DNA of 64,000 bases from Pecten maximus (GCF_902652985.1 NC_047025.1:34472001-34536000); one strand, 5' to 3'; counted from the first letter of the stretch, positions 1-64,000 are shown. Numbers and translations are program-made. The notes: generated by a model from the sequence alone, not told the origin.

Positions 1-3000
1 CGTTTGATAGGACAGCTCTACGTGAAGACACGGCCAGGGACGCACTACGTTTGATGACGCCTATCTCACCATCGCATGGCCCCTTCCCATGACGCGAACC
101 GAAAAAATGCTTTTCCGTTCCAAATCCAAAATCATCTTGGCTAGATGACAAATCCATGAAGTTGTATTTGCATTTGTATTGAGAAGGTGCCCCATCAGAG
201 TAGTGAATTTCTTTTTCAATTTCCAGACCACTTTGCATCAGAAATTCATTTGCTTTTGTTACTGAATGTTGTACAAAGTGGTAATCATGCTTATGATCTT
301 CTGAAATAAACACCAAGGAATGATGCATTGACTCATTGCAGTCTTGGACTGGGCATCGATGATAAGCGACAATAGGATGAATAGTCACCTGTTCATATGT
401 CCAGTGTGCGCTTTGTGCCTCGTCTTGGTGACGACAGCAATAATTTTCTGCAAAATCCAGGCACATGAGCATCCATTTGTTAGGAATATTTGTTTTCAAA
501 TATTCAAACTCCTTTGTCTGCCAAAATGCATTGAAAAGATGTTTTGAAAAGGGAACAAGTTGTTTTTTCAACTCATCCAGACATTCCTCAACCAATCCAG
601 TCTTGCATTTCAAGGCCATGTACTTTTTTGAAACAGGATTCCCATTGACAACTGTTGTTTTTTCGTCCTGTTCCCACTTCTGCCACGATATTGTCTGATT
701 GTCCGAAAAGTCTTGAAATTGCCTGGCAAGAATATCCCCAAACTTGTCAATGCCACATTTTTCACACTCTCTGTCGATGCAATGTTTTTGATAATATTCA
801 CCCTCTTTTGGGCATAGAGTATTACGGGACATCTCATACCGGTCACTTGCAACAACAGGTATCTTCTTCTGGACACAAAAACACTTCAAGCTTTTCACTT
901 TAAAATCAATATTTATACAATACTCGCATAAACACTGTAAATATTTGTTTTTTGTCATTGGGAGTACATTATCTGGTTTCAGACTGGCAAATTTGCTGTA
1001 GGAAATCTGCTGGTCTGGGTTTTCCTCAGTGAATTTGGTGTATGTTGTCTTCAGAGAACATTCCAGTGCTTTCCTTACCGACAAATCCTTCTTGACCGAT
1101 CTCTGATTTGGTAGCTCTCTTGAGATATACATTTTGCCATAAAAGTTTTCCACTGTGTTGACAACTTCAATTGGTAATGTGTCTTTTCGCTCTTTTCTCC
1201 TCACTTCAAGATCTTTATTTTTTTCATACTGTGTCGCCAATTTTCTGCTTATTTGAAATTGTGTTTTGATTCTTTTGTTTACTCTCCCTTTCGCAAGCAG
1301 TGCACTGTGTAGAATGCGTCGCAGCCTGTTGTCCTTGGAGTTTCTTCTACATTTCAATTCTTCAATTTTGTCCCTAATGCCCATCTGTGTTGTTTCAAGG
1401 TAGTCTAACCGTTTCTTTGCACCTGGGGATGTAATGCACTTTTTCATAAGGGCAGCTTTTTTATTTGGTGTAGTTTTTGCGATGATACTGGATACAACAT
1501 CCGCAAACTTATTTGCATCTGTGGGGAGTATTCGCAGTGACCTAGAAATAGCCTTTCGCTTAGCAGCTGCAGATGGGAATCCACCAGATGGAACGACAGA
1601 TGTATTTGAACTTGAACTTCGTGAAGATGACGATGCGTTGGAAACTGCTTTTTTTCCTTGCTTCTTTAAGGCATATAACTCTCTTCGTCTCTCATTTACC
1701 CTCCTCCTTTTCTGTGCACTCATGTTACTTCTTTGATCTCTCTTGACTTTTTTCCAAGTCTCTCTCTGTTTTTCTGTAGCATTTCTTGTGTATGCCCGTT
1801 TATTTGTAATATATATATTGAAGCCTGGTTCTGACTTTTTTTTCTGTCTGTACCTCTGATTGCGAATTCTTGCCTTTTCATTATATTTTTGTTTTTGTTC
1901 TTCTGTCATTGATGCACGAAAAGCCTGTATACGAAGACTTTCATATGCCCTGTAGCTCTTATATACAGCAACATCTTTTTTCATTCTCTCGCGAAAATCT
2001 TTTTGGTATTGTGCATTTGTTTTCTTTTTTTGTCGAACGATTGGTGGAACCTAACAAAGACATAAACAAAGGGTTATTTACACTTTGTAGGTAATATTTC
2101 AGTCAAAGTTAACATCAAACTTGATCAAGGTATTCACACACTTAATAACCTTTGTGTGAAGTTTGATCAAAATCTTTTCAGAAATGAAGATGTATAGTGC
2201 TGACAACTTGGACCATGTATGTAAATAAGGTCTACGGTAAGAATGCTATAAACCCACGGCAGACTGTCTTTACTCAAAGGGATAATAATACCATAAATAC
2301 CAAATTGATTTACAATAATTTGCTATTATTGCAAAGTTAAAGTTTTTTCTGTTTAAAAGTGATAAATTGTATGAACTAATTTTTGGTGTCCTCTGATATG
2401 AACATAAAACATTGAAAATTAAAATACATAAAACCAACAAATAATTTTCAATGTCATAATTCAAACCCTTATAATTATTGCCTATAATAACTTCAAAAAT
2501 TTTATAATCAAGAAAACATTTCATTCTGAGGTGATAAAATGGAATGGTCTTACGTTCAAAGAAAGACACTGGATTCTGAATTAATTTCAGTGTCCAATGA
2601 TATGAACATAATACATCAAGCAATGTTCTTCAAAATCACATATTAAATATTGTAATGACATAATTTAAACACTAATATAACCTTTTAATTGTACAATTGA
2701 ATAAGTCATGGAATCATTTCAATTTTAGGTTGTAAAACAATATGCCCTTATGTTCAAAGAAAGACACTGGAAAACAATAATTCATTTTGGTGTCCAATGA
2801 TATGAACAAAATGTAAATGAAATAATCTGTCAAACTCTCATATTAAACTTGAATGTCATAATTCTGTAAGAATAACATTAATAAGAGCTATATGATTTAT
2901 AAAACAAATACCTTTTTATTTAAATTTGAAAGAAGAAAATTGTATGTTTTTATGTTCAAAGTAGGACACTTCAAGTTAAATATCTTGTAGTGTCCATCAT

Positions 3001-3802
3001 ACGTACATAATTTGTTTTCTGACATTGATGATAAGTTCAAAATAAATATACACAAAAGAAGTTAAAATGAAATTCATCTCTGTATTTAGAAGTCAACTGG
3101 TAATTTTCAATCAAGTAAACATTATGGAATTACTACTATTTCAAACCATCTTATGTTCGGATAAAAGACACCTAACACCGGGAAATTATTGTGTCTCCAA
3201 TACGTACGTAAACTCGCATTGACATGTAACACTAATACAACTATTTCAGGCATCAATACCATTTCTGTCGATTGTACAAATATAATTTTGAAATTTGAAA
3301 ATAAATCTCCATGCAGGCATTATATGAATAATGAATTGTTCACTTTCGCTTTTGTTCACTTATAAGGACACTCCCGTTGGCTACTGTTATCGTGTCTCCG
3401 ATACGAACATAATATGGATGGAATCCAAGTGATCGACAAGTTTCACAAACGATATTTTCGCTGACTGAATTGATTAATGAAAAATATCCAATATAACACA
3501 TCTAAATCGGTCTGAAACATTTGCAGTACTCGAGAACGTATATGGTAGACTTTTGTTCAATCTATGGACACGAACATCCTTTGGAAACAGCTTGTCAATA
3601 AACACCCACAACATCGTATGTATGCTTATCAGAACCAAAAAAGTGCACTAAAATAACTTGTTGGGTCCTCATTTCGGATGCTAGAAATCAAAAGTTTGGA
3701 TATAAATCATACATTCATTTTTAATCGGGTATACACACGAAAACTTACCTCTTCCTTACGTTCGTCCCGTCGCGGCCGGAGACGGGACACCAACGCATCC
3801 AT
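1..3802 (-). CDS. Sola2-type DDD transposase, two exons (3749-3802 + 1-2050), runs off the left edge of the window
   Basis: Exon 1 encodes MDALVSRLRPRRDERKEE and ends at a gtaag donor. It joins in phase 0 to a ttag acceptor at 2050 (VPPIVRQKKKTNAQYQKDF...). The frame is open without stops for 683 codons to position 1. Motifs: CLCEYC and CIDRECEKCG (Cys clusters), CLDFAENY..QDEAQSAHW, YSDGAPSQYK, FFGSRHGKGPCDG, matching Sola2-group transposases as I recall them. Confidence 0.85.
2340..3600. repeat. Diverged ~200-bp periodic array of inverted motif pairs (TAYGTTC..GACAC / GTGTC..GAACATA) in the transposase intron
   Basis: GTGTC half-sites at 2386, 2590, 2790, 2990, 3191, 3392. TWYGTTC half-sites at 2551, 2749, 2951, 3152, 3351, 3552. 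Spacers are only weakly similar. Confidence 0.8.
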
Positions 3803-5576
3803 GGTCCGTTTACAATGCCCGAGTGATCAGCGATGAAGAACGCTGCAGTGTCAAAGCAGTCACGTGATGTTGTTTTCATTGGAGATGTAAAGCTAGCAAA
3901 TATTGTTTCGTAAAGCAGCGTTAGCACCGCATCTTATGTTCGTATCGCTGAGGACACGAAGTGTGTACGAGATATAGATGACTTCAAAAAATATGTTTAC
4001 GTAACAGTTTTGCACTAAATCATTTCAAAATATGTTATGTCAGATGATTTCAACATTACGTGCACAAAATATGCTACTATATCCACGGCATGGTAAGAGA
4101 ACTGGTAACTTGTAGTAATGGTTTAAAAAGGACACGGAGAGATGTGAACGTAAGATCATCTTCAAATGATTATTCTTCATTGTACACTCGTGTTTGTGAT
4201 TTTTTTTTACAGTGTATGTGTTTATACATGACTGCTCTGGCAAAATGACACATTTAAACTGTACTGGGAGATTAAATAAATGTAAAAAAAACCAGTATCA
4301 TATCACCTGTTGGAAATGTCACACTTTTGCACTTGAAAAGTGCACATTTTTGCTAGGTTTTATTTGTCTACAAAATAACCTATAACATGCAGACCAATCA
4401 TATATCATGATTTATTTGCAAGAAGTATGCCACATACAACAAAACAAAACTGATACTTCAAATATGTTTATTTTATTAGATATTTACATTTTATATGCAA
4501 TATGCAAATTTGTCCCAGTACTGAAGATGGACTTATATATGAAGTTATCCAAATATGTTTCCAAGATTTTCCCATAATTTTAATTCCGAATTTCCAAACT
4601 AATGCAATTTATAAGTAACGTACCAGTTGATCTTGTGTTGCAAGTTTCAGAATATCTTCTGGACTTCCTTTTTTGTCCTTCAATAGTTTGTCCAAAATAT
4701 CCATGCATTGTTCTGCTATGCTGGGTCCGAAAGGGAGAGTGTCTTTTTGCTTCGCAGTTTCGTGAATGCAAATGTCCCCTTTGCATTGCTTGCATTTTCT
4801 GGTCTTTTTACCAAATCGAGTTGCCATTTTCACAACAGAATATCGAAACTTTGAAAAATCTCAATATCTTCTTGAATAGAAATTGTGAATGTTATGAAAC
4901 GTTTTCGTCTATTGATGACGTCATAGTAGATATGACGTCACAATACAATACCCCAATGCTGTATACTCCGCGAAATGACGTGACGTGTCGAGGTCAGTAC
5001 TTTGAGGCGCAATAGACTAAAAGTAAAGACAGGAATAGATGTTTGAATGCTGAATCTGACTAATATACGGGTACTTTAGGTAAAGAAATCCTCCTAAGAG
5101 GTAAGCTTGTTAGTAACTGGGTTGTTTGGTGTATACGTCATCGCAACACGATGGTCACCGATATAAAACCTGGACATGGTGACAGGGTTAACTTATAATT
5201 TATAGATATCGCTGGCTACCCAAATGTTACTAATCAGCTAGAGAGGTTTGGAAACAATGCCCATACCCTTGCTCGTTTGGGCGGGCGCTCAATAATACAG
5301 CCAAACAAAAAAGGAAGTCATGTGTGGCATGGGAAACAAAATCTAAAAAGTAGAGAGAGAAACAAAGGCCTGAAATGTTAAAATAGATGCAGCAAATTCA
5401 TATTTGTAATTTAGGTTACTCTAAGTTGAGACCACATAAAGTAAAATATGCATGGATTGCTATATCCGTCGTCTGTATCATATTATGATATCGTTCATCA
5501 ATTGTTAACCTGCAGAGATGAAATTATTATAAAGTAATTTATCTCATACTTTGCCACAGTGAATCAATGTGATTAG

Positions 5577-6823
5577 AATTCAGTAGACTTTGGCGGATTA
5601 CATCCGCTACGAAACTCTATCTTTCTGGCGAGGTGGCAGTATTAAACAGACTTTGGTGGATTACATCCACTACGAAACTCTATCTTACTGGCGAGGCGGC
5701 AGTATTCAGTAGACTTTGGTGGATTACATCCACTACGAAACTCTATCTTACTGGCAAGGCGGCAGTATTCAGTAGACTTTGGCGGATTACATCTACTACG
5801 AAACTCTATCTTACTGGCGAGGTGGCAGTATTCAGTAGACTTTGGTGGATTACATGTACATGTACTTCGAAACTCAATCTTACTGGCAAGGTGGCAGTAT
5901 TCAGTAGACTTTGGTGGATTACATCTACTACGAAACTCAATCTTACTGGCGAGGCGGCAGTTTTCAGTAGACTTTGGTGGATTACATGTACATGTACTTC
6001 GAAACTCTATCTTACTGGCGAGGTGGTAGTATTCAGTAGACTTTGGCGGATTACATCTACTACGAAACTCTATCTTACTGGCGAGGCGGCAGTATTCAGT
6101 AGACTTTGGTGGATTACATCCACTTCGAAACTCAATCTCACTGGCGAGGTGGCAGTATTCAGTAGACTTTGACGGATTACATGTACATGTACTTCGAAAC
6201 TCAATCTCACCGGCGAGGTGGCATTATTCAGTAGACTTTGGTGGATTACATGTACATGTACTTCGAAACTCAATCTCACCGGCGAGGTGGCATTATTCAG
6301 TAGACTTTGGCGGATTACATCCACTTCGAAACTCTATCTTACTGGCGAGGCGGCAGTATTCAGTAGACTTTGGTGGATTACATCCACTTCGAAACTCAAT
6401 CTCACTGGCGAGGTGGCAGTATTCAGTAGACTTTGACGGATTACATGTACATGTACTTCGAAACTCAATCTCACCGGCGAGGTGGCATTATTCAGTAGAC
6501 TTTGGTGGATTACATGTACATGTACTTCGAAACTCAATCTCACCGGCGAGGTGGCATTATTCAGTAGACTTTGACGGATTACATGTACATGTACTTCGAA
6601 ACTCAATCTCACTGGCGAGGTGGCAGTATTCAGTAGACTTTGACGGATTACATGTACATGTACTTCGAAACTCAATCTCACCGGCGAGGTGGCATTATTC
6701 AGTAGACTTTGGTGGATTACATCCACTACGAAACTCCATCTTACTGGCGAGGTGGCAGTATTAAACAGACTTTGGTGGATTACATGTACTGCCAAACTCC
6801 ATCTTACTGGCGAGGTGGCAGTA
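5577..6823. repeat. Minisatellite with 63/69-bp units, ~19 copies
   Basis: Unit cagtagactttggtggattacatccactacgaaactctatcttactggcgaggtggcagtatt; the long variant carries an extra tgtaca. Confidence 0.95.
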
Positions 6824-7251
6824 GCTCACTAAATGAACGTCTGTCTAGAGACGGACAGGCCCCCTTATCGAATCCCGGATCTTCGGTATTTCAGACAATC
6901 GTTTTATTCCTGGGTTAAAGGGGTGCAACTCCCCAACAATGTATCTGAAACGAACTATTGAATAACTAAATTTGTTTTTGCAAGTGTTGTGTCAATACTA
7001 TTGAGGACACATTAGGTATTTTACATGCGTGTTCCTTGTGATAAGACCTTGCTATTGAGGTACTACATTTGTGGACCTGCTGACCTTGACTTTGACCTTA
7101 ACGTTAACCTTAATTGGCCGCAGTATATTAACCGTACGAGATGGGGCTTTCATATATATTTGACATGTGCGTTCCTTGTCATAAGATCTTTCTATTGTAC
7201 TACATTTGCGAACCTGCTCAACTTGACCGGGACTTTTGATCTCCTTTAAAG

Positions 7252-8373
7252 AACAAGAGCTGTTGGAGAACAGCATAGCTCGTCTCACAAATGTTTGTCA
7301 ATAAATAATTAAAATATATTAATTGGAATGGTTTCGCAAATTGCATTAATAATATTTATATTGTTTACTTGATCAGATTGTTTTGTGAATTCATGCAATT
7401 TTCAATACCATACATTTATATATATATAAATTATTTATTGACAAACATTCGGGAGACAAGCTATGCTGTTGTTAATTGAATATATTAAATACAAATGTAA
7501 TTGCTTTTGGACATATTTCTTCATTTTTTTTGACAAAATATTATCCTAATGAGAGTTGTCTCCCTTGAAAAATGTGGACCCGTATAAATTGTCTATTGTG
7601 AGTATTTCCACATTGTTTTATTTTCAGTTTCACCCCAAGAAGGGATAATGTAACTCCATAGGGACTCTTTTACCAAATATCAGCACCCTAGTACAATCAT
7701 AAAGTGAAATGTTAATAGCTTTCAACATTTGCACAAAAATTTAAAAAATGTGTTTTTTCCCCAAAATAATCTTTCAGTTTAACTCTGGCAAGGGATAGTT
7801 TAATCCCCACAGGGAACCTAATACCATGTATTACTATGCCTTTCAACACTCACAACATAAGCTTAACACAAAGTCCAAAGATTTAAAAACAAAAAAAAAC
7901 CTTCTTTTTTTTTAAAGTTTTACTCCAGGAAGGGATTGTCTTACTCCATAGGGACTCTATTGCCAAATATCAGCACCCTAGTACAATTATAAAGTGATGT
8001 ATTAATACCTTTCAACACTTGCACCAAAAACTTAACGCATAATTATTCTAAGTCAAAAAATTTGAAAATTCTGGTTTTTTCCCAAATAAATCTTTCAGTT
8101 TTACTCTGGCAGGGGATAGTTTAACCCCAGAGGGACTCTATTGTCAATTATCAGCACCCTAGTACAATTATAAAGTGATGTATTAATACCTTTCAACACT
8201 TGCACCAAAAAGTTAATGCAGAAATATTCTAATTCCAAGGACCATATTACCATAAATTACTATGCCTTTCAACACTTGCACCAAAAATTTAACATTTGAA
8301 AAACCAACGCCGACACCGACGCCAGAGTGACGACATAAGCTCTCTCTCTTCTTCGAAGAGACGAGCTTAAAAA
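7252..8373 (+). mobile_element. Helentron-associated non-autonomous element (HINE/pearl-like)
   Basis: Starts aacaagag. Sub-terminal inverted repeat agctcgtctc (7277) / gagacgagct (8358). Internal diverged tandem repeats, 3' hairpin ctcttcttcgaagag, then an A-run. Confidence 0.7.
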
Positions 8374-10020
8374 CTAATTCTGAATTAAAACCCACTCAGC
8401 GAACTACAACTCTTGTTGATTGTAGTTTACCATTCAGAAATGTCGGAGATGCATTACTTCATATGCCTTATTTTCTTGCAGATACGCGTATGTGGTATGG
8501 CTTCCTCGGATATAAACGAGCTGCAATTATAATAAAACATTCACATGACACTGAAAAAAATAGCACTCCATCTCCAGTTAATTTTTCACCCTGAGTATAC
8601 TTTGTAGGTTCAGATCACCAATGATTCAAATTCAGTTGGCCAAAGCTTCAACATGTCCAAAAGTTGGCCAAGGTGGAATTGAAGGTATCTCAAAGTAAAA
8701 AGATTGTATGTCTCTTTGAAATTCCGAAGCTGTTAATTTGGCCAAACACTTTGTTCCTTTGTCATAGTATACTACATTTTCATTACAGACGTCTTGATTT
8801 TTAATTATGTATGTATAAAAGTTTTTAAGACAAGTATTTAAGACAGTATATTGGCAGCATACTGTATCAATGCGTTATTCAAATCATGTTTCAACTAACA
8901 ACTTGGCAAATACTTGTGTCACGCAGTTCCCCTCCATACTTTGCCATGCGGTTCTATCTAGACTTTTCCAACATGGTATGTGTATGCGCATATAAAATAC
9001 TTTACTCCGGGTGGAAACTGGGATTCAACCGGGAATATTGACAGATACGAGTGATTCAGCATAACGCCATTCTCTCCACAGTTAACACTCCGAGAGAGAT
9101 CGGAATTATACTAGAATTACCTCCCCTTGTTACTAGCCTACACAGGAATAACAAACAGCTATATTGTATATACTGGTATTCGCACAGACATTTATTACAA
9201 TGTATAGGTATATACAATGATTTCCGTCTCGACTGACACTGAAATGATAACATCTACATATATTGGCACATTTCCCATGCATAACACAATGAATACAATG
9301 AATAGATGACTGTTTTTATGTGTAGGATACCTTGTACTTATAAAACACACCCCAAACATAATAAGCTCTATCAGAAATGTGGGTGTGGCTTTTTGTTCTT
9401 TTCATTTTCAACATTGTACAATTAGGTAGTGGTGCAAACAAATTAAAACACACCCTTATTTAAGAGTCTGGCCATCATACGTCTAACCTGGTTGACAAAA
9501 CAAAGATAAACTAGATAATAGTGTATCATTGTTTATATTATAATTTACAATTACCATTTTAAAGTTTAATTGAAAAAAAAAAATTGTATTGATATTCAAA
9601 TTAACTCAAACTGATTTTTTCATGAAATTAAACCGTTCTATATACATATTTTCAAACATACATTTCAAAGCGATGTACACAAGTAACAAATTATGACAGA
9701 TACTTTGGTTCTTCCAGTAAAGCAGAACGTTACATATACATGAACCTCCTGTCATGATAAGTACAATAATATTGGGTATTACAGAATGTGACAGGCGAGT
9801 TTTCGTTTTTACTCTATTAAAGTCTCGGGTAATAAAATGATGTAACAGATTTAATGATACAGTTTTAAATGATCTTCAGGAGTAGAGCATAAATACATCA
9901 ATATATCCAGTTCAAGTCTCTATCTGTTAGCAACAAAACTGAAACTGTTCACAGAAATTAGCATTCTTCTAAAAAAAATATATATATATATATATAAAGA
10001 GTACTTCTAATGAGACTTCT

Positions 10021-10270
10021 AGTGGTTTGTTTTTTGTCAGTAATTTTATAACCGTGCCGATTGAGAGAATAGTGGTTTGTTTTTTGTCAGTAATTTTATA
10101 ACCGTGCCGATTGAGAGAATAGTGGTTTGTTTTTTGTCAGTAATTTTATAACCGTGCCGATTGAGAGAATAGTGGTTTGTTTTTTGTCAGTAATTTTATA
10201 ACCGTGCCGATTGAGAGAATAGTGGTTTGTTTTTTGTCAGTAATTTTATAACCGTGCCGATTGAGAGAAT
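10021..10270. repeat. 50-bp tandem repeat x5 (perfect)
   Basis: Unit agtggtttgttttttgtcagtaattttataaccgtgccgattgagagaat. Confidence 0.95.
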
Positions 10271-11175
10271 AAGACAGAGAAAAAAGGTCTGTAAAACAAG
10301 GATCCTGAACATAACGCTTGGCTTTAGCGATTGTCTTTGGTAACTTTTAAAAAAATAACTTACGAGTGTGGAATAAATTCAATATCCAAAAATCACAATC
10401 GTGTGACCTGTTTCTACCACAATGATATCGGCTTCAATCAAAGGGGAACGTGGCCGCCAAAACCAATCTGACGTATGCAAACAAAGTTTACAAAGGATGG
10501 ATTTGACCCGGTGATGTGATGTCATTCGATTATTGATGATGTTAATAACAATTGCAGTTCGGGTCAAAGTTCGAATTCTTGACCAATCAAAAGACCGAAT
10601 GGTTATATTCCACTAGTGAAATATACCATATATATCCACAGTCAGCACATTTATACAATGGCCTGAGAGTGGAATAACACAAAATCTTGTGGTAGAAAAC
10701 TTCTTCTACAAAGCAACAAAGTCAATAACAAATTAATCATAATATCTGTTGTTTAAGCCATAAGAGATACAATAGATGGTATGTGGGAACAGTCAATGCT
10801 ACAAACACAATTTATATATGCATTAATATAGTAATGTATAGAATTTGCAAACAATATCCAAAGTGTCCAGCCTGTCGTGGTCGAATGTCGGGTCAGGGTC
10901 ACTTTGAAACACGGATGTACAAATGTACAATGGCTGATTTCGGGGACATTGGTATTATCGAAGCATTTAAAGATTTTGCAATAAAAATTGCTGATAATAA
11001 TAGTTTAGCATCATTTTTAACCTCATTTCTACTTATCAGTATGGCTTACAAAAATTTCAAATTCTGAAAAACCAGTCGATTTCAGCTTATCTGAGGATTA
11101 GCACAAACCATGCTGTCATCATTATCAGAACGACGGACAAAATGCTGGTGAAATGGATGTTTACTGTACCGATTC

Positions 11176-11295
11176 ACAGCGAGATTGTTCTTTATATTAC
11201 CTTAACACTTTGTTAACAGCGAGAATGTTCTTTATATTACCTTAACACTTTGTTAACAGCGAGAATGTTCTTTATATTACCTTAACACTTTGTTA
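11176..11295. repeat. 40-bp tandem repeat x3
   Basis: Unit acagcgagaatgttctttatattaccttaacactttgtta. Confidence 0.9.
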
Positions 11296-12087
11296 CGTAC
11301 AGCCAAATTATCAAACTAGACTATGATTCATATACAGTTGTGTATAAAGCTAACTCGGACCATGATTTATTTGCATACAGTACACACATATATAGGTATA
11401 TAACATAACCGTACATGATAATGGCTAGACTAGTGGGGTTTAGGAAAGTATCAATAATACACTTAACAAAAATAAACTCACATACTGAATATAAACATGC
11501 TAAAAAATACATTAATTAAAATGTACATAAAATTCTGGTCCCTCAAATATACAAGACTTCATTAGGTATTCAAAGATCATTGTTTAGCTAATTAGGCACT
11601 TAAAGTGTAGCACTTAAACCATAATGCTAAAAACACATGATATACAGGAATTCTTAAATTCTAGAAAGGTCCCATAATATTATGTTGGTGAACAAACCTG
11701 TAAAGTTGTCATCATCTCATAATACATTTTGTAAATCTATCCATATAGTTTTCATTCCATCCAAAAGGCCTTTCAGGATGCTGAATCACAACATTTCTGC
11801 ATATGCCATTAACTTTTCACATTATCTAGCTATATAGTGGCAAACAAACAAAATTGTATGGAAATCACGAAAAGTAGAACCGTATACATTTAATAGGATA
11901 CTCCAGTAAAAAAATTAGTGTTCTGAAAAATCATAATAAAAAACAGAAAATTACCAATACAGTCACATGGGAAGTTAACATAAAGCAACATTACTATCCA
12001 ACTTCATATTGACTACTTTATCTATGTGTCTTCACTTCTTACATACATCTGCATTTAGTGAAGGAAATGTTGAACGATGTGTAAGCT

Positions 12088-12278
12088 ACACAGAGGCAGA
12101 CAAAGCAGGCAGGTGCTTCCCTTGGTTAGACTGCTGTTACACAGACAAAGCAGACAGGTGCTTCCCTTGGTTAGACTGCTGTTACACAGACAAAGCAGAC
12201 AGGTGCTTCCCTTGGTTAGACTGCTGTTACACAGACAAAGCAGACAGGTGCTTCCCTTGGTTAGACCGCTGTTACACT
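12088..12278. repeat. 45-bp tandem repeat x~4
   Basis: Unit acacagacaaagcagacaggtgcttcccttggttagactgctgtt. Confidence 0.9.
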
Positions 12279-13849
12279 TAGGATTCCAAACAAGTAAAGC
12301 TCAGTATCACCACAATGTCAGATCTACTAGTTTAACAGGAATGTACGAATTAACCTTATTGTTACAAGTCTAAATATAAACAACAAAGTTTAAAAAAAAC
12401 AATAAAAATCTGCCAAGAACAAATTTCACATCGAGGTACGGGCCCTAAACTTACATGTGTCTTTTTTTTTTTGAGAGAGAGAGAGAAATTAACAGAATTG
12501 TAAATAAAAAAATAATGTACCGTATACATGTTACATTATAACGGTCACATCTACTCAAAATCTGCCTGTTTGTGAACATTTATTTTCACAATTATAGTGC
12601 CACATTCACTAAAAAAATAAAAAGATTAAAACAATCTTAGTTTATTTATCATGACTTTAATGTATAAAGGAGAGTTGAAAAACCCCTCAAGAGATTTTTG
12701 TTATCTACAATAATCACAGCTCCAATCTCTGGACATCATAAAGGTGGTCACCACTGAAACAAATGTCTATTTCTCCAATAAAATTAAGTACAAAAAAATT
12801 AGATTGTTTATACCACTAACTCTCACATTATGTCAGGATCCAAAAACTGGGTCATCACATCAATATTTATATGGAAATCCTGACGGAACCAATCAGACTG
12901 ACAACTTATGACACATCAAGCTTATAGATCAGACTATATTTATGCACAAATTTTTGTAATCAAACTGGACACTTGACCACCCAAGTCAAGAGAAATTAGG
13001 AATGGACATCCAGACGCAAAACTGCTTATGTTTGAGATTTTATAGTTCTCCAATATTTCATCATTTCAGTGATGACCATGTTTAGATCCTAGTAGCCGAG
13101 ATCCTCCTGGTCTACATAACATTAATTAATGGTTATATTTCTCCTAAACCTTAAACTTAACGATAAGTCCTTTAATTGTCAAAAAAAAATGATGATATAA
13201 TACTGCTGTGTTATAATTATTAATCTCATTAAAAAAAGTTATTCTGAAAATTCAATCCAACTTTTAGAGGCAACTTTCCTTCAATAAAAGTAAAGATGAA
13301 GGTTCTTTTTCCACCTAATATACATTGATCCACAATCTGAGAATGTTGGAGAAATACAGATCCTTTGCATTTAAATGTAATAGCAAATATTGTTCTACAA
13401 ATGTATACAAAAAATGGTCACAGACTCTCCATGTACATGTAATACAAAATACAGAATATATTTTATACATAATACTAAATGTACTGTAACAGTTGTGGAG
13501 TTTGACGTTTTGTGAGACCAGTTCTATTGTCAAATACCAACATTATGAGAGTGTTCTGAGCCTCACAAAACAACTACATGTAACTCAGCATATCATAAGA
13601 TTCTGTTATTGACAAAATGAGTTTGTGAATTATGATATTAAAAACTGAATCAATGCAATAATGACAAAAAGTTATCCTAAAGATAGGGGTCTCATTGATA
13701 TTTGGAAATTTTCATTAATCAACAATACAAGCACCAACCAGACAGTGGGTTTATGCTAGTACCATTATAGAACTACAGTCTTTTAGAATTTAAACTTAAG
13801 CGACGAATTTCATGTACCACTAGTGACAGAAAATAGCTGCATTTTGTCA

Positions 13850-14043
13850 AACCACTATCACCATTCGTGTACGTGACTGTGGTTAGATAGACAGTATAAC
13901 CACTATCACCATTCGTGTACGTGATTGTGGTTATATAGACAGTATAACCACTATCACCATTCGTGTACGTGATTGTGGTTATATAGACAGTATAACCACT
14001 ATCACCATTCGTGTACATGATTGTGGTTAGATAGACAGTATAA
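13850..14043. repeat. 48-bp tandem repeat x4, probably in the ELMO 3' UTR
   Basis: Unit accactatcaccattcgtgtacgtgattgtggttatatagacagtata. Confidence 0.9.
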
Positions 14044-14113
14044 TTAGTACTTTCATTATACCACATTTGAATCGAGAAACAATTTCCCTGTAAAGCTTAA
14101 AACACTGAAAATT

Positions 14114-14551
14114 AACAGAAACATATCTTCACTGTGATGACTACATCAACAGAAACATATCTTCACTGAGATGACGACATCAACAGAAACATATCTTCAC
14201 TGTGATGACTACATCAACAGAAACATATCTTCACTGTGATGACGACATCAACAGAAACATATCTTCACTGTGATGACTACATCAACAGAAACATATCTTC
14301 ACTGTGATGACGACATCAACAGAAACATATCTTCATTGTGATGATGACATCAACAGAAACATATCTTCACTGAGATGACGACATCAACAGAAACATATCT
14401 TCACTGAGATGACGACATCAACAGAAACATATCTTCACTGTGATGACTACATCAACAGAAACATATCTTCACTGAGATGACTACATCAACAGAAACATAT
14501 CTTCACTGAGATGACGACATCAACAGAAACATATCTTCACTGAGATGACGA
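14114..14551. repeat. 34-bp tandem repeat x~13, ~110 bp downstream of the ELMO stop codon
   Basis: Unit aacagaaacatatcttcactgtgatgactacatc. Confidence 0.95.
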
Positions 14552-14659
14552 CTGCTGGTTTTAAAAGACACTGTTTTATTGACTGTTATGTACAGTATAA
14601 ATTGTTCGGCACTAATCCACCTTGACAGGATCATTGTTATGACTACAGTTACTGTGTAA

Positions 14660-17600
14660 TCATAAATTTGGGTGGGCGAAGTCGTAATTATCAGGTTCTG
14701 GTGGTATAGGTGGCGGTTCTGTGGGTATTGTTATTCCTTCTGCATCCAGCATCCGAATCTTTATCTCCATGTTTAGAAGTAGCTCTAAATCTTTTGTTCT
14801 TTGTTGGCTACTCATCTGAAATAATATATGAAAATACACCAATAGTTTTTGTTGTAACATATAGCATTAGGTCGATTAATTACTTTTGTGTTGTTTTTTT
14901 AGTCACCAATAAAATTAGTTTTTCTATCAGATACAATTCCATCCTATAGAATACAATTAATAGTCATTCTATATCAAACAATCATGCTTGGTATTGTTTA
15001 AGCAATACATGTCCCTTCTGGCCCCCTCTAAATATAGTAACAGTGACTCAAAAACCCTGAAACTCGAAGCTGTAGCTACTTATACAGAAGTAATACCTTG
15101 AAGCAAGGCTGAGAAAAATGCTGAAAACTGAGTTGATGGACTGAAAGACAGCTGGGCAGACAGACAGACAGACGGACAAACTGACAGAGAGGAAACCTAT
15201 TGTCCCTATGTTTCGCCGGTAGGAGACTAATAAATGTCCGCTACTGATTGACCTTTGTTCTTCATTGGTAAGCTACAGCCCGTGTGGCATCTAGTACTGG
15301 GTCGAGGGCCAGGAATCAACTAATCTTATGTTGGTGTATACAAGATGTATCAGTCATGTCTACTATCTTACTGGTGGGTTAATGAATCATATCACTAGTT
15401 AGTAACATGGAAAACTCATCAACTAGTCTGATAATCTATCATGTTTATCAATTATTGATCAGTTCCCTGTAAATATCAACTGAAGCTGCAGAGGGAATCA
15501 TGATATATCTCAAACACATTTGTATTACGAATGCATGTATGGGTACACAAACACATTACTTTGTACACCTTCTATAATAAATAAATCTTTTAAAAGCAAT
15601 GAAGAAGTATACCTCTGCTGTCTGTAGAATGTTCAGGCCATCCATCCACATGTCAAACTCACACTCATCTTTAGCTACGAAACAGAAGGACTCGGGAGAA
15701 TCAGTGGTCGTCGAGGAAGGCTGAATAGCAAACGCTAAATTGGTGGCTATAGTCTGTAATGGAAAGAATGGCTGAATGTATCTGGTGTGAGTGGCAAATG
15801 ATCACAAAGTCAAAGCTGTTTATGTTGGCTATAAAACTGTGTATCTAGTAAAGTTATGACCATCACAGTCTCATAGTTGTAATCGAAACAATAAAACTTT
15901 AATACTGGTAGGAGATTAATAATGTAGATTTTTAAACCTAGATATTTATCAACCAACACAGAAAATAATTCCATACAAAACACCAAATTTAGTCAAAAAC
16001 AACAATACTGCTTACAAGTTTGAATTTTGAAATTGTGAGAGACGTTTTTTTTTATGATCAGTTAATGAATTTAGACAAACTATGACATCAATACAATCTA
16101 ATACCATTACAGTTACTGTAGGTAACATGGAATTAACTCCAATGATCTATCTTACACCCCTTTTTGTGTAAGATTCTATAATTGATCAAATACCTTGTAA
16201 CAAGTATTCATGAGAAAATACATGCTAAGGTTTTAAATTCATTTCCCTATTTGATAGGAAAATTTAATCTCTGAGAGTACACTTTTCAATACAGAGACAA
16301 TCATGTAACATCATTTATTCATGAGGTATTTATGACATCACAATAGCGTCTTTAGAGTATGATATTTCTGACATGGGCATAACGATGTAGAATATGTCAG
16401 TTATACGCCAAAATAACTTCCTGTACCAATAGTTAATGTACATATTATACATATTGAATATAAACAAGTGTAAATAAATCACTGAACAAGATAATACACA
16501 CCTAAATACTTATAAATACTTCATGTCATTGTGATATTTCAAATTCCAGTTGTAGATTTTGTATCAACATGACATTATAAAATGAATATATTTGTAAATG
16601 ACTTACATCATGCAACAATCCATTCAGATAGAGATTTAAATTACATGGTGTATATTCTTTATGTTGGTTTACTTAGTTTAAATGTATCACACCATCCATA
16701 TAAAATCAAGTGCACCGCAAATAGCTGCACAATATGCCTGTTTGACAGTTTTATCTAATACTAACAGGCCCTTTTGGACTTTTCCAATGCCAACATTATA
16801 CATTTAATTTTTTGGGAAACATGAATGTTTGTTCACCGGAAGCGCATCATGTTCTTGTTAGTATTAGTTTATACATATCCAAATTTCAGAAGAAAAAAAA
16901 ATTAAATTTAGAAAAATTATTAGATATTTTCACAAATTTAATTCATTAAGAATAATTAGTAAAAGAAATTAATACAGTAGCACCATTATAACTTTGAAGA
17001 AACTTGCAAAATTTAACCAACTGATGACAGATGGTTGCACAATCAGTATTCTATGATTCCTTTTAGTATTTTACTATCTTTTATTTTATGATTATTGTTG
17101 TGTAGGTTTTTTTGTCAGTGTCTTTGACCTTTGGTAATAAGATGGAGTACACAGTGGCCTGTCACTCATTATATATTAAATACCTTGATCCATGGCCACT
17201 GTTTGTCTATATGTTTAGGTTTGTGATATTGTTTGGGTTTGTATCAATTGTATTTTACTTTTGAGTGAATTCACTGCCACTAGATGTTACACCACTCGGG
17301 AGTCTTGCCGGTGTCCCTATCTATATCACCATGATCGCTAATCCTTATCTAAATGTATACATGTTACAGTATCAACATATCTAGGTAAACTGAGCTGGTT
17401 GTTCTCCTGTAGGAGCAGAAAGCTCCTTCTAGCACTCCTATATGTCTCCCTCTATCACTCCTACATGTCTCCTCCTATCACTCCTATATGTCTCCTTCTA
17501 TCACTCCTACATGTACATGTCTCCTATCACTCCTACATGTCTCCTTCTATCACTCCTACATGTCTGTCTGGGGGCCGCGGTGGCCGAGTGGTTAAGGTGT

Positions 17601-20600
17601 CGCGACACTTTAACACTAGCCCTCCACCTCTGGGTTGCGAGTTCGAAACCTACGTGGGGCAGTTGTCAGGTACTGACCGTAGGCCGGTGGTTTTTCTCCG
17701 GGTACTCCGGCTTTCCTCCACCTCCAAAACCTGACACGTCCTTAAATGACCCGGGCTGTTAATAGGACGTTAAACAAAAACAAACCAAACCAAAATCCTA
17801 CATGTCTCCTATCACTCCTACATGGCTCCTTCTATCACTCCTACATGTCTCCTTCTATCACTCCTACATGTCTCCTTCTATCACTCCTACATGTCTCCTT
17901 CTATCACTCCTACATGTCTCCTTCTATCACGCCTACATGTCTCCTCCTATCACTCCTACATGTCTCCTTCTATCACTCCTACATGTCTCCTTCTATCATT
18001 CCTACATGTCTCCTATCACTCCTACATGTCTCCTTTCACTCCTACATGTCTCCTATCACTCCTACATGGCTCCTTCTATCACTCCTACATGTCTCCTATC
18101 ACTCCTACATGTCTCCTATCACTCCTACATGTCTCCTTCTATCACTCCTACATGTCTCCTTCTATCACTCCTACATGTCTCCTATCACTCCTACATGGCT
18201 CCTTCTATCGCTCCTACATGTCTCCTTCTATCACTCCTACATGTCTCCTATCACTCCTACATGTCTCCTATCACTCCTACATGTCTCCTTCTATCACTCC
18301 TACATGTCTCCTTCTATCACTCCTACATGTCTCCCTCTATCGCTCCTACATGTCTCCTTCTATCACTCCTACATGTCTTCTATCACTCCTGCATGTCTCC
18401 CTCTATCGCTCCTACATGTCTCCTATCACTCCTACATGTCTCCTATCACTCCTACATGTCTCCTTCTATCACTCCTACATGTCTCCTTCTATCACTCCTA
18501 CATGTCTCCCTCTATCGCTCCTACATGTCTCCTTCTATCACTCCTACATGTCTTCTATCACTCCTGCATGTCTCCCTCTATCGCTCCTAAATGTCTCCTA
18601 TCACTCCTACATGTCTCCTATCACTCCTACATGTCTCCCTCTATCACTCCTACATGCTACACTTTTATATAGGGAGAGTGAGAGAGGTGCGGAGAGTTCG
18701 ATTTTGAGTGCCTTGGTGTTGCTATACTGGATTGTACTGGATTATTAAGCTGTACATGTATGTCCACATTTATACAGAACACAGAAACCTAACAGCAGAA
18801 TTGCAATTATAATTACTCAAGGGCCCAAGACTTTCTTCATAAATTTTAACCTCTGGTATTGTGACAGAATGCCTGGTGCTACCACAAAGGGCATTTATGG
18901 AGGGACTACGAGCCTTGGATTGGTTGCTAAATTCCTGTAATAGTTTTCACATTACATCCTCTAACAAAATTCAACAGGCATATTAACCGACCTGTCTATT
19001 ACCACATAGACTAGACAATACGTCATACAAGTAATCAAACAACATACAATACAGGTGAGTTATGAACACATTTTATCTTATTTGATGACTTCGTACTTGA
19101 CTAATTGTTAAAGTTAATATCACTCAACATCAACATTTTAACTGTAAGTGGGCATGCCTTGTACTCAGGTGACTACAGTTTGAGAAAAGTTACAGTGAGT
19201 TGTCCCATCTCTGAGGAGACACCACATCGACTTACCTGTACTTTTGATTGCTGAAAGCATACACATACTCAAGCTTTAATTTTGTGATCATATCTTAATT
19301 TTGGTATACCCAGTAAGTTCTTCTTTTAATAGTAAAAGTAAAAATAAAAACAGTTCTGCAAAAAAATGATATTATGATCATAATACACTCGTTTTCAACC
19401 AGGTGTGATTTTTTTTTCATAAGTTTGCTTTCCTGAATCTACACTGAAGTTTATGTACTATCATGAAACATTACTATGTTGCAGGTTTTTGTGGTCATCG
19501 AGGGCTATGAGAAACTCAGATATTGACATTGTCTATGACTGTAACACCTGTCTCACTCCGAAACTATCACAGACAACATAAAAAGTTAATTCAATACACA
19601 AATACCAGTACTTAAAACATTCACACATGGTAAAAACAAATTCTGTTTAGGAATTATAATACAGAACAACTTTTTATCAGTCCTCTTGACTATTCCCTGT
19701 GGTTTTACTTCACTACCATGTTGATCATGATATATTAAAACATTTTTTGTGCTGGTTTTCTTTTTTCCAAAATTATTTTCTCTGTATGACCTAATTAAAA
19801 TAAAATTTGCACTAGCCAACTTTTATGGGCTGTTAGTGGAATGCAGTATTGGTTATAACCCAGCATCTTCTGGTCATGTGTATCTCACAGTATGATACCA
19901 ACTTAATATGTATACTAACCGGTCGTCCCCTGGTCTTCTCTCGAACATGAGGACAGTCTTTTCCCTTGATGATACTTTTGATTTCGCTCACAGGCACTGA
20001 ATAATTAAATATTTATGATGTAACAGGAAAGTAAGTAGTTTGCCTCCACTGAGGATCAATCCCGTTACTCTCAGCTTACTGGTCCACCACTCTACCAAGT
20101 GAGCTACAGGGATATTTCCCCCAGCGAGGCCATATCAGTATACCTGCCACAATGACACATCCAATGTGAATTCTTATTTTATTTGCTCAGGACACGGGAC
20201 AAATAAGGATTCAGGATGTCATAGCATACCACTACATTATGACATCACCAAGCATTGTGATCCTCCTGGGTGTTAAATCATTGGGGTATAGTTAAGTATG
20301 TCATGGTAAAAAAAATATAATATACTGACAGATACCTGGTGTCTATTGATACATTAAAACTTACAATACTGACAGGTACCTGGTGTCTATTGATACATTA
20401 AAACTTACAATATTGACAGATGCCTGGTGTCTATTGATACATTAAAACTTACAATATTGACAGATGCCTGGTGTCTATTGATACATTAAAACTTACAATA
20501 CTGACAGATGCCTGGTGTCTATTGATACATTAAAACTTACAATACTGACAGATGCCTGGTGTCTATTGATACATTAAAACTTACAATACTGACAGATACC

Positions 20601-23600
20601 TGGTGTCTATTGATACATTAAAACTTACAATATTGACAGATACCTGGTGTCTATTGATACATTAAAACTTACGATATTGACAGATACCTGGTGTCTATTG
20701 ATACATTAAAACTTACGATGTTGACAGATACCTGGTGTCTATTGATACATTAAAACTTACAATGTTGACAGATACCTGGTCTATTGATACATTAAAACTT
20801 ACAATGTTGACAGATACCTGGTGTCTATTGATACATTAAAACTTACAATGTTGACAGATACCTGGTGTCCATTGATACATTAAAACTTACAATATTGACA
20901 GGTACCTGGTGTCTATTGATACATTAAAACTTACAATATTGACAGATACCTGGTGTCTATTGATACATTAAAACTTACAAATGAAATAAATGGATTGAAG
21001 TAGGACCATGGAAATAAATTCTTGTCAAAACAATATTAATTTTTCAATATTTTCAGAAATGTTATTTTCATTGTTTAGAAAAGTAATTTTAATACCATAT
21101 TTGCTGAATGTAAATATCCCTGTCCTTATAAGGAAGCAGACTTACGTTTATTTGGCATGTGGTCAAGGGTAGGAATATCACCCTCAGTACAGTCAGCATA
21201 GTGGAAACACTTATGGTTGGGGGAGAGACGCCAACACCACATCTTGTCTGTAATAACAACACACAGGATTTACTGTACGACACCTATTTCTCAATGACTT
21301 CAAGCCTTTTTTACAATCTGTCAACATCAATAGATGACAAATATACATTAATTTTATATTTGTATTGTTTACAGAAAATGATGTATTCAACCTTTTATTA
21401 AATATTGAACTGTAAGCTACAAGGTAATTACACCTGAAACTTGGAACATGTGGATTTGGTGTATATCTTGCCATACTTCTTGTTAGTCACACATAATAAA
21501 ACATTAAAATAGAGTTAGGTTCCAAAGACAAATCCTCTAGGTCCAGTTAAAGATGGACTTAATGATCCATTTACAAGTACATGTCTGCACAAAATGTGAT
21601 TTTTGAAAGATATGGTTTGGGTGAATTTTCTTTTAACATCCACTTTATTCCAGTTTTATGAATAGCATGATCAGCAATATGTTTAGGTCTATCAAGTCAC
21701 CAATGTGCTGTTTGTACAACATAGCCGAAGTGTAGCTGGTATTCAATGTGTTTAAGTGGCCTTTTAAAATCTGTTTGGACCTACTCTGTACTGACCTTTA
21801 TTTTTACCCTTCATGTTATACTTGTGGAACCTGGTCCCCTCCATCAGGTAGTTTAAACGTTGTTGTTTTATCAGATCCAAAATACATGGCGTTATTTCCT
21901 GGCGAAGCTCACTGTTGAAACACAAACATCAAGTTTAACAAATCACTTTAAAAAGACTTTTGGTAATTATCATTGTCAAATTCATAAGTTGAGAAGAAAT
22001 TGCTCAGACATATTTTTCCACCTTAGTTACAGGTTTTATGGATACAAAAACTACACTTGTAAAACACTGACAGCATCAGATTTTTGAAATGAAATTACAC
22101 CTCTAATCATAGACTTTGGCTTATCCAATGTGCCTAGCCCCAGAAAATAAAGAAACTATCCTGTATCATTTGCCTAGTACACGACTTATAACTAGAAAAT
22201 GTCTATTAAGACATAAATGCCCCCGCTGCCACTTTTCACCCAAAAACCTCAGGCTCAGCAGTTCCCAAGATTACCTAGTCAAATTGTATTGGGACAGGAT
22301 GGGACAGGACAGGACGGGACAGGATGGGGCTGGACAGGACGGACATAGGTAACACAATATGCCCCCCATTTCATGGCGGAGGCATAAAAATCAAGTCAAG
22401 GATTCACACCATGACTAGTCTGACTTCGTACCTACATTATCGGTGGGTGCTCACTCTGGACAAGTTCGATCATCAACTATTTACTTTAGTCGGGCTGTTA
22501 CCATCTAGTACAATTACATACCAATAAACAACAAATTACACGGCCATGCTTCTTAATGTTCACGCATGTGTAGATGTCTAGTACATGTAACTAAATTGAG
22601 TGCCCTTCTTCTAAGCTTCTAGTTCAGTTAAGATTAGTATTATTTAACGTCCTATCAGCTAAGGCCATCTAAGGACAACCTCCCCTGTGTACGAAATGCT
22701 TGTGTGGTGAATGTGTGTGTCTTGGGAGGCTGTGGTAGGTTTGTGTTTTGTCTCCTTGTGAGGGAAAGGAACTGATGCTAACTTTATAGTGCTATCTCAC
22801 TGAAGCATACTGGTTAGGAGACCCAGCAGTACACCCCACCTGTTCACTTTATACTGACAACAGGCAAACCAGTCGTCCCACTCCTGAAAATACCTAACGC
22901 TAAGCAGGAGTAGCAACTACCATTTTAATAGACTCTGGTATGTCTTGGCCAGGGAACACACCCCAAAGCCTTCCTCACATCGGCGAGCACTCAGCTCTAG
23001 GCTAAAAGTGAGGCAGAGTCAAGGGACAACATTGGGAAGAAAAAAAGGAGGAAAAAAGAAGAGAAAAGATAAGATTCCAAATTTTGTTGATTGTTATGAT
23101 CATGCAATGGGGGCAGCAGGTACAATTCTAGCAGAGCCTTTTTTATCAAGACCAGTAACTATTGATGAGAATTTCTGATTACGTCTACGTCTAATCTGGC
23201 CCGCTACCTACATTATCGGCCTGGCTTGGGACTCCCATTCCTCCTTTGACAAGCGTTCTCTCTCCCACAGATTAATTATCTCATCATATGTGAGTTGGTT
23301 CAGACGAGACTTAAAAGTTTCCAGCGAGGTGGGCTGCATGTCCAGGGCACGCCCAATCTGTTCCTTCACCACTCCCAACACCTAGATAATATAAAATAAT
23401 GTTTCATACTAACAGATTCAGTAAAGTATGTAAGCTACATTCAATCAGTATATACAGCTTTCCTAGTTTCAGATGTCATCAAAAAGCCTCAGCTTTAAAG
23501 TTTCAGATAAATCAATAGTCAACAGTTGGATTTAAACATGAAAGCATGTAGTGGTCTCTGTTTTAATGGAATATGAAACATTCATAAAATGGTATCTCTT

Positions 23601-26600
23601 GAAAAAGATTTTTCAACCGAACATCAGACTACATTAGAGTACAGCTTTTAGGAATATAGCCAGGAGGCCTGCTAGGCTGTGACACCAAGAACAAGAGATC
23701 CCAGAGGGATCTTGGCGCCCACCATTGAATGATCTTCATAGGTTCCATGTCAGATTGATCTTTTCTCTACTTTTCCCTTCATTTTACTAATCTGTGCAAA
23801 TTGAGACATCCCTCCAGTACTTTTCAAACAAGGGAATCCTAGCTATATAAGAAATTTGATATTTAACGATAATGGCTGTTTGTTTGCCAGGTTGTTTTCA
23901 GGACAGACTGGTCCAAAAATGCAATACAAGGGACCAAGGGGAACCTACTTATGAAATTTGAAATTTGAGAAAGATTCATTCGGTACTTTGAGAAATAGAG
24001 ATAACTCTGTCAGCCATATTGTTTTCCAATTGATCTCAAAATGCAATTAGCATAACGAGGCACCAAGGGGAACTTCCATATGAAATTTGAGAAAGACCTC
24101 CATATGAAATTTCAAAAAGATCCATTCAGTACTTTCTTAGAAATAGCGATAACAAACGTCAATAGTCAAAATCCAAGATGGCTGCCTGTCGGCCATGTTG
24201 TTTTCTGATTGGTCTCAAAACGCAATATGCATAACTATGCACCAAGGGAAACTTACATATGAAATTTCAGAAAGATCCCTTAAATACTTTCTCAGAAATA
24301 GTGATAACAAACTTCAATTGCCAATAAACCAAGATGGCTGCCTGTCGGCCATGTTGTTCATCAGATTGGTCTAAAACGCAATATGCATAACTAGGCACCA
24401 AGGGAAACCTACATATGAAATTTCAGAAAGATCCATTTAATAAGTACATTCTCAGAAATAGCGATAACAAACTTCAATTGTCAAAATCCAAGATGGCTGC
24501 CTGTCGGCCATGTTGTTTTCTGATTGGTCTCAAAACGCAATATGCATAACTAGGCACCAAGGGAAACCTACATATGAAATTTCAGAAAGATCCATTCAGC
24601 ACTTTCTCAGAAATAGTGATAACAAACTTCAATTGTCAAAATCCAAGATGGCTGCCTGTCGGCCATGTTGTTTTCGGATTGGTCTCAAAACGCAATATGC
24701 ATAACTAGGCACCAAGTTAAACCTACATATGAAATTTGAGAAAGATCCATTCAGCACTTTCTCAGAAATAGTGATAACAAACTTCAATTGTCAAAATCCA
24801 AGATGGCTGCCTGTCGGCCATATTGTTTTCCGATTGGTCTCAAATCGCAATATGCATAACAAGGCACCAAGGGGAACCTACATATGAAATTTGAGAAAGA
24901 TCCCTTCAGTACTTTCTCAAAAATAGCGATAACAAACTTCAATTGTCAAAATCCAAGATGGCTGCCTGTCGGCCATATTGTTATCCGATTGGTCTCAAAA
25001 CGCAATATGCATAACTAGGCACCAAGGGGAACCTTCATATAAAATTTGAGAAAGATCCCTTCAATACTTTCTCAGAAATAGCGATAACAAACTTCAATTG
25101 TCAAAATCCAAGATGGCTGCCTGTCGGCCATGTTGTTATCCAATTGGTCTCAAAACGCAATATGCATAACTAGGCACCAAGGAGAACCTTCATATAAAAT
25201 TTGAGAAAGATCCCTTCAGTACTTTCTCAGAAATAGCGATAACAAACTTCAATTGTCAAAATCCAAGATGGCTGCCTGTCGGCCATGTTGTTTTCCGATT
25301 GGTCTCAAAACGCAATATGCATAACTAGGCACCAAGGGGAACCTACATATGAAATTTGAGAAAGATCCCTTCAATACTTTCTGAGAAATAGCGATAACAA
25401 GAATTGTTTACGGACGGAGGGACGGACGGACGACGGACCACGGACGCAGGGCGATTTGAATAGCCCACCATCTGATGATGGTGGGCTAAAAACGAATGAC
25501 GTGATAAAAACATATATATATATAGGGGAGATAACTTTCTTTCATGTGATATAAAAAATAGAATAATTTGCTATTTTTTTTCTATGGTAAGGTCATAATT
25601 GGTCATGTTTTTGTTCTTAACCAAATATTTATCATAACTATCACAGCAAAAAAAGTTTGTATGATTTTATTCATGACAAATAATTGCTTTTTTTTTGCAA
25701 AAATTTTCAAATTTACATATTTTGGAGAAATAGAAATGCTCCCCCCACCCCCATAAATTCTTACCTTGTACTTAAAAGTTTCGCAACTGAAACAGGATTC
25801 TAAACGTTTATGAGAAGAGTGGCATTTTTTCATCCAAAGATTGAAAAATTGCAAAAAATACAATGGTGGTACAAAGATAACTCGAGGCGATTTTGATGAT
25901 ATTCGGTTCATTATTTCCTGACCATGTTGTATCCCTTTAATACACCAATTTGATACCTTCTGAAAGTCCTCAGTGGAGGCCCTCATCTCACGCCAGGTCT
26001 TATTGAGAAGCTGGATACAGATACAGAAGAACTCCTGGAATGGCTCCTCATGACCGAAAAACATTGGGTGATACTTCTCTCCCTCCTCACGAGCTGTATA
26101 CACAAATAGCAGTTACTCATACCAATCCTTATCCTTAGCTATACTATTTAATTATTTACATTTAAAATGCAAAGATACTGGGGACTCAGATATACCCCCC
26201 CCCCCCCCCCCCAAATCAATTTAATTAATCTTTTCAGGTTTCATGAGATATCTTGTACACAAGCTTAAGCTTTTTTTATTTTCAAAGTGGTCAAGTGGCT
26301 TTGGACCTTTTACCTTGACTGATGGCCACCAAAATTTTTATCAAATGTAGAATTTCAAGAAATACCTTGCAAGTTGCATACAATATTTTTTTCTTATTTC
26401 AAAAGTGGATAAGTGTGACCTTGACATTTAACCTGGAGCGATGACGATAAAGATCTAAGCAGGTGTGTACTTTGATGGTGTGATGTTATTGTCTGAACAA
26501 GATTAAATATCTCCAGGGTTTCATAGATACCTGTTACTTATGGAGTTCATTACAGACGGCCAGACACACATACATACAGCCTCCCCTGCAAGCATGGCTG

Positions 26601-41600: not shown

Positions 41601-42362
41601 TTCGGACTAGGATGTAGTATGATCACTGATATAGATTATACAGTGCAATTTATATTGGTTCCAGAAATATTACATGTGTAAGTTCATTGATCCAAATTTT
41701 AACACTTGTAAGACAAAACTAAAGGGAGTCCTAATTGTTTTCAGAGCAGTAAGTTGCATTCATTTCTCCAAATGACAATTGCAGCATATTTAATTTGTGA
41801 CAACTATATGAGACATAACACTTTCCATTGTTTGTCCTAGTTGTGACTTTTCAATAAAAAATAAACATTTAAATGGAACTTTAATTACTGCATACTGTTG
41901 ATAATTATATTCATGGTGAATGGAACGGAAATAGTATGCTTATGTATAATACAATAAAGTTATTTGCGAAGCTTATACTTATAGATCATACTTATTGTAA
42001 AGTAGTGGGAAACTTCTTGTTTTGTGCGGGATGTGATCATGACCTTCACAGACAAGTACATTTATAAACTTGATATGATACAGATGATATAAATTAAAAG
42101 TGACTACACAGTAGAGAGGTTTCTTTCTATAAAAGTTGAAATGGGTTTACGATATACGGGCCTATACAGTAAAGTAGGTCAACCAAATGGTTTAAGAATT
42201 ATATATTTAAATTATTGAATTCATCAGGAAACTACCCACTTGATCAAGCTCCAAAAACAGTGCCTGTTCTCCCGATCTTGTAACAGCGACTTTCTTGATG
42301 TTTTCCTGTTGGTTCTTGGCAGAAAGACGAGAATTGATGGGTAAAGTTTTCGGAGGATCCAT
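14660..42362 (-). CDS. ELMO: Engulfment and cell motility protein (ELMO/CED-12), complete, 22 coding exons, ~737 aa
   Basis: Exons in transcript order: 42240-42362, 41307-41347, 40916-40991, 40688-40738, 40241-40410, 39845-39944, 38276-38361, 35954-36031, 35367-35439, 34995-35045, 34142-34264, 33689-33799, 33391-33498, 32988-33096, 25957-26093, 23212-23381, 21796-21911, 21146-21247, 19920-19996, 19236-19250, 15613-15753, 14660-14815. All GT-AG and phase-consistent, 2214 nt in total. Motifs match ELMO1: [112 protein letters not shown]. Confidence 0.97.
14977..15233 (+). mobile_element. Degenerate short HINE-like element
   Basis: 5' palindrome gtattgtttaagcaatac, a (caga)n/gacg microsatellite and an imperfect 3' stem-loop. 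Confidence 0.45.
17432..18655. repeat. Minisatellite with 20/23-bp units, interrupted by a SINE
   Basis: Unit atcactcctacatgtctcct(tct). It explains the spurious ORFs at 17399-18748. Confidence 0.95.
17570..17795 (+). mobile_element. tRNA-derived SINE with V-domain core (V-SINE-like), full length
   Basis: A box tggccgagtgg, B box gttcgaaac, V-core ctccgggtactccggctttcctccac, tail ...taggacgttaaacaaaaacaaaccaaacc. Flanked on both sides by tcctacatgtct. Confidence 0.85.
19236..19250 (-). CDS. ELMO: ELMO 15-nt microexon (QSKVQ) in the PH-domain region
   Basis: ctttcag|CAATCAAAAGTACAG|gtaag, phase 0-0. It sits where human ELMO1 has ..KQNKEV.. Confidence 0.75.
20042..20110 (-). mobile_element. 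Degenerate tRNA-like SINE head
   Basis: Minus strand reads cctgtagctcacttggtagagtgg...gggattgatcctcagtggaggc. The A box is retained and the B box has decayed. Confidence 0.5.
20322..20980. repeat. 44-bp tandem repeat x~15
   Basis: Unit tactgacagatacctggtgtctattgatacattaaaacttacaa. Confidence 0.95.
22190..22390 (+). mobile_element. Short HINE-like element
   Basis: aactagaaaatgtctattaagacat (5' palindrome), (ggaca)n microsatellite, 3' stem atgcccccc..ggaggcat plus A-run. Confidence 0.55.
22640..22995 (-). mobile_element. tRNA-derived SINE with Meta-domain-like core (MetaSINE-like), degenerate
   Basis: Minus strand carries cgactggtttgcctgttgtcagtataaagtgaacaggtggggtgt (Meta-like core) and the tail gtccttagatggccttagctgataggacgttaaat, which is shared with the V-SINE at 17570. 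Confidence 0.7.
23690..25492 (+). mobile_element. HINE/pearl-like element carrying a ~155-bp satellite array (~9-10 units)
   Basis: 5' aacaagagatcccagagggatctt plus gcccacca sub-TIR. The anchor atccaagatggctgcc recurs at 24171, 24327, 24486, 24641, 24796, 24951, 25106, 25261. Then a (ggac)n microsatellite and the 3' hairpin tagcccaccatc-tgat-gatggtgggcta plus A-run. Confidence 0.85.
27998..29545 (+). mobile_element. Degenerate or nested HINE-like elements
   Basis: 5' aaacaagaggcccagagggcctgtatcgctcacctg; internal ttgacccc/tgacctt motifs similar to the element at 46685. The 3' boundary is uncertain. Confidence 0.55.
32168..33010 (-). repeat. 30/31-bp minisatellite (~27 copies) derived from the ELMO exon 14 3' end plus donor
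   Basis: Unit on the minus strand aatcctaaagataggagagccac|gtaagttt. The first unit is the real exon/intron junction at 32988. Confidence 0.95.
33892..34115. repeat. 19-bp minisatellite x~11
   Basis: Unit taattagactatacagatc. Confidence 0.9.
36318..38321 (-). repeat. 41/50-bp minisatellite (~43 copies) derived from the ELMO exon 7 3' end plus donor
   Basis: Unit on the minus strand tgtatacaggccggtctggag(atcctggag)tgtatagtattacatag|gta. The first unit is coding sequence ([16 protein letters not shown]). Confidence 0.95.
38735..39844. repeat. 17-bp minisatellite (~65 copies) starting at base +1 of ELMO intron 6
   Basis: Unit gatatactgtaggatgt. It explains the spurious 408-aa and 390-aa ORFs. 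Confidence 0.95.
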
Positions 42363-42861
42363 CTTGGTTATAAAATGCAGATCTTTAGGTCTTCCGTGAC
42401 CCAAACTTAGACCCACATGAAAACTAATATGAATTCGAGAAGTTCACTATGTTCGATCTGTCAACTGGTTTCGCAGTGTTACTCGTATTATGAAGTTGTA
42501 CAAATGTTTAAATGGAAATAACTATATAAATATGAGACCAATACTACTCTGGTAGGCCCATCTAATGTCTCCATTGTGTGTTAACAAATCATCTTTACAC
42601 TTATAACTGCAGTTGTTGCTTTTCTCTTCCCCTTTCCTTTCAGCTTCCTGTTTTCGTCTTCCTCATCAGTGTCACACAAGAGCTTGAACTGTGGGGCTCC
42701 GGTGGGAAAATGTTACTCTAGCGGGAAACACAAGTTATTAAAAACGATAATTTTCAAACGATGTTTTCTATTTAAAACTGGGGATAAATTATTCTGATTT
42801 CACATAATTTTGATTTTTTTTTATTATTAGAAAGATATAGGCGAATTCAAAACTGTATATG

Positions 42862-42889
42862 GTGTCAGGGCCAGAGGAAACTCGGGCTA
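42862..42889. repeat. 28-bp TIR-like sequence, exact inverted copy of 59180-59207
   Basis: gtgtcagggccagaggaaactcgggcta. Confidence 0.9.
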
Positions 42890-43184
42890 ATTAACCTGAT
42901 GTTTCTATTTTTCTAGAAACGAGTTAATATTGTGTTTATGACGTCATAACCCTATTATCAAGATAAATGTAATGCAATTCCACCCTTTTGCAAACAATTA
43001 AGTTTTATTTCTTATACATGTATGAACATTAATGACATTTGATTTGGCCAGATATACTATCTATCACTATAATGTTGACAGTTGTAGATATCACCTAATC
43101 GTTTTAGTGATATATTACCTATTCAAATTGAATTGGTGATACAGTATCAATAATTCTGGAGAATCAAGTGATATCGCCAATTTG

Positions 43185-46100
43185 TTACAGTAATATCACA
43201 AATTCATTATAGTAATATCACTAATTCATTATAGTAACATCACTAATTCATTATAGTAACATCACTAATTCGTTATAGTAATATCACCAATTTGTTAAAG
43301 TAATATCACTAATTCATTATAGTAATATCACTAATTCATTATAGTAACATCACTAATTCATTATAGTAACATCACTAATTCATTATAGTAATATCACCAA
43401 TTTGTTAAAGTAATATCACTAATTCATTATAGTAATATCACTAATTCATTATAGTAACATCACTAATTCATTATAGTAATATCACTAATTCATTATAGTA
43501 ATATCACTAATTCATTATAGTAATATCACTAATTCATTATAGTAACATCACTAATTCATTATAGTAATATCACTAATTCATTATAGTAATATCACTAATT
43601 CATTATAGTAACATCACTAATTCATTATAGTAACATCACTAATTCATTATAGTAATATCACTAATTCATTATAGTAATATCACTAATTCATTATAGTAAC
43701 ATCACTAATTCATTATAGTAACATCACTAATTCATTATAGTAATATCACTAATTCATTATAGTAACATCACTAATTCATTATAGTAACATCACTAATTCA
43801 TTATAGTAATATCACTAATTCATTATAGTAACATCACTAATTCATTATAGTAACATCACTAATTCATTATAGTAGTATCACTAATTCATTATAGTAACAT
43901 CACTAATTCATTATAGTAATATCACTAATTCATTATAGTAACATCACTAATTCATTATAGTAATATCACTAATTCATTATAGTAATATCACTAATTCATT
44001 ATAGTAACATCACTAATTCATTATAGTAATATCACTAATTCATTATAGTAACATCACTAATTCATTATAGTAATATCACTAATTCATTATAGTAACATCA
44101 CTAATTCATTATAGTAACATCACTAATTCATTATAGTAATATCACCTAATCGTTACAGTAATATCACCTAATCATTACAGTAATATCACCTAATCATTAC
44201 AGTAATATCACCAATTTGTTAAAGTAATATCACTAATTCATTATAGTAACGTCACTAATTCATTATAGTAATATCACCTAATGGTTACAGTAATATCACC
44301 TAATGGTTACAGTAATATAACCTAATCGTTACAGTAATATCACCTAATCATTACAGTAATATCACCTAATGGTTACAGTAATATCACCTAATTGTTACAG
44401 TAATATCACCTAATTGTTACAGTAATATCACCTAATCGTTACAGTAATATCACCTAATCATTACAGTAATATCACCTAATTGTTACAGTAATATCACCTA
44501 ATTGTTACAGTAATATCACCTAATCGTTACAGTAATATCACCTCATCATTACAGTAATATCACCTAATCATTACAGTAATATCACCTAATTGTTACAGTA
44601 ATATCACTTCATCATTATAGTAATATCACCTAATCATTACAGTAATATCACCTCATCATTACAGTAATATCACCTAATCATTACAGTAATATCACCTAAT
44701 TGTTACAGTAATATCACCTAATTGTTAAAGTAATATCACCTAACTGTTACAGTAATATCACCTTATCGTTACAGTAATATCACCTAATCGTTACAGTAAT
44801 ATCACCTAATCATTACAGTAATATCACCTAATCATTACAGTAATATCACCTAATTGTTAAAGTAATATCACCTAATCGTTATAGTAATATCACCTAATCA
44901 TTACAGTTATATCACCTAACTGTTACAGTAATATCACCTAATCTGTACAGTAATATCACCTAATCGTTACAGTAATATCACCTTATTGTTACAGTAATAT
45001 CACCTAATCGTTACAGTAATATCACCTAATTGTTAAAGTAATATCACCTAATCGTTATAGTAATATCACCTAATCATTACAGTTATATCACCTAACTGTT
45101 ACAGTAATATCACCTAATCTTTACAGTAATATCACCTAATCTTTACAGTAATATCACCTAATCGTTACAGTAATATCACCTAACTGTTACAGTTATATCA
45201 CCTAACTGTTACAGTAATATCACCTAATCGTTACAGTAATATCACCTAATCATTACAGTAATATCACCTAATGGTTACAGTTATATCATCTAATTGTTAC
45301 AGTAATATCATCTAATTGTTACAGTAATATCACCTAATTGTTAAAGTAATATCACCTAACTGTTACAGTAATATCACCTTATCGTTACAGTAATATCACC
45401 TAATCGTTACAGTAATATCACCTAATCATTACAGTAATATCACCTAATCATTACAGTAATATCACCTAACTGTTACAGTAATATCACCTTATCGTTACAG
45501 TAATATCACCTAATCGTTAAAGTAATATCACCTAATCGTTATAGTAATATCACCTAATCATTACAGTTATATCACCTAACTGTTACAGTAATATCACCTA
45601 ATCTTTACAGTAATATCACCTAATCTTTACAGTAATATCACCTAATCGTTACAGTAATATCACCTAATTGTTACAGTAATATCACCTAATCTTTACAGTA
45701 ATATCACCTAATCTTTACAGTAATATCACCTAATCTTTACAGTAATATCACCTAATCTTTACAGTAATATCACCTAATCGTTACAGTAATATCACCTAAT
45801 CGTTACAGTAATATCACCTAATGGTTACAGTTATATCATCTAATTGTTACAGTAATATCACCTAATTGTTAAAGTAATATCACCTAACTGTTACAGTAAT
45901 ATCACCTTATCGTTACAGTAATATCACCTAATCGTTACAGTAATATCACCTTATTGTTACAGTAATATCACTTAATCGTTACAGTAATATCACCTAATTG
46001 TTAAAGTAATATCACCTAATCGTTATAGTAATATCACCTAATCATTACAGTTATATCACCTAACTGTTACAGTAATATCACCTAATCTTTACAGTAATAT

Positions 46101-46565
46101 CACCTAATCATTACAGTAATATCACCTAATTGTTACAGTAATATCACCTAATCGTTACAGTAATATCACCTAATTGTTACAGTCATATCACCTAATCATT
46201 ACAGTAATATCACCTAATCATTACAGTAATATCACCTAATCATTACAGTAATATCACCTAATCATTACAGTAATATCACCTAATTGTTACAGTAATATCA
46301 CCTAATTGTTACAGTAATATCACCTAATCGTTTCAGTAATATCACCTAATTGTTACAGTAATATCACCTAATTGTTACAGTAATATCACCTAATCATTAC
46401 AGTAATATCACCTAATTGTTACAGTAATATCACCTAATTGTTACAGTAATATCACCTAATCGTTTACGTAAAATCACCTAATTGTTACAGTAATATCACC
46501 TAATCATTACAGTAATATCACCTTATCGTTACAGTAATATCACCTTATCGTTAAAGTAATATCTA
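43185..46565. repeat. 22-bp satellite, ~150 copies, in two sub-arrays
   Basis: Variant A agtaatatcactaattcattat (~43190-44140); variant B agtaatatcacctaatcgttac (~44140-46560). Confidence 0.97.
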
Positions 46566-46684
46566 ATAGTTAATGTAATATCACCTAACTAATTGTTACA
46601 GTAATAACACCAATTAATTGTGGTGACGTCAACCTTTCATTGTGAATATCACCTAAAACTTTTAGTGACATCACTTAATTGAGT

Positions 46685-47493
46685 AACAAGAGGCCCATGG
46701 GCCTTAACGGTCACCTGAGATTTGAATTATTTCATTTAATCTAATTGACCCATTTTGGCCCCACCCATCAGTCCAAGGGGTCAGTCAGGGCCAACATGTG
46801 CATATCATTAAGCTGTCATCCCATGCTGATAATTTTAAGAAAGTTAGAATGAATTCCAATAGAAATCCAACAAATAATAGTCAAAAATGTGATTTCCCTA
46901 TATAAACTATAGTGAAGTTTTCCCCCTCCCCAGGGGCAAACGTGAGACCCCAGGGTCATGAAATTCACAATTTTGGTAAAGCAACATAAGACCCTTCCAT
47001 CTTTGAAGCGTGTTTGATACTACCATATCTGAGAGTTAGAAAAGAAGATTTAGGAAATTTCAGTCAATTTGACCCTTTTTAGCCCCGCCCATCAGCCTCT
47101 GGGGGTCAGTCAGGGCCAACATGTGCATACCATCAAACTGTTATCCCATGCTGATAATGTTAACCAGGTTAGAATGAATTCCAATACAAATCCAACAAAT
47201 AATAGCCAAAAATGTGATTTCCCTATATAAACTATAGTGAAGTTTTAGTCAATTTGATCTTTTTTGGCCCCACCCCTCAGGCCCCTGGGGGGTGAGGACC
47301 ATATAATTCACACTTTTGATTGACCTTCAGCCATAGAAACTTTCTGCCAAATTTCATTGAATTTGGTTAAGCGGCTTTGGAGAAGAAGTCAAAAATGTAA
47401 ATTGTTTACGGACACACGACGGACGACGGACGACAACGGACAAAAGGCGATTAGAATAGGTCACTTGAGACTTCGTCTCAGGTGACCTAAAAA
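46685..47493 (+). mobile_element. HINE/pearl-like element
   Basis: aacaagaggcccatgggcctt plus ggtcacctgag sub-TIR, two ~320-bp internal repeats, (gacg)n microsatellite, 3' hairpin taggtcacttgagac-ttc-gtctcaggtgaccta plus A-run. Confidence 0.85.
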
Positions 47494-48959
47494 GTAAATT
47501 GGTTCCATATACTAGTATTGGAGTTGATACCAAATCCAGTTCATGCTAATTACATGTATCACTATAAATATCCCAAGTAAATATAATCACATTAATCGCC
47601 ATTATCAAATCAATATATTACACAGAAAATATTCATTTACATTCATTTATTTTGATTTCATAACACTATAGTTACATATCAAATCTTTTGCATATATTGT
47701 AGAAACTTGCTTTTTCTCTTCATTCTTGAAGTCATTTTGGCTCCATATAACTAGTCAATCCACTGTGACAGTAATAAAACATACAAGTGTGTTGCGTCAA
47801 TTTCTTATCTTTTTACCACTTCACAGTAGGTCATATTACATTAGTGTATAATTGGGTCATATACAATAATGAATTATATGTATATAAAATAAATATGTAT
47901 ACAGGTATGTTGTAAATAGTTTGGTTAATTATTTAAGTATGGTTTGTGTTGTGTCCATGGTATTATAACAGTAAGGCTATCATACTACATTTTACCTGTG
48001 GGCGTGAGTTAAATTTAAGGGTGTGCACATTCCTTTGTCTGTGTAATATATATGTATGTGAGGGTATGTGTATAAGTGTGTTTTAGTGGTCACCAACAGA
48101 CTGGACATGTGACAGTTCTGACGGTTATAATAAGTGAGACAGTTTTGAATTTGTGTTTAAGTATTTCTCCGTGTGATTGATTAGGTTGTGTGACCAAATT
48201 AGAAATGATGTTTTAATGATTTGTTTAATAATACACACTTATATGTTGGTATATGTGTATACTGTTCTGACAAGACAGTAAGGCTGCCATAAAGTATGAA
48301 TCTTATCAGTCAAACAAGTGTTAAATATTTACTGCGATATACATGACATAATTTAAGATGTTTTGTACTAGTACTTTGACCTGTAGAATGTTACCCGTGT
48401 GCCTCCGTCAACACACGATACATGTTGTAAGTGTGTTGTTATTTTTACTGGAAATATCATGTCTAAATTTTATATTTTGATTTGATCTGATCCATCTATT
48501 CATGTAAATGAGGGTAAAATGAAACCATATCATTTCGCTTATATTAATAAGATATTAATAGACAGTAATTTGTCTATAGAGAGAGTGAGTTTTTGATGTG
48601 AGAGTTACATGTAGATCTAGGGCTTAAGATCTCTTATTGTATGTTTCAGAATGTTTTTAATCTCCTTGATACAATAAATATGTTGAAGAATGCACCCAGC
48701 GTCTTTGTCATTCAATAGCATTTATTCACCTGTTACATAAATTACTGTGTACAGTAGTTCAAATACAATAACAGATCACACATGGAACTTGGCCTCCATC
48801 ATTGATAATTTCTCATCTCCCTTTTCTAGTAATATGTTCAATAATCCGTTCAGCTGTTTTTCAAAATGTTAACTAAGTAATAATTCTATTCAATACATGG
48901 ACTAGAAGAGCAAAGTTAGACAAGAAAACATGTCAACATTCAAATGGCAACATTTGATC

Positions 48960-49027
48960 CAACTTCGCTAGCCAAGGGTGTTCAATACGGTACTCTCCTA
49001 TTTGAACACCCTTGGCTAGCGAAGTTG
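48960..49027. mobile_element. 68-bp hairpin MITE with a 9-bp TSD
   Basis: 26-bp perfect TIR caacttcgctagccaagggtgttcaa / ttgaacacccttggctagcgaagttg, flanked by catttgatc at 48951-48959 and 49028-49036. Confidence 0.9.
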
Positions 49028-49342
49028 CATTTGATCATGCAGGCTCTAAATTTGGTATGTTCACCTTGACACCATACCAAACATGTCCCAAGTTTCAAGA
49101 CGGTGTTGGCTTAAATATTACATAGTTACCCCTGAATAAAGTGGTTGTTGTACCTGAAACTAGATATACAACACATAAAATGATCCTAGTGTGTTACAGA
49201 ACCTTGCCTGAAGTAAGGAAACACCTGTGATTCATTTGTCAATCTGATTTTAATCCTCTCCTCTCATCCATGAACCTGGCAAGAATATAAAACCATAAGA
49301 AAGTGATGAAAAACATATTATGAAAGTTAATCATTTTAACAG

Positions 49343-52300
49343 GACAATATCAAACTAAGTGGACAATAACTGAAACACCATATTATAATGTGTCTAACGA
49401 ACGCTAGGTTGTTTATCCTTCATAAAAAATGGGTCCATAGACCTTGAATTGATCCAGGATCCTGTTGGATGACTTCGCCCAAAAGGCGAATAAAAATGTA
49501 CTGAAGAAGCTGTCTGAGGTACCAACGACGGTTCCCCAAGAACTGTTTGATTTTCATCCTAACGACATGGTTGAAACTGTCAACAAAAGGGTGAGAAAAC
49601 AAAAAAATACCACAGATGCCGACATAGAAGAATCGGAAGTACCACCCCTCAAAAAGCCTAAAGGCAAAGCAGGTAAAGTGACGACAAAGAGGTTAGAAGA
49701 AGCAGCCTCTAATAGGACATCACAAGAAATAATTAGCGAAATTAGGAAGGCTACAGATCTAGAGATACAGCCTTTGTAGGGAAAGTTTCGTAAAGATGAC
49801 AGTCCAACAGACAAAGTTTCGTAAAGATGACAGTCCAACAGACAAAGTTTCGTAAAGATGACAGTCCAACAGACAATCGGGATCAATTTTCCAACATGCA
49901 GGATGTACAAAGCGATACTTATGTAACAGGAGAAAGAGAAAATGTAGCAGATTTTAATTCCTTCTACTGTAACACCGACCTATCCTCCACATGGACCATA
50001 GTACAAGGATTGAGTAATGACATGCCGGGTGTACCACAGGAAGATACACTGAACAAGGTACCATGCAGGTATGTAAATGTTGGAATTAAATTTCAAAATA
50101 CCACAGTACTAATCATAATCGTACAGACAACATGAATTTGTATTTTAAATGAACACTCTTACATGTTAACATAACTTCGGTGTAATACAGTATTGAGATG
50201 CCTTGTGATAATACCATTGTATATAAATACAAGTCATTAAACACCAAACCTATAGCTTAAGTAACCACATTGACATTGAGAAAGAATTTTAACAAATTTA
50301 TATTAATTACAATTCCATCGCATGATTAATATGTTGGAGATTGTAACTGATCCAGCTACCATAGATTGGTTGAAGAAATGTTTAAACCATTTCAAAAAGT
50401 CAACATGTCACCATTCCAACATGGCTAATTGCTTTGAAGTAATTAAGTACCTGGGCATGACATTTTCAGTTGAAACTGTACTCTCAAACTATGTCTTGCA
50501 TTTAAAGCCTCAACTACGTATTCAAAATTTACTAAGGAGTATATGCTATATATGTCAGAGTGATTAGAATTAATATCATGTGTACATAAACAAGTCATAG
50601 TTGTTCTTTTCTATGTAATTCTAACTTTAATTTTGTTACTCTCCGTTATTGGTGCAGAGTTGAAACTTTGAACATACCTGGTATTATAAAATTATGAAAA
50701 TGTCTTGATTTCTCTCAAAATATTATTATGATTATCATTATTTTAGAAAAGTTTTAGCTTCACATCATTAAATCTATCCAAAAGTGATAAGCATGAATTT
50801 CACTGATTGCTATACTCAAAATAATTTAGAATATTTTTAAAAATTGTAGACTGCACCTGTCGCTCAAGGCCAAACATTTGTTCCCTGGAAACGTACAGAC
50901 TGGGGTTCCTACTCAAACAGGATGAACACACCTTCATTTGCAATAGGAAGTGAGGCACAAGCACAGACTAGCTACTTTAACCAGGCAGATTTCAATTACA
51001 GTATGGTATGTTGCATTTCTAACATAATTAATACTCTATCTTTCTGATTTTTAATAATTCATTAAAAACGATAAGTAATATTCGGTTTCCCATCATGAGT
51101 GTTTCATTATCCAGTTTAGTATACTGGAAGCAAAAACCTTCTTTAATGTATGCTTGTCAATAATTATTGACTTATTGGTTATTTTGATGGTTGTTTTAAG
51201 TTATAATTACTGGTAAATAAAAGAAAACATAAATAAAAGAAAAATTCTATCAAAAGTGATGTACATGTACTAAACTAGGTAATATGAATATTGATGTTTT
51301 GATAGCTTTTCTAATGAAGAGAAGACAAGATTTACTTCAGTTATTATTGCATTGCAGGGAGATTCTCAACACTTCACGCATAGAAACCCAAGTTATGTCA
51401 ATTTAGACTCTCAGGATAAAGAAGTAAGTGATTTTTTCATCTAAATGACTTTAAATAAATTTTCTCATTTCCTGCTTCTTTAATTCTTCTGGTTCAAATG
51501 AGCTTAAACTTTGCAAGAGTGTAGTAGAAAGGAAGACAAAGTGTTAAAAATTTTTTGAGACTGTTGGAAATCAAAGATGGCTACATGGCATATATTGAAA
51601 AGAGAGCACTAACTGTGATATTTCAATGAAACTTGTCAAAACTGGTTCTGAGGTGATCTTTAAAAATGTCCTGGAGTTTATTTTTTGTTATGGTGGGTGG
51701 GATCTACTTTTTTTGTAGTGCCATAGTTGCCATCTTCGGCCTGATTAACTTCCAAAGAGTTATATATCATGTTAGTGGAAACGTCATGCTGACAAAGCTG
51801 TTTGTGATATGTATTTACAATATAACTGGTACCTTGTGTTTTATAAATATTTTTTTAAAGAAAATAAGTGTGTCTTAAGAAAGATTGGACAATGATAACA
51901 TTTTTCATGGTTGTTACAGATGTATACAGAAGCCCTTCCCACACTTGCTCCAGTGCCTCCAAATCTGCATTCTTCTAACAGCACTTCAGTGATGGTAAGA
52001 ATTTGCTTTAAATCTTGAAACAGAAATTCCAATGTATGTATCTATTTCAAATCTGAATAGAATAGCATAAGCTAAGAAGTAAAGTTCACTAGAATACTGT
52101 AAGCTGTTATTGAAATATACGTGTCACTGTACTTGAAGTGTTTCAATTTTTTACAGGATCATTCAACACCTCTCAGAAGATCGCCACAGAAATCTCAGAA
52201 TACAGAGCATGACCTTGAGAACATTGTTGAAGATGGAAGTATTTCTGCCTTTTTCATTTTATGTTATCTAAGATAAATTCTACATATCAAACTCCATTCA

Positions 52301-53536
52301 TTCCTTTGTTTCAAGAAAATAAGTGTTCGTCAAGAAAATGAAAAACAGAAAATGATAAGCAATATGTTTCATGGTTGTTACAGATGTATCCAGAAGCCCT
52401 TCCCACACTTGCTCCATTACATTCCACACCTCTCAGAAAATCGCCACGGAAATCTCAGAAACACAGCATGACATTGAGGACAGTCCAAAGGGTGTCGACG
52501 ATGTATGTATTTTTTTCTGTATTTGACTTTTGTAATTTGTTACATCCTGCAGATAAGACCAAATTTCTTACTCTGGCATTGTTCATTACAACTGCTGTAA
52601 AACCTTTTTAACTGTTTAACTTTAAAATAAGAAGCAGTCATCTAAATGAAAATCATATACGGTAAGCATATTGCATTATATCATATGGCAGTTATCTGAT
52701 GTTTCTAACCATGTTCTTCTTGTTTCATTCAGAAAGTAAAACTTCTTGAAAAGTATGGCTTCATGGTGTCTGGTGAGAGGCTTCGCCATGCATGTCAGTT
52801 AGCAAAGAAGGCAGGCAAGCCCTGGTACTCGTTAACAATGAAACTGATGCCTCTTTTATTTGAAGAGAGGGAGATGGCTTAATCACGAGGCCAGGGACAT
52901 GCAAGCAGAAAAGAAGGAGATCATCGATCAGACTTGGACAAACTTCATCTCTCTGCCATCAAAGGTGAGAATATAAGAATATTCCTCACACCCTCAAAGG
53001 ATCTATATATTGTGTCACTTGTGACTTAAAGGGAATTCTCATTATAAGTTGTTTTCTGTATTAAATATGTAAAATTAACCTTTTCATTAATTATGTATTC
53101 AGCCCTAATGTTTCACACAATGCATATCATATGCTCGTGATACAATACCATTTGCATATGACTTCAGATGTTGCAGATACCCAACCAACCAAAAACTGAA
53201 AGAATAATGCTTTTTAAATGGTGATCATGAAATTTCTGAAATAACAAAAATTCAATTTTTGTGGGTGCAGGCAACACAATCACTTCTGTGGAATTCTAGT
53301 TTACAGCGCTTAAGATGCATATACTTGGTATGACACTCTATTCGTTTTTTAATATAAGTTTAGGATACATTTTTGAGAAAAGCAGGGGAATTTAATAATG
53401 CAATACAACTTTTTTTCCAGACTTCATAATAGCGTTCTGCAGGAAGAACCAGCTGGTGGTGCCAGATCTTAAAGACTTTAACAAGCCCATCAATGAAAGG
53501 ATCAGCTATGTCAGAAAGAAGTCTTTGAATGCTTGA
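49343..53536 (+). pseudogene. Decayed multi-exon BEN-domain protein gene
   Basis: Exon-like blocks at ~49343-50068, 50850-51004, 51358-51423, 51920-51994, 52157-52238, 52384-52502, 52733-52964, 53421-53536. The last two splice to ...LTMKLMPLLFEEREMA*SRGQGHASRKEGDHRSDLDKLHLSAIK|DFIIAFCRKNQLVVPDLKDFNKPINERISYVRKK, a BEN-like pattern. Lesions: in-frame TAA at 52880-52882, stop at 49777-49779, frame-breaking 31-bp triplication at 49783-49873. Confidence 0.7.
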
Positions 53537-53594
53537 AATCGGACTGATTTGTTGTGCCAGAGATATAGAACAAACACTTACCAAATATGTTGGC

Positions 53595-54327
53595 TTATGC
53601 GGAAAAAAAATCATTATTGAACCAATATATATTTTTGAAATTGGACTAATTCGTTTTCCTATTTTTTCTATTTACTTTGAAAATGTTTTTAATTAGGAAA
53701 AAAAAGGAGAAATAAGTGAATGGTGACACTTTATGAAATAACCGTCATAGTGTTTTTGTAGCCCATTAGAAATCCTGAAGACGCCTCCAACTTATTTTTT
53801 TAATAAACCAAGAAAACCTATCCATTCTATAAAAATCAAATCGGAATTACCTTCAAAATCCTATCAAGTTTTCAAAAAAATCCTATTGGGTTTTCAGCAA
53901 AATCCTATCAAGTTTTCAAAAAAATCCTATTGGGTTTTCAGAAAAATCCTATGAGGTTTTCAGAAAAATCCTATCAGGTTTTCAGAAAAACCCTATCGTA
54001 TTTTTCTAAAATCCAATTGGATTTTTATCTAACCTCTAGATGCAGATGATACAACTGAAGGAATCACAAGTGGTTTTCCTGCACGGATTTTGAAATCTGA
54101 CTGGATTTTTTTTACAAACGGATTTTCCATATAAGGAAAATCTGACTCTATTCATTTAAATATTACCACCCTGATTTCCGACTAGATATTGGTTTCTCCG
54201 ACAGCATTTTCAAAAATACGACTAGCTTTTGATAGAATATAAAGAGAGGAAAATATCCGTACAGATTTTGCTTTCGATAACCCGATCAGATTCCATTTGC
54301 TGCCCGACTGGATTATTTCGTACAGGG
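53595..54327. mobile_element. Probable non-autonomous DNA element with ~21-bp sub-terminal repeats (EnSpm/CACTA-like?)
   Basis: Repeated aaaatcctat..gttttca motifs at 53855-54020 and a ...cgtacaggg end. The left terminus is not clearly defined. Confidence 0.35.
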
Positions 54328-54463
54328 AGTACACAATGGGTATATATAGATGTTCACCCTACATAATCAAACTGTCCATGCATTGTACACAATGGGTATA
54401 TATAGATGTTTACCCTACATAATCAAACTGTCCATGCAAGTTCATTCAATTCTAGCTATTCTG

Positions 54464-57400
54464 CTACTGTATGTTTATCCCACAAATTCTGTCCATAGAA
54501 CATCCAACACAATCAGTGCAGGGTTCATAAAGATCTAGATACAAAAGTGTAACCATCCAAGGAAATAGCCCATAAATTGTCCAACTCAAAAGAGTCCAAA
54601 TAAATTCCTTTGTAGTTGCTCCTGATTCTGAATGTCCTCTTGAACTCCTGAGAATATTGTGGTATTCCACACAATTATCATAATAATTCACCGATCGTCT
54701 TTTCTGTAATGAAAATACGGGAGAAAATTGAAGAATCCTATACTATTTAGAATTTTATACTGGTAGCTATATAAGTAGTACATAAGCTATAAGTTAAAGA
54801 TAGCATTTGACATTAATATGCATAATTAGTAAACATAGTCTTGACACAACTGTAAGCTTCTAATACATGTAGTTTCTTAAGATGTATAAAGTATCAAATG
54901 TCACTAGTACACTGTTTCACAATACATTTAAGTCATAATTTCTTTATTTCTTTGTAAATTGTCGCTAAGAAAAATTGTTTTAAAAGGCTTAATTGAATTT
55001 ACAATTTTGTGTTGAAAATGGAATGGAGTTTAAATTTTGTCCCAAAAAGTAACAAATTACCTCTATATTAGATATAATATAAAAAGGATAATTACTGAAA
55101 CCTATAAGGAATTACAATCATACTGGTAAGTTTGGTAGTACATTACATACAATTTCACCTTTTCTTGAAAACTTTTGCTGCCCTTTTTGTCTTTTCTGTT
55201 GTCCCTTTCTCTAGACCAGAACCATCCAGACTTTTCTGTCCCCACGTGGTGTTCTTATGATTTTCCGTAGTGTATTCAGGCAGTCCAACCTTAGCTGTAG
55301 TGTATTCAGGCAGTCCGACCTTAGCCGTAGTGTATTCAGGCAGTCCGACCTTAGAACACTTGCTCAATGCTTTCTCCCAGGCTTCACAGCTAATGTATGG
55401 TATACCTGTATCAATGTATAAACCACAGTAGTCAAGCAAAGTACACTTATATACTTCTAAGAGTTTATGTTTCTTTTGTGTTTCGGTCATGTAAACTAGC
55501 TGTTCTGTTAGCTCTACTTATTTACTGGTTTACCACCTACATGACTCTCTCTATCACTAGGTTTCATGTCTCTGACAATAGTCAGTGTTCTGTAGGCTAG
55601 AGTTAGTTACTGGTTTACCACCTATATGACTTTCCCTTTTGCTAGGTTTTTAGTGATTAACTTTAGTCAGTGTTCTGTCGGCTATAGTTACATTGTAGCT
55701 ACTAGTTTACCACCTACATGACTCTCTCTATCACTAGGTCTCATCTCCTCGACTATAGTCAATGTTCTGTAGGCAATAGTTAGTTACTGGTTTACCACCT
55801 ATATGACTCTCTCTATCACTAGGTCTCATCTCCTCGACTATAGTCAATGTTCTGTAGGCAATAGTTAGTTATTGGTTTACCACCTACATGACTTTCTCTA
55901 TCACTAGGTCTCATCTCCTCGACTATAGTCAATGTTCTGTAGGCAATAGTTAGTTACTGGTTTACCACCTCTATGACTCTGCCCATTGCTAGGTCTCATC
56001 TCCTCGACTATAGTCAATGTTCTGTAGGCAATAGTTAGTTACTGGTTTACCACCTACATGACTCTCCCTATTACTAGGGTTTATGTTCCCGACTTTAGTC
56101 AGTGCTCGATCTGCCAATGTTTCGTAATGAGAATAATCCAGACATAATTATACAAGACAAAATGATGTTGGTACCTAGTTTATAAGCAAGCTTCTCTATT
56201 TCTGCCTTGTTAGTTGCATCACATGATCCATGAACTACAAAGTCAGTGGCATTGGATAGTTTCTTATCTACGGTGCAGCCATGCATTACAGCTTTAGATA
56301 CCGATCTATGGAGGTCATCCTGATTCATCCCTGTAAATAACACTCTGCGTTCGTTCATATCAACCATGGGTACTACAACGATAAAAATGTCATGTCAGCA
56401 TCACAGAAAATATACAAAACAGATATATCTGAACATATGATGCAATGATATCAAAATCCCCATATAGCTTAAAGACTAATTGGAAAAATACAAAGTGTAA
56501 CAGTTTGTTCCCCCTTTCAATTGTTTATAAAAGCATTGTTAATAAATAGGTCTAATATTGGATAAGAAAATACAAAAGAGACTGAGTATCAGTAGAACTG
56601 ATGAATAATCCACAAAAACAACTTGATTGGAGGTTGTCTGTGAATTTTGTATTTGGTCAATTTCATCTATAAAACTATGTTACAAGAGGCCAAACAGGCC
56701 TGCATAGCTCACCTGGAATTCTATTCTTTGATGATTTTCTGCCTACGAGTTGATCAAAAGGACTTGATTCTAGGATTTCAGCTAATAAGAAGTCCTTCAT
56801 ATATATATTTTAAAAAATTTACTTCTTTGACCTTAAATATGGGTCAAGGTCATATTGCATTTCTTTTCCCGAACTTTGTGGGCTCCACCCCAGGAAACAC
56901 CAGCTAGCTGAATATACTTCTAGGCATTTTAGTTTGTGAGAAGAAGTTGTTTGAATGTTTTAACAAATTTGATCCCCTGACTTTCAATATGAGTCATTTC
57001 ATTTGCAAACTATGTGGAACTCCATATTTAAGGAACTATGTGGAACTCCATATTTAAGGAACCTACCAGCCAAATTCCTGATCCTGTCTGAATTGTGGGC
57101 AGACCTATGCTCTGAACATGAAAGACAGTTGGGAAGACAGACTAACGGCAACTTTAAACATGATGCACTCCCCCAAAAATTTTGGGAAGCATGAAAATAC
57201 AGATATCTGAATGGTTTGATTCCTAACAGGAATATTTAAATCACTAATGACCTCTGTTACAGTAAAAATTGAAACCATAATATGGTAGTTTTTTTCTTTG
57301 CCAACAAGATGCATGACTATTATAAATGAATGGAAGATTTAAAAAAATTACCAAAACATTAATATTTTGTTCACAACACAATGAGGACATGACTTACTCA

Positions 57401-59059
57401 ACTCTGGCATGACTGAATTTCTGTTGCTGTTGTCATTTGCTACCTCCATCTTTTTCTGGTTTTTCTTTTCCTTCATCAAAATGGCTAGCATCACTGATAA
57501 AAAAAATATTATTCAGTTATAACCTTTGTTTGCAAAGCATTGATGACAGCAGAAAGACAATCAAAATAGGTCACCCTGACCCATTATGTCTGTTGACCTA
57601 AAATCAGAGTTCTTGATCATGATGGAAAAGGTGATCTACTGGTATATGACATGACTTTATATATTTTTACATTCTGGAGAAGAAGTGAACAGATTTCCAT
57701 GACAGTGTTGTTAAACATTAGTCCAAATTTTAGTTATATCTATAGACACACACAACTTCCTTAATGAATTTAGTCTTGTCATAATATTACTTTCTATTCA
57801 AGAGGGACAGCAATGAAAATATTTTCAAAATGGCAACTATGGCAGCTATCTTTAATGTGACAGGGTTTGGACCTGACCATATACAGCTTTTCAGTGAAAG
57901 TCCTGTCTCGTTACAACGATCCATTCATGCATGAGAAGTAATGATAATAATATTAAATATGCTGCCATGGTGGCCATCTTGAATGTCACATGGTTCATTC
58001 AGGATAAACTGTGGACCAGGCCTTAAACATTAATAGAAGATGTGTGTGTGTGTCATTATAGCAATTTTAACATTGAAGAGCAGCTGTAAGGAGACAATAG
58101 TTTATAGAGAGGCAGACAAAAGACCATAATGTACTGTGATCAGCTCATTTGGACTTCAAGCAATAAAGCCAAAACGAAATAAAAAATTAATTGTTTAACT
58201 AACAAATTGTTAATTAACTATCCATACCATTTTCACTGTAGTCTCTCTTGCGCCCTTTAGATCCAGTAATAGATTTGAATCGTTTCATTGACCGCTGCAC
58301 ATCCCTTTCTGTGATAAGTGTGGACTCTAGTGGCAGAATGGCTGCCTTTTTAGCTGCTCGTAATGCCAGCTGGTCAGCATGGTCATTCCCATCAACTCCA
58401 GCATCTGAAGGGATCCAGTCTATAGCCACACCTACACCTTGAGACACGATATAATCTCTCTTCTGTCTGATACTCACAACAATATCTTTGTATGCTTCAA
58501 ATGTATCATATAAACATCCTTTAATCACCTCTTGGTTATCACAAAAAAATTGAATTTTATCCAGGTCAATAAGATTGATATTTTTAGTAATGTGAGACAG
58601 AGCTTTCTCTATTGCAGTGTATTCAGCTAGCTCAACTGAGGCCCGTGCTGACACAGGGACAGATAACTCTGCAACTTTCGTCTTATCCTTTTGATAAATG
58701 ACGGCTCCAATACCACATGGCCCCACTCTTCCTTTAGAGTCTAACACGGAACCATCAGTGTATACTACAAGTGTATTTTCCGGTAAAGATGTTAATATTT
58801 TCTGATACATTTCTTTTGCATATTCTATTTTCTCATCCGTTCTCATTCCATACCAATAATTAGGAATAGAATTTGCATATTTTCTCAAAAACTGAAGCTC
58901 CCTGCTAACCACATGTGGTAAGCATTTTTTATGGTTACATTCACACACGCTGGCTGGAGACGTGGAAGTTTGATTAGGAGTCAGCACATTTGTAATTTTT
59001 GCTACATTTAAAACATGATAGAATACTCTACATGGTGTCCGTCTACGTAGCACAAACAT
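54464..59059 (-). CDS. Uncharacterised protein: presequence-like N-terminus + retrotransposon-type RNase H + BRCT + tentative C-terminal TM/Cys-rich tail (~548 aa, 6 coding exons)
   Basis: Exons 58228-59059, 57398-57493, 56175-56372, 55159-55405, 55061-55094 (tentative), 54464-54703 (tentative); GT-AG, in phase, no stops. RNase H motifs VYTDGS, SVELAEYTAI, FFCDNQ, WIPSDAGVDGNDHADQLA. The BRCT-like segment RVLFTG..HGCTVDKKLSNATDFVVHG..KLAYKL|GIPYISCEAWEKAL is completed across the intron. Confidence 0.8.
55500..56100. repeat. 85-bp tandem repeat x~7 in the intron that splits the BRCT domain
   Basis: Anchor actggtttaccacct (or close variants) at 55524, 55609, 55701, 55786, 55871, 55956, 56041. 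Confidence 0.9.
56175..56372 (-). CDS. BRCT-like domain exon
   Basis: ttgtag|..VDMNERRVLFTGMNQDDLHRSVSKAVMHGCTVDKKLSNATDFVVHGSCDATNKAEIEKLAYKL|gtacc; resembles the BRCT pattern of NAD-dependent ligase and RFC1. Confidence 0.75.
56681..57198 (+). mobile_element. Degenerate HINE-like element
   Basis: acaagaggccaaacaggcctgcatagctcacctg 5' end, tttgaccttaaat..ggtcaaggtca core, 3' stem cccaaaaattttggg. Confidence 0.5.
58228..59059 (-). CDS. RNase H1-like domain exon (non-LTR retrotransposon type)
   Basis: The four acidic catalytic residues (D-E-D-D) are present and the conserved WIPSH His is replaced by Asp. Acceptor caacag precedes 59068, donor gtatgg follows 58228. Confidence 0.9.
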
Positions 59060-59179
59060 TCTCTTGACCTGTTGGTAGAAAATGAGAAAAGTCATGAAAA
59101 AAAGTAAAAAACAAATTTAGAGTATTGTAATATGCATATGTTTATATACTCATACAAATGTAAACGAATACATGTACTA

Positions 59180-59207
59180 TAGCCCGAGTTTCCTCTGGCC
59201 CTGACAC
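59180..59207. repeat. 28-bp TIR-like sequence, exact inverted copy of 42862-42889
   Basis: tagcccgagtttcctctggccctgacac. Confidence 0.9.
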
Positions 59208-59799
59208 GAAGTGACAGGAGCCCTTGAGCCAAGCTTCCACAGGAATTTGACCTTCCATAGAGAAGAATACTGTATAGTAGTACTAGGGTGTATTTCTGCA
59301 TTCAAATTGATTGGTACAAATTATGTATTTGTCAGCTATCCTACTCATGGTCACTTACGCATCACTAACCAATATTTAAATTGAATGTTTCCTCTTAACA
59401 ACATATTTAGGCTCAGGTTACTGTGGCTGCATGGTGCTTAGTGGCACTAAATGGATAAGCCATCCACTACTGATTGACAAAGCTCACTAACCTAGAAACT
59501 TTGGGATTCAGATTTTTTGTGCTACAATTAGTGGCAACAATGTGATCTAACTTTCTGAAGTAGTTTTCATGCTACAATATATATAATATATAACAATCCA
59601 TATAGATACCTAGTATACTACCTAGGTGACTTTTTATATACAGGATAATTCTATATAGATTAATCATATGTGTTTAGCAAGCTCTCGATCATTAGTCAAA
59701 GTTCGTTTGACATAATATGTCATAATCGACTCTCTTTGACTATGATATACTACGAATATTATGTTATAACATCACAGAAAGATAAAAAAAAATACATGT

Positions 59800-59979
59800 A
59801 CCTACTAGATCTACTAACACACTACACCCATGTGTTCTCTGCAGTGTAAAAGGTGTTTTCCCGTTCTATTTTTATAAACGTCATTGATTGGTTGAAAAAT
59901 AACAATATTACAGGTCTTTTATACCGTTTTCTATTTGATTTCGGAGTTGCTTCCCTTGCATACCGGCTGACCTTCAAGC
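59800..59979. promoter_or_regulatory. Probable bidirectional promoter between GOT2 and the RNase H-BRCT gene
   Basis: Divergent genes. CRE-like acgtca and reverse CCAAT (tgattgg) at ~59877-59892. A candidate minus-strand non-coding first exon ends at a gtacat donor near 59801. Confidence 0.45.
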
Positions 59980-62900
59980 ATGGCTGTCAGACAATTTTCC
60001 AAGATTTCCAAACTGCTCCCACAAAATGCAACTTTTGTTGCATCGAGTAAGCTCAGGTAACAAATTGAAATATTATTATACATGTGATACGGTTGTCATG
60101 ATTTCTTTTGATATATTCCTCCATTTCGGTGTAAATATCCAAATGCGTTTAGGCCTATAGCATTGTCAGCAGACCACGTTTTCAAGTCGTGTTAGTGTCG
60201 GTGACATTGTCTAAATATAGGATAAGTAAGATTATGAGCTCGTATGTTGTAAACGTGTGTTTCATTATGCCTTACTTTTTTGCAGAGACGATATATTTTA
60301 TGCAATCTAAATCAGATTGACCGGGCCCTATATCAAACATTGTTGGCCTACATATATAATCACTGTCAGAAATTATCAACTTATTAAGATACTTTGATGG
60401 TACCCTATAGTCAAAAGAACAACATCCATGAATTCCATTATCGACATAGGAGTTTGGTGTTCTATCAATGAAAATATAAGATAATCTATTAAAATAGCAT
60501 AGATACTATAAAACAGACTTTTTGTATTCTTATTAATAGAATGTCCGATTGCATTGTGTAAATTGTCTAATGATTGCATCGTTATCTTTTGTTTCCAACA
60601 GGAGCATGCCAAGAAGACAAAACTGACATGCAAACACACGCTATCTCAAAACAGATAAAATGATAGGGGCAAAATGTAAACAAACTATAGATTTACATAA
60701 AAAAAAAAATTATAAGGGTTGTTTGCTTCATTGACAACACCTACCTTTTCAATCTAGCCCTATATATATGAAATCAAGATAGGACTAATGGGACATAATT
60801 AATGTTACATCTTTCAAATGAGAACTGGCCTGGTGGCAATTACCATTGGTCATCAAACATGTCTCATTTCACATTACATATAATAATAGGGGATGATGAT
60901 GTTGTCAGAACTTATCATCAAAACACAGTGCTGCTAAGAAAAGCTGGATAAATTATTGTCGTCCAAATTATTCTGATATTTTATCAACTTTTTAAAAGAG
61001 ATTGTCTGGATTAAAATCAAAACTCAGGCCCCTTAAGGTTTTTAAACATTATTATTTATAATAACATTGATACAAACTAGAGACAACAACAATTTTTACA
61101 TAGCTTTTTAGTTTTATTCACATCCGATATACATGTGTATATACAAAATATGCTTTTCAAGTTAATCAATTATATTTATTAAGGTCACAGGGGTCAAATG
61201 TGTAAATATCTTTGAATTCCTTCTTGTTAATAAAGAGGCTCAGAATTATGATATGAATTCTTACTGTAGCATGCAAAGGAATTGTGTTGAACATGGTTCA
61301 GATATGTTAATTTCTTTCGATGATTTCTTCTCATTAACTGTGAGCCCATGGCCATGCTTTTAGGCCAGTAGTATGCTGGGATTAAGGGCTTCTTAGTTTG
61401 TTCCGATTAATGACCTTGACCTATTAAGGTCACAGGGGTCAAATATGTTAAAACATTTATGTTATTTGATTGATTTCTTCTCAATAACCAAAATGCCCAG
61501 GTTCATGATATGGTTGTATGTTGAGATAAAGTGCTGCAGAATTTGTTCAAAGATATAAACTTGTATTGCACACCTGTTGGAATGAAGGGTATTCCACTTA
61601 ATATCATCCAGGTCTTGCATTAGTAACAGATGAGCAATACAGACCAATTGGGCCTCTCTTTAAGATATATCTTTATAATTATATCTACAGCTCAACATGG
61701 GCTAATGTGGAAATGGGTCCACCAGATGCCATTCTTGGAGTCACAGAAGCATTCAAACGTGACACCAATCCAAAAAAGATTAACCTGGGTGTGGGAGCTT
61801 ATCGTGATGACAGTGGGAAACCATTTATCCTGGAATGTGTCAAAGAGGTAATTAGGAGCATTCATTCCACTGTTTAATTGCTTTTAGTCAAAAGTGCTGA
61901 TGATATGAATTAGTAAATACTCTTTTAAAGTCTGAAGTTAAATGATAAATCAATTAAAAAATATATAGATGATAGTAATGAAAATATATGAACCAAATTA
62001 TGAACACTTGGATGTTTAAGCATTTTATCCAATATCTCATTGCTTTACAGGCTGAGCAGATGATGCTAAGGGAAGGTGTAGACCATGAGTATGCCCCTAT
62101 CACTGGACCACCCGAGTTCTGTAAGGAGGCTGCAAAGCTGGCATTCGGGAATGACAGCTCAGTCATCAAGGAGGGCAGGGTGAGAAGCAACTGTGAAGAT
62201 TTTATTCATAGTATTATCCCTGCTTAAGCAATGTTAGACTTGTTTACAGGAAGATATTTTTGATAAACTATAATTTTAAATGTTGAACATCTCAAAATTA
62301 ATTCCCAAGGTGAGGTTTATTTATAAGTCTTTCTAAGGGATGGATGGCCTCCATATAACATTGAAAATTAAAATATTACTTTCTTTCAGAATGTAACAGT
62401 ACAAGGTGTGTCGGGAACAGGATCACTCAGGATCGGTGGTGCCTTCTTTGTGAGTTTTCTTGTACCCAATAAATACATGTTAATTGTATTTTGTACTTTA
62501 TTCTTAAAATATTAATGTGAAAAGCAGTTTGATATTGCTATCTAATTGATAGTTTAAATTGTCATTTTTTACCCCTTAGGATAGGTTGTGCATTCTTTGT
62601 GAGTTTTCTGATACCTATTAAGCACATAATATATATTTGTATTCAAAAGATAAGGTAGCAGTGTACAGTAAAAATGCCCAATTTTGAAAAATATGACACA
62701 TGTCTTAGATATGTAAACAGCCAGTTAACCCTACATATAAACTCTAATGAAGTATATATATTTGTAATCTGTACAACATTTGCAATTTTAATACAGCTCT
62801 GAAGGATAAGTCAACTGATATTTTCTGTGATTTTTAGAGCTGTGAATACCATGGTAACAGCTTAAAAAATGTTCAAAAATTGCAAAATATTATGATATTT

Positions 62901-63839
62901 GACCCAAAATGACACAATTCTCTACACAATTTTTTTCCTGAAACCTATTTAAAATTAAATACATTTGTATCTCTATCCCAAAGACAGAATTAATCTTGTT
63001 TTGACATATGTTGTAAATTAAGTTTTTCCGCTATCTCACCTTTACTGTGGGCATCCATTTTTCGCTGTAGGCAAAACTAAATTTCCTGTGTAAACACACT
63101 TGCAGAAAATCCGGAAATTCAAATTCCGGAACCAATTTATTAATTTTTGTTTTAACAAATGTGAAGCCTGTATGTACTTCTTCATACTGAATATACCAAT
63201 TATAGTGTACATTTATTTTTTCGTTTTTTATGCATATCATAATACAGGAGTTACAGTTTGTATTTGCTTAACAAAAAAATTGCCCATGGCCAGGCTGTCC
63301 TACTGTAGTGTGCTACCTAAAAGTGAAAAAGCGATATACACAATGTTAATGACTATCTACTTAAAGGTTTAAATTGTCAACTCTCTTAACCTTTATATTA
63401 CTCATTTGACCTCATTTTGAATTATATGTTGGTTTGTTACAGTCGAGTTGGTATGCAAAGAGCAAGGTGTTCTACCTTCCAAGTCCCTCCTGGGGAAACC
63501 ATACACCTATCTTCAAGTATGTATAAAAACACAAACTCAGAAGGAACAAAGTATTTGGAAATGTAGGCTTCTCCACATCCAAGCAAGAAAATAAAATGAA
63601 TTTGATATCTGACCAAAATAATTTTGTACTGGAAGTGAAAAGAAAACTTTAGATTAGCTAGATTTGTCACTATTTCTATGCATGAAGGTACTGAATAATT
63701 ATATAAACTATATATCTCATAGTTGAACCATGCTATTGGTTGATTATTTAGGCATTCAGGTCTGGAGGTCAAGTCTTACAGATATTATGACCCAGGTACC
63801 TGTGGATATGACTTCAGTGGAGCGATGGAGGATATATCG
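59980..63839 (+). CDS. GOT2: Aspartate aminotransferase, mitochondrial; exons 1-6, continues beyond the window
   Basis: Exons 59980-60056, 61691-61847, 62051-62179, 62390-62449, 63443-63516, 63752-63839. Translation: presequence [13 protein letters not shown].., then [89 protein letters not shown]. Confidence 0.97.
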
Positions 63840-64000
63840 GTAAGTTATTACCCCTAACACAGAAGATACATGTATATCAGTAAGTTATCTCCCCTAACAC
63901 AGCAGATATATTAGTAAGTTATCTCCCCTAACACAGGAGATGTATTAGTAAGTTATCTCCCCTTACACAGAAGATATATCGGTAAGTTATCTCCCCTAAC
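63831..64000 (+). repeat. ~34-bp tandem repeat derived from the GOT2 exon 6 end plus donor
   Basis: Unit gatatatcg|gtaagttatctcccctaacacagaa, at least 5 copies, runs off the window. Confidence 0.9.

Follow-up and report, generated by a model that had tools for sequence, protein, structure and literature searches.

A two-ended ladder of paired motifs, candidate transposase sites at near-nucleosome spacing, in Sola2-type transposons of the scallop Pecten maximus

Results

A Sola2-type transposon lies at the left edge of the window

The window analyzed here is a 64,000-nucleotide stretch of the Pecten maximus genome (GCF_902652985.1, NC_047025.1:34472001-34536000). Its left part holds one end of a Sola2-type transposon, F1, which is 9111 bp (~9.1 kb) long, has its 5' end at position 4534 and continues past the window start (Table 1). 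C15 carries a second copy that matches the window copy (on C11) at 99.8% identity across the full 9111 bp, and all three F1 copies with both ends, including those on C15 and C6, are flanked by an ATAT target duplication. F1 combines the features of Sola2: DDE transposase motifs, a 4-bp AT-rich target duplication and short terminal inverted repeats (~27 bp, imperfect). Of four copies of a related family, F2, three have target duplications (ATCT, AGAT and AATT), and the remaining copy is mismatched.

Bao et al. in 2009 reportedly gave the Sola2 terminus as 5'-GRG. Our elements start with AAG in F1-F3, GAG in F4 and GGC in F5. The 5'-GRG rule is not strict, since the published Sola2 ends in the available part of PMC3627910 start with GAA, GAG or GTT; the terminal inverted repeats given there are 12-21 bp long. 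F1 resembles the elements described in that text in its transposase motifs, short terminal repeats and AT-rich 4-bp target duplication, and differs from them in the AAG termini of F1-F3, in its long, intron-rich gene and in an internal ladder of motifs, which that part of the paper does not mention. We found no description of an internal Sola2 ladder in the literature searched; Bao et al. 2009 and Repbase Reports were outside the search, and a prior description is possible.

The transposase gene consists of exon 1, intron 1, exon 2 and four further exons, all on the minus strand. Contigs from runs X1 and X8, which are presumed to be RNA, join all five introns at GT..AG ends and contain a single spliced gene, with no second gene of the VANC type seen. 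Other long frames in F1 are the transposase gene's repeat-rich exons or the antisense of these. Read from the sequence, a candidate ATG lies ~730 bp from the terminus in F1, F2, F3, F5 and F6. Comparing the predicted protein with P0001 and with the Sola2 alignment in the accessible portion of PMC3627910 (S10), we recognized by eye the motifs DF[AS]ENY, QDE.QS.HW, Q.T.HP, SDG...QYK and HGK.PCDG, along with an upstream C.C..H/C.N cluster.

A protein model (pLDDT 89.7) contains an integrase/RNase H core (Z 9-10, root-mean-square deviation of 3-4 over ~150 residues). The N-terminal 140 residues are predicted to form long basic helices, after which come a helical bundle and a small winged-helix-like part. 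Searching Pfam and PDB with the transposase sequence gave no useful match, Foldseek gave none for the N-terminal model at E 0.001, and an Atlas feature search returned only unnamed clusters under 0.9. By VIA-align the best Z was 5.7, and the winged-helix matches at residues 285-367 are too weak for naming a domain. The STPR domain of FMBP-1 is defined by tandem 23-residue helices along the major groove; its structure 5d23_A aligned with model residues 7-70 (Z 5.1, deviation 4.1, 64 aligned) inside the tool's noise range, and no match to the STPR family was found among 48 proteins.

Table 1. Features of the F1 element in the window (positions counted from the first letter of the window)
Feature	Position	Strand	Remarks
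Exon 2, Sola2-type DDE transposase	1..2050	-	793-codon frame, continues past window start; predicted basic helices, helical bundle, small winged-helix-like part, Cys clusters, RNase H core
Intron 1	2051..3748	-	1698 bp, GT..AG; houses array
Innermost single site	2386..2406	-	2129 bp from terminus
Inverted site pair in younger, tandemly duplicated units	2551..2610		from sequence
Inverted site pair in younger, tandemly duplicated units	2749..2810		from sequence
Inverted site pair	2951..3009		from sequence
Inverted site pair	3152..3210		from sequence
Inverted site pair, oldest class	3351..3411		spacers on both sides unalignable
Single bipartite site	3552..3571	+	983 bp from terminus; mirror partner near 3592 degenerate
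Exon 1, transposase gene	3749..3802	-	18 codons; ATG at 3802; matches start of P0001
Ladder site 3, within exon 1 coding sequence	3757..3790	+	TACGTTC at 3757, GACAC at 3786; long spacer
Ladder site 2	3935..3957	+	600 bp from terminus; upstream of ATG
Ladder site 1	4131..4152	-	383 bp from terminus; GACAC half flipped
5' terminal inverted repeat	4508..4534	-	~27 bp, imperfect, starts AAG; inner part only partly like 3'-end variant of ladder motif
Target-site duplication ATAT, 5' copy	4535..4538		partner copy beside 3' end, ~4.6 kb left of window start

Inverted motif pairs recur every ~200 bp in intron 1 and beyond it

The array is built from a bipartite motif, TWYGTWC-N7-9-GACAC, that occurs on opposite strands. 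Intron 1 contains 12 loose matches, compared to a mean of 0.009 and a maximum of 1 in 2000 dinucleotide shuffles; the remaining ~59 kb of the window (4540-64000) contain two. A first-pass annotation of this DNA had listed GTGTC at 2386, 2590, 2790, 2990, 3191 and 3392, with spacings of 204, 200, 200, 201 and 201, and we find each where it was reported. The mirror sites at 2551, 2749, 2951, 3152 and 3351 are equally as described, and we add a sixth, at 3552-3571. Together, these sites include five inverted pairs spanning 59-62 bp, with an inner gap of 19-22 bp, set apart by motif-free long gaps of 138-144 bp. Neither Tandem Repeats Finder nor plain autocorrelation detected the array.

The array had been described as lying inside the transposase intron. 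All 12 of these matches do lie in intron 1, but the array is not restricted to it, since further sites occur in exon 1 (3757-3790) and at 4131-4152. Similarly, the half-site annotated at 3935 does exist upstream of the ATG (3802), but it is a complete site, extending from 3935 to 3957. Sites like the one in exon 1 of F1 are also present in exon 1 of F2 and of another related family, F3. Across the 918-Mb genome the pair pattern has 14 matches, 10 of them in the element's two copies; a reversed control pattern gives eight matches. The pair pattern is confined to the element, with no enrichment outside it.

Older units keep the motif and the length while their spacers diverge

The ~140 bp between motifs had been called largely diverged, which is true of part of the array. 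Spacers 1-3 are homologous (z 3.7-6.2), but the other 12 of the 15 spacer pairs score as shuffled sequence does (z -2.2 to 1.1). Spacers 4-6 belong to the latter group and retain their length and motif: all six spacers measure 135-141 bp, and those of the three oldest units 136-138 bp. Aligning the units, as the first-pass annotation had suggested, we found that identity between sites in the three oldest reaches 88% over the 12 motif bases, compared to 29% in the flanks; the spacers are not conserved like the motifs. The pattern of spacer homology, taken together with these identities, points to tandem growth at the inner end of the array, with older units reduced to motif and length. As read from the sequence, tandem duplication produced at least part of the intronic extension. 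A duplicated unit takes over the period of its parent and is therefore not independent evidence on it.

These same homologies are what an ordinary decayed tandem repeat would leave, its motifs kept by chance or gene conversion and serving no function: F1 units 1-3 and most F2 and F4 units are homologous tandem duplicates. However, such a repeat does not explain non-homologous spacers of fixed length between conserved motifs, a register kept across families at 30% protein identity, or a motif that recurs at the two ends and within the terminal repeat, as described below. The decayed-repeat reading is largely refuted, and we consider it highly improbable. The proposal that selection preserved both motif and period is supported by the 88% versus 29% identities, by the shuffle-level spacers of fixed length and by the retention of period and register in related elements. 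We conclude that the array is real, selected and element-specific.

The intronic array belongs to a ladder with sites at both ends of the element

In F1, the distances of the sites from the 5' terminus are 383, 600, 779 (in exon 1), 983, 1124/1184 and 1325/1383 bp, and the series continues to 2129 bp. A look for the same array at the element's other end had been suggested, and sites are indeed present there, 188, 371 and 519/570 bp from the 3' terminus. The period differs between the ends of one element, at ~200 bp versus 170-185 bp.

A search of the scallop's own genome yielded six sister families (F2-F7), whose transposases are 30-47% identical to that of F1. Their non-coding 5' DNA is almost entirely unalignable, with just three short blastn matches of 25-45 bp across families. 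Nevertheless, with motif patterns tuned by hand for each family, a first site with flipped GACAC was found at 383-397 bp in 7/7 families, a second at 592-605 bp in 6/7 and another at 980-1012 bp in 6/7, and 3' sites were found at 178-202 bp and at 359-373 bp, each in 6/7; the seven families share ancestry, and on that score the counts are not independent. Because these patterns were hand-tuned, we also ran one universal pattern. The 65 sites that it gave in six families, when pooled, have a best period of 193 bp with a phase of 14 bp from the terminus, which was equalled by 0/2000 uniform nulls and 14/2000 family-shifted nulls. One element, F4_C2783, was excluded from this pooled test for a nested insertion. 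The insertion, of ~920 bp, displaces the F4 register, and a copy without it gives sites at 389/420, 596 and 997 bp. The termini of F6 and F7 were set from inverted repeats without a clear target duplication, which leaves their exact ends unfixed. The first-pass annotation had named the lack of the period in related elements as a refutation; the related elements keep both period and register.

Rungs near the termini are thus shared, and those in the intron vary, numbering from about one to eight pairs and differing both among families and among copies. The F2 array also sits in a spliced first intron, and the F2 copies with target duplications contain 8, 5 and 5 units. The differing array length of transposed copies speaks against a fixed role of the intronic units in transpososome assembly. 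In the 5' part of the element, ladder sites lie on both sides of the ATG, and the ladder overlaps a CpG-rich stretch located 300-1500 bp from the terminus. The intronic array as originally described had the right motif and period and too narrow a frame: what was described is the inner, enlarged portion of a ladder that has sites at both ends.

We also looked for shortened and more distant relatives. One F1 derivative, 1263 bp long and flanked by ATAT, has none of the 5' ladder sites; as it is a single copy, it may be an in-place deletion. A search for multi-copy non-autonomous derivatives found just single deletion copies, and one degenerate end pattern gave no match. No period was detected upstream of the distant loci L037, L041-L044, L047, L048 and L061-L068 of the same genome, whose ends were not within the fetched DNA and which do not enter the counts.

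Sola2 loci from other organisms carry a similar register

To extend the comparison we grouped 80 Sola2-like metagenome loci into 56 clusters, nine of which were dropped for short flanks. Among the 47 analyzed, 30 carry a repeated 11-mer, present in three or more clusters, some of them as plain tandem repeats (L072, L077 and L078), and 17 have no repeated word. Of the 76 gaps up to 600 bp, 62 fall at 150-215 bp, compared to ~9 expected by simple arithmetic from a uniform spread, and five fall at 340-410 bp. The motif was absent from the transposase frame in all 16 loci that were examined closely. Where ends could be found in canonical Sola2 loci, the motif occurs at 13-16, 183-193 and 373-403 bp, counted from one tip, and from the other tip at ~350-382 and 513-565 bp. 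Skipped first rungs at one end are common to the canonical Sola2 loci and the scallop families.

The motif is probably read by the element's own transposase

In cut-and-paste elements, the transposase must bind the terminal repeat. The full motif lies inside the F4 terminal repeat, 37 bp in at both ends; F6 and F7 carry it in their end repeats, and in canonical Sola2 loci it lies directly inside the 12-bp terminal repeat. The F1 terminal repeat resembles it in part only. Additionally, motif variants appear to track the transposase tree. TAYGTTC is common to F1-F3 and GAYGTAAC to F4 and F6, both of which groups are supported clades, and F5 and F7, the other two of the seven families, have variants of their own. 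Judging by this sequence pattern, the motifs are probably sites bound by the element's own transposase.

The sites might instead belong to a host transcription factor, such as a bZIP protein, and have been gathered into an enhancer. The consensus halves of bZIP sites are TTAC/GTAA-like, the palindrome TTACGTAA is part of the variant at the 3' end of F1, and a GTAAC-like core is common to several families. Yet a host factor is hard to reconcile with variants that, in a single genome, change from family to family in step with the transposase tree, or with a pair pattern that is not enriched outside the element, and we judge this explanation very unlikely.

Discussion

Gap lengths are consistent with nucleosomes between the sites

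The free gaps between pairs measure 138-144 bp in F1, 146-156 bp in F2 and 148-160 bp in F4, close to the 147 bp given for the nucleosome core in the available text of PMC5861402. Less in keeping with a nucleosome core, F3 gaps are 126-162 bp, and F6 units are irregular, at 180-241 bp. The spacers are 21-35% GC and have no 10.5-bp AA/TT/TA periodicity (p 0.64). Spacer power is higher at 10 bp (0.47, compared to a null of 0.30 +/- 0.07 taken at 10.5). No measured nucleosome repeat length for bivalves was found in the literature searched. From these lengths, we think it likely, with appreciable doubt, that the spacing has a nucleosome basis.

An explanation without nucleosomes is that protein architecture or DNA looping sets the spacing, as in bacterial transposon enhancers or the inner and outer sites of Sleeping Beauty with HMGB1 bending, and that 200 bp is a historical unit length. 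The missing 10.5-bp signal, the AT-rich spacers, the irregular F6 units and the differing periods at the two ends would all fit, and Sleeping Beauty, as described in the accessible part of PMC7827188, offers a precedent with inner and outer sites and host-assisted bending. Two features fit poorly: gaps cluster at 138-160 bp in three families, and the 5' end, in bivalve and distant loci alike, omits a site near 190 bp and begins at about twice the unit. A start at twice the unit, along with clustered gaps, fits a quantized ruler. We consider this explanation quite unlikely.

Relation to known transposon ends

The nearest counterpart is the left-internal site of piggyBac, LI178-235, where, according to the available part of PMC5861402, the end motif recurs ~180-200 bp in from the end, leaving 147 bp to the terminal site. 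It was shown by footprinting and modelled in a linker beside a nucleosome. The Sola2 elements resemble it in that a motif of the end recurs about one nucleosome further in: at 13-16 and 183-193 bp in canonical Sola2 loci, at 37 and 194 bp in F4 and at 188 bp from the 3' end of F1. In contrast, piggyBac has one internal site at one end, as far as that text describes it, whereas the sequence here shows 3-4 candidate sites near the 3' terminus and as many as ~20 on the 5' side, with inverted pairs through the promoter, exon 1 and intron 1.

Hermes, a hAT element, has subterminal transposase sites and asymmetric ends, and the portion of its description available to us notes a 147-bp spacing and proposes that a nucleosome folds the end (bioRxiv 10.1101/2022.09.16.508221). 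Its 4-bp repeats are read by BED domains and scattered over a few hundred bases, and that portion describes no long regular ladder, unlike the one found here. In the IR/DR structure of Sleeping Beauty, inner and outer sites within ~220-bp ends are bound by a bipartite DNA-binding domain in an ordered assembly (PMC7827188, in the part available). However, it has two sites per end inside long inverted repeats, and F1 has a ~27-bp terminal repeat with sites in unalignable DNA.

The targets of VANC in Arabidopsis VANDAL elements are similar in another way: the text at hand (PMC5735166) describes family-specific motifs in introns and upstream DNA that were multiplied by tandem duplication and vary between copies. 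VANC is a separate anti-silencing protein, and its motifs are described there as same-orientation, with no fixed end register; the Sola2 ladder has inverted pairs and an end register, and we saw no second gene. By analogy, the array may work like the piggyBac left-internal site and evolve like VANC targets.

A model in which the transposase reads its ends as chromatin

On balance, we lean towards a model drawn from the sequence in which the ladder motifs would be own-transposase sites in linkers between positioned nucleosomes, with the array as the tandemly expanded inner ladder. Two DNA-binding modules of the transposase, or two subunits, would read the two motif halves across a flexible spacer, and an inverted pair would be bound by two. 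Each gap would accommodate one nucleosome core, such that a 60-bp pair plus a 140-150-bp gap makes up one repeat. The universal rungs near the termini would serve end recognition and the pairing of ends on chromatin. The variable intronic rungs would form an added loading platform across the promoter, exon 1 and intron 1. Such a platform would bring more transposase to the 5' end, and it may also tune the element's own transcription. Because its length varies between copies, the intronic extension likely has a loading or regulatory role and would not belong to the core complex.

The regulatory part of this role could, by analogy with VANC, be the whole of it. An element protein, probably the transposase, would then bind the duplicated motifs to open or repress the promoter, and end pairing would not be their purpose. 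As with VANC in the accessible text of PMC5735166, the motifs lie in non-coding DNA, are gained by tandem repetition and vary between copies, the F2 copies holding 8, 5 and 5 units; the ladder also brackets the ATG and overlaps the CpG-rich stretch. Homologs have chromatin-type C-terminal extras, namely OTU matches in P0023 and P0066 and a weak Tudor/chromo match in P0014. Nonetheless, pure self-regulation sits badly with one motif recurring both at the tips and at set distances from either end, canonical Sola2 loci included, and with the single spliced gene of the X1 and X8 contigs, which hold no second VANC-like gene. VANC motifs, moreover, are described in that text as dense and same-orientation, not as inverted pairs at one nucleosome length. 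We regard an array devoted to anti-silencing or self-regulation as unlikely.

A broader version of the linker-site model is tentative, and we hold it to be doubtful as a whole. Sola2 ends might be recognized as chromatin, with the transposase coating linker sites and setting a nucleosome row like a ruler from each tip; in the bivalve clade the 5' row would extend to at least ten nucleosomes over the promoter and first intron. If this were true, one protein would both assemble the ends and govern the chromatin of its own gene.

The contributions of this locus are a long extension made of inverted pairs, gaps of 138-160 bp, a gradient of age along the array and a register common to seven co-resident families. 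These features bear on the way in which eukaryotic transposases locate their ends and bring them together on nucleosomal DNA, a question for which piggyBac and Hermes each led to a proposed nucleosome role from one spacing (available parts of PMC5861402 and bioRxiv 10.1101/2022.09.16.508221). The ladder has numerous rungs in a conserved register, arrays that differ naturally in length and motifs particular to each family, all in young, intact elements that are transcribed (from runs presumed to be RNA), and it makes the nucleosome idea directly testable. It also supplies a first candidate binding motif and candidate end requirements for this Sola2 clade, for which our searches gave no Pfam or PDB sequence match, and it illustrates one route by which a transposon can build a 200-bp tandem array.

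Motif variants along the F4 and F6 ladders

In the sister Sola2 families F4 (L149, L035) and F6 (L038), the CpG form of the motif, GACG, is retained at sites less than about 1000 bp from the 5' terminus, and GATG predominates at intronic sites. CpG content is also lower past 1500 bp in these ladders. Both are likely signs of gene-body methylation decay that is tolerated by the reader, the presumed motif-binding protein.

Ladders in other loci

Coordinates are collected in the table. The duplicated three-unit block in the F2 copy reflects either recent growth of the array or an effect of assembly. Upstream of the F2 start codon, RNA contigs leave out 394 bp (L029 9283-9678) with non-canonical ends. 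In L084, a metagenome Sola2-like locus, the transposase lies downstream of the end with rungs at 13, 193, 381 and 403, the opposite arrangement to that in the other loci.

Features in and around the Sola2 elements
Feature	Locus or frame	Position	Strand	Remarks
Near-identical duplication of three-unit, about 590-bp block	L029	7413-8595		C11 copy of F2
Sola2-like element	L084	129-4401		Rungs at 13, 193, 381, 403 from one end
Possible 58-bp cassette exon and last exon of F1	L022	about 1146-1203 and 600-784	minus	3' part of element, outside window
Nested element, about 920 bp, short inverted ends	L035/L049	F4 element 83-1004		
63/69-bp minisatellite, 19 copies	window	5578-6823		Just outside F1 transposon
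82-bp inverted-repeat element	window	7269-7470		Just outside F1 transposon

C-terminal domains of the transposases

Together with an alternative frame of the last exon, the cassette exon of F1 could possibly encode a Tudor/SH3-like C-terminal domain resembling that of the stored protein P0014. This candidate exon is absent from the RNA contigs of F1, assembled from runs whose RNA status is guessed or unrecorded, and from P0001, the stored match of the F1 transposase; contigs and protein terminate in a different frame. Many Sola2 transposases, including P0007, P0010, P0023 and P0066, carry an OTU-like protease domain at the C-terminus. A GDGNC-type motif occurs in 18 of the 162 stored proteins, and Pfam OTU matches were obtained for P0023 and P0066.

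Nested and neighbouring repeats

The nested element of F4, which looks pogo-like, is missing in two other F4 copies. Within the F1 intron, a short piece (window 2152-2189) matches a high-copy host repeat, as well as RNA contigs that run on into other DNA.

Follow-up and report, generated by a model that had tools for sequence, protein, structure and literature searches.

Does the retrotransposon-type RNase H encoded on the minus strand of this 64,000-nucleotide stretch of Pecten maximus DNA (referred to as a whole as the window) belong to a mobile element, or has it become part of a host gene? The original prediction was one of exaptation, a host gene with introns in which a non-LTR retrotransposon RNase H had become joined to a BRCT domain, and this view was supported by sequence kinship, splicing, single copy number, and conservation. 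The LOC117337197 locus is a real, expressed scallop gene in which a retrotransposon RNase H is spliced to a BRCT domain. As to its role, we consider it reasonably probable that the protein is a BRCT-targeted RNA:DNA-hybrid nuclease domesticated from a retrotransposon.

Five exons were found on the minus strand (59059-58228, 57493-57398, 56372-56175, 55405-55159 or -55151, and 54703 downwards), with a predicted protein of 458 or 462 aa, depending on the isoform. All four introns are bounded by GT..AG and the spliced frame is free of stops, as had been proposed; the model is residue-identical to the Pecten maximus RefSeq entries for isoforms X2 and X1 of 'uncharacterized protein LOC117337197'. 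Transcript contigs from two studies contained the joints of all four introns, including those that link the RNase H and BRCT exons, with two runs each for introns 1 and 3 and four runs for intron 4. The intron 2 joint (exon 2-exon 3) was found in one low-depth contig with an 18-nt anchor and 4 unmatched letters, and the RefSeq model is concordant with it. The spliced joints indicate that the transcript runs derive from RNA (the RNA label of the runs is a guess), and contig depth over the gene was low (2-5). Six exons had been proposed earlier, against the five found here; an extra 5′ untranslated exon is possible, and the contigs do not cover that part. The predicted GOT2 neighbor was also located, as GOT2-like aminotransferase exons arranged head-to-head at 61707-62227 and beyond.

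The coding part of exon 1 (58228..59059), defined by its ORF, RefSeq identity, and the donor joint at 58228 (2 runs), begins with an ATG at 59059-59057 and encodes aa 1-277 and ends one base into codon 278; its product comprises a new N-terminus, a flank derived from ORF2, the RNase H core, and the post-RNase H segment. Intron 1 (57494..58227; 734 nt, GT..AG, joint 57493/58228 in contigs from 2 runs) separates it from exon 2 (57398..57493), a linker (VMLAILMKEKK...VMPEL) set by transcript joints, RefSeq identity, and orthologue alignment. The start of exon 2 is conserved between species and the remainder is variable; its in-frame joining in the RefSeq-identical model agrees with the phase-compatible linker that had been predicted. 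Intron 2 (56373..57397; 1025 nt, GT..AG), placed by the one crossing contig and the RefSeq model, leads to exon 3 (56175..56372), which encodes the BRCT from its first strand through helix 2 (aa 310-375) and was identified by a Pfam BRCT match, a genome HMM scan, and invariant residues. Beyond intron 3 (55406..56174; 769 nt, GT..AG, joint in 2 runs), exon 4 (55159..55405) supplies the last BRCT strand and helix (G376...W385...C392) and then a low-complexity, Lys-rich tail, as delimited by repeat finding, joints, RefSeq, and orthologues. Exon 4 has two alternative donors, of which the one ending at 55159 yields isoform X1 and the one ending at 55151 yields isoform X2; both 3′ isoforms were present in contigs and match XP_033753937.1 and XP_033753938.1. 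In isoform X2, an in-exon TGA stop at 55157-55155 is retained and the protein ends in ...KKR. Intron 4 (54704..55158; GT..AG) measures 455 nt, which use of the alternative donor shortens to 447 nt (joints 54703/55159 and 54703/55151, 2 runs each), and is followed by exon 5 (54300..54703, covered by contigs over 54300-54703), which gives isoform X1 four codons (KDDR) and a TGA stop at 54690-54688, hence the ending ...KKRKDDR, and is otherwise 3′ UTR. Apart from the gene structure, intron 2 carries dispersed repeats at high transcript-contig depth (56805-57138), and intron 3 contains an 85-bp tandem repeat of 6.5 copies at 55518-56078.

The origin of exon 1 was examined through its relatives. 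In a profile search, the nearest relatives, among the matches listed, were the RNase H segments of non-LTR ORF2s with APE, reverse transcriptase (RT), and RNase H (RNH); the listed matches that were checked were RNase H-only, RT+RNH, or APE+RT+RNH ORFs. When full APE+RT+RNH sequences were used as tblastn queries, they matched the window only at 58226-58942, the RNase H part, and homology extended ~45 aa upstream and ~35 aa downstream of the RNase H domain. In keeping with the earlier remark that no reverse transcriptase lies nearby, neither RT nor APE/endonuclease was found in the 64-kb window. Many near-identical copies with RT attached were also looked for; the gene proved to be single-copy in the 918-Mb genome, with one locus at 100% and the next-best own-genome matches only 32% identical and sited in long retroelement ORFs, and its BRCT exon is unique in the genome. 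An autonomous non-LTR retrotransposon was rejected as an identity for the locus, there being no RT or endonuclease at the site and no similar copies. These alignments indicate that one exon is a captured non-LTR ORF2 fragment, comprising the RNase H with ~45 aa before it and ~35 aa after it, which gained 48 new residues at its N-terminus along with a splice donor within the old ORF. The N-terminal 48 aa (58916..59059) lack retroelement homology, as judged by tblastn homology that starts at ~58942-58915. Splicing now connects the RNase H exon with the linker exon and with one BRCT domain, which is encoded in two parts by separate exons.

The minus-strand ORF at 58214-59095 (293 aa) matched Pfam PF00075 with an E value of 1.6e-10, and the four orthologues all scored above the cut-off (40.7-56 bits versus 25.8). 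The catalytic core (aa 95-240, 58340..58777) was delimited by Pfam, PDB sequence matches, retroelement alignment, AF2, and Foldseek; the AF2 model of residues 70-240 had a pLDDT of 88-98, and Foldseek matched it to type-1 RNase H structures with an E value of 3e-10 and a TM of up to 0.86. The intact D-E-D-D set that had been claimed was confirmed as D102, E146, D174, and D229, which do not vary among the four species and line up with those of the retroelement kin. The quoted motif WIPSHxG was misread; the actual letters are WIPSDAG, and the histidine is absent. In the loop before the last helix, scallops have PS-D/N/G-(A/S)-G, in contrast to PGH in 15 aligned retroelement relatives (one of them PSH), and the lost residue, equivalent to E. 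coli H124, is not conserved even among the four scallops. A 3-aa insertion was also found in the strand 1-strand 2 loop, adjoining the first catalytic Asp. The post-RNase H segment (aa 241-277, 58228..58339, and into exon 2 to aa 285), delimited by orthologue identity, ORF2 alignment, and the tblastn end at 58226, is the most conserved part of the protein, with 86% mean pairwise identity and 34 of 45 columns invariant; LPLESTLITERDVQRSM is invariant and is followed by GSKGRKRDYSEN. This segment is homologous to retroelement ORF2 as far as the splice donor.

The invariance of the four carboxylates that bind metal makes it most likely that the protein has retained cleavage of the RNA strand in RNA:DNA hybrids. 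Its turnover is probably altered, given that the general-base/product-release histidine is lost, and the activity could be weak. Alternatively, after loss of the histidine the protein may cleave very slowly or not at all and act as a sensor or scaffold, a hybrid reader whose RNase H domain mainly binds hybrids and whose BRCT recruits partners; for this reading speak the replacement of the histidine of the 15 aligned relatives by D, N, or G in four scallops and the 3-aa insertion beside the first catalytic Asp. However, the invariance of the four carboxylates and their surrounding residues over four genera is hard to explain without catalysis, and we regard such a reader as unlikely. Some active RNases H have a carboxylate in place of the loop His.

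The BRCT domain was assigned from several lines of evidence. Pfam BRCT (PF00533) matched the exon 3 ORF at 21.7 bits (E 2.4e-4, cut-off 21.3), with 17.6 bits for the full protein, and three of the four orthologues matched the BRCT HMM at E<=1 (best, 0.0011). A genome-wide BRCT HMM scan placed exon 3 among 22 matches (19.8 bits, or 23.6 with its neighbours), hhalign against BRCTs of the same genome gave an E value of 0.02 in the right register, and language-model features scored 0.92 and 0.91 to BRCT clusters. A PDB sequence search gave no match for the BRCT region. The fold was judged by the order beta-alpha-beta-beta-alpha-beta-alpha over ~90 aa. Our own AF2 models were poor over this region (pLDDT 31-67), with a secondary-structure order in the first model that agrees with BRCT, and the ESM Atlas model of the Mizuhopecten orthologue (residues 314-399) matched BRCTs at a TM of 0.75-0.79 in all ten of the matches listed. 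The sequence evidence for a BRCT is marginal, and the fold is supported by the independent predicted model of the orthologue. As had been foreseen, the domain is completed only by splicing, the KLAYKL/GIPYISCEAW junction being seen. BRCT hallmarks are a hydrophobic strand 1 with (S/T)-G, a Gly turn after helix 1, and a Trp in helix 3. In the scallop protein, VLF-T323-G324, H340-G341, and W385 are invariant in four species (for the hallmark positions of BRCT domains, see the review PMC10386641). T323, G324, and K365 are likewise invariant, and position 363 is T, T, T, and S in the four species. The resulting T-G ... (T/S)-x-K signature, kept in the scallop BRCT, is assigned to the phosphate-binding pocket of BRCT domains.

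On the strength of this signature and of ligase/exonuclease-type structural neighbors, the BRCT most likely tethers the nuclease to a phosphate mark. Single BRCTs bind phosphates on DNA or phosphopeptides (PMC10386641), and RFC has a 5′-end site (PMC9293004). Putative ligands are poly(ADP-ribose), DNA nicks or ends carrying a 5′-phosphate, and phosphoproteins at sites of DNA damage or replication, and the BRCT-tethered RNase H would remove hybrids at the marked site. Both ligand and compartment are motif inferences, with the nucleus, the mitochondrion, or both as candidates. A special case of this targeted nuclease, rather than an exclusive alternative to it, would be a retroelement restriction (or assistance) factor. 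Its BRCT would recognise the 5′-phosphate at the nick made by a retrotransposon endonuclease, and its RNase H would destroy the RNA template within the adjoining hybrid formed by target-primed reverse transcription, aborting (or completing) insertion, so that the host turns the element's own nuclease against the element. The RNase H does come from a kind of element abundant in the scallop genome, the nearest BRCT structural neighbors, among those listed, are of the nick-/end-binding ligase type, and the gene, like many defence genes, is confined to a single lineage and changes rapidly outside its domains. We assign such a factor a low probability. Quite unlikely, too, is the more specific form in which a LINE RNase H has been turned into a guided nuclease, whose ligase/RFC1-type BRCT reads the 5′-phosphate and places the RNase H on the adjoining hybrid; its targets would be target-primed reverse-transcription intermediates or break-associated hybrids. 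If true, it would represent a previously undescribed class of retroelement-derived genome-defence/repair factor.

The termini bear on where the targeted nuclease would act. The claim of an acid-free stretch of 39 residues held, the first acidic residue being at position 40 (24, 21, and 22 in the other species), with 2-5 R/K before it and an amphipathic moment of 0.56-0.83 in what is a crude composition test. In all four species the N-terminus is presequence-like, basic and Ser/Thr-rich, with a conserved R-[VI]-[FL] motif. Human RNASEH1 has an N-terminal mitochondrial presequence and dual localisation. Conserved basic, NLS-like clusters were also found (GSKGRKRD and the Lys-rich tail), and these clusters together with the BRCT would fit a nuclear role equally well as the presequence fits the mitochondrion. 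The 10-aa repeat noted earlier is real (30 bp x3 at 55265-55354) and specific to Pecten. The hydrophobic segment with CTDCVGC (ORF 54464-54691), from which a membrane tether had been suspected, is out of frame in both splice forms and lies in the 3′ UTR; it is untranslated and absent from all orthologues, which end in a Lys/Arg-rich tail. A C-terminal membrane anchor was therefore rejected, as translation of either splice form ends ahead of the hydrophobic ORF or in another frame. An RNA:DNA-hybrid nuclease tethered to a mitochondrial membrane could draw on the N-terminal 20-39 residues, which in all four species are free of acids and have 2-5 Arg/Lys and many Ser/Thr, but it is very improbable given that the hydrophobic segment is out of frame and missing in orthologues, that the basic clusters and the BRCT suit a nuclear protein, and that the N-terminus is the least conserved part of structured length (36% identity). 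Matrix targeting without an anchor would be compatible with the BRCT-targeted nuclease and is given tentative, minority credence.

Full-length orthologues were found only in Mizuhopecten, Argopecten, and Ylistrum (60-64% identity), and an intact ORF with the five-exon architecture was found in four scallop genera. No further full-length match came from a profile search against 1.84 billion representatives; among the best 150 matches, only the scallop orthologues join such an RNase H to a BRCT, and every non-scallop match listed covers only profile positions ~30-281. By these searches, the gene appears to be restricted to scallops and conserved in four genera. Between-species identity was 66% for the RNase H, 86% for the post-RNase H segment, and 66% for the BRCT, compared with 24%, 27%, and 36% for the linker, tail, and N-terminus, respectively. 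Within the species, transcript contigs differed at 12 synonymous and 8 non-synonymous positions (pN/pS ~0.18, binomial p 2e-4). Exon 4 accounts for five of the eight non-synonymous positions: K387R, within the final helix of the BRCT, and four in the tail. Taken together, these data indicate that the RNase H, the segment after it, and the BRCT are under purifying selection. An artefact of annotation, or a functionless chimera in decay with a dead remnant of a retroelement read through into a neighbouring BRCT gene, would suit the low contig depth (2-5) and the bare name 'uncharacterized', but is the least credible reading in view of the intact ORF with the same five exons in four genera, the invariant catalytic residues and BRCT core, the pN/pS of 0.18, and the single copy.

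Among known systems, the best sequence relatives are the RNases H of non-LTR ORF2s, including Mytilus edulis and own-genome copies (profile E 1e-25 to 1e-10), with which the scallop protein shares TDGS, GPCG.G, (F/Y)(C/S)D.Q, and W.P...G..GN(D/E).AD. Unlike these ORF2s, the scallop gene has no RT, APE, or zinc knuckle, is single-copy, spliced, and BRCT-fused, and its RNase H lacks the PGH His and has a 3-aa insertion, a 5-aa deletion, and a new N-terminus. Like human RNASEH1 (PDB 2qk9), it has a type-1 RNase H fold and a DEDD active site, although similarity to that enzyme reached only an E value of 1e-4 in the search against the PDB. The PF01693 hybrid-binding domain was not found in the Pecten protein or in the two orthologue proteins searched, whereas a canonical RNase H1, with the hybrid-binding domain and the GHTGIAGNEAAD motif, is encoded separately in the scallop genome (contig C4) and keeps the catalytic His. 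Identity with cellular RNase H1 was rejected on the lack of PF01693, the genome's PF01693 exon adjoining the canonical RNase H exons on contig C4. The closest solved folds, Halobacterium RNase H1 (4e19), LC11-RNase H1 (3u3g/4h8k), and the N-domain of M. tuberculosis Rv2228c (3hst), are prokaryotic type-1 RNases H without the basic protrusion (TM 0.79-0.86 and rmsd 2.3-3.4 Å to the scallop model over ~145 residues, 22-26% identity), which stand alone or occur in other fusions, without a BRCT. The nearest predicted-structure neighbors of the BRCT, among those listed, are single BRCTs of NAD-/ATP-dependent DNA ligases, RFC1, and bacterial RNase_T (DEDD exonuclease)-BRCT proteins. The scallop BRCT has 'V-L-F-T-G' and a Lys further on in common with an RFC1-like BRCT exon of its own genome; beyond motif level, no sequence relationship to these neighbors was found. 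The bacterial exonuclease-BRCT proteins resemble the scallop protein in design, likewise pairing a nuclease of RNase H fold with a BRCT, but they come from another domain of life and their nuclease is of another family. A literature search turned up no description of an RNase H-BRCT fusion or of a host gene made from the RNase H of a non-LTR element, a blank that is not proof of absence; if the guided-nuclease reading is true, this would be the first case, within the literature searched, of a host gene founded on an RNase H from a non-LTR retrotransposon. Mammalian host genes domesticated from LTR retrotransposons have been reviewed (PMC3406341). Like them, the scallop gene keeps a retroelement coding fragment as a single-copy, intron-bearing, conserved host gene; they come from gag, protease, integrase, or RNase H-integrase, whereas the scallop gene comes from a non-LTR RNase H.

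The gene model of LOC117337197, on the minus strand of the window, was read from the DNA as five exons with a script check. Its domains are marked by a 293-aa ORF (58214-59095, minus) that matches RNase H in Pfam (E 1.6e-10) and solved RNases H by sequence, and by two ORFs holding the first (56095-56367, minus) and second (55155-55490, minus) halves of a BRCT-like domain. The exons run from 59059 to 58228 (exon 1), 57493 to 57398 (exon 2, the linker), 56372 to 56175 (exon 3, BRCT), 55405 to 55159 with a second donor at 55151 (exon 4), and from 54703 downwards (exon 5), and all four introns carry GT..AG ends in the window DNA by script check. The exons were joined by script for comparison with database proteins and for classifying SNPs. 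The five-exon product was identical at every residue to the 458-aa P0001, listed as XP_033753938.1 ('uncharacterized protein LOC117337197 isoform X2 [Pecten maximus]'); the gene is already in RefSeq as an unnamed prediction. Isoform X1 (P0154, 462 aa) ends in ...KKRKDDR, as predicted from the 55159 donor, at which the frame reads ...AAG AAA AG/A AAA GAC GAT CGG TGA with the stop at 54690-54688. When the 55151 donor is used, a TGA inside exon 4 (55157-55155) is retained. Searches were run with exon references and with proteins from the database, namely P0001, P0154 and their orthologues.

Transcript contigs from four public runs of two studies (runs X1, X2, X3 and X5, labels unrelated to the isoforms) were placed on window positions 54300-59300. 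The joint from the RNase H exon to the linker exon (57493/58228) was present in runs X1 and X2, and that between exons 3 and 4 (55402-5/56172-5) in runs X1 and X5, in agreement with the original prediction that the BRCT domain is made whole only by splicing. The last-exon joint 54703/55159 was found in runs X1 and X2, and the alternative 54703/55151 in runs X3 and X5. In these four runs the joints were bounded by CT..AC on the plus strand, equivalent to GT..AG on the minus strand. The runs' RNA label is a guess; origin from RNA is shown by the spliced joints themselves. The linker-BRCT junction (57400/56370) is weakly supported by reads, being seen in one low-depth contig (run X1, record 4) with an 18-nt anchor and the frame length kept; four letters (CACA) at this joint differ from the reference and the expected exon ends, which could reflect allelic variation, an error at the contig end or a shift of the splice site. 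RefSeq models from each of the four species lend this junction independent support. Thus, of the splice chain originally proposed, the joints of the RNase H, linker, BRCT and last exons appear in contigs, and the step from linker to BRCT is the one seen in a single low-depth contig. In Argopecten irradians, comparison of P0003 with P0155 showed that isoform X2 drops the 66-codon BRCT exon 3 in frame, leaving no complete BRCT; no joint skipping this exon was seen in the Pecten contigs.

Several repeats lie in and around the gene. Intron 3 contains an 85-bp tandem repeat (55518-56078, 6.5 copies, 85% matches), and summed contig depth at 55970-56136 reached about 630-1190 in each of the four runs, compared with 2-5 for the exons, so that the 85-bp unit is part of a dispersed repeat found abundantly in transcripts. 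Contig depth rose to about 110 in intron 2 (56805-57138) and to about 1100 just 5' of the coding start (59143-59300), in both cases with many loose ends; these two stretches probably represent TEs or other interspersed repeats that flank the gene. A 56-bp repeat in two copies lies in or near the end of the 3'UTR (54329-54438), and a 22/44-bp repeat (6.5 copies) lies downstream of the gene (53855-53997).

The most striking element of the original prediction, a membrane anchor formed by a hydrophobic segment followed by CTDCVGC, proved wrong. The ORF that encodes it (54464-54691) is in a different frame from both observed splice forms and is therefore 3'UTR, and every orthologue in the four-species alignment terminates in the same short Lys/Arg-rich tail. 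The 10-aa threefold repeat was borne out, as a 30-bp coding repeat in three copies (window 55265-55354) that gives KVGLPEYTTA x3; the expansion is specific to Pecten, since a single copy of the unit is present in the other three scallops.

The origin of the RNase H domain was examined with a profile of the scallop proteins, which was compared with 1.84 billion representative proteins. Full-length matches came from the scallop cluster only. Among the 150 matches listed, the non-scallop ones (E 1e-25 to about 7e-10) all fell within profile positions ~30-281, and the ten of these that were compared with Pfam carried RNase H alone, RT plus RNase H, or APE plus RT plus RNase H; two were from Mytilus edulis. 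In alignment, the scallop proteins and their retroelement kin share an upstream P.YW...RT..Q (with a 5-aa deletion in scallops), TDGS...GPCG.G (with a 3-aa insertion in scallops), the Glu motif, the second Asp motif and W.P...G..GN(D/E).AD, and the likeness continues for about 35 aa past the RNase H domain. Given that tblastn matches reach the exon-1 donor at 58228, this splice donor arose inside the former ORF2. Residues 1-48 of LOC117337197 showed no retroelement homology by tblastn or alignment.

The four active-site carboxylates are intact as predicted, D102, E146, D174 and D229 being invariant in the four species. The 'PGH' His, present in 15 of 15 aligned retroelement relatives, is replaced by D in Pecten and Ylistrum, N in Mizuhopecten and G in Argopecten; the motif first quoted as WIPSHxG actually reads WIPSDAG. 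The expected RNase H fold was recovered by AF2, which with a 51-sequence alignment modelled residues 70-240 at pLDDT 88-98 (the model from 4 sequences was poor, with a mean pLDDT of 42), and Foldseek matched type-1 RNases H without the basic protrusion (4e19, 3hst, 3u3g and 4h8k; E about 1e-9, TM up to 0.86). The invariant segment that follows the RNase H includes Q-R-S-M-K-R-F-K at residues 255-262 of P0154 (minus strand, window about 58274-58297); Q-x-x-M-x-x-F/Y is found in each of the four species and is followed by the basic cluster GSKGRKRD. At the level of motifs, this stretch resembles a degenerate PCNA-interacting (PIP) box.

Two other identities were considered for this RNase H. The locus can no longer be classed as a retrotransposon, being single-copy and devoid of RT and APE. 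A six-frame search of the whole assembly (918,306,378 bases, 3,983 contigs) with the RNase H ORF found one locus at 100% identity, and the remaining matches, at 31-32%, lay within long ORFs, one of them at a locus with RVT_1, RNase_H and zf-RVT domains; many near-identical copies were not seen. Full-length APE+RT+RNase H queries matched the 64 kb window solely at 58226-58942, with their RNase H part, so the earlier statement that no reverse transcriptase lies nearby holds. In the own-genome search no paralogue of the BRCT exon was found, and the matches of exon 4 were low-complexity repeats. The second identity, cellular RNase H1, shares the enzyme class, but cellular RNase H1 has a hybrid-binding domain, which LOC117337197 lacks, and is a separate gene; LOC117337197 is therefore not cellular RNase H1. 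The canonical gene lies on contig C4 of the Pecten assembly (about 22586800-22593000, minus; loci L014, L043 and L044), with one exon for the hybrid-binding domain and several for the RNase H, among them VVYTDGGC..., ...TDSQF... and GHTGIAGNEAAD / HVRGHTGIAGNEAADRLA, so that LOC117337197 is an extra RNase H. An identical hybrid-binding-domain exon match on the small contig C1786 (L013) has the look of an uncollapsed haplotype. On the plus strand, GOT2-like aspartate aminotransferase exons (PF00155; 61707-61877, 61988-62227, and on beyond the end of the window to 34537171-34540290 of contig C11) lie head-to-head with the RNase H-BRCT gene, and because the coding starts are ~2.6 kb apart, a shared bidirectional promoter is possible. 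A 104-aa frame with many Lys and acidic residues (…KKPKGKAGKVTTKRLEEAAS…) at window 49465-49779 (+) is possibly an exon of a neighbouring gene.

From sequence alone, assignment of the second domain to BRCT was marginal. The first-half ORF scored 21.7 bits against a Pfam cut-off of 21.3 (E 2.4e-4), and the full protein 17.6 bits, with three of four orthologues matching at E<=1 (best 0.0011). In a genome-wide BRCT scan exon 3 was among 22 matches (19.8 bits, or 23.6 with its neighbours), and hhalign against the BRCT exon alignment of the same genome gave E 0.02 in the correct register. Profile searches against the PDB returned no BRCT match, and a region search with P0001 residues 305-400 for BRCT kin returned orthologues only. 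AF2 with 51 sequences gave pLDDT 31-67 for this region; with 4 sequences, the order of strands and helices was as expected for BRCT, at low confidence. Unrelated BRCT sequences were kept out of the AF2 alignment because the prediction would then be circular. Independent support came from the ESM Atlas. In its language-model features, P0001 308-400 and P0002 (the Mizuhopecten orthologue) 314-400 were nearest to BRCT clusters (0.92 and 0.91, respectively). Moreover, when residues 314-399 of the Atlas's own predicted model of the Mizuhopecten protein were superposed on BRCT domains, TM was 0.75-0.79 in each of the ten rows listed, which comprised DNA ligases and DNA-ligase-family proteins including LigA, RNase_T-BRCT exonucleases, Lsr2-family DNA-binding proteins and stand-alone BRCT proteins. 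The hallmark BRCT positions VLF-T323-G324, H340-G341, G376, W385 and K365, the last with T/S-x before it, are invariant across the four species. With high confidence we take the predicted BRCT as established.

Constraint was gauged by domain-wise protein identity and by within-species transcript differences. Mean pairwise identity among the four species was 66% for the RNase H core, 86% for aa 241-285 (in which LPLESTLITERDVQRSM is invariant) and 66% for BRCT, with 24% for the rest of the linker, 27% for the tail and 36% for the new N-terminus. Transcript contigs differed from the reference CDS at 20 positions, 12 synonymous and 8 non-synonymous, over 271 synonymous and 980 non-synonymous sites (pN/pS 0.18, binomial p 2e-4). 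The RNase H exon and BRCT exon 3 each carried 6 synonymous changes and 1 non-synonymous; exon 4 carried none and 5, respectively, of which four affect the tail and the fifth, K387R, the final BRCT helix. The two measures agree with each other, and they are matched by an ORF that is intact over its five exons in four genera. Taken together, these data show that a retroelement RNase H, domesticated and joined by splicing to a single BRCT, is expressed and constrained.

Since all four carboxylates are invariant, the protein would probably still cut the RNA of RNA:DNA hybrids. The lost His aids proton transfer and product release in the E. coli, HIV and human enzymes, and its loss suggests altered kinetics. 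The (S/T)-G ... (T/S)-x-K signature marks the phosphate pocket of BRCT domains. Single BRCTs bind phosphates on DNA, PAR or phosphopeptides (PMC10386641, PMC9293004, PMC6334254). Given this signature and these ligands, the BRCT probably recruits the nuclease; its putative targets would be ends or nicks that bear a 5'-phosphate, or else phospho or PAR marks where DNA is damaged or replicating. Target-primed reverse-transcription intermediates would make an attractive putative special case, in retroelement control. The N-terminus is presequence-like in all four species, and the conserved basic clusters (GSKGRKRD and the tail) together with the BRCT are compatible with the nucleus. Human RNASEH1 is dually targeted, and by analogy the same is possible for the scallop protein.

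LOC117337197 is clearly real and unusual, and is lineage-restricted, known from four scallop genera. No RNase H-BRCT join besides the scallop proteins occurred among the 150 matches listed, and the literature searched described neither such a fusion nor a non-LTR RNase H host gene. The retroelement-derived host genes known so far stem mainly from LTR elements (gag, envelope, protease and integrase); a non-LTR RNase H-BRCT gene that is conserved, spliced and single-copy would extend the range of domesticated retroelement parts. If borne out, it would be a natural pairing of an RNA:DNA-hybrid nuclease with a module that reads DNA damage or DNA ends, and how hybrids are found and removed at breaks, nicks and replication forks is an active question. 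Such a natural fusion would offer a simple system for studies of BRCT targeting. Compared with known systems, LOC117337197 is a type-1 RNase H in fold and active site that lacks the His, and its nearest analogue in design, a nuclease joined to a BRCT, is found in the bacterial RNase_T-BRCT exonucleases.
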